Virus record (IMG/VR): IMGVR_UViG_3300025653_000115
Span: 1 to 35,482 of that record
Strand: one strand, 5' to 3'
Source of the DNA: a virus
Taxonomy: Duplodnaviria; Caudoviricetes
Length of the DNA stretch: 35,482 nt
Program-made: the position numbers and the translations under genes
Notes under the pieces: generated by a model
The model's database searches: none
The model's input: only the letters and a program-made list of their open reading frames with translations
Told to the model about the DNA's origin: nothing
Part shown: positions 1-35,482 of the stretch, in pieces
How positions within the stretch are numbered: the stretch's first letter is position 1
Layout: each line of letters starts with the position of its first letter

Positions 1-135
1 ATTGGCACGAATGGTGGCTTGGAATTGAAGGTTCCGGCCCCGCATACACATGTGGCATACCTCCGCGATGGTGGTCTGCCGACAAAGTACAAACAGCAGG
101 TGATGGGCTGTCTGTGGATCACTGATCGTGAGTGG
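1..135. repeat. Terminal direct repeat / circular overlap (copy 1)
   Basis: 1-135 equals 35348-35482 except G36 vs A35383 (synonymous Pro CCG/CCA); it lies inside the exonuclease gene, indicating a circular assembly. Confidence 0.95.
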
Positions 136-285
136 TGGGATTTCGTGTCCTATCACGAACAGATGCCAGTGCTTCAGGTTCGCGTCTACCGTGACGAGGA
201 CTACATCGCAAAACTAGCCACAGAGGTCGAGAAGGCTTGTGAGGCAATTCAATATGAAACTGAACGATTAAGGAATATGCAATGA
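1..285 (+). CDS. YqaJ/lambda-exonuclease-like protein, C-terminal part (gene starts at 35027 and wraps)
   Basis: GLELKVP...YKQQVMGCLWITDREWWDFVSY motifs typical of YqaJ viral recombinase nucleases; in frame with the ORF at the window end. Confidence 0.9.
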   Translation: MGTNGGLELKVPAPHTHVAYLRDGGLPTKYKQQVMGCLWITDREWWDFVSYHEQMPVLQVRVYRDEDYIAKLATEVEKACEAIQYETERLRNMQ

Positions 286-560
286 ATGAATATGACAACA
301 ATAACCGGGGCGCTCTCTGGAACAACGACCGGAAGCAATCTGACAAGCACCCAGACCTGTCTGGATCAGTCGAAATCACTTGCCCACACTGCAAGGAAAA
401 AAACGATTTCTGGATGAGTGGGTGGAAGAAGAAGCCGGGGCAGAATGACCGCGCCCCTATCGTGAGCGTTTCGGTGCGTCCAAAGGATTACAAGGATAGT
501 CAGCCTGCACCCAGTCAAGCTAACGCGGCGCAGAATGTTGACGATGAAATTCCTTGGTAG
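282..560 (+). CDS. Putative single-stranded DNA-binding protein (DUF736-like)
   Basis: NRGALW.N.RK.SDKHPDLSG motif, acidic tail DDEIPW like SSB C-termini, next to annealase and exonuclease. Confidence 0.7.
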   Translation: MNEYDNNNRGALWNNDRKQSDKHPDLSGSVEITCPHCKEKNDFWMSGWKKKPGQNDRAPIVSVSVRPKDYKDSQPAPSQANAAQNVDDEIPW

Positions 561-562
561 TT

Positions 563-587
563 AAAAAGATGCCCGCACTAGGCGGGC
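563..587 (-). terminator. GC hairpin, possible minus-strand intrinsic terminator
   Basis: GCCCGC-ACTAG-GCGGGC (571-587) preceded by AAAAAG on the + strand. Confidence 0.4.
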
Positions 588-638
588 CAAGATGAGGGTG
601 TCTCGAATGAAACATCCTCAGTCTAACAGGAGTGTGAA

Positions 639-845
639 GTGAGTAAAACAAAAGTTGGTAAGTGCATCAAAATCGCACAGGAAAAGCGGGACATAACGAC
701 CATGCAAATGGCTAAGGACTTCAGTGTTCACCGCCAACAAGTGCAACGGTGGCGAGCCAGTGACGACATGCGCCTGCATAAAATTGAAGAGTTTGCCGAA
801 TATTTCGGTATGAGCCGTGATGAATTTTTGAGATTAGGAGACTGA
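639..845 (+). CDS. Cro/CI-type HTH transcriptional regulator
   Basis: 68 aa, XRE-like pattern (ITTMQMAKDFSVHRQQVQRWR...IEEFAEYFGMS); AGGAG RBS before GTG. Confidence 0.75.
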   Translation: MSKTKVGKCIKIAQEKRDITTMQMAKDFSVHRQQVQRWRASDDMRLHKIEEFAEYFGMSRDEFLRLGD

Positions 846-846
846 C

Positions 847-1146
847 ATGGCAACACGTTACACAGCAGAAGACTTCAACACTATGGAACAACTCCATAAC
901 GAAGGGTTTTCGGATAAAGAAATTGGCCGAGCAATTGGCCGTAGCACAAAGTCGATTGGGGTTCAGTTCACTTACAAGCGTAAGCAGATGAACCTGATTG
1001 ACCGCGTAGAAGCTCGCAGGCTGAGAAAACTGCGCGAGGCTAACACAGTGGCCCGAGTGATCGAGATCACGGCACAGGAACCCCAGGGAGCGCCTGTACG
1101 CCACAGGCCGACCATTTGGGAACGAGTAATCGGGTTTTTCGGATGA
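847..1146 (+). CDS. Hypothetical protein with N-terminal HTH
   Basis: EGFSDKEIGRAIGRSTKSI HTH-like segment; AGGAG RBS. Confidence 0.6.
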   Translation: MATRYTAEDFNTMEQLHNEGFSDKEIGRAIGRSTKSIGVQFTYKRKQMNLIDRVEARRLRKLREANTVARVIEITAQEPQGAPVRHRPTIWERVIGFFG

Positions 1147-1583
1147 AAGACGCAGTCAAGCATACGGTGACTTCTAAGCCGATGGCTGATCAGTGTATGC
1201 GCGACATAGAAGCCATGTGTAAGGAGCATGGCTACTGTGTCGTCAAGATCACGGCAGGAGGCATCTCAGAGGCCCAGAGAGCCTTGTTCCACATCTGGTG
1301 TCGGGAAGCGGCAGTGGAGTTCAACAAGCGCGGGAAGGAAACCGATGAGGGGGTCGTAAAGATCTGGATGAAGCACAGATTCTTGGGGGTAGAGGATGTT
1401 GTCTATGGGAGCAAAGTGCTGACCGGGCAGTTGAGACACACCGAGGATTTATCTGTTGGCGAGACGTTTCATCTGCTTGAACAAATGTGGGAGTATATGG
1501 CTCAAGAGTTCCAAATATTCCTGCCGATCCCGGAAGAAAGTCACTACAAGAAATTGAAGGAAACAGTAAATGGACAAGGTTGA
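1143..1583 (+). CDS. ninB: NinB/YbcN-like recombination protein
   Basis: SEAQRALFHIWCREAA and LRHTEDLSVGE motifs; ATG 1143 overlaps the upstream stop (ATGA). Confidence 0.65.
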   Translation: MKDAVKHTVTSKPMADQCMRDIEAMCKEHGYCVVKITAGGISEAQRALFHIWCREAAVEFNKRGKETDEGVVKIWMKHRFLGVEDVVYGSKVLTGQLRHTEDLSVGETFHLLEQMWEYMAQEFQIFLPIPEESHYKKLKETVNGQG

Positions 1584-1758
1584 ATCGAGCGTAACTATCA
1601 AGGCAAGTGTTGCCAATGGCGTTGTCGAGATGGCTATCGATTTCGATCTGTGCGATGAAATCAATCAAGAGCAAATGATGTTCTTGGCGTCTGACGCACT
1701 GATGGCTGTCTATGAACAACTACCGGCGAAAGATGCAAGCGAAGACGAGGCGGTGTAG
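1570..1758 (+). CDS. Hypothetical acidic protein
   Basis: 62-aa ORF with AAGGA RBS, overlapping its neighbours. Confidence 0.55.
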   Translation: MDKVESSVTIKASVANGVVEMAIDFDLCDEINQEQMMFLASDALMAVYEQLPAKDASEDEAV

Positions 1759-2323
1759 CAACTGCCGAAAGAAAGTCCCGGCGACTGAGGCATTCGTGTC
1801 TCAGTTCAAGGCTTACTGTTCGTATGATTGCCTGAAGGAATATACGTCCAAGAACATGGACAAAATTCGTAGCAGGGTCATCAAAGAAAAGCGCCAACAA
1901 GACCGGGTGACCAAGGAGAAGCTCAAGACGAGATCTCAGTGGAAGCGCGAGGCTCAGACAGCCGTTAACAGATATGTGAGGTGGCGTGATCGTGATCGTG
2001 CCTGTATCTCATGCAACAGGAGCCTACAGAGCGAGTCGCTCGGCGGAGGTTACGATGCCGGGCATATGCTCAGCAGGGGCGCACACGGCCACAAGTGCTT
2101 CAGGACCGACAACATCCACGGCCAGTGCAAGCATTGCAACCGATACCTATCAGGCAACGTGGACAAGTTCCGGGTCGGCCTAGTGTGGCGGTACGGGCAA
2201 GCGTATGTTGATCGCGTAGAGTCGCCATGGGATCCGCCCGATTTCACCATCGAATATCTGAAGAGGATCAAGGATATTTTCACTCGCAAACTAAAGCTGA
2301 AACAAAAACTACAAGAGATTTGA
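1712..2323 (+). CDS. ninG: NinG/Rap Holliday junction endonuclease
   Basis: N-terminal CxxC, YVRWRD...CISC...DAGH..SRGAH...NIHGQCKHCNRYLSGN HNH-type signature; true start may be ATG 1733. Confidence 0.9.
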   Translation: MNNYRRKMQAKTRRCSNCRKKVPATEAFVSQFKAYCSYDCLKEYTSKNMDKIRSRVIKEKRQQDRVTKEKLKTRSQWKREAQTAVNRYVRWRDRDRACISCNRSLQSESLGGGYDAGHMLSRGAHGHKCFRTDNIHGQCKHCNRYLSGNVDKFRVGLVWRYGQAYVDRVESPWDPPDFTIEYLKRIKDIFTRKLKLKQKLQEI

Positions 2324-2347
2324 AGAGCCGAAAGGCTCTTTTTTTTT
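2324..2347 (+). terminator. Rho-independent terminator
   Basis: AAGAGCC-GAAA-GGCTCTT followed by a T run, directly after the ninG stop. Confidence 0.9.
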
Positions 2348-2350
2348 GCC

Positions 2351-2616
2351 TGCGACTTTTGAGGTAGCGTTGCGACTTTTCAGGTAGCGTCTTACCTTCC
2401 ATACCCGGCATCGAACCTTCCATGACTTACCGCAACTGCGATGACTGCTACCGCAATTGCGGTGACATCATGACGTTGTGACATCGGATGGCACATCGGT
2501 GGCACATCGTGACATTGGGTGGCACATCGTGCCATCTGTAACGCTCAGTGTTACGGCTGTAACATTCAATGTTACGGACAAATAAATATTTTATTGTCCG
2601 CAACAAAAAGTGTTGC
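2351..2616. repeat. Array of tandem-duplicated, mostly palindromic 17-21 bp motifs
   Basis: TGCGACTTTTSAGGTAGCGT x2; ACCTTCCAT x2; TACCGCAAYTGCGRTGAC x2; GGTGGCACATCGTGMCAT x2; CTGTAACRYTCARTGTTACGG x2; plus inverted repeats at 2576-2599 and 2600-2616. Confidence 0.85.
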
Positions 2617-2641
2617 AACCATGATCATCTTTTGAGATACT
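2613..2641 (+). promoter_or_regulatory. Sigma70-type early promoter P1
   Basis: TTGCAA-17bp-GATACT with extended TGn; AGTGTTGCA context shared with the promoters at 5719 and 34170. Confidence 0.7.
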
Positions 2642-2683
2642 TCCTGTGTCGAGTAAATATGTAACCAAATAGGAGATACCGAC

Positions 2684-2959
2684 ATGAAGATCAAAAAAGC
2701 TCACAACGAAATCGCAGTTTACTTCTCTGAGTATTTCAACTGTTGGATGATGCACGATAACTTAGGCATCGAGCCTGTTGGTACTTACAAGCAAGCGCAG
2801 ATCGCGGCTCGAACAGCTTTGTGGAAGCAGGGCAAAGGTTCGATCTTTTATTCTCGCAAGTCAGATGGCTTGGTCACAATGGAAGAATACATCGGCAAAA
2901 ACAGCAAAGGTTGGTCTGAGATCAAAGGTCAACGCATGAATTTGAGGAAGGCCGCGTAA
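2684..2959 (+). CDS. Hypothetical early protein
   Basis: AGGAG RBS, 91 aa, ends KAA* inside a hairpin repeat. Confidence 0.75.
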   Translation: MKIKKAHNEIAVYFSEYFNCWMMHDNLGIEPVGTYKQAQIAARTALWKQGKGSIFYSRKSDGLVTMEEYIGKNSKGWSEIKGQRMNLRKAA

Positions 2960-2964
2960 GCGGC
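2951..2964 (+). repeat. Stop-codon hairpin repeat, copy 1
   Basis: GCCGC-GTAA-GCGGC; the loop contains the TAA stop. Confidence 0.8.
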
Positions 2965-2982
2965 TCCTCCGGGGAGAGAGTC

Positions 2983-3147
2983 ATGAGAATGGGAACTTAT
3001 TTCGTTTATCCAAAGGGCCAGAAGTCAAAGGGCTTCAAGATTGATGCAGTTAGCTTTGATGCCGCTAAGTCGATCTTCAATCAGGTTGAAGGCATTACAG
3101 ACACCAACCAGAATCGTTGGAAACTTTGGGCAGACCGGGTCGCGTAA
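2983..3147 (+). CDS. Hypothetical early protein (54 aa, not in ORF track)
   Basis: GGAG RBS; MRMGTYFVYPKGQKSKGFKIDAVSFDAAKSIFNQVEGITDTNQNRWKLWADRVA*. Confidence 0.7.
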   Translation: MRMGTYFVYPKGQKSKGFKIDAVSFDAAKSIFNQVEGITDTNQNRWKLWADRVA

Positions 3148-3154
3148 GCGGCCC
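3137..3154 (+). repeat. Stop-codon hairpin repeat, copy 2
   Basis: GGGTCGC-GTAA-GCGGCCC. Confidence 0.8.
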
Positions 3155-3169
3155 TTTGGGGAGATCAAG

Positions 3170-3415
3170 ATGGAAGTAATGGATCAGTGCGAAATCTTTC
3201 TCTGGCCGATCATCAACGGCATGGAGTATGAGTTGTCATACTCAATCCAGTTGGTCGATTCGTGGAAGGATCGTGACGATGAGCCTGCGGGCGAGGTCTG
3301 GGAAATGATCGACCACACAGCCATTCTGGTGCAGTACACCGGGCCAGTGCAATTGTGGGTTCCTGACAACTATGTTGAAGACTTGTGTGAAAAACACTTT
3401 GCAAAAAAATTCTGA
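3170..3415 (+). CDS. Hypothetical protein
   Basis: GGGGAG RBS before ATG 3170 (MEVMDQCEIF...), same frame as track ORF 3041. Confidence 0.7.
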   Translation: MEVMDQCEIFLWPIINGMEYELSYSIQLVDSWKDRDDEPAGEVWEMIDHTAILVQYTGPVQLWVPDNYVEDLCEKHFAKKF

Positions 3416-3427
3416 CGGGGGTAAGGT
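3399..3427 (+). promoter_or_regulatory. Putative sigma70 promoter driving the structured region
   Basis: TTGCAA-17bp-TAAGGT; predicted +1 near 3434-3436, the start of the first stem. Confidence 0.5.
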
Positions 3428-3435
3428 TTAAAACA

Positions 3436-3815
3436 GTGCCGGGCGGAGATTGGCAGTCTCCTAGCGATAAAACCGGACTGAAACATGAGAAAGACCCGTG
3501 TCGCATTCCGGCACAGGTGTATTGTGACCGCACAGGTTGTTCTGGTCAACACAATACGAATCTCTCCGAATCAGTCCAAACTGCTCTCCCCCGTCAAAAC
3601 AGTCGCATTGTGCTGTAGCACGAAAAAGCAAGAGTGAACATCCGACCTCTGAGGGCGGGACAAACAGCGTAAAAGGCAACCGAGTGTACACATCAAGTGT
3701 GCCAGTGGGGGTGAGGTGTTACGAGCCTCGGCTAATGCCGCCGCAAATCGTTGCTGATGACTGGATGTTCATGGACTAGCGCAAGAAGAAGAGTGAGGGT
3801 TGCCTAATAGCCCTC
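3436..3815 (+). ncRNA. Putative large structured ncRNA / cis element (possibly replication origin)
   Basis: Helices GTGCCGG/CCGGCAC, GTATTGTG/CACAATAC, GGACTGA/TCAGTCC, TGAACATCC/GGATGTTCA, CCGAG/CTCGG, GAGGG/CCCTC; no convincing ORF. Confidence 0.55.
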
Positions 3816-3844
3816 AAAAAGACAACTATGGCCGGAAGAAAAAT

Positions 3845-5320
3845 ATGCAACTACGACCACATCAACAAACAGCCATCGAGATGCTACGGCACTCACTAGC
3901 AACTGGACACAAGCGACCAATGCTTGCCGCTCCATGTTCGTTCGGTAAAACCATCACAGCCGCCGCGATGCTGAAGAACGCTCTCGATAAAGGGAAGCGT
4001 GGCATCTTTATCTGCGACCGGGTGAAACTGATCTCACAGTCAATCGAAGCATTCGATGCCCATGGTATACCGTTCGGCGTCATGCAGGGTGATCACTTTA
4101 TGAGTAATCCCATGGCCCCGATCCAGATCGCATCTGTCCAGACACTGGCTCGCAGAAAGAACACGCCTGACTTTGACTTTGCCATCGTTGATGAGGCGCA
4201 CACTATGTATAAGTACCTCGAGAAGATTTTTGAGCAGTACAACAACGTGCCGTTCATCGGACTGTCGGCCACTCCATACAGCAAGGGACTCGGAAAGTAT
4301 TACGATGACCTGATCGTGCCGATCACAACACGCGAGCTATTGGAGGAGGAATACCTCTGCCCTGTCGATTACTACGGCGGTCGTCAGGCGTCCCTGAATG
4401 GCGTCAAGACCAAGGCACTCAAGACTGGCGGTACTGACTATGATGAGAGATCACTAGGCGAGGCTATTGAGAAGGAAGAGGGCTTGGTTGGCGATGTGAT
4501 CGCAAACTGGGTGAAGTATGCAGAGGGTCGCCAGACTGTCGCATTCTGCCCATCAATCAAAACATCCAAGGCTCTGGTTGATCAGTTTAATGAGGCAGGC
4601 ATCCGGGCGGAACACATCGATGGCTACATGGACACCGACATCCGGGACGAATTGTTTGAGGCTCACGATGCAGGTGAGTTCATGATCCTGTCATGCTCTC
4701 AGTTGCTGAACACAGGTTGGGACAGCCCGACTACATCGGCGTGTATTGACTTAAAAGCTACAAGGTCAGCGATCCAGTTCCAACAGCGCGTGGGTCGTAT
4801 TATGCGAACAGCACCGGGCAAGAAGAATGCGATCTACCTCGATCACGCAGGCAATGTCAGCCGGTTCGGTTTCTGCGAGGACATGATCCCCGAGTCATTG
4901 GATGACGGTGAGAAGCAGTTCAGCGAGAAGAAGCAACTCAAGGACAAGAAAGAGGTCAAGGTCAAGGACTGCCCACAGTGCTACCGGCAAATGGTTGGGA
5001 TCAGGTGCAGTTGTGGTTACGAGATCCCGATCAAGGAGCGGATCGAGACTGACGGATCGGACTTAGTCCAGTTAGCTAAGTCCGCTAACAAGGTGTACTC
5101 GAAAGAGCGCAAGGCCGAGTTCCTCGGTGAGCTACAGCACTACGCGAAGACTCGCGGATTCAAGGAAGGTTGGGCGTCACACAAGTATCGACAGAAGTTC
5201 GGCGTGTGGCCGAGCGCGATCACTGCCAAGCCGGTTGACGGGATATCTGAAGAAGTGAAAAGATTCATCGTTAGCCAGAACATTAAACGCAACTACGAGG
5301 TGATGAAAAATGCCAGTTGA
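3845..5320 (+). CDS. Superfamily 2 DEAD/DEAH-box DNA helicase with C-terminal zinc finger
   Basis: LRPHQ Q-motif, APCSFGKT Walker A, DEAH, SATP, QRVGRIMR motif VI, CPQC..CSCG. Confidence 0.92.
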   Translation: MQLRPHQQTAIEMLRHSLATGHKRPMLAAPCSFGKTITAAAMLKNALDKGKRGIFICDRVKLISQSIEAFDAHGIPFGVMQGDHFMSNPMAPIQIASVQTLARRKNTPDFDFAIVDEAHTMYKYLEKIFEQYNNVPFIGLSATPYSKGLGKYYDDLIVPITTRELLEEEYLCPVDYYGGRQASLNGVKTKALKTGGTDYDERSLGEAIEKEEGLVGDVIANWVKYAEGRQTVAFCPSIKTSKALVDQFNEAGIRAEHIDGYMDTDIRDELFEAHDAGEFMILSCSQLLNTGWDSPTTSACIDLKATRSAIQFQQRVGRIMRTAPGKKNAIYLDHAGNVSRFGFCEDMIPESLDDGEKQFSEKKQLKDKKEVKVKDCPQCYRQMVGIRCSCGYEIPIKERIETDGSDLVQLAKSANKVYSKERKAEFLGELQHYAKTRGFKEGWASHKYRQKFGVWPSAITAKPVDGISEEVKRFIVSQNIKRNYEVMKNAS

Positions 5321-5702
5321 TAACATCCTCAACAGTGTCAGCAAGGTCCGCAACTCAGGTCAGGACAAGTGGCGGATCCCCTGCCCTGTCCACAACGGCA
5401 AGGGCTTCAATATGTCCATCAAGGAGTGCGCTGACGGCACTGTGTTGGCCCACTGCTTTGTCTGTGGTGCTGACGGTCCAAAACTGGTTGAGGCTCTGGG
5501 CCTGCCGCTGTCAGAAATCTTTCCGCCAGACCGAGAGTATATACGCCCTGTATATACCAAGAAGATGCAACAGGAAGCCCTTGAGGACGAGATCGTTCTC
5601 AGCATAGCCAACGGTGCAGAGAACCTCACACTTGAGGACAAGCGGCGCATACGACTGGCTAAGGCTAGGCTCGAGGGCATCGAACAAAGAAAAAGTGCAT
5701 AA
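5310..5702 (+). CDS. Primase-type zinc-binding domain protein (no TOPRIM domain)
   Basis: CPVH...MSIKECADGTVLAHCFVCG zinc-ribbon; only 130 aa. Confidence 0.7.
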   Translation: MPVDNILNSVSKVRNSGQDKWRIPCPVHNGKGFNMSIKECADGTVLAHCFVCGADGPKLVEALGLPLSEIFPPDREYIRPVYTKKMQQEALEDEIVLSIANGAENLTLEDKRRIRLAKARLEGIEQRKSA

Positions 5703-5718
5703 AAAGAAACGTAAAGTG

Positions 5719-5746
5719 TTGCATTACAGTACCAACCTGTTATTAT
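5719..5746 (+). promoter_or_regulatory. Sigma70-type early promoter P2
   Basis: TTGCAT-16bp-TATTAT with extended TGn and A-rich upstream sequence. Confidence 0.7.
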
Positions 5747-5785
5747 TTGTGTGTCGGAAATATTTATCAATTAGGAGAAAACGAC

Positions 5786-5998
5786 ATGATCTACACAGCG
5801 AAAATCAGAAAAGCAGAATATGCGGAGTACATTAACGAAATCACACTCAAGATTTGCCGTGGCAAGTGTTTCGAGGTTGTTGCAGAACTTCCGATTGGGA
5901 CGGTTTGGATGCACTTCCCAAAAAAAGCAAAGATGCTTGAGTGGTTAGATCAGATGTACGGCATCTACGGTGACAATATTACATGGGAGGCGGCGTAA
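5786..5998 (+). CDS. Hypothetical early protein
   Basis: AGGAG RBS before ATG 5786 (MIYTAKIRK...); ends EAA*. Confidence 0.75.
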   Translation: MIYTAKIRKAEYAEYINEITLKICRGKCFEVVAELPIGTVWMHFPKKAKMLEWLDQMYGIYGDNITWEAA

Positions 5999-6003
5999 GC
6001 CGT
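5990..6003 (+). repeat. Stop-codon hairpin repeat, copy 3
   Basis: GCGGC-GTAA-GCCGT, compensatory change relative to copy 1. Confidence 0.75.
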
Positions 6004-6026
6004 CCCTCTGGGAATAGGAGAAAGAT

Positions 6027-6380
6027 ATGACACATCAAGAAGCGTTAGCAGAATTGTTCAGCGACATGCACAAGAGCCTACATGGCTGTCGCGCTCGGTG
6101 GGCATACGACATGTCCGAGGAAGATCTGGAGATCGCTGTTAAGCGTCTCGGCGAAGAGATCGAGGAAGAGAATAATCGTGAAGAGGTTGAGCGCAACGAG
6201 TTAGCCGCTCAGTGTCACGTTTCTGTTGAGCAGATCATCAAGTGGGAAAATGAGCAGAACATGATGTGGCGCTACGGTATGGGCTACAACATGCAGACCG
6301 TGGATCAAGCGTTCATCGAGTCACTCCCGGCTGAGCCATACGAAGAAGCTCATTACTTTGAATTAGGAAAGGCCGCGTAA
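6027..6380 (+). CDS. Hypothetical early protein
   Basis: AGGAG RBS; acidic 117 aa; ends KAA*. Confidence 0.75.
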   Translation: MTHQEALAELFSDMHKSLHGCRARWAYDMSEEDLEIAVKRLGEEIEEENNREEVERNELAAQCHVSVEQIIKWENEQNMMWRYGMGYNMQTVDQAFIESLPAEPYEEAHYFELGKAA

Positions 6381-6386
6381 GCGGCC
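6371..6386 (+). repeat. Stop-codon hairpin repeat, copy 4
   Basis: GGCCGC-GTAA-GCGGCC. Confidence 0.8.
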
Positions 6387-6398
6387 CGAGGGGCGAAC

Positions 6399-6509
6399 AT
6401 GACAGCAGAAGCATTCATCCTTGTATTCGGTCTGGCTACAGCGTTTGCTGTGGCCGGTTTAATCGGCTTAATTGGCGACTGGTTGGCAGATAAGTGGGGT
6501 GGCAAATGA
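6399..6509 (+). CDS. Small single-pass membrane peptide (36 aa, not in ORF track)
   Basis: GAGG RBS; MTAEAFILVFGLATAFAVAGLIGLIGDWLADKWGGK*; ATGA overlap with the next gene. Confidence 0.65.
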   Translation: MTAEAFILVFGLATAFAVAGLIGLIGDWLADKWGGK

Positions 6510-6700
6510 AAGACCGCCCCTACCCAACCTGCCCTAGCTGTGGCTCTCGCGTGATAGCGCACCACTTAGCTCAGGGCCACGAGGTCTGCATGTACTGCGG
6601 GCCGACTCGAGATCTCGACACATACGGGGAGCTTGAGCGTGAAAGATATTTGAACTGGGCTGATCAGTATGAAGATGACCAATTGGATAAGGTGAAGTAA
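6506..6700 (+). CDS. Small zinc-finger protein
   Basis: CPSCG...CMYCG. Confidence 0.65.
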   Translation: MKDRPYPTCPSCGSRVIAHHLAQGHEVCMYCGPTRDLDTYGELERERYLNWADQYEDDQLDKVK

Positions 6701-6891
6701 TGTCGATTCATTTTGCAAAAAACAGGCACTGGGAAAAACACAGGAGCCGTAAGCTCGACCCGGAGGATGTGCTATTGATCAAGGCACTGCGTGAGGAAGG
6801 TCTTACGCTCCAGTCGATTGCTGAGAAGTTTGAGGTGTCAAAGACACACGTTCACAAGATTGTCCACAACATGACTTGGGTAGGGCTATGA
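6700..6891 (+). CDS. Small HTH DNA-binding protein
   Basis: KLDPEDVLLIK...LTLQSIAEKFEVSKTHVHKIVHNMTW. Confidence 0.7.
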   Translation: MSIHFAKNRHWEKHRSRKLDPEDVLLIKALREEGLTLQSIAEKFEVSKTHVHKIVHNMTWVGL

Positions 6892-6945
6892 TCAAATCAG
6901 ATGGATCAACGGCCAAGTATTATGAGCTACCGTTGGAGAGTCTGG

Positions 6946-7200
6946 ATGTCGTTTGATGACTTAGGAGCGGCTTTTGAGGAGATGGAGTGGCTAGTGAAGG
7001 AGACTGGCCGCACATTCCGCATCCTGCACTCAGGCACACGGTCAGCCAAGTACCACGTTGTCCAAAAGGCAGGGAGTGCCAAGGTTCCATTCCTGATCGC
7101 TGAACTGAACTGTCGCAATGTAGTAGGTGATGAGGCAATACAGAAGCGCCGGGGCAGGAAGATGAGGCGAGTCAAGGGTAAGGAGCAATTGAACAAGTGA
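6946..7200 (+). CDS. Hypothetical protein
   Basis: GGAG RBS before ATG 6946 (MSFDDLGAAFEEMEWL...), same frame as track ORF 6901. Confidence 0.6.
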   Translation: MSFDDLGAAFEEMEWLVKETGRTFRILHSGTRSAKYHVVQKAGSAKVPFLIAELNCRNVVGDEAIQKRRGRKMRRVKGKEQLNK

Positions 7201-7249
7201 TACCCACAGTGGTATAAAGTTGCCATCGATAACAACTTTGGACGCTTTT

Positions 7250-7453
7250 ATGGCACAGAGTAATCGCACACCACATCCCTATGCGGAGGCCATCAAGGCA
7301 TATGCCGATGGTTATCGTGTACAATTCAGGGTGAAGCCGGAGCTTTCCAGCTACGGCTCAATGAACACATGGATGGACTCACAACGTCCTGAGTTTCATT
7401 ACACAAACTTTGAATGGAGAATCGCACCGGGGCAAGATCATGAGCGTGGGTAG
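7250..7453 (+). CDS. Conserved-looking phage hypothetical protein
   Basis: PHPYAEAIKAYADG..VQ...W...P.F....EWRIAP pattern recognised from small phage proteins. Confidence 0.6.
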   Translation: MAQSNRTPHPYAEAIKAYADGYRVQFRVKPELSSYGSMNTWMDSQRPEFHYTNFEWRIAPGQDHERG

Positions 7454-7844
7454 ACCAACCAAGTACAACGATGAACTGGCGGATCGCATGATGATTGAGA
7501 TCGCTTCAGGCATGTCTGTGCGCGCACTATGCGAAGACCTCGACTGGACTCCAGACAAAAAGACGTTCTACACATGGATGTTTAAACACCCAGAATTTCT
7601 CCACAAATACGAGATGGCCAAAGCGGCTCAGGCTCAGTGGGCGGCAGAACTGATCGAAGAGATCGCAGACAGCGCGACTACCGAGACGATCCAAGTAGAC
7701 AAGCTCAGGACCGATGTTCGCAAGTGGACAGCGTCCCGACTCCTGCCGAAGAAGTACGGCGACAAGCAGGTAATTGATCACCAGTCTCAGGGCGAGAAGA
7801 TCGATTCAGTCGGTTGGACCGTGACAGTACCTAATGCATCTTGA
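7440..7844 (+). CDS. terS: Terminase small subunit (Sf6 gp1-like)
   Basis: GRPTKY N-terminus, EIAD...KLRTDVRKWTASRLLPKKYGD; directly upstream of TerL. Confidence 0.88.
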   Translation: MSVGRPTKYNDELADRMMIEIASGMSVRALCEDLDWTPDKKTFYTWMFKHPEFLHKYEMAKAAQAQWAAELIEEIADSATTETIQVDKLRTDVRKWTASRLLPKKYGDKQVIDHQSQGEKIDSVGWTVTVPNAS

Positions 7845-9123
7845 TTTCAAATGTGCGGAGGTGTTCTCTCCACTGCTTGCTGATGCGAGATACAAGGGAG
7901 CTTGGGGAGGCCGTGGTAGCGGTAAGTCACACTTCTTTGCTGAACTGATGATTGCAGAAGCAATAAGAACTCCGGGAATGCGGGCTGTCTGTATCCGAGA
8001 GGTACAGAAGTCTCTCAAGCAGTCATCCAAGCGTCTTCTCGAGGACAAGCTACATGGCTACAACTTGGGTGAGCAGGCAGGCTTCAAGGTTTACCGAGAG
8101 TACATCGAGACGCCCGGTGACGGTGTTATCATATTCACTGGCATGCAGGATCACACTGCTGACTCAATTAAGTCACTGGAAGGTTTTGATCGTGCGTGGA
8201 TCGAAGAAGCACAATCTCTGTCACATCGTTCCCTTGAATTGCTCACGCCAACAATGCGGAAAGAGGGATCAGAGATCTGGGCTAGTTGGAACCCTCACCG
8301 CCCGACAGATGCGATTGATCAGTTACTGCGAGGAGACAGAACTCCAACAGGTTCTGTTGTCGTCAACGCAAACTGGAAGCACAACCCGTGGATCAGTAAG
8401 GTACTGCTTCAGGAAAAAGATGACTGTCTGACGATGAACCCGGAGCGGTACGCCCATGTATGGGAGGGTGAGTACGCCACTGTACTGGAAGGTGCTTACT
8501 ACGCAGAACATTTGAACAGGGCGCAACTCGATGGAAGAATCGGATTCTTTGGTAAAGATCCTCTTAGCAAGTGCTACGCTGTATGGGATATCGGTGGTAC
8601 TTCTCGCAAGTCTGACGCTACTGCAATATGGATAGTTCAGTACATCGGTGAAGAGATCAGGCTTCTTGATTACTATGAGGCCGTAGGTCAGCCGTTTGAG
8701 TCTCACGTTCACTGGTTACGCGCCAGAGGCTACGAGGACGCGCTGATGGTCCTGCCGCATGACGGTCGGAAGCATGACATGGTTTACAAGGTAACGCCGG
8801 AGACGTATTTGCAAGATGCCGGATTCACTGTTGACACTATCCCGAACCAAGGCGCAGGAGCAGTATTGTCCCGCATCGAAGCGGCAAGACGCCTATTCCC
8901 CAGTTGCCGATTCCATGACGAAAACACAAAGGCCGGAAGAGAAGCACTCGGTTGGTATCACGAGAAGCGTGACGAAGTGCGAGGGGTCGGGCTTGGACCT
9001 GAACATGACTGGGCTTCCCACGGCGCTGATGCTTTTGGCTTGGTGGCCATCTATAAACAAGGTATCGGCCAGACCGATTCATGGAATACGCCAATACGAA
9101 GAAATCTCGCGGGCGTTGCTTGA
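7834..9123 (+). CDS. terL: Terminase large subunit (PBSX-like)
   Basis: WGGRGSGKSH Walker A, WIEEAQ Walker B, WDIG and HDWASHGADAFG nuclease motifs. Confidence 0.95.
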   Translation: MHLDFKCAEVFSPLLADARYKGAWGGRGSGKSHFFAELMIAEAIRTPGMRAVCIREVQKSLKQSSKRLLEDKLHGYNLGEQAGFKVYREYIETPGDGVIIFTGMQDHTADSIKSLEGFDRAWIEEAQSLSHRSLELLTPTMRKEGSEIWASWNPHRPTDAIDQLLRGDRTPTGSVVVNANWKHNPWISKVLLQEKDDCLTMNPERYAHVWEGEYATVLEGAYYAEHLNRAQLDGRIGFFGKDPLSKCYAVWDIGGTSRKSDATAIWIVQYIGEEIRLLDYYEAVGQPFESHVHWLRARGYEDALMVLPHDGRKHDMVYKVTPETYLQDAGFTVDTIPNQGAGAVLSRIEAARRLFPSCRFHDENTKAGREALGWYHEKRDEVRGVGLGPEHDWASHGADAFGLVAIYKQGIGQTDSWNTPIRRNLAGVA

Positions 9124-9143
9124 TTAGCGGTGTCTGTTAAAAT
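9116..9143 (+). promoter_or_regulatory. Putative sigma70-type promoter
   Basis: TTGCTT-16bp-TAAAAT with extended TGn. Confidence 0.5.
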
Positions 9144-9178
9144 GGCGAAGGGCGAGCATATTTTATCTGGGGCAACCG

Positions 9179-10384
9179 ATGGCGGTTTCAAACGATATTC
9201 TTGAGTACCTTGTTCGCCAATTCGGTGATGTGGCAATCGATCCGCGTTACGGTCGTACATCTGATATCCCTGAAATCGAAAAGCTACGCGGCACATATAT
9301 CCCCGGCCAACAGGTAGAAATCCCACAGCGTTCATTAACAGACTTTGAAGGCCATCCATACGTCATCTATCAGTCAGATAGAACTGACGCGAACAAAGAT
9401 CTAGTCAACATCAAGGGCGAGAATCTGAAGAACCCTGTGAGGCTACAGGGCGGTCAGGATTTCATGTTCACCAATGACAAGGGTCTTGTATGGGCATCCG
9501 ATCCAGAGATCGTGAAGAAGATGTTGGCTCGCGCAGGGAAGGCCCAAAAAGACTTCAAGACAGATAAGCCTGTCCTTTTTATGCCGTACAGAATGTCCCC
9601 GACCGGCGGTGACTTTGCGTCAATGACTGGTGAAGCCATGATGCGTTGGGCGCAGTCAACTATGAATAAGCGTCAAAAGGCCAAGGTCAACAAGATATTC
9701 AAGAAGTACATTCCTGAGTTCAAGGGGATCGACAGCGAGGAAGGGTTTCAGCAATTCAGAAGTATTCCGGGAGGAACCCGTGTTGATCTCATCCGGGATT
9801 TTGATAAAGACATGTGGCAGGATGGCGGACTCCGAATTGGAGAGGCTCGCGCACTTGTATCTGCCCCAGATCAATTCGGCGCTCCAGATATCGGACTTCA
9901 GAATGTTGGTTTAATTGATCCGAAAGGCGGTTACATCGATGACACCGGACATCTCACTTACAAGGGCGGACTGCCGGGTGAGGGTGTCGGTCGCATCAAG
10001 GAAAATCTGACAGCGGATCAGTTATTGCCTGATTGGATGAAAGATAAGGGCTTCACAACATACGATGAAGCCAGAAAGGCTCAGAGATCCCTATCAATGA
10101 CCGGCAAGAACATGGGCATTCTTGATGAGAAGACACTCAAGGCATTGATCGGTGGAGGCACATTACTAGGTGCGGCAGGCGCAAATGCATCACCAGTCCC
10201 CGGCGGGTTCGATATGCCGGATGCAGGTAAGGTCAGAGAAGGTTTGGCAATGCAACGTGAAACACAGCCAGATGTAATCTCGCCAAACGCTATACTTGAA
10301 GAGCTACTCGGTTTCATGGCCCCAACAACCATGGGCGGCGGTGTCGATACGATGGAAGGCTATCTCAGGAGTCAGACACGATAA
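9179..10384 (+). CDS. Hypothetical protein, putative internal virion/effector protein
   Basis: 401-aa ORF; C-terminal motif shared with the next gene. Confidence 0.65.
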   Translation: MAVSNDILEYLVRQFGDVAIDPRYGRTSDIPEIEKLRGTYIPGQQVEIPQRSLTDFEGHPYVIYQSDRTDANKDLVNIKGENLKNPVRLQGGQDFMFTNDKGLVWASDPEIVKKMLARAGKAQKDFKTDKPVLFMPYRMSPTGGDFASMTGEAMMRWAQSTMNKRQKAKVNKIFKKYIPEFKGIDSEEGFQQFRSIPGGTRVDLIRDFDKDMWQDGGLRIGEARALVSAPDQFGAPDIGLQNVGLIDPKGGYIDDTGHLTYKGGLPGEGVGRIKENLTADQLLPDWMKDKGFTTYDEARKAQRSLSMTGKNMGILDEKTLKALIGGGTLLGAAGANASPVPGGFDMPDAGKVREGLAMQRETQPDVISPNAILEELLGFMAPTTMGGGVDTMEGYLRSQTR

Positions 10385-11208
10385 TGGCTAATCCAATCCT
10401 GAAGCAGATCGATGATCTAGCAAGAAATTATGCTGACCTGTTTGAAAAAATAGGCGCTCCAAAGTCCACAGTTGAAAAGATCAGAAGTGGCGAGCTTCCT
10501 ATGGATGAGGCATCGAGGATGCAACGCGCCATAGAGCAAGGCTACGATCCAAAGGTTACTTACCATCATGGGCGCAAAGGTATAACAGAGTTCCGAATCC
10601 CAACAGACGGCAGAAACTATAAGTACGGCCCTGCTGTATATTCATCACCAAAACGTGGGTATGGAGAGCCGTATTTAAGAGCTAACAAAATCTCTGATGA
10701 AGACGCAAAGATTTATGAATTAATGTCTCGCGGAAAGATTGCCTCAACAGATAAGGTTTCCGATCAACATTTCGATGCGAGAAACATGGCGTTCGATATT
10801 GCAGATCAAGAGGGCCGTGATTCAAATCCAAATGATTACTGGAGAGCAATGCATCAGATATTGCAAGATAAAGGATATACTGGCCTCGACATCATGAAAG
10901 AGCGAGCCGTATTCGATCCTGCGAACGTCAGATATAAGGGTGCGGCCTTTGACCCTGATCAGGTTGGCAACCCCAACATCTTTGCATCAACGGCTCCAGT
11001 TGCGGCAGGGGGTATACTTGGTGCGCTAGGTTTGCCAGAAGACGCTACAGCGGCGGATATCGCTACAGCAGGCATGACGGTAGCGCCAAAGGAAGAGGCT
11101 CAAGCAGAGACTCAGCAGATGATCTTGGATGCATTGCTTGGCTTCATGGCTCCAACGCCACTAGGTGATGCTACAATGGACGCATACAACAAGCGGAAGG
11201 CCAAGTGA
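10384..11208 (+). CDS. Putative ADP-ribosyltransferase-like (ART-PolyVal-type) protein
   Basis: YHHG...GPAVYSSP...Y...GYTGL....ERAVFDPANVRYKGAAFDP pattern. Confidence 0.55.
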   Translation: MANPILKQIDDLARNYADLFEKIGAPKSTVEKIRSGELPMDEASRMQRAIEQGYDPKVTYHHGRKGITEFRIPTDGRNYKYGPAVYSSPKRGYGEPYLRANKISDEDAKIYELMSRGKIASTDKVSDQHFDARNMAFDIADQEGRDSNPNDYWRAMHQILQDKGYTGLDIMKERAVFDPANVRYKGAAFDPDQVGNPNIFASTAPVAAGGILGALGLPEDATAADIATAGMTVAPKEEAQAETQQMILDALLGFMAPTPLGDATMDAYNKRKAK

Positions 11209-11837
11209 TGGCGATTACGAACTACACGAATTTGAAGACCACGATCAGTGACTTCCTGAACCGGGATGATCTGGATTCTGCGATCCCAATATTTATTCAG
11301 TTGGCCGAGGCTCAGTTCAACCGAGACATCCGCCACTGGCAGATGGAAGCTCGCTCATCAGGTCAGCAATCCCAGGGTGACCAGTACATGCAGTTGCCTG
11401 CTGATTGGAACGAGACGATCCGGCTACACGTCACAGGCGGTGGCACATCTGTCGTTGAGCTACTCAGTTTAAGTGGCATGGCAGACAAAAGAGCGGCGGC
11501 AGAAGATCAGGCAGGAAAGCCACGGTTCTATGCTCACGTTCGCGGTGAGTTCGAGCTTTATCCGACACCGGATGAAGATACTGACTTTGAACTGCTATAC
11601 TACTCAAAGATCCCGGCATTATCCGACTCCAACACATCGAACTGGTTGTTGGAATATGCACCGGATGTGTACCTGTATGGCGCACTAGGTCACTCAGCAC
11701 CATACTTGCAGGAAGATGCACGTTTGGCTGTCTGGGCGCAGATGTATGCCGCGGCAGTACAGAACTTGAATAATCAGTCTGAGCGCGTTAAGAACTCAGG
11801 TACTGGTATTAGACTCAACATACGAGGACTTGGATAA
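11208..11837 (+). CDS. Head-tail adaptor / tail tubular A-like protein
   Basis: MAITNYTNLKTTISDFLNRDDL...FIQLAEA...YPTPD...NWLLEYAPDVYLYG podovirus adaptor signature. Confidence 0.8.
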   Translation: MAITNYTNLKTTISDFLNRDDLDSAIPIFIQLAEAQFNRDIRHWQMEARSSGQQSQGDQYMQLPADWNETIRLHVTGGGTSVVELLSLSGMADKRAAAEDQAGKPRFYAHVRGEFELYPTPDEDTDFELLYYSKIPALSDSNTSNWLLEYAPDVYLYGALGHSAPYLQEDARLAVWAQMYAAAVQNLNNQSERVKNSGTGIRLNIRGLG

Positions 11838-12223
11838 TGTCATTCTCAAACTACTTGGAAACAGAGATCCTTGATCATGTTTTCGGTGCGGCGGCTTACA
11901 CTGCCCCTGCTACGCTTTATGTGGCCCTACACACTGCAAATCCAGATGAGGATGGGTCAGGTGCAGAGGTAACTACTTCAGGCACAGGATACTCTCGCCA
12001 GACGGTCACGTTCACAACTTCAGGCAACACCACATCGAATGATGCGGCAGTCGAGTTCCCAACAGCGACAGCGAACTACGGCACTGTGTCTCACGTTGGT
12101 GTCTGGGACGCTTCAACAGCAGGGAACCTGTTGGCGTATGCGGCACTGAGTTCATCCAAGACAATCGAAACTGGTGACGTATTCCGCATCCCTGCGAGCG
12201 ATCTCGATATCACACTTGACTAA
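11837..12223 (+). CDS. Virion structural (tail-associated) protein
   Basis: MSFSNYLE...YVALHTANP...FPTATANYGTVSHVGVWDASTAGNLL pattern. Confidence 0.7.
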   Translation: MSFSNYLETEILDHVFGAAAYTAPATLYVALHTANPDEDGSGAEVTTSGTGYSRQTVTFTTSGNTTSNDAAVEFPTATANYGTVSHVGVWDASTAGNLLAYAALSSSKTIETGDVFRIPASDLDITLD

Positions 12224-12233
12224 GGAGTGAGCA

Positions 12234-13730
12234 ATGGCTCTTGTAGTTAAGGATCGGGTAAAAGAAACCACGGCAACCACTGGCACTGGAACTGTTACGC
12301 TTGCAGGGGCGGCTGATGGGTTTCAGTCGTTCTCTGTCATTGGCGATGGCAATACCACTTACTACGCGATTGTTGATTCAGCGAATCAGGCATGGGAGGT
12401 TGGTCTAGGCACATATACTGCCACGGGAACCACGCTGTCACGCGATACGATCCTTGAGTCATCAAACGCAGGGGCGGCTGTTGATTTTGCGGCAGGGGAC
12501 AAGTCTGTATTTGTCACTCATCCTGCTGAGAAAGCCGCGTTCACAGATGACATCCCGACTGCTGTCTCAGAGCTAACAAACGACTCTGGGTACATCACTG
12601 GCAACCAGACAATCACGCTGACAGGCGATGCTTCTGGGTCAGGCACAACCAGTATTGCTGTCACGGTTGCCAACGACAGCCACAGTCACTCAAACTACTT
12701 GCCATTGACTGGCGGAACAATGACTGGAGAGCTTCAGCTCAACTCTCGCTTAGACGTTGGGAATGGGACTAACGGTGACCATGAGGTCAGAATCTACAAG
12801 GGTGACAACAATGTCTCTGACCATATCCAATTTTATAATGGCACCACACGGGTTGGTGAGATTGGGTGTGAAGACGATACATGGCTAAGAATCAATCAGG
12901 AAACGGCAAAGAACATCTATACGCCACGGTATATGCGAGCAGATAGCGGGTTTTATATAGGCGCTGACAACAGACTTACGAATGGCACTAATTACATTAA
13001 TGCTACTTACGGCTCCACTGGCGCAGGAGGCATGCGTCTTTATGATTCAGGCGGAGTTATTCAGAGTTACTGGTATGGCGATGGTAACGGAGAAGGCGGC
13101 CTACTAGACAACGATGGAAACTGGTTTGTCCGAGCTAGAACAGGTTCAAACAACAATTACATTTACTGCAACAACAATCCCGAGGTATTGATCTACACGA
13201 GCTACTGCCTTGCTCCGGGGTCATTCAGATCGCCTATCTTCTATGACTCAGATAACACTGCGTATTATACCAACCCTGCCTCAACTTCAGTGATGAACAC
13301 CATCGATCTTGAAGGGACTATGCGTCACAACGGTGACACCAACACTTATATTCAATTCCATGCGGCTGACCAATGGCGTGTGGTAACAGGTGGCACTGAA
13401 AGGCTTGAGGTCAACAACACGAACACCACTGTGGCGAACAATCTGGTAGCCAGAGGTGTGCCAAGATCTGCGGCCACTGGCTTGCATACTTCAGCGGCAA
13501 CAATGTTCACGCTTCCTGCAAGGAGCTTTGCGTTCTTGTATGGAAACGCAAACATTGATGCAAGTGGAAGCGGTGTTAGCTTTGTGACCGATGGGGCGCA
13601 AGGCGACAGTATGTCAACGACATCACAGTCAGGAAACGGCACATGGATTCTATTCAACGAAAACCTGACCACAGATCGATCAATCAGATTGAACAGTGGT
13701 GCTATTCGTTGGATGGTAATTAACGACTAA
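12234..13730 (+). CDS. Tail fibre / receptor-binding protein
   Basis: [13 protein letters not shown] anchor domain, G/T/N-rich beta segments, [10 protein letters not shown] repeat, distinct C-terminal domain. Confidence 0.8.
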
Positions 13731-13739
13731 AGGGGATTT

Positions 13740-13955
13740 ATGTTTAATCAAGTATTTTCATCAAGTTTCAAGAAGGGGGCGGTTGATCTATCTGACGAGG
13801 AGCTACGTCTTGTGTTAACTGGACTAGCTGAGCTTCCCACAAAGATGTCCATCAATCTGTTCTTGAAATTAGACGCGATACTGAAGGCGCGGCACGACAC
13901 AAGAAATCAGCCAGAGCCAGATCAGCCTGAAAGCGAGGAAGATAATGGCGATTAA
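13740..13955 (+). CDS. Small tail-fibre-associated protein
   Basis: 71 aa directly after the fibre; AAGGGG RBS. Confidence 0.55.
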   Translation: MFNQVFSSSFKKGAVDLSDEELRLVLTGLAELPTKMSINLFLKLDAILKARHDTRNQPEPDQPESEEDNGD

Positions 13956-14292
13956 ATACACTTGGAAGATCGTCCGAATCAAGACAACGAACACCGATTC
14001 GTTTGAGAACGCTATCGTCAACACCTATTGGCAAAAGATTGGTTATGACGATGTTTCAGGCGTGACTGGTTATTTTGAGGGCGCGACTCCATTTGATGCA
14101 GATCAGATCGATCCAAATAACTTCACTGCGCTAGACCAACTGACAGAAGATATGGTTCTTGGCTGGGTGAAGAATCTTGTCACTGGTGATTATGCGGCTC
14201 ACGTTGACGCTGAGATACAGCGAGAAATCAACGACAAGGCTGAGATCGTGACTGAGGTAGAAGAAGACGACTTGCCTTGGAAGGCTGAGTAA
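13945..14292 (+). CDS. Putative tail fibre assembly protein
   Basis: YTWKI...F.ALDQLTEDMVLGWVK...LPW pattern typical of genes following fibres. Confidence 0.6.
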   Translation: MAIKYTWKIVRIKTTNTDSFENAIVNTYWQKIGYDDVSGVTGYFEGATPFDADQIDPNNFTALDQLTEDMVLGWVKNLVTGDYAAHVDAEIQREINDKAEIVTEVEEDDLPWKAE

Positions 14293-15131
14293 TGCTTGGC
14301 TTTGGCTCTTACTCGCAATTTGCTTACTCTGAGGAGAAGTCTGCTCAGACGTTTGAGGTTGCGGTAACAGTCAGTGTTTCATCAAGCACATCGGTTACAG
14401 CAGAGCGAGAGCAAAGCGCATCTGCACTGGTTTCTGCATCATGCTCAACATCTGCACAGGCAAGGCGTGTCCCACTTGGATCTGCGCTAATCAATGGCAC
14501 GGCAACCACATCAGTCAATACGACTGCGAACGGTGCGAGGGTCAGAGAGTCATCAGCGACATCTTTACCGACAGCATCCTTTGCCTCAGAAGTGGTGCGT
14601 GTCAGGGAAGGCGATGCGAATCCATCTGGAACCGCAAGCGGAACAGCTAACAGCGTATTTGTTGTCAGCGCAGACGTTACGATCACAGCGGCATCGTCAA
14701 ACACAAGTGGCGTTGAGAGGGTCAGAGAGGCCACAGGAGCGTCTTCTTGCTCATCAAGCAACACTTGCTCCTCTGAGAAGATATTCCAGTCTTCAGCAGA
14801 GTCATATTCGCCTTCAACAATCAGCGTTGCGACATCGTGCATATTTGTCGGTGCGCCACAGGTAGACGCACTATCATCAACGACTTCTGTACCTGAGAGA
14901 GTGAGAGAAGGTTCATTACTCTCAGAGCCAACATCTGTTGTCGTAGCCGTAGGGCGCGAAAAATGGGAAAATATCGCAGAAGGTGCTGAAACATGGTCAG
15001 ATATCGCAAAAGGCGATCAAGATTGGTCAGAGATCAGCAAGGGAAGTGAGACTTGGACAGCGGAGGCATCTGCCTCAACAACATGGGAATCAATAGCAGT
15101 CGGCTCGACAGATTGGACTGAGGCGGCATAG
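14292..15131 (+). CDS. Ser/Thr/Ala-rich repetitive virion protein
   Basis: Recurrent RVRE units and C-terminal 10-aa-period Trp repeats ([31 protein letters not shown]...). Confidence 0.7.
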
Positions 15132-15141
15132 AGGATCAAAA

Positions 15142-15786
15142 ATGGCAGATACTACGACAACCAATTATTCGTTCACCAAACCAGAGGTTGGAGCCAGTGA
15201 ATCCACATGGGGGACGAAACTCAACCAGAACTGGGATGATCTCGATTCAGACCTGAAGGCCGTTGCAGATCTCGCAGGAATCAACGAGAACACTGCTGAG
15301 GCAAGCATCGATGGCTCAGACCTGATTAACGTATATGACGTATCAGCAGGGGCGGTTAGGAAAGCGACAATTACTAATGCGGCATTAGTTGGCCCGACTG
15401 GCCCTACTGGTGCAACAGGACCGACTGGACCGACTGGACCCACGGGAAGCCCCGGACCAACCGGACCCACTGGGCCGACTGGCCCGACAGGCCCGACAGG
15501 TCCAACTGGGCCAAGTTACGATACCGCGACAACAGGCCTCACCACATCAGCAGGGACAATGTTCACAATGGGTCCAAAAGCAGTGGCTTACCTTTATGGA
15601 ACTGGGCCAGTAAAAGCGAGTGGAACTGGGGTCCATTTTGTTACTGATGGCGCACAAGGAGATTCTCTGAGCCTGACATCGCAATCTGGTGGCGGCACAT
15701 GGGTTCTATTTAATGAATCAGCGAGCAATAGAACAATATCGCTAGTGTCTGGATCAATACGTTGGATGGATATCAACATTGCGTAA
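15142..15786 (+). CDS. Collagen-like tail fibre protein
   Basis: [28 protein letters not shown] anchor, (GPT)n collagen repeat, C-terminal domain paralogous to that of 12234-13730. Confidence 0.8.
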
Positions 15787-16318
15787 CATCTGGCAACTAT
15801 GGGATCGCGGATTCGATCAAGAGTCCTGCGATTTCATTTGTAATGATTTGGTCAGCCAGACGCAACAGGCGACTATTGGAGTAGCGGGTTCGGATGTTAA
15901 TGAGTCCATACGCAGTAGCAGAGTCCAATGGCTTACAGACAATGAGTGGCTCAGGAATCGCCTGTGGGATTACATCCGCATGGCAAACGATAATGCATTT
16001 GATTTTCACCTTCACGATATAGAGAACATTCAGTACACCGAATATCACGCTGATGATGAAGGCCATTACGACTGGCACATCGACACATTCTGGGACGCAG
16101 ATCAGAAGTATGATCGGAAACTGTCATTGACGATTCAATTGTCAGATAATGATGAATACGAAGGCGGTGACTTTGAGTGCGAGATTGAATCACCAAACAA
16201 TCGCAATAAAGGCTCAGTGATCGTCTTTCCTTCCTACATCAGGCATCGCGTCACCCCGGTGACTAGCGGTGTGAGAAAGAGCTTGGTTTGTTGGGTCAAC
16301 GGCCCTAGATGGAGATAG
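15779..16318 (+). CDS. 2OG-Fe(II) oxygenase (prolyl 4-hydroxylase-like)
   Basis: YDWHID (HxD), [32 protein letters not shown]. Confidence 0.9.
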
Positions 16319-16319
16319 C

Positions 16320-17810
16320 ATGGCACTGATACCACTAAAAATCCCGGCAGGGCTGTATCGTGTCGGTACTGATTACGAGTCAGCAAATCGTTGGTTTGAC
16401 GCAAGCCTAGTCAGATGGAAAAACAATTCACTGCGTCCGATTGGTGGTTGGTCAGAGCGTGATGATCTTTCAGCATCATTCACTGGTGTTCCACGGGCGG
16501 CTCACGCATGGAAGGACAATAGCGGAGATGCAAACCAAGTGTATGGGTCTGCTTCTGAACTTATTTATGTGAATGCGGGTGGGGTGGCGACAGATATCAC
16601 GCCATCTGGATTCACCACTGGTAATGATGATGCGTCAATCAATACAGCGTATAGCGGTGGGTTTTATGGCACTGGCTTGTACGGCACAAAGCGGATTGGG
16701 GCAAACTCTTTCCAAGAGGCTGATACATGGTCATTGGATAATTGGGGCGAATACTTAGTCGGCTGTTGTACATCTGACGGCAAGCTGTATGAGTGGGATC
16801 TCAATATAGCGAATAACGCGACACAGATAACTAACAGCCCAACAAGCTGTAAAGGTCTTGTGGTCACTGAGGAGCGATTCATTTTTGCCCTTGCATCTGG
16901 AGGTAATCCTAGAAAGATCGCTTGGTGCGACAGAGAAGACAACACGCTGTGGACTCCTGCGGCAACTAACGAGGCGGGTGACATCGAGCTACAGACCAGT
17001 GGCGAGATCATGACTGCTTTGCGTGTGCGTGGCCGTACAGTAATCATTACGACAGTAGATGCGCATATTGCCACATACCAAGGTCCTCCCTATGTGTATG
17101 GATTTGAGCGCATCGGGACAGCCTGTGGAGTGGCCTCAAGAAAGTCTGCTGTTGCAGTAGATCAGGGCGCGTTTTGGATGGGTAAGCAGTCGTTCTATGT
17201 GTTCGATGGTTCTATTGCGAAAAACATGCAATGCGATGTGTATGACAAGGTGTTTGGCGACATCAACCTGAACCAGATCAGTAAAGCATTTGGCGTTCAT
17301 AACAGTGAGCATAATGAGGTGTGGTGGTTCTACCCTTCAGGTGGGTCAACAGAGAACGACAGATACGTCACCTATGATTATGTGCAGAACTATTGGAGCT
17401 TTGGCGAAATCGATAGGACTTGCGGCACTGGGCAGGGTGTATTCCAGAACCCTATCTGGCTAGACGCTAGCGGTATTTCGTATGACCACGAGCAGATCGG
17501 AGTAGCCCACGGCAGTAGCACTCCATTTGCTGAAACGGCTCCAATATCACTTGGTAATGGCGATTCAATCATGAAGGTCAATCAGTTGATCTCTGATGAG
17601 GAAGTCAATGGTCAGGTGACTGTTGACTTCAAGACGCGATTCCATCCAAACGATACAGAGCGAGAGTATGGCCCATACACTCTAACCACTCAGCCGACAT
17701 CTGTCAGGTTTAGCGGAAGGCAGATCAGGATGCGCGTAGAGGCGGCAACGAATGAAGATTGGCGCGTTGGAACAATGCGAGTCAACGCAGAGGCGGGTGG
17801 TAGACGGTGA
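16320..17810 (+). CDS. Tail nozzle / packaged-DNA stabilization protein
   Basis: 496-aa beta-rich protein with WSLDNWGEYL and EVWWFYPS motifs; position between fibres and ejection genes. Confidence 0.75.
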   Translation: MALIPLKIPAGLYRVGTDYESANRWFDASLVRWKNNSLRPIGGWSERDDLSASFTGVPRAAHAWKDNSGDANQVYGSASELIYVNAGGVATDITPSGFTTGNDDASINTAYSGGFYGTGLYGTKRIGANSFQEADTWSLDNWGEYLVGCCTSDGKLYEWDLNIANNATQITNSPTSCKGLVVTEERFIFALASGGNPRKIAWCDREDNTLWTPAATNEAGDIELQTSGEIMTALRVRGRTVIITTVDAHIATYQGPPYVYGFERIGTACGVASRKSAVAVDQGAFWMGKQSFYVFDGSIAKNMQCDVYDKVFGDINLNQISKAFGVHNSEHNEVWWFYPSGGSTENDRYVTYDYVQNYWSFGEIDRTCGTGQGVFQNPIWLDASGISYDHEQIGVAHGSSTPFAETAPISLGNGDSIMKVNQLISDEEVNGQVTVDFKTRFHPNDTEREYGPYTLTTQPTSVRFSGRQIRMRVEAATNEDWRVGTMRVNAEAGGRR

Positions 17811-18469
17811 GTGAATTACCTCCTGCCCCACTTGGGCCAAACTGGTCTTCTTGGGGTGAACGGCTCAATCAGTATCTAGCAAGGAATTTGTCGAAGCTGA
17901 GTCAATTGCGTGGCGGTGAGTCAGCGGCTGATGATGGCTATCTTGCATGGGATCGTGAAGGACAATATCCAGTCGTTTCAAAAGATGGCGAATGGCGACA
18001 GATTGTTTTGTCTGACGGCAATGGGTTTCTGTACAACAATTCAGACATCACTGCCGCGGCAAGCAACACGGCATATGCAATTGACTTCACGATTGGCACA
18101 GGATCTGGCCTCACATTAGGTGCGTCACCAAACGAGTCACGCATTTATTTTGATGAAGGCGGTGTGTATTACTTAACATTCACAGCTCAAATTTATTCAA
18201 CAAACTCATCCGCACAGACGTTTTACTTTTGGCCTCGCATTAATGGCACAGACGTACCACTTGGAGCCACTAGGGCTGTTTTATCAGCCAACGGTGAAAC
18301 CCAACCTGTTACCAAGGGCGCTGTGTTTGAGGTAAATACAGGTGATTATTTGGAAGCGATGTGGGCAACATCAGACCACACAAAGGGATCTCTTGAAGCG
18401 TTTGCGGCAACCGCATTTTCCCCGGCAGATCCATCTGTCACTCTATCGGTAGTGAGGATTAGCGGATAA
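17807..18469 (+). CDS. Tail-associated structural protein
   Basis: Overlaps the nozzle stop; C-terminal beta-sandwich-like GVYYLTFTAQ...GDYLEAMW. Confidence 0.6.
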   Translation: MSELPPAPLGPNWSSWGERLNQYLARNLSKLSQLRGGESAADDGYLAWDREGQYPVVSKDGEWRQIVLSDGNGFLYNNSDITAAASNTAYAIDFTIGTGSGLTLGASPNESRIYFDEGGVYYLTFTAQIYSTNSSAQTFYFWPRINGTDVPLGATRAVLSANGETQPVTKGAVFEVNTGDYLEAMWATSDHTKGSLEAFAATAFSPADPSVTLSVVRISG

Positions 18470-18858
18470 TGGAAGACATGGGCGAGCTACCTGAAATCGC
18501 GTTTCAGTTGAAGAGGTGTTTACCTTGGATCGAAGCGGCCTTGCAGTACAGCGGCGGAACGCATACAGCGAAAGATGTTGTGCAAGGTGTAATTGAAGGC
18601 AGGATGCAACTGTGGCCGGGGCCAGACTCATGTGCAGTCACCGAGATTGTGGTGTATCCTATGAAGAAAGTTTTACATGTATTTCTTGCGGGCGGAAACA
18701 TGGAAACTATCGTTGACATGCAGAAGTCAGCCGAAGAATGGGGTAAGGCCCAAGGTTGTACTGCAATGACGATAGCAGGACGGAAAGGTTGGTCCAGAGT
18801 TCTGGCTGACCATGGGTACAAAGAACAGTTTGTGACTCTCGCAAAGGAGATAACATGA
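18469..18858 (+). CDS. GNAT-like protein (T7 gp13-like position)
   Basis: AVTEI..YP..KVLHVFLAGG...GCTAMTIAGRKGWSRVL. Confidence 0.65.
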   Translation: MEDMGELPEIAFQLKRCLPWIEAALQYSGGTHTAKDVVQGVIEGRMQLWPGPDSCAVTEIVVYPMKKVLHVFLAGGNMETIVDMQKSAEEWGKAQGCTAMTIAGRKGWSRVLADHGYKEQFVTLAKEIT

Positions 18859-19259
18859 GTGGTGGTAAAGGCGGATCAGCCTCATCAGCAACACAGATCC
18901 CAGATTGGATCAAAGAGCCGTCAGTCCGAAACATCGGTCGTGCCGAGCAGGCACAGCAGATCGGATATCAGCCATACTATGGTCTTGATGTAGCGGCCCC
19001 GAACGAAACGCAACGTGCGGCGGCTCAGATGAACATCGGCACTGCACAAGCATTCGGAATGATGCCACAAGGCTACGAGAACATGACTGCGTTCTCAGGT
19101 ATGCCACAGGCTCAGACAATCGGCGGTGTTAGTGGTTACTCATCAGCACCGATGTTCGAGCAAGCAGTTAAAGCAGGCGCAACAGCAAATCCTACTCAGG
19201 CGGAGATATATAATTCTCTGTTTGGATCAGACACTGGGTATAAAGGAAAGGTGGTTTAA
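18855..19259 (+). CDS. Small ejection (internal virion) protein
   Basis: MSGGKGGS..TQIPDW N-terminus typical of podovirus pilot proteins. Confidence 0.65.
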   Translation: MSGGKGGSASSATQIPDWIKEPSVRNIGRAEQAQQIGYQPYYGLDVAAPNETQRAAAQMNIGTAQAFGMMPQGYENMTAFSGMPQAQTIGGVSGYSSAPMFEQAVKAGATANPTQAEIYNSLFGSDTGYKGKVV

Positions 19260-19260
19260 G

Positions 19261-20088
19261 ATGGCAGGTTCAGGGATAAGCGGATTAAGTTCAGTAGGCA
19301 AGCCGACTGGCCCACCACCTGTGCCGGGACTGCATTATCAAACTAGCATGCTGAATACGCAGGGAACAAATCAGCCACAACAGGGAATGAGCCAACAACC
19401 TCAGACCGGAATAGGCGGAGTTCCTGTGAATCCAATGCAACAGGCATCTATGGCACAACAAGCCGCACTAGCAGGAACGTTAGGTGCAGGCACTACAAAC
19501 ATCGGGACCATCGCAGGTTCTAATATCGGTCAGTACCAGAATCCATATACTCAGCAGGTCATTGACGCTACTCAGGCCGACATTTTGCGCGGCGCTACAC
19601 AAGGGATCAATGCACTGGATTATCAGGCAGGCCGAGCAGGCGCATTTGGCGGTTCACGCCACGGCGTTGCACTCGGTGAGTTAGGTACTGGTGTCGCACA
19701 GCAGTTGGCACAAACATCTGCGGGTTTGAGACAGGCAGGATTCCAGAACGCACAGCAAATGGCGCAGTCTGATATTCAAAATCGTCTTCAACAGGCTAAT
19801 CTCGGTCTTGGGGCGGCACAGCAACTTGGTAATCTTGGTCAGCAGTCATTCGGATACGGTACAGACATTCAGAATCAGCTTTCACGGCAGGGTCAGTATC
19901 AGCAGGCAATAGATCAAGCTCTCATTGACGCGGGTAAGGCTCAGTTTGCAGGCTACACTGGCGCTCCGGCGGCAGGTCTTGGCTATGCCTCTCAGGCGTT
20001 GGGTGCTACAACAGTACCGACAACGACTACACAGACTAAGCAACCGGGCTTGTTTGACTACCTCACACTGGCGGCATCGGCGGCTTAA
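19261..20088 (+). CDS. DNA transfer / ejection protein
   Basis: Q/A/G-rich, YQNPYTQQVID...AGAFGGSRHGVA motif; ATG 19261. Confidence 0.7.
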   Translation: MAGSGISGLSSVGKPTGPPPVPGLHYQTSMLNTQGTNQPQQGMSQQPQTGIGGVPVNPMQQASMAQQAALAGTLGAGTTNIGTIAGSNIGQYQNPYTQQVIDATQADILRGATQGINALDYQAGRAGAFGGSRHGVALGELGTGVAQQLAQTSAGLRQAGFQNAQQMAQSDIQNRLQQANLGLGAAQQLGNLGQQSFGYGTDIQNQLSRQGQYQQAIDQALIDAGKAQFAGYTGAPAAGLGYASQALGATTVPTTTTQTKQPGLFDYLTLAASAA

Positions 20089-20705
20089 TGAATACGATAC
20101 TGGACGCGGTTTTGGCGGCTCAAGAGCGTAACAAGCGTGAAGACAAATTGCGCGAGTTGCGGCAGGCCGAAATGCAACCAGTTTTGCCTACTGGCGTTAA
20201 GCCAATTCTACCGATTCCACAAGATGGTGGTGGAGATGGTCCGGAGCCATATACTCCAGACACGCGCACTCCTGCTGAGAAATATCAGGACATGGTGGAT
20301 GCCAACCGCAACCAAGGTCTTGGTGTTCTTATGCCGGGCGGGATGGCAGTTGGTCTATTGAATGATTACCAGATCAGCAAGATGGAAGAAATGTATCCTG
20401 AGTTGAAGCCAAAAGACCCGTACTCAGATTATGCGCGTAGCAGATTCTCAAATGTTGGTCAGGTAGTTCTTGGGCGCGGATACCCAACACAGCAGGGCAA
20501 GCTAGCGACAAGCATCTTGGATCGACTAACAGGAAATATGCCAACATGGGCTGAGTCACTCGCAAGGGTGAACTACTCTATTCCAACACAAACTCGCAAC
20601 TTCAACCTCGGCGGCGGTGACGGCGGTGGTAATGATGGCGACATCGGTGGCTACGCAAGAGAGAGCCTCTCATGGGATTCATTTGACGACACACAGGTAG
20701 CGTGA
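20088..20705 (+). CDS. Putative internal virion protein
   Basis: TAATG overlap; low-complexity; within the ejection cluster. Confidence 0.55.
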   Translation: MNTILDAVLAAQERNKREDKLRELRQAEMQPVLPTGVKPILPIPQDGGGDGPEPYTPDTRTPAEKYQDMVDANRNQGLGVLMPGGMAVGLLNDYQISKMEEMYPELKPKDPYSDYARSRFSNVGQVVLGRGYPTQQGKLATSILDRLTGNMPTWAESLARVNYSIPTQTRNFNLGGGDGGGNDGDIGGYARESLSWDSFDDTQVA

Positions 20706-21094
20706 TGGGTATATTGGATATTCTCGGTGATTACGGGAAAGACATTGCGGCAGGCCGTGATGCTATGCGCTTTGAGATCGCTGATGCGCTAGGTGAGACA
20801 AAGACAATGATCGATGAGGGCGATGCATCTCAGTACAAGGTCATTGACCAAGATGCATATGACGACTCACAAAAAGCATTTATGACGGCGGCGGCATCAA
20901 TGGCGCAAATGCCTGAAATCAAACCGGGAGTCCTGTCCCCACAGGTTATTAGCTCGCCCGCTCCTATGGGTGTACAGGCTCCCAACCCTTATGCGCCTGT
21001 GAATTACGGTACAATGCCGTATCAACGAGGTGGGATTGGCCGAACGCCATCAATGGAAGAAATCTTGAAGGCTTTACAAAGCCGAGGACAGTAG
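20705..21094 (+). CDS. Putative internal virion protein
   Basis: MGILDILG N-terminal motif; within the ejection cluster. Confidence 0.55.
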   Translation: MGILDILGDYGKDIAAGRDAMRFEIADALGETKTMIDEGDASQYKVIDQDAYDDSQKAFMTAAASMAQMPEIKPGVLSPQVISSPAPMGVQAPNPYAPVNYGTMPYQRGGIGRTPSMEEILKALQSRGQ

Positions 21095-21103
21095 GAGTCA
21101 ACT

Positions 21104-22582
21104 GTGGCTGTATTAGGTAATCGTGGCACTGGCATACTGGATATGCTGATTGAGGGCTACAAGCGAAGCGGTGTGGACATGGAACAACCTAATATGTCTC
21201 CTGTTGGCAGAACACCACTACAGACGACATTGAACCGGCCACAAATGCAGTTAAGCTCACAGGGAGGAGTCATGGCTACCACAATGCCTGATAATCCGTT
21301 CGGAGCGCCTGTAGAGGCTTCTACTGTACCTATGATCCAAGACCTAGCAAGGGGCCGGATTCTCGATTCCAACAATCCTATGCGTGATGTTGGCCAACCA
21401 ATGCCAGTTCAGCAGGCAGTAGCAAGAGAGCAAGCAAGGCAGTCTGATGATCCTATGGGTATGCAAAAACTTGCCGAAGACGCGGCAAAGGTTCAGGAAG
21501 CAATCAATGACAACCCTCAGCTAGAGCAAGACTCAACATTCATGGATAAGGTCAAAAAATACTTTGGCAACCGTGAGAACATGGCGAAGCTAGCCCTCGC
21601 ATTTAACTCAATGCGGTTAAGCCCAGACGCAGGTCTAGCGGCTTCACTCGGTCAGGAACTGAAAGATATCCGGGCCACAAGAGCCGATGAGGAGCTACGC
21701 AATAGGACGGCGGCATATTTCGCAAAAACAGATCCAAAGATTGCGGCGGCTATGATGGCAGGGCTAAGCGCAAAAGATGCTATCGCGCTCTCGCAGGATA
21801 AAAACAAGGGCGTTGTGGTAGGCAAAATGATCGTCAACCCACGGACCGGCGATATTATTTATGACGGCTCAAAAGAAGGCAGTGATCTGCCTGACTCGGT
21901 ACAAAAGATTATGTGGGGCGCAAAGCAACTCGGATTGACGCCGGGAACTGATGAGTACAAAGACTACATCACATCACAATTTAGTAAGAGCAAAGGTATG
22001 TCGTTCCGCGTTCGCAAGGACGGAACCATCGAGTTTACTGAGGGTGGTGAACTTGGATCACTGACTGAAGGTCAGGGTAAGGGATTGATGTTCTCTCAGC
22101 GGATGGGCGCTTCTCAAAAAATCATTAATACGGTGGAGAACGAAGGGACGAGCATATTCAATGCGATTGTCTCAAATGTACCGTTCGCGGGTAACCTGCT
22201 GACATCTCCAGAATATAAGTTGTATGAACAAGCCAAGAGAGATTTTATCAACGCTCAGTTGCGCTTTGAATCTGGTGCGGCTATCGCCCCGTCAGAATTT
22301 GCAAACGCAGATAAGCAATATTTCCCACAGCCCGGCGACACACCAGAAGTTATTGCTCAGAAGCGAGCAAACCGTGAGCTAGCTATTCAGACAATGAATG
22401 CCGTGTCTGGGCCTGACGCAGAAGCGTACGCAAAAAATATTCGTGTCAAATTGTTTGGACCACGGGCGGCTGACTGGCCTGATGCAGGAACTGTTATCGA
22501 TGATCCAGACAACCCCGGAACTAAGTTAAGGTTCAAAGGAGGTGACCCGGACATTGACTCAAATTGGAGTCCAGTCCAATGA
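21104..22582 (+). CDS. Ejection protein
   Basis: AGGAG RBS with GTG start; YEQAKRDFINAQLRFESGAAI..SEF....KQYFPQPGD motif of podovirus DNA-transfer proteins. Confidence 0.7.
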   Translation: MAVLGNRGTGILDMLIEGYKRSGVDMEQPNMSPVGRTPLQTTLNRPQMQLSSQGGVMATTMPDNPFGAPVEASTVPMIQDLARGRILDSNNPMRDVGQPMPVQQAVAREQARQSDDPMGMQKLAEDAAKVQEAINDNPQLEQDSTFMDKVKKYFGNRENMAKLALAFNSMRLSPDAGLAASLGQELKDIRATRADEELRNRTAAYFAKTDPKIAAAMMAGLSAKDAIALSQDKNKGVVVGKMIVNPRTGDIIYDGSKEGSDLPDSVQKIMWGAKQLGLTPGTDEYKDYITSQFSKSKGMSFRVRKDGTIEFTEGGELGSLTEGQGKGLMFSQRMGASQKIINTVENEGTSIFNAIVSNVPFAGNLLTSPEYKLYEQAKRDFINAQLRFESGAAIAPSEFANADKQYFPQPGDTPEVIAQKRANRELAIQTMNAVSGPDAEAYAKNIRVKLFGPRAADWPDAGTVIDDPDNPGTKLRFKGGDPDIDSNWSPVQ

Positions 22583-24840
22583 GCAAGTGGCAACGAAGTC
22601 AGGGTCAGGGCGGCCCAGTAAACGCCGCTAACGCCACTGGAAGCAAATGGGCAAGAAGCCAAGGCATCGCGGGTCCAAGTGAGTCAAAGGCGTTTGACGT
22701 AATCAAAACTCTTGATGATGGATCTCAGGTCATTCAGTTCAATGACGGCTCAATGCAAGTCCTCAACCAAGAGGCAGGACTCGCGTCAAAAGATCCAGAT
22801 GTAGTCAATGCGGCAATGCGTGGCGAAAGCCCGGTCGAAGCATCCAAGCAGAAGCGCGCAGGAGAAATACTTGCACAGCCCGGAGCCTTCCGAGGCGCGA
22901 AGGCGGCGACACTACTTGAAGGACTGCCATTTGTTGGTTCATATGTTGATGAGCTACTAGGCGGTACACCACGAGGCGAGGCTCAAGTCAGGGGCTTGCA
23001 GTCTGCATTGGAAACAACGTCACCGGGTCAGGCACTAGCACTTCAGGCAACTGGCGGTGTGAAGGGTGGGGCGTTACTTGGCCTAGTAGGTGCTGAAGCA
23101 GGCGCGGCAAACGTACTAAACAAGATTGCACAACTCCCACGCGCTCAAAAATATCTGAGTTACCTCGGCCTTGGATCCTTGATAGGCGGAACTGAGGGAG
23201 GCATTTATGGATACGGTCAGGGAGATACTCCACAAGAACGTATACAAAAAGCTCAAGAGGGCGCGATTTTAGGTGGCGGAATTTCTGGCGCTTTGACAAC
23301 TGCGTTACCTGCAATCGGTAATACACTCGCAAAAGGATACGCACAACTGAGAACAACACTGACCCGCAAGGATGTAACGAACATTGCGCGTGAGCTTGGT
23401 GTATCGCCTGATGCGGCAAAGGTCATCCAGTCTGTGGTACAGCAGGGCGATTCAGATCTTGCTGACATGTTGGCGGCGATCGATCGTGCAGGCGAACAGG
23501 GAATGATCGCTGATGCAGATGTTGCGACTCAGGTGCTACTTGATGCGGCGGCGGCTACTGAGGGTGGCGCACTAGCGATTACCCGTGGCGCTGTGGAAGG
23601 CCGAGCGAAAGAGGCAGGCCAAGCCCTTGAAGGCGTGATGGATGAGGCACTTGTCCCAATCCCCCGCATCGGTGGTCAGGCCGCTGATATGCAGGATATT
23701 GCTGAAGGTATTGCGGCTCAGACAAGAGACGCAAGAAGCCAAGCGTACAACACTGCGTACGGCACACCAATTAACTGGCTCAGCGACAAAGGCCAAGCAA
23801 TCACATCAGTTGTAAACAGAATCCCCTCCTCAATGGTTAGTCGGGCAATTCAGGAAGCAAACGATGAGATGAAGATCAATGGCATCCCGGATCAGATCGT
23901 TGCAAAACTCGATGCCAAAGGGAATGTCATTGGTTTCGAGCGAGAGTTAAACGTGGTCCAGTTGGACTACATAAAAAGAGCGCTTGGTGATATCGGGTCT
24001 GAAGTGGATGAACTTGGCCGATCAACAGCGAACGCAGGCCGCGCTCAGACATTGTATGGTCAATTGAGTCGCGCACTCAGTGAGGCTGTCCCGTCTTACA
24101 AAGATGCTGTCAAGCTAGGTGGCGACAAAAAGGCCCGAGACAGGGCGCTTTTGGTAGGCGAGAAACTGCTTGATAAGAATGTGACAGCGAGAGAAGTGGC
24201 GCGTCAAATGTCCAATCTCGATGAAGGGCAGAAGTTGTATGCGCGTGTTGGATTGCGTGATCGAGTGCAGAGAACAATTGATGGTGTGAAGGCAACGATC
24301 ACATCACCAGATGTTGATATCAACGCACTGCGGGAAGTCCTGCGTGACCTGTCATCGAAAGCAAACCAAGCAAAGGTCAAAGCCGTCATTGGACCTGATA
24401 ACGCGGCGAAGCTATTCAGGGAGCTTGAGAAGGCCAACGCGGCACTTTCACTCCGGGCGGCAGTCGCAACAAACTCAAAGACAGCGACACGCCAAGCACT
24501 GCAAAAACAGATCAGCGAAATCACAGAGCCGGGCGCGCTACAGACACTCGCACAGGGCGAGCCACTGGCGGCAACAAGGCAAGTGATTCAGGCTGTTTCT
24601 GGCGCAACTGGTGAATACACTGCGGCGCAGAAAGGCGAGATCATGAAAGAGATCGCTCGCGCCATGACCTCCGCGAGAGGTGAAGAAGCCAAGCGCCAAC
24701 TGACAGTGATTTATAATGCTGTAAAAGAGAACCGGGCGACCAATGAGCAGATGCAACAGGCGGCGGACTTCTTGGTCAACAGTGTTACACTTCCTGCTAC
24801 GGTATTCGGTGTACAAACGCAGACTAGGGACGCTATGTAA
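22579..24840 (+). CDS. Large ejection / internal virion protein
   Basis: ~753-aa Ala/Gly/Gln-rich helical protein; ATGA overlap at 22579. Confidence 0.7.
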   Translation: MSKWQRSQGQGGPVNAANATGSKWARSQGIAGPSESKAFDVIKTLDDGSQVIQFNDGSMQVLNQEAGLASKDPDVVNAAMRGESPVEASKQKRAGEILAQPGAFRGAKAATLLEGLPFVGSYVDELLGGTPRGEAQVRGLQSALETTSPGQALALQATGGVKGGALLGLVGAEAGAANVLNKIAQLPRAQKYLSYLGLGSLIGGTEGGIYGYGQGDTPQERIQKAQEGAILGGGISGALTTALPAIGNTLAKGYAQLRTTLTRKDVTNIARELGVSPDAAKVIQSVVQQGDSDLADMLAAIDRAGEQGMIADADVATQVLLDAAAATEGGALAITRGAVEGRAKEAGQALEGVMDEALVPIPRIGGQAADMQDIAEGIAAQTRDARSQAYNTAYGTPINWLSDKGQAITSVVNRIPSSMVSRAIQEANDEMKINGIPDQIVAKLDAKGNVIGFERELNVVQLDYIKRALGDIGSEVDELGRSTANAGRAQTLYGQLSRALSEAVPSYKDAVKLGGDKKARDRALLVGEKLLDKNVTAREVARQMSNLDEGQKLYARVGLRDRVQRTIDGVKATITSPDVDINALREVLRDLSSKANQAKVKAVIGPDNAAKLFRELEKANAALSLRAAVATNSKTATRQALQKQISEITEPGALQTLAQGEPLAATRQVIQAVSGATGEYTAAQKGEIMKEIARAMTSARGEEAKRQLTVIYNAVKENRATNEQMQQAADFLVNSVTLPATVFGVQTQTRDAM

Positions 24841-27020
24841 TGATTGAACCTGAAATGATCGAAGAAATCGTTGAAGACGTTGAAGACACTATGATGGAAG
24901 TCGATGACGCTGAAAGCACCGGCCCTGAGCCAATGGATGAAGACGACATCCAGAATGTTGCCCGTGACGCTGTAACAGACGCAATCGATTTCATTGAGTC
25001 AGAGATCTCAGAGGACCGTATCCGGGCGCAGAGATACTTTGAGGGTAAAGTCGATCTGGGCCACGAGGAAGGCCGTAGCGCGATTGTAGCGACAAAGGTT
25101 AGGGACACTATTCGGAACATCAAACCATCGCTTATGCGCGTGTTCCTGTCCAATGAGAACTATGTCCAGTTCGTTCCGCGTGGACCCCAGGAAGTGCAGT
25201 CAGCAGAAACTGCGACACGGTACATCCACAACCAGTTCACGGAAAAGAACGGTTACAAGATCATCTCAGACGCATTCCATGACGCACTGCTGAAGAAGGC
25301 CGGTGTGGTCAAGGTGTACTGGGATGAGTACACAGAATCAGAAAACTACAAACTCACGAACCTGACAGAAGCAGAGATGATGCTGATCGTTCAGGACGAG
25401 GATGTGGAAGTATTGGAACAGTCAATGGAAATGGCTGTATCGATTGATGAGTTCGGCACAGAGGTCCAGACTCCTGAGTATTCGTTGCGCGTGGCTCATT
25501 ACAAGAAGGGCGGGAAACTGTGTGTTGACTCAGTGCCGCCGGAAGAGTTCTTTGTGTCACGTTCAGCCCGTTCAATCGATGACGCTTACTGCGTAGGACA
25601 TCGTACCGAGATGCGGGTATCCGATCTTGTGGCGATGGGGTACGAGTACGATGAAGTGTCAAAACTATCTGGCATTCGTGATTACGACACGATGGCAGAG
25701 GCGGAAGATTTCGAGAGGCGTGGCTACGATCAAGTTGAAGAGGACGACATCCTAGACCCTTCAATGCGATTGGTCGCCGTCACAGAGTGCTACATGAAAA
25801 TGGACATCGATGGGACTGGCATTGCCCAGATGCATCGTATCCTGATGGGCGGCGGTGACTACAAGTTACTCGACTACGAGCCAGTTAACGAAGTTCCATT
25901 TGCGGTATTTGAGTGTGACCCAGAGCCACACGCATTCTTTGGCCGCTCGATTGCTGATCTGATTATCGAAGATCAGGACGCATCAACATCTATCCTGCGC
26001 GGTATCCTCGACAACATTGCGATGACCAACAACCCTCGCACAACGATGGTCGAAGGTCAGGTGAACATCGATGACCTACTGAACAACGAGATTGGTGGTG
26101 TGGTCCGCATGAAGCAACCCGGTGCTGTCGGTGAGTTGGCAGTGCCATTCGTGGCAGGCCAGACGTTAAGTGCGTTGCAGTATTACGACTCAGTCATTGA
26201 GCAGAAGACTGGCGTCTCTCGCGCATCAATGGGCCTCGATCCAGACGCGCTACAGAACAGCACAGCAACTGCGGCTAAGTTGACCGTGAATGCGGCGGCA
26301 GGCCAGATCGAGGTGATTGCCCGTAACTTTGCAGAAGGCGGCATGTCCCGGTTGTTCAAGTTGATGCTGAAAGCATTGGCCGAGAACAGCCCAGAAGGTC
26401 AGATGATGCGTATCGCAGGCGATCAGTTTGCACCGATCGATCCACGTTCATGGAGCGTAGACATGGGCATCTCTGTCAATGTCGGACTCGGCACTGGCAA
26501 GGAAGATGAAAAGATCCAAGTCCTGATGCAGACGCTCCAGACTCAGATGAGCATATGGCAGTCATATGGCCCACAAAACGGCTTGGTCGGTATGACGAAC
26601 ATTCGCAACACTTTGGCTGACATTTTAGCTGTCGGTGGCGTGAAGAACGCAGACCGCTACTACATGCCGATGGATCCACAGCGCGAACAGCAACTGGTCA
26701 TGCAGGCACAGCAGGCGGCGCAACAGGGTCAACAAGATCCAAACGCGGCACTGGCGCAAGCACAGATTCAGGCCGAAACAATCCGGGCGCAGGCCAAGGC
26801 ACAGTCAGATATGGCGAAGATCCAGTTGGACGCGCAGAAGGCACTGGCTGAAGACGACCGCGTTCGAGACAAGATGGACCAAGACCTACTGGTCAAGGCG
26901 GCAGAAGTGATTGGCAAGTACGGCACAGCGGTAGACGTTGAGCGCATCAAGGCCATGCAGGCTGAACCACGTTACGCAGATGTGACGCCAACTGAGGCTG
27001 TCCCACAAGCGAGGTACTAA
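24840..27020 (+). CDS. Portal protein (P22-like)
   Basis: YFEG...EEGRS.IV...VRDT...PSLMRVF, VPPEEF, PEPHAFFGRSIAD, Gln-rich barrel; upstream of scaffold and capsid. Confidence 0.9.
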   Translation: MIEPEMIEEIVEDVEDTMMEVDDAESTGPEPMDEDDIQNVARDAVTDAIDFIESEISEDRIRAQRYFEGKVDLGHEEGRSAIVATKVRDTIRNIKPSLMRVFLSNENYVQFVPRGPQEVQSAETATRYIHNQFTEKNGYKIISDAFHDALLKKAGVVKVYWDEYTESENYKLTNLTEAEMMLIVQDEDVEVLEQSMEMAVSIDEFGTEVQTPEYSLRVAHYKKGGKLCVDSVPPEEFFVSRSARSIDDAYCVGHRTEMRVSDLVAMGYEYDEVSKLSGIRDYDTMAEAEDFERRGYDQVEEDDILDPSMRLVAVTECYMKMDIDGTGIAQMHRILMGGGDYKLLDYEPVNEVPFAVFECDPEPHAFFGRSIADLIIEDQDASTSILRGILDNIAMTNNPRTTMVEGQVNIDDLLNNEIGGVVRMKQPGAVGELAVPFVAGQTLSALQYYDSVIEQKTGVSRASMGLDPDALQNSTATAAKLTVNAAAGQIEVIARNFAEGGMSRLFKLMLKALAENSPEGQMMRIAGDQFAPIDPRSWSVDMGISVNVGLGTGKEDEKIQVLMQTLQTQMSIWQSYGPQNGLVGMTNIRNTLADILAVGGVKNADRYYMPMDPQREQQLVMQAQQAAQQGQQDPNAALAQAQIQAETIRAQAKAQSDMAKIQLDAQKALAEDDRVRDKMDQDLLVKAAEVIGKYGTAVDVERIKAMQAEPRYADVTPTEAVPQARY

Positions 27021-27247
27021 TGAATGCAAAAGAGCGAGCGCATCAACTGAGAAGAATCGTCAATGACGATATCTTCAAAGAAATGATGAAGGAAGTAATT
27101 GAAAGGCAGACTGCTGTATTTTTAAACAGTTCTGCTACCATGCAAGAAATCGAGCGCGCCCATCATGTAATCAAGGGTGTGCATGCGGTTGAGGCGCACA
27201 TTGAGTCTGTGTTTAACGCAGAAGCAATTTACGACAAAAAGCAGTAA
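27020..27247 (+). CDS. Small head-associated protein
   Basis: 75-aa helical ORF between portal and scaffold. Confidence 0.65.
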   Translation: MNAKERAHQLRRIVNDDIFKEMMKEVIERQTAVFLNSSATMQEIERAHHVIKGVHAVEAHIESVFNAEAIYDKKQ

Positions 27248-27268
27248 AATATACTGGAGATCAGCACC

Positions 27269-28291
27269 GTGGAAACGACTGATAGTAACACTGGGCCATT
27301 GAGCCTAGACCAAGCGGCTGAGTTAATTGCACAGCCGGAAGAAACAACTGAAGCAGAAGTCACCGAAGAGGTGGAGCAGGAGCAACCAGAAGAGGACTCC
27401 TACGAAGAAGCCGATGACGAGATCGATGCAGAAGTTGAAGACGTTGATCCTGATGAAGTCAATGAAGTCGATGACGAAGAGACTGAAGAGGATGACGAGA
27501 ACGAATACGAAGACGCAGAAGAAGACGATGAGTCTGAAGACCCTGTAGGTGAACTCTATACCGTAAAGGTAGACGGAGAAGATAAGCAGGTAACTCTGGA
27601 AGAACTCAAGCGTGGTTATTCTGGTCAGCAGTACGTTCAGAAAGGGATGCAACAGGCCGCCGAGGTTAAGAAAGAAGCCGAGAACGTCTATTACGCCCTG
27701 ATGCAGGAACGCCAAAATCTGGCGAATTTGGTACAACAGGTGCAGTCAGGCCAAAACCTGACACCGCCAACAGAGCCCGACAGTGCGATGTTTGATGCGG
27801 ATCCGATTGGGTACATGGAAGCTAAGATCCAGTACGACAATCAGATGAAGCAATATCAGCAGAACATGAGTCAAGTTCAGGCGGTCATGCAACAGCAGTC
27901 CGAGGCAGAGCAAGTTGCTCGCGCTGAGTATGCTAGGCAAGAGGCACAACGATTGGTTCAGGTCATCCCTGAATTGGCTGACGCCGGTAAGGCAGGCAAG
28001 TTCAAGGAAAATCTGGTACGCACTGCAACCGATGTATATGGATATACGCCGGAAGAAATCGCAGGCATCAGTTCACACAGAGACTTCTTGGTCCTGCGTG
28101 ACGCGATGAAGTACCGAGAGATGATGTCCGGGAAAAAGGATGTGCAGAGCAAGGTCCAAAAAGCCAAGCCTGCAATGAAGCCGGGAGCCAAGCGAGTTAA
28201 CACCAAGTCAGATGCGGTGCGAAAGCAGAAAGACAGACTGAAGAAGTCAGGTAGCATCGAAGATGCACTGGCACTGATCATGCAAAACTAA
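27269..28291 (+). CDS. Capsid scaffolding protein
   Basis: Very acidic N-half, YTVKVDGE..QVTLEELKRGY, C-terminal LKKSGSIEDA. Confidence 0.85.
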   Translation: METTDSNTGPLSLDQAAELIAQPEETTEAEVTEEVEQEQPEEDSYEEADDEIDAEVEDVDPDEVNEVDDEETEEDDENEYEDAEEDDESEDPVGELYTVKVDGEDKQVTLEELKRGYSGQQYVQKGMQQAAEVKKEAENVYYALMQERQNLANLVQQVQSGQNLTPPTEPDSAMFDADPIGYMEAKIQYDNQMKQYQQNMSQVQAVMQQQSEAEQVARAEYARQEAQRLVQVIPELADAGKAGKFKENLVRTATDVYGYTPEEIAGISSHRDFLVLRDAMKYREMMSGKKDVQSKVQKAKPAMKPGAKRVNTKSDAVRKQKDRLKKSGSIEDALALIMQN

Positions 28292-28307
28292 CTTGAGGTA
28301 ATTCAAA

Positions 28308-29540
28308 ATGGCACAGCCAACCAACACTTTTGACAGCTATGATGCTGTAGGTATCCGCGAAGATTTGAGCGATGTAATCACGAATATCTCGCCTTAACTT
28401 GGGGCCGCTCTGGAGTAATTCAGAAGCGATAATCGCGTGAATTTCTGGGACGCTAAGTCGGAAACGATAAGCCAATCAGAAGCCAAGCTCCACAGGAATG
28501 TGGTGAAGGTTCAGAGACTAGGGTATGGAGTCCAGACCGGACGGTAAAACCCCACGAGTGCGCGACATCCTACGGGATGAAGATATAGTCCGATACTCCT
28601 TGGAAACGAGGAGAGCCGAGGATAAAGAGCCTTGGTGTAACATTTGGAAGAAACACCGTTCTACTCTGCGTGTAAAAAGACTAAAGCGACTAACACTTTC
28701 CACGAGTGGCAGACAGACTCGCTACGCGCATCTGCTGACAACGCTCACATTGAAGGTTTTGATACTGATGCAGAAGCTCGCACAGCGACTACTCGCCTCG
28801 GAAATTACAGCCAGATCATGAAGAATGCAGTTTCCGTGCCAGATACGGATGAAGGGCTCTCAAAGGCAGGTCGCGCAAAAGAAATCGGCTATCAGGTACT
28901 GAAAGTCGCAAAAGAGCAAAAGCTCGATATTGAGAAAGCACTCTTTAGTAACCAAGCCTATGTTCAGGGCAACGGCACTGACACTGCCCGCCGTCTTGCA
29001 GGCGTTCCTGCGTGGTTGACCACTAACACAAACTTCCACACTGGTGGCGACACTGATGGTGCTGATCCTGTTACTATCGGATCAACTGCGCGTACAGACG
29101 CTGTTGGCTCTATAGGTACTCCTCTTACTGCATTCGATCAAACCAAGTTTGATTTGGTGATGCAATCCGTCTGGGAGCAAGGGGGGGTACCGCAAACTGT
29201 CTACTTGTCAGCGTTCCAAATGAACAAGGCATTGGGCTTCACTGGTAACAACAATCAGCGTTCAACTATTGGCGCGTCTGATGGTGAAGTAGCGAACCTG
29301 TTGAACATTTACATGACTCCTTGGGGTTCAGTAGAGTTCATCCCTACTCGCGAAAACCGTTCACGCGATGTGTTCATCATGCAAAACGACATGTGGGAAG
29401 TTGCGGTATTGCGCCCAACTAAGAACACTGCGTTGGCCAAGACTGGTGACTCAACACGCCGCCAAGTAATCACTGAACTCACTCTGGTATGCCGGAATGA
29501 GGCTAGTAGCGGTGCAGTGTACGATTCAACAACGTCTTAA
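28308..29540 (+). CDS. Major capsid protein (DUF5309/SU10-like), two exons 28308-28394 and 28647-29540, 326 aa spliced
   Basis: GAGG RBS then MAQPTNTFDSYDAVGIREDLSDVITNISP joined in frame to EETPFY...HEWQTDSL, restoring the family N-terminal motif (GxREDL.D.I.NISP.ETPF). Confidence 0.92.
28395..28646 (+). mobile_element. Group I self-splicing intron (IA-like, 252 nt, no homing endonuclease)
   Basis: Exon ends in U with U.G in P1 (GCCU/GGGC); terminal G; P AAUUUCUGGGA 28440, Q AAUCAGAAGCC 28474, R GUUCAGAGACUA 28509, S AAGAUAUAGUCC 28580; P3 UCGCGU/GCGCGA; P8 CAUCC/GGAUG; P9 with GAAA loop. Confidence 0.93.
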
Positions 29541-29554
29541 TTGACGTAAAATAA

Positions 29555-29578
29555 GGAAGGGGCTACGGCCCCTTTCTG
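29555..29578 (+). terminator. Intrinsic terminator after the capsid gene
   Basis: AAGGGGC-TACG-GCCCCTT followed by TCT. Confidence 0.7.
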
Positions 29579-29595
29579 CTATCAAGGGGAGCAAA

Positions 29596-29784
29596 ATGCA
29601 GTACAAAGTAGTAGTAGGAACATTGTTCATTGCCGGTGTGAAGTACACACGCGGTCAGGTGGTTGAACTATCTCCAGACGTTGCGGTCCAGTATGGCGTT
29701 CGCATTGAGGAGCAACCAGAGGTCAAGCCTGCGCCAGTTCGCAAGTCTCGCAAGAAGGCCGAGGTATCCGATGAAGATAGCTGA
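29596..29784 (+). CDS. Small capsid-associated hypothetical protein
   Basis: GGGGAG RBS; GVKYTRGQVVEL motif and basic tail. Confidence 0.65.
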   Translation: MQYKVVVGTLFIAGVKYTRGQVVELSPDVAVQYGVRIEEQPEVKPAPVRKSRKKAEVSDEDS

Positions 29785-30064
29785 AAAGCTCATCTACGAC
29801 CCGGTGACAAATAAATTCATCCACAAGAAGACACATGACTTCACGGGGGCCGAAAAAGTTGCGAAAATGGCATCTGTGACAACAAACGGCGGGATCGTTG
29901 GTGAGAACCGTTTGATTGGAACTATCCCGAGGGCGCTAGTAAATGAGTGGCTGAAGGAAGCGGGCGTGAAGTGGGATGATACGGATGCGCGACAGCAGGT
30001 CGTCAAACGCAAAATCCTGTCTGGTGAATTTGACAAGTTTCGCGTCTGGAAAGGAACGTATTAG
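29771..30064 (+). CDS. Hypothetical protein
   Basis: GAGG RBS before ATG 29771; RLIGTIP..LVNEWLKEAGV...FRVWKG. Confidence 0.7.
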   Translation: MKIAEKLIYDPVTNKFIHKKTHDFTGAEKVAKMASVTTNGGIVGENRLIGTIPRALVNEWLKEAGVKWDDTDARQQVVKRKILSGEFDKFRVWKGTY

Positions 30065-30066
30065 TA

Positions 30067-30303
30067 ATGGACATGATGGTCTGGAATATTATCCTGACAG
30101 GCTTTGTAGGCTTATTGGGATTTGTCGGCAAGGAAATGCACGATGAGATCAAGAGACTGAGCATATTGCTCAACCGGACCAGAGAAGAAGTCGCTAAGGA
30201 CTATGTCACCAAGCAAGAGGTCCACGCCGATATGAATCGTGTGATGGACCGTCTTGACGCACTAGACGCAAAAATTGATCGGCTCATTGAGAGCAGGTCA
30301 TGA
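30067..30303 (+). CDS. Membrane-anchored coiled-coil protein (possible holin/antiholin-like)
   Basis: N-terminal TM helix followed by coiled coil. Confidence 0.6.
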   Translation: MDMMVWNIILTGFVGLLGFVGKEMHDEIKRLSILLNRTREEVAKDYVTKQEVHADMNRVMDRLDALDAKIDRLIESRS

Positions 30304-30749
30304 TCTTTGAGGCCATAGCGGCCATTAAAATTGCGAACGAATGTATAGGCGCGATAAAGGAATTTGCGGGCCATGTTGAGTCTGTGGGAGCCATGGGCAA
30401 GGATTTGACCAAGCTCGCAGACGCGAAGGACGATATCGAGAAAGCCGCCGCCTCTGGAGATATGGAGGCGTTTTGGGCGCTCGAGGACATTAAATCCAAA
30501 GAAGCCCTTATAAAACAACAGTTTATCTATGCCGGGCGCCCCGGCCTTTGGGATGATTACTGTACCTTCATTCGCAACAGAAAGCAGATGCGTGAGAATG
30601 AGAAGAGACGTGCAGAGGCTAAGAGAGTGGCTAAGAAAAAAGCCTTCAAGACTGGACTGGTTGTTACTGGTGCTGTGCTTGGCGTGTTCACTGCCGTGGG
30701 CCTTGCCATCTTTATGGTTTATTGGATGGTATCTTTACGAGGTAAGTAG
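30300..30749 (+). CDS. Hypothetical protein with C-terminal TM helix
   Basis: Hydrophobic GLVVTGAVLGVFTAVGLAIFMVYW. Confidence 0.65.
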   Translation: MIFEAIAAIKIANECIGAIKEFAGHVESVGAMGKDLTKLADAKDDIEKAAASGDMEAFWALEDIKSKEALIKQQFIYAGRPGLWDDYCTFIRNRKQMRENEKRRAEAKRVAKKKAFKTGLVVTGAVLGVFTAVGLAIFMVYWMVSLRGK

Positions 30750-30751
30750 CT

Positions 30752-31024
30752 ATGGCAATTGAGTATCGTGGCGAGCGGTTCAGCGGGTACAACAAGCCCA
30801 AGAGAACGCCAAGCCATCCAACAAAGTCACACGCTGTTTTGGCGAAAGAAGGTGACAAGATTAAACTGATTCGGTTCGGTCAGCAGGGAGTATCAGGTGC
30901 GGGCAAGAACCCGAAGACGGACGCTCAGAAAGCGCGCCGCAAGTCGTTCAAGGCAAGACACGCTAAGAACATCTCAAAAGGCAAAATGTCAGCGGCCTAC
31001 TGGGCCAACAAAACCAAGTGGTGA
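30752..31024 (+). CDS. Small basic phage protein
   Basis: GYNKPKRTPSHPTKSHAVLAKEG...LIRFGQQG...SFKARH...SAAYWANKTKW. Confidence 0.75.
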   Translation: MAIEYRGERFSGYNKPKRTPSHPTKSHAVLAKEGDKIKLIRFGQQGVSGAGKNPKTDAQKARRKSFKARHAKNISKGKMSAAYWANKTKW

Positions 31025-31029
31025 TATAG

Positions 31030-31173
31030 ATGGCGAAGTACACAGCAAAGAAATCAATGAAGAAATCAATGGCGAAAAAGGAGTTCACTCCATGTAGCCG
31101 TTGCCCAAACCCTAAAGCATGCGCGGCGGCAAATGGCGGTAAGGGAATGTGTTTGGCGCAGGCTCTGTCATGA
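31030..31173 (+). CDS. Small basic Cys-rich protein (47 aa, not in ORF track)
   Basis: MAKYTAKKSMKKSMAKKEFTPCSRCPNPKACAAANGGKGMCLAQALS*; ATGA overlap with the next gene. Confidence 0.6.
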   Translation: MAKYTAKKSMKKSMAKKEFTPCSRCPNPKACAAANGGKGMCLAQALS

Positions 31174-31331
31174 GTCTGTACAAGAACATCCACGCCAAGC
31201 GGAAGCGCATCAAGGAAGGCTCGAAAGAGAAGATGCGAACCCCTGGGACTAAGGGTGCGCCTACTGACAAGGCATTCAAGGCCGCCGCTAAGACTGCCAA
31301 GAAGCCAAAGAAAAGGACTGCCAGAGCATGA
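31170..31331 (+). CDS. Small Lys-rich protein
   Basis: MSLYKNIHAKRKRIKEGSKEKMRTPGTKGAPTDKAFKAAAKTAKK. Confidence 0.7.
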   Translation: MSLYKNIHAKRKRIKEGSKEKMRTPGTKGAPTDKAFKAAAKTAKKPKKRTARA

Positions 31332-31636
31332 CCGATCTCGAGAAGTACGACCACAACGGTAACGGCCAATTGGATCCAGAAGAGCGCGAGTTGATGCTTG
31401 AGGATCGCCGCCGGGAAATGGATGACGCAGATGCCAAGCGTGACGCACAGCGTAGGATCACATACATGGCCGCAAGCGGCATTTTGCTGTTTCCCTTCTC
31501 TGTGGTCGCCACTGAGGCGTTCGGCCTGTCAGGGGCTTCTACGTTGCTTGCAGACATGAGTACGATCTACTACGGGTCAATCTCGGTCATCATCGGCGCG
31601 TATTTTGGCTTCAGCAACATGGCAGGCAAAAAGTAA
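31328..31636 (+). CDS. Two-TM membrane protein with N-terminal EF-hand-like loop (holin-like)
   Basis: DHNGNGQLDPEE loop; two hydrophobic segments ending IIGAYFGFS. Confidence 0.65.
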   Translation: MTDLEKYDHNGNGQLDPEERELMLEDRRREMDDADAKRDAQRRITYMAASGILLFPFSVVATEAFGLSGASTLLADMSTIYYGSISVIIGAYFGFSNMAGKK

Positions 31637-31705
31637 TGTTGGGAGTTGTAGCTTTTATGCTACTACTCATGAACGTGATATGGATGGCGGCTGACCGCTA
31701 TTCAG

Positions 31706-31888
31706 ATGAAAACTTGTAGCTATCATTTCGAGCGCGGTTACTACAAGACCGAGTGCAAGTCGGTTCTGATATTCAGGCCGACTTTGAGGTGCGACAAGTG
31801 TGGTAGAAAGCCACAGGAGGTTAGGTATGCCGTTGATCAAAGGGTACAGCCAAGGCTCGATCAGCAAGAACATCAAGACGCTGATTAA
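31706..31888 (+). CDS. Small Cys-containing hypothetical protein
   Basis: C...C...CDKCG. Confidence 0.45.
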   Translation: MKTCSYHFERGYYKTECKSVLIFRPTLRCDKCGRKPQEVRYAVDQRVQPRLDQQEHQDAD

Positions 31889-31967
31889 GGAAGGCAAGCC
31901 CCAGAAGCAGGCTGTCGCAATTGCAAACTCGATTGCGAGGGAAGCAAAGAAGAGGGCGAAGAAATGA
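31827..31967 (+). CDS. Small basic protein (46 aa, not in ORF track)
   Basis: AGGAGG RBS; MPLIKGYSQGSISKNIKTLIKEGKPQKQAVAIANSIAREAKKRAKK*. Confidence 0.7.
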   Translation: MPLIKGYSQGSISKNIKTLIKEGKPQKQAVAIANSIAREAKKRAKK

Positions 31968-32149
31968 GCGTCTGGGTTCTGGTCGCGATGATGTTTATCG
32001 AGGGCCAGTTCAAGTTCATGATGCTCGGCGCATACACAGCAATGGATGAATGTTTCGAGGCCAGAGAATATTTCATGGCTACCGGACCTCAACCGAAAAT
32101 CAATTATGAGTCGATCTGCGTTAAGACAGATCAACTGGAGATTTTATGA
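31964..32149 (+). CDS. Hypothetical exported/membrane protein
   Basis: Hydrophobic WVLVAMM N-terminus, Y..MDECFEARE...C pattern. Confidence 0.6.
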   Translation: MSVWVLVAMMFIEGQFKFMMLGAYTAMDECFEAREYFMATGPQPKINYESICVKTDQLEIL

Positions 32150-32550
32150 TTAATTTACTCGGATCGCTGATTGGTCCTGTAACAGGGTTACTGGATAAGG
32201 TGGTCGAAGATAAGGACCAGAAGAATGCCTTGGCTCACGAAATCGCAACCTTGGCCGGAAAACAGGCGCACGAAGCCGCCATGGCGCAAGTCGAAGTCAA
32301 CAAAGCAGAAGCCCAACACAAATCAATATTCGTTGCCGGATGGCGCCCCTGCGTGGGTTGGGTCTGTGCCTGTGCGATGGCGTACCACTTTATCCTTGCT
32401 CCACTTATATTGTTTGGAGTGGGCATCTATGGCGCGGAAATACCTGAACTCCCTGCGTTCGATATGGACTCGCTGATGACAGTATTATTGGGGATGCTCG
32501 GCCTCGGAGGGTTGAGAACATATGAAAAACAGAAAGGACTTACCAAGTAG
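32146..32550 (+). CDS. Holin (3TM, GTA-type family)
   Basis: EAQHKSIFVAGWRPCVGWVC...LLGMLGLGGLRTYEK; adjacent to lysozyme. Confidence 0.85.
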   Translation: MINLLGSLIGPVTGLLDKVVEDKDQKNALAHEIATLAGKQAHEAAMAQVEVNKAEAQHKSIFVAGWRPCVGWVCACAMAYHFILAPLILFGVGIYGAEIPELPAFDMDSLMTVLLGMLGLGGLRTYEKQKGLTK

Positions 32551-32564
32551 TGAGATTTGCAGAT

Positions 32565-32987
32565 ATGGATATTGAAGCGTTAAAAGACCAACTGATTTTG
32601 CATGAAGGGCTGAAGCTCAAGCCATACAAGTGTACGGCGGGGAAGATCACCATCGGGGTCGGTCGTAACATCGAAGACATAGGCATCACAGAAGATGAGG
32701 CTAGGTCGTTGTTAGATAACGATATCTTGAGGGTTGCACAGGAATTGGACAATGCGTTACCTTGGTGGCGCGATTTGAGTGATGTGCGCCAAAGAGTATT
32801 GTTGGATATGGCATTCAATATCGGAACCCCGACACTAATGAAGTTCAAAAACACACTGGCTCTGATCGAGGCAGGGGAGTTTGAAAAGGCTTCAGTAGAG
32901 ATGCTTGACTCGCGGTGGGCTGAGCAAGTTGGGCAACGCGCAAGGACGTTGTCGCAAGCTATGGCAACGGATGTGCTAGACATATGA
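32565..32987 (+). CDS. Endolysin, lysozyme-like (GH24)
   Basis: HEGLKLKPYKCTAGKITIGVGRN...DMAFNIG...EMLDSRWAEQVGQRA. Confidence 0.9.
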   Translation: MDIEALKDQLILHEGLKLKPYKCTAGKITIGVGRNIEDIGITEDEARSLLDNDILRVAQELDNALPWWRDLSDVRQRVLLDMAFNIGTPTLMKFKNTLALIEAGEFEKASVEMLDSRWAEQVGQRARTLSQAMATDVLDI

Positions 32988-32994
32988 GGATGTT

Positions 32995-34167
32995 ATGTCG
33001 ATTGATCCAAAGCTACTCGAGTTTTGTAGAACTGAAAACCAACGAAGCATAGTACAGGCGGTAATAGATCACGGCACTCAACGTGCCGCCGCCACAGCAC
33101 TCAATCTAGCCCACGGTACAGTCGGGAATTGCATTGTCTCTGTGAAGCGTAATGCTGAGCGCAGGGGCTACGCTCCCGAATACGACCTGACCCATGTAAT
33201 CCCAGAAACCATGACGTTGAAGGGAACAAGTACCCTGTATCACGCCGAAAAGGGCAGGATGATGCAGTGGGTCAAAACCAATGCTGACAAAGAGGCGCAA
33301 GCCCGCATCATCATCGAGGGAATCAAAGATGCACTTGAGGAATACAGAGGAACTTCAGAACCTATCCAACACATGGGCCTCTCACAAGAGGACTGTCTCC
33401 ATACGATGGTTATGGGGGACGCTCACTTTGGAGCTATGGCTCACAAAGAAGAAACTCGCATTGATGATTTTGATTCGGAAATTGCGTACCGCATCATGCA
33501 GGGCGCTGTCGATTATCTTACGCAGGCCGCTCCTCCTACTAAGGAAGCTCTGTTCGTAAACGTGGGCGATGCCCTGCATACGGACAACAGTTCAAACAAG
33601 ACTCGCGGTCACGGTCACCAACTGGACGTTGACAGCCGGTACTACCGGATCATCAAGGTGTTCGTCTGGTCGATGATTCACGCGATTCAGCGCATGCTTG
33701 AAAAGCACGAAAAGGTCACCGTGATCAACGCGGCAGGGAACCATGACCCTGACTCCACGCACTGGATCCAATTGTCACTGGCGCTGTACTTTGACAACGA
33801 GCCACGGGTGGAAATCATCCAAGACCCGGCGCACTACCAGATGTATCGATTCAACGATGTACTGCTTGGTGTTACCCATGGTGACGGCGCAAGGATGGAA
33901 GAGCTACCCAATATCATGGCTCACTTGTGGGCATCTGACTGGGGGCAGACCAGACACCGGCACTGGATCACTGGACACATCCATCACCGGGTGGTCAAAG
34001 AGTTCACCGGGTGCAAGGTCGAGTCATTCAACACTCTTGCACCATCGGACGCATGGCATGCCAAGTCAGGCTACTTTGCGGCCCGTGAGATGCACTCGCT
34101 GATCTTCCACAAGGAACATGGTCTGGTGGCAAGAAATTGCTGTCCTGTTGGTTTGGCACACAATTAG
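32995..34167 (+). CDS. Calcineurin-like metallophosphoesterase with N-terminal HTH
   Basis: GDAH, GD.LH, GNHD, HGD, GHIHH motifs; TQRAAATALNLAHGTV HTH. Confidence 0.85.
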   Translation: MSIDPKLLEFCRTENQRSIVQAVIDHGTQRAAATALNLAHGTVGNCIVSVKRNAERRGYAPEYDLTHVIPETMTLKGTSTLYHAEKGRMMQWVKTNADKEAQARIIIEGIKDALEEYRGTSEPIQHMGLSQEDCLHTMVMGDAHFGAMAHKEETRIDDFDSEIAYRIMQGAVDYLTQAAPPTKEALFVNVGDALHTDNSSNKTRGHGHQLDVDSRYYRIIKVFVWSMIHAIQRMLEKHEKVTVINAAGNHDPDSTHWIQLSLALYFDNEPRVEIIQDPAHYQMYRFNDVLLGVTHGDGARMEELPNIMAHLWASDWGQTRHRHWITGHIHHRVVKEFTGCKVESFNTLAPSDAWHAKSGYFAAREMHSLIFHKEHGLVARNCCPVGLAHN

Positions 34168-34169
34168 TG

Positions 34170-34198
34170 TTGCATCTGTAAACGATAAGTGTTTAAAT
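34170..34198 (+). promoter_or_regulatory. Putative sigma70-type promoter P3 of the recombination operon
   Basis: AGTGTTGCAT -35 context shared with P1/P2; TG-T-TTAAAT -10-like element. Confidence 0.55.
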
Positions 34199-34231
34199 GG
34201 CTCCTGTTGTTAATCAATAGGAGTCAACTAA

Positions 34232-34861
34232 ATGTCTAAAGCAACACTCATGGCCCGTGTATGGGCAGACCTTTCCGCTATCAACGTCAACGATCACGTC
34301 CAGAAGAAGGGCAATCTTTCCTATCTGTCATGGACTTGGGCATGGTCAACACTGATGGCCAAGTACCCAGAATCTTATTACGTCTTCCAAGATCACTCAG
34401 AGGCTGATGGCTCTGTGATGGTTGAGTGCGTCTTGACTATTCACGAGGGTGAAGAGGTTGCGACTCGCACAATGTGGTTGCCTGTGATGGATCACAAGAA
34501 CAAGGCGATCAACAATCCAAACGCCCGCGATATTTCAGATGCGCGTATGCGTTGCCTAGTGAAGTGCTTGGCGATGTTTGGCCTTGGCTTCTACATCTAT
34601 GCAGGCGAAGACATTCCTTCCGCTGAGAAAGAAGAGCAGTCACAGCCAATCGATAAGGCTCAGGCTCAACAACTGAATGAGATGATTGACTACTCAGGTA
34701 CTGACGCAAGTCGTTTCCTGTCGTTCTACAAGATCAAGTCAGTGTCAGAGCTTCCAAAGTCACACTTTGAGCAGGCGTACAACATGCTCCAGAAAAAGAT
34801 CGCTGATATGGAATCAGCTACGGCGGCGTCAGATGAAATCATCGATGACGACTCCTTGTAA
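34232..34861 (+). CDS. Sak/Rad52-like single-strand annealing protein (DUF1071-like)
   Basis: LSYLSWTWAW...MWLPVMD.KNKAI...MRCLVKCLAMFGLGFYIYAGEDIP. Confidence 0.88.
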   Translation: MSKATLMARVWADLSAINVNDHVQKKGNLSYLSWTWAWSTLMAKYPESYYVFQDHSEADGSVMVECVLTIHEGEEVATRTMWLPVMDHKNKAINNPNARDISDARMRCLVKCLAMFGLGFYIYAGEDIPSAEKEEQSQPIDKAQAQQLNEMIDYSGTDASRFLSFYKIKSVSELPKSHFEQAYNMLQKKIADMESATAASDEIIDDDSL

Positions 34862-35030
34862 GTATTGCGGCAATCCTGCTGACGTTCGCGTCAGTGGGGT
34901 TCTTGAATGTGCCGCTTGTTGGTTAATGAGAGGTGACCATGTCAGGAAAGGGAAGCAAGCCGCGTCCAGTGGACAAAGCAAAATACGAGAGCAACTACGA
35001 CAGAATATTCAAAAAGGGCAAGCACGATGA
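34845..35030 (+). CDS. Small zinc-finger protein
   Basis: CKYCG...ECAACW. Confidence 0.4.
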   Translation: MTTPCKYCGNPADVRVSGVLECAACWLMRGDHVRKGKQAASSGQSKIREQLRQNIQKGQAR

Positions 35031-35091
35031 GAATGATAGATCACGAACAGGGAACGCCGGAGTGGCTCCAGAGCAGACTGGGATGCCCTAG
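34939..35091 (+). CDS. Small hypothetical protein (50 aa, not in ORF track)
   Basis: GAGG RBS; MSGKGSKPRPVDKAKYESNYDRIF, a motif I recall from aquatic phage mini-proteins. Confidence 0.6.
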   Translation: MSGKGSKPRPVDKAKYESNYDRIFKKGKHDENDRSRTGNAGVAPEQTGMP

Positions 35092-35482
35092 CGGTTCAGG
35101 GTTCGCAAACCTGATCACAGCTACCGGGAAGCCGTCCACTAGCGCTGACGCATACATCAACCAGTTGGTGGCCGAGTTACTGACAGGTCAGCCAACAGAG
35201 TTCAAGGTGAACGAATATATGCAACGGGGAACCGACTTGGAGCCAGTGGCCAGAGAATACTATTCGCTATCTTCCGGTAAATCTGTAGTTCAAGTCGGGT
35301 TCTGCAAGAGTGACAAGCTCGAGGCAGGCGTAAGCCCTGACGGTTTGATTGGCACGAATGGTGGCTTGGAATTGAAGGTTCCAGCCCCGCATACACATGT
35401 GGCATACCTCCGCGATGGTGGTCTGCCGACAAAGTACAAACAGCAGGTGATGGGCTGTCTGTGGATCACTGATCGTGAGTGG
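35027..35482 (+). CDS. YqaJ/lambda-exonuclease-like protein, N-terminal part (continues at window start)
   Basis: EQGTPEWLQSRLG...MQRGTDLEPVAR...SPDGLIG...LELK. Confidence 0.92.
   Translation, partial: MRMIDHEQGTPEWLQSRLGCPSGSGFANLITATGKPSTSADAYINQLVAELLTGQPTEFKVNEYMQRGTDLEPVAREYYSLSSGKSVVQVGFCKSDKLEAGVSPDGLIGTNGGLELKVPAPHTHVAYLRDGGLPTKYKQQVMGCLWITDREW
35348..35482. repeat. Terminal direct repeat / circular overlap (copy 2)
   Basis: Matches 1-135 with one mismatch. Confidence 0.95.

What the first reader, a model, noticed from the sequence alone, without database searches (positions are those of the whole stretch)
28308..28646. Major capsid gene interrupted by a minimal, endonuclease-free group I intron
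Seen: the capsid frame starts at ATG 28308, hits TAA at 28395 after 29 codons and resumes in frame at 28647; joining gives ...DVITNISP|EETPFY..., the intact family motif. The 252-nt insert has the full group I core (P1 U.G splice pair, P2, P3, P4, P7 GACUA/UAGUC, P7.1 extension, P8, P9, terminal G). Known: classic phage group I introns sit mainly in DNA-metabolism genes and often carry homing endonucleases. Inference: synthesis of the most abundant virion protein depends on ribozyme splicing, so the intron could gate capsid production on GTP/Mg2+/temperature. No homing endonuclease is evident in the genome, so it is stranded, mobilised in trans, or domesticated. The ORF track mis-starts this protein at TTG 28644.
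Basis: partly seen in the sequence, partly recalled or inferred. Interest (0 to 1): 0.85.

Follow-up and report, generated by a model that had tools for sequence, protein, structure and literature searches.

The report
Mobile gene-less intron in phage capsid
A 252-base group I intron with no gene of its own splits this freshwater phage's major capsid gene, and one environmental RNA contig lacks exactly that stretch, which likely reflects self-splicing; such capsid introns are known, but a 96%-identical copy in a very distant capsid gene shows this one likely moved between phages recently, probably with a borrowed DNA-cutting enzyme.

Summary
Observation confirmed. 28395-28646 is a complete, ORF-less group I intron (RF00028, 84 bits; helices covary) in an SU10-type capsid gene; 78 of 79 informative homologues are continuous across ISP|EETPF. 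One freshwater metatranscriptome contig (223 nt, no mismatch, depth 2.3) has the exact joined form; none of 6 DNA runs laid does. No homing endonuclease or reverse transcriptase was found in the genome. The gating idea is unsupported: the intron is patchy on the capsid tree, and relatives occupy about 22 sites in this gene family, up to four per gene. It is not stranded either: a 96%-identical copy sits at the same site in a capsid only 39% identical, and a distant relative has an HNH-bearing intron there. Most likely a selfish passenger moved at DNA level with a borrowed endonuclease; reverse splicing is the main rival. Capsid introns (LittleE, Tuc2009, crAss-like) and ORF-less structural-gene introns (BAKA, B. 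cereus tape measure) are in print, and this scan reported capsid introns before on other DNA. New member of a known kind; the value lies in the splice evidence and the recent jump.

The parts
28295..28299 (+). Shine-Dalgarno-like GAGGT, 8 nt before the true start codon
   Evidence: sequence
28308..28394 (+). Exon 1 of the major capsid gene, 29 codons (MAQP...NISP); last 4 nt form the exon side of P1
   Evidence: same residues in intronless L001; 5' part of the joined RNA contig
28395..28646 (+). Group I intron, 252 nt, no ORF; starts with an in-frame TAA, ends in omega-G 28646
   Evidence: RF00028 84.4 bits; skip of 252 in RNA run X20
28391..28405 (+). P1: exon GCCU pairs with guide GGGC, U28394.G28402 wobble; CUU 28398-28400 can form a 3-bp P10 with exon-2 AAG
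28406..28428 (+). P2 with GUAA tetraloop
   Evidence: 9 of 9 pairs covary
28433..28565 (+). P3 (28433-28439 with 28559-28565) enclosing P4-P5-P6-P6a (28443-28510)
   Evidence: the window has a compensatory U-A where most relatives have G-C in P4
28514..28591 (+). P7 guanosine-binding helix (GACUA 28516-28520 with UAGUC 28586-28590, bulged A28515)
   Evidence: invariant in 18 of 18
28521..28552 (+). P7.1/P7.1a arm (two stacked helices with an internal loop), class IA-type extension
28566..28579 (+). P8 with UACG loop; the place where relative L274 carries an antisense HNH ORF
28596..28636 (+). P9 (GAAA loop) and P9.1 (conserved AUAAAGAG loop)
28647..29540 (+). Exon 2 of the major capsid gene (297 codons plus stop); SU10_MCP PF17236, phrog_1328
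24840..28291 (+). Context: portal (PF23899) and scaffold (phrog_3927) genes directly upstream; no endonuclease gene beside the capsid gene

Best explanation
[quoted passage not shown] Shown: full ribozyme fold, exact boundaries, one RNA contig with the precise exon-exon join, no endonuclease in this genome, a near-identical copy at the same site of a distant capsid gene, and an HNH-bearing intron at that site in another distant relative. From established knowledge (group I chemistry): ribosomes stop at the TAA just inside the intron, the core folds, free guanosine bound in P7 attacks the U.G site in P1, omega-G replaces it and the exons join to give the 326-residue capsid protein. Inferred: in mixed infections an endonuclease supplied by another phage cuts the uninterrupted ISP-EETPF site and recombination (this genome encodes Sak, NinB and NinG) copies the intron with a few exon bases; carriers would also be immune to that cut, which would explain why gene-less copies last. 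New sites in the gene are likely seeded rarely at places that already pair with the guide (exon ending GCNU), and neighbouring introns likely swap cores by gene conversion.
For: Fold and boundaries. Joined RNA: X20 contig = 28308-28394 + 28647-28782, no mismatch; 0 of 6 DNA runs laid show it, and 4 (X16, X1, X3, X9) bridge both junctions with the intron in place. Lateral move: L289 intron 96% identical, capsid exon 2 39% aa / 56% nt; L264 and L288 introns 100% identical with exon 2 78% nt; 7 changes for 8 carriers on the capsid tree, 6 forced by starred branches. DNA-level hint: codons ACA CCG just after the junction occur in the window, L289, L288, L264 and L272 but in 0 of 42 distinct uninterrupted contexts, as exon co-conversion would give; PMC2504315 (passage) says reverse splicing gives none. 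Possible endonuclease source: L274, 779-nt intron at the same site with an antisense HNH_2 ORF. Intronless relatives share the same water (X16 joint with other letters). Recombination genes. Core exchange: the two L155 introns differ at 2 of 130 core bases but have site-typical ends.
Against: The RNA evidence is one contig at depth 2.3 in one run; DNA can be in RNA libraries and contigs drop rare variants, so an intronless allele with identical exons is not excluded; three of the DNA runs may be the source of the window. Self-splicing was not tested. The HNH gene was found only once (no other relative in IMG/VR), its intron is 67% identical to this one and its capsid 36%, and its target is not shown. 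Only 1 of 13 true same-site junction hits carried an endonuclease; no HNH_2 in 5 partial carrier genomes. ACACC in exon 2 is also complementary to the intron's GGUGU in P9.1, so the shared codons may reflect RNA pairing and not co-conversion. Exon homology between the window and L289 is very short (6 nt upstream, about 15 downstream), which is poor for homing.
Confidence: 0.6

Rival explanations
1. RNA-level spread: the excised intron reverse-splices into the very abundant capsid mRNA wherever 4-6 bases match its guide, and the product reaches DNA through a host reverse transcriptase or RNA-templated repair. This would explain the capsid bias and the lack of ORFs without any endonuclease.
For: About 22 well-supported sites in one gene family; 9 of 22 end GCNT against 5.5% background (p about 1e-6) and 22 of 22 have a purine at -4; L093's site-29 intron nests among site-7 introns and monophyly of site 29 is rejected (AU p 0.002); among distinct introns with a clear call, 35 of 43 in capsid genes lack an endonuclease against 2 of 22 in non-virion genes (Fisher p 2e-8; p 0.006 if all unclear cases go against it).
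Against: No reverse transcriptase in the genome. Shared exon-2 codons hint at co-conversion. Most introns have their nearest relative at the same site, and without L093 site-29 monophyly is not rejected (p 0.32). The GCNT bias may only reflect what a 4-bp P1 needs, and sites are not independent. PMC3984707 (passage): no direct experimental evidence for this pathway.
Confidence: 0.2
2. Stranded relic: an old homing intron that lost its endonuclease and has since been inherited vertically, with repeated precise losses in relatives.
For: Standard intron life cycle (PMC2504315 passages); related cores exist with and without an ORF (OmnioDeoPrimus against Nigalana polymerase introns).
Against: 96% intron identity across 39% capsid identity, while same-site introns in 72-75% identical capsids are only 79-85% alike; scattered carriers.
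Confidence: 0.1
3. Domesticated switch: splicing gates capsid output on GTP, Mg2+ or temperature.
For: Capsid synthesis does depend on splicing; helices are under selection; a domesticated, ligand-controlled group I intron exists in C. difficile (PMC3984707 passage).
Against: Any intron in an essential gene is under the same selection. No aptamer or other Rfam element. 78 of 79 homologues, including the closest (L001, 80% aa in exon 2), lack it. Positions and numbers per gene vary freely. The in-frame stop near the 5' end is present in all 53 introns and is a known general feature.
Confidence: 0.07
4. Not spliced or artefact: the capsid starts at TTG 28644, or the insert is an assembly chimera.
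For: An open frame does start at TTG 28644.
Against: All informative homologues carry the N-terminal 29 residues; contigs of several DNA runs bridge the insert; the joined form is seen in RNA.
Confidence: 0.02

Closest known systems
Capsid-gene intron of mycobacteriophage LittleE, and the 265-bp ORF-less tail-gene intron of BAKA/Optimus (Pope et al. 2013, PMC3706429; passages read)
   Same: Group I-type intron splitting a virion gene, U before the 5' site and G at the 3' end, spliced during late expression; related introns with and without an endonuclease; LittleE's ORF is on the opposite strand, as in L274.
   Different: Actinobacterial siphoviruses with an HK97-type capsid; the capsid intron there is 819 bp with its own endonuclease. 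Sequence kinship to this intron was not found.
Bacillus cereus-group prophage introns in tape-measure, terminase and tail-tube genes (Tourasse and Kolsto 2008, PMC2504315; passages read)
   Same: Mostly ORF-less IA introns in structural genes; related introns at different sites with a conserved core and adapted P1; the paper notes the puzzle of an immobile intron in distinct phages. Sixteen tape-measure loci share this intron's exact P7/P7.1 motif.
   Different: Three sites in a tail gene of Firmicutes prophages; here about 22 sites in one capsid family of aquatic podoviruses. Which published IVS the tape-measure loci are was not established.
Wphvirus (Bastillevirinae) DNA-polymerase introns, e.g. 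phages OmnioDeoPrimus, Hakuna, Nigalana (survey PMC11878797, passages and section 16 read)
   Same: Closest ribozyme among cultured phages: 79% over 197 nt; compact and HNH-bearing versions both exist.
   Different: Host gene is DNA polymerase; that these exact introns are in the survey is my inference (its supplements were not opened).
Lactococcus phage Tuc2009 major head gene intron; crAss-like phage MCP introns; Twort gene with three similar introns (seen only as cited in PMC3706429, PMC2504315, PMC7886860, PMC3073962)
   Same: Group I introns in capsid or other phage genes, sometimes several per gene.
   Different: crAss-like cases were found through intron-encoded endonuclease domains; no blastn match to Tuc2009 or Twort at E 1e-3.
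Collaborative or trans homing (ORF-less intron plus separate endonuclease; PMC3984707 passage; T4 mobE, PMC2790892, listing and start of abstract only)
   Same: An element without its own nuclease spreads through a cut made by another gene.
   Different: As recalled, in those systems the nuclease gene lies close by in the same genome; here none is in the genome, so it would have to come from a co-infecting phage.

Membership tests
Group I intron (RF00028) | Covariance-model match over the core | tested here: met
   84.4 bits, model 1-253, E 2.7e-20
Group I intron (RF00028) | P1 with U.G at the 5' splice site, internal guide, terminal G | tested here: met
   U28394.G28402, 4-bp P1, 3-bp P10, G28646
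Group I intron (RF00028) | P3-P7 pseudoknot with guanosine-binding pair; P4-P6 domain; P8, P9 | tested here: met
   P7 invariant in 18 of 18; P3, P6a, P8, P9, P9.1 covary
Group I intron (RF00028) | Precise removal restores the host gene; removal seen in RNA | tested here: met
   Homologues continuous; one RNA contig with the exact join, none in 6 DNA runs; a single low-depth contig
Group I intron (RF00028) | Protein-free, guanosine-dependent splicing | not testable with these tools
   needs an in vitro assay
Class IA | Extra paired element between P7 and P3 (definition partly recalled; PMC3984707 section 5 names P7.1/P7.2 as class features) | tested here: met
   P7.1/P7.1a arm, 5 of 8 pairs with changes on both sides
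Subclass IA1 or IA2 | IA2: two separate hairpins P7.1 and P7.2; IA1: one arm P7.1/P7.1a plus a P11 pairing to L6a (both recalled) | tested here: inconclusive
   One arm, not two hairpins; no consistent L6a complementarity by eye in alignment A1; subgroup models not available
Mobile (homing) group I intron | Own endonuclease ORF | tested here: not met
   252 nt, no ORF; no endonuclease family in the genome
Collaborative homing pair | Free-standing endonuclease gene in the same genome that cuts the intronless site | tested here: not met
   None found in this genome (CheckV estimate 100% complete, linear record); an unrecognised nuclease family is not excluded
Trans homing by another phage's endonuclease | An endonuclease that cuts the uninterrupted site-29 sequence | tested here: inconclusive
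   Candidate HNH in a same-site intron (L274); cleavage untested
Riboswitch-controlled intron | Aptamer next to the 5' splice site | tested here: not met
   No other Rfam match at E<=1; the flank is coding exon
SU10-type major capsid protein | PF17236 / phrog_1328 match, downstream of portal and scaffold | tested here: met
   E 5.6e-73 and 8.5e-66; intronless L001 matches PDB 9ny2 and 7z45 from residue 1

The most novel reading that the evidence does not exclude
Major capsid genes are a main reservoir of a lineage of minimal, gene-less group I introns that is still spreading: it jumps between very distant phages at the same site and colonises new sites by guide-sequence match, without any endonuclease of its own. 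That would make the SU10 capsid family the natural system in which to settle how ORF-less group I introns move (reverse splicing into the most abundant viral mRNA, or immunity-driven hitch-hiking on other phages' nucleases).
Probability: 0.3. Interest if true: 0.75.

Novelty: new member of a known kind. Interest (0 to 1): 0.45.

Why it matters
Practically, gene callers truncate or split these capsid genes (here the start is put at TTG 28644), which affects viral marker-gene surveys. Biologically, how group I introns without an endonuclease reach new genomes and sites is still open (PMC3984707 and PMC2504315 passages). This locus gives a very recent cross-lineage transfer (96% intron against 39% protein identity), a candidate same-site nuclease and about 22 sites in one gene family, so homing in trans and reverse splicing make different, checkable predictions. 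It also shows that the textbook bias to DNA-metabolism genes does not hold for this intron lineage. It does not show regulation of capsid output.

Tried and rejected
Regulatory gating, stranded relic and TTG start were considered and scored low (see rivals). Metagenome scan for the site-29 3' junction: 3 of 3 hits were chance matches. Viral scan for the same junction: 15 of 28 hits were chance. Search for relatives of the L274 HNH found only itself. X20 has no cover over the intron, which proves nothing at this depth. X17 covers the stretch only in part. Attempts to tie the intron to a published subclass through plasmid records failed. Three site calls with poor P1 or close-scoring alternatives (69, and two at 111) were dropped, leaving 22 of 25. 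ARAGORN found no tRNA in L296/L297, as expected for an interrupted gene. PMC10580990 and PMC12350094 (passages) added nothing on capsid introns. Literature searches; none showed a survey of ORF-less introns in SU10-type capsid genes (one search returned 0 papers), but the library lacks most subscription journals and no supplements were opened.

Full report
1. What is there. The window is a whole IMG/VR record of 35,482 bases, linear, estimated 100% complete, found mostly in freshwater metagenome runs. It is a podovirus-like phage with SU10-type portal, scaffold, capsid and adaptor genes and a Sak/NinB/NinG recombination set (57 ORFs scanned). The closest cultured capsid is that of Octadecabacter Antarctic DB virus 2 (66%), so an alphaproteobacterial host is a guess only. 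The capsid frame starts at ATG 28308 behind GAGGT, stops at TAA 28395 after 29 codons and resumes at 28647. The 252-nt insert matches RF00028 end to end (84.4 bits, E 2.7e-20) and is the only Rfam hit in the window. I drew P1-P9.1 on the window sequence and counted pairs on 18 related introns: 97% of cells pair, 44 of 74 pairs change on both sides, P7 never varies, slid controls give 31-40%.

2. The boundaries are right. Of 80 homologous loci, 79 cover the junction; 78 run straight through it and one has a related intron at the same place. Rfam on 20 of these 80 loci found three introns, one at this site and two at another. Scoring all U|...G| splice pairs against a capsid profile picks 28394|28647.

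3. Evidence of splicing. Two of 6 listed RNA runs and 6 of 18 listed DNA runs were laid. Freshwater metatranscriptome X20 has a 223-nt contig made of 28308-28394 joined to 28647-28782 with no mismatch, at depth 2.3. No DNA run shows this join; X16, X1, X3 and X9 bridge both junctions with the intron in place, X15 bridges the 5' one, X17 is partial. X16 also holds an intronless relative with different letters. Limits: one contig; DNA may be in RNA libraries; contigs drop rare alleles; X1, X3 and X9 may be the window's own source.

4. No mobility gene in cis. No endonuclease family among the 57 ORFs apart from NinG and a 63-aa helix-turn-helix protein that matches only the DNA-binding end of endonuclease profiles. 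Six-frame searches for HNH_3, HNH, GIY-YIG, LAGLIDADG_3, HNH_2 and RVT_1 gave 0 matches.

5. The lineage. A 21-base P7/P7.1 motif found 57 stretches (58 cores) in IMG/VR: 36 in SU10-type capsid genes, 4 in other capsid genes, 16 in tape-measure genes, 1 in DNA polymerase, 1 unknown (many are near-duplicates). A looser pattern is estimated to hit about 660 stretches; 122 loci (129 matches) were sampled. By my hand labelling, 58 of 129 lie in capsid genes, 9 in tail or other virion genes, 33 in non-virion genes and 29 in unknown hosts. Among 117 distinct cores, those with a clear call split as capsid 35 ORF-less and 8 with an endonuclease, non-virion 2 and 20 (p 2e-8; 0.006 in the worst case). 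Some endonuclease labels rest on motifs seen by eye, the pattern came from this intron, and it excludes ORFs in P8 and P9, so these figures describe this lineage and not all phage introns. In SU10-type genes 53 distinct introns of 236-274 nt map to 25 site calls, 22 well supported (that step looked only for compact introns, but all 28 SU10 matches of the broad sample resolved as compact). One gene holds four (L144). All 53 have an in-frame stop within 14 codons of the 5' end, a known feature.

6. It moves. A junction search for this site gave 28 hits, 13 real: 12 compact and one of 779 nt. L289 carries an intron 96% identical to the window's in a capsid 39% identical; same-site introns in 72-75% identical capsids are only 79-85% alike; L264 and L288 share an identical intron with exon 2 at 78% nt. 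On the capsid tree 8 carriers need 7 changes, as many as shuffled labels (L264 and L272 were left out). Site-29 introns are not one clade when L093 is included (AU p 0.002) but may be without it (p 0.32). The two introns of L155 differ at 2 of 130 core bases yet have ends typical of their own sites, which points to conversion between neighbours. The 779-nt intron (L274) has an antisense HNH_2 ORF in P8; its core is 67% identical, and no second copy of the protein was found. All 10 carriers end exon 1 in GCCT, against 1 of 42 distinct uninterrupted contexts; this is required by P1 and so does not separate the models. The five carriers of this intron's sub-lineage share ACA CCG after the junction, seen in 0 of 42 uninterrupted contexts. 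That fits co-conversion, but ACACC can also pair with the intron's GGUGU.

7. How it most likely works. Splicing follows ordinary group I chemistry (established; PMC3984707 section 5 and passages) and must be efficient, as argued for LittleE. For spread I favour DNA-level transfer in mixed infections with a nuclease from another phage, carriers being immune to the cut (0.6 for the whole account; about 0.95 for 'a spliced group I intron' alone). Reverse splicing into the abundant capsid mRNA (0.2) best explains the many sites and the GCNT bias (9 of 22 against 5.5%) but lacks a reverse transcriptase and has no direct support in print. A stranded relic (0.1) conflicts with L289. Gating (0.07) has no positive evidence.

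8. Against what is known. It is a member of the group I introns, class IA by its P7.1 arm; subclass is unsettled. It is not a homing intron in its own right and has no partner nuclease in its genome. Capsid introns are in print for LittleE and Tuc2009 and crAss-like phages; ORF-less ones in structural genes for BAKA and B. cereus prophages. The closest cultured ribozymes are Wphvirus polymerase introns (79% over 197 nt). I read passages or single sections of these papers, not whole texts or supplements; the Bastillevirinae supplements may give the subgroup of the closest relatives. Eight paper searches showed no survey of this capsid family. This scan's earlier notes already report ORF-less capsid introns, a capsid bias and multi-intron capsid genes on other DNA; I had reached that reading before looking, and they are not independent support.

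9. Verdict. Real, correctly described, likely spliced in nature; a new member of a known kind. What lifts it above routine is the junction in RNA, the recent jump across distant phages without its own nuclease, and a same-site HNH candidate, which together make the mobility question testable. Interest 0.45.

Noticed in passing
L296:~1080-1355 (read on - strand) and L297:~1080-1350 (+): The same intron lineage interrupts the D-loop of what reads as a tRNA-Pro gene in two Syntrophomonadaceae genomes. As recalled, bacterial tRNA group I introns usually sit in the anticodon loop; one paper search showed nothing on this.
   Followed up: partly
L295: Clostridium sp. BSD9I1: related intron with a LAGLIDADG-like ORF in what looks like dnaE (by eye).
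   Followed up: no
L274:3011-3790 (-), ORF 3108-3608 (+): Same-site capsid intron with an antisense HNH gene in P8; a second 373-aa gene just downstream of that capsid gene looks by eye like a doubled HNH-type nuclease but had no Pfam hit.
   Followed up: partly
L144, L089, L093, L087: Capsid genes with three or four related ORF-less introns each.
   Followed up: partly
L084-type loci (site 7): Introns after only 7 codons of the capsid gene; most lack P2.
   Followed up: partly
L179, L248; L256, L259; L168, L185, L250, L252; L147, L191; L213: Group I introns of the wider lineage in unusual viral host genes: Hsp70/DnaK, QueD-like, dUTPase, uracil-DNA glycosylase, Sak4-like.
   Followed up: no
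L090, L246: Compact intron of this lineage in a long gene with no PHROGs or Pfam match.
   Followed up: no
window 28633-28657: Intron GGUGU (P9.1 3' strand) is complementary to exon-2 ACACC; an alternative hairpin could cover the 3' splice site. Kept in the window's sub-lineage only.
   Followed up: partly
window 5310-5702: 130-aa ORF matching only the N-terminal part of primase profiles; no catalytic primase or DNA polymerase was recognised in the genome.
   Followed up: no
window 6700-6891: 63-aa helix-turn-helix protein resembling the DNA-binding end of endonuclease profiles, with no nuclease domain in the ORF before it.
   Followed up: partly
window 15779-16318: 2OG-Fe(II) oxygenase inside the tail-gene block, next to a collagen-repeat fibre gene; possibly modifies the fibre.
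   Followed up: no
window 7410-35030: Gene order is unusual: terminase and tail genes come before portal, scaffold and capsid, and nearly all genes are on one strand.
   Followed up: no
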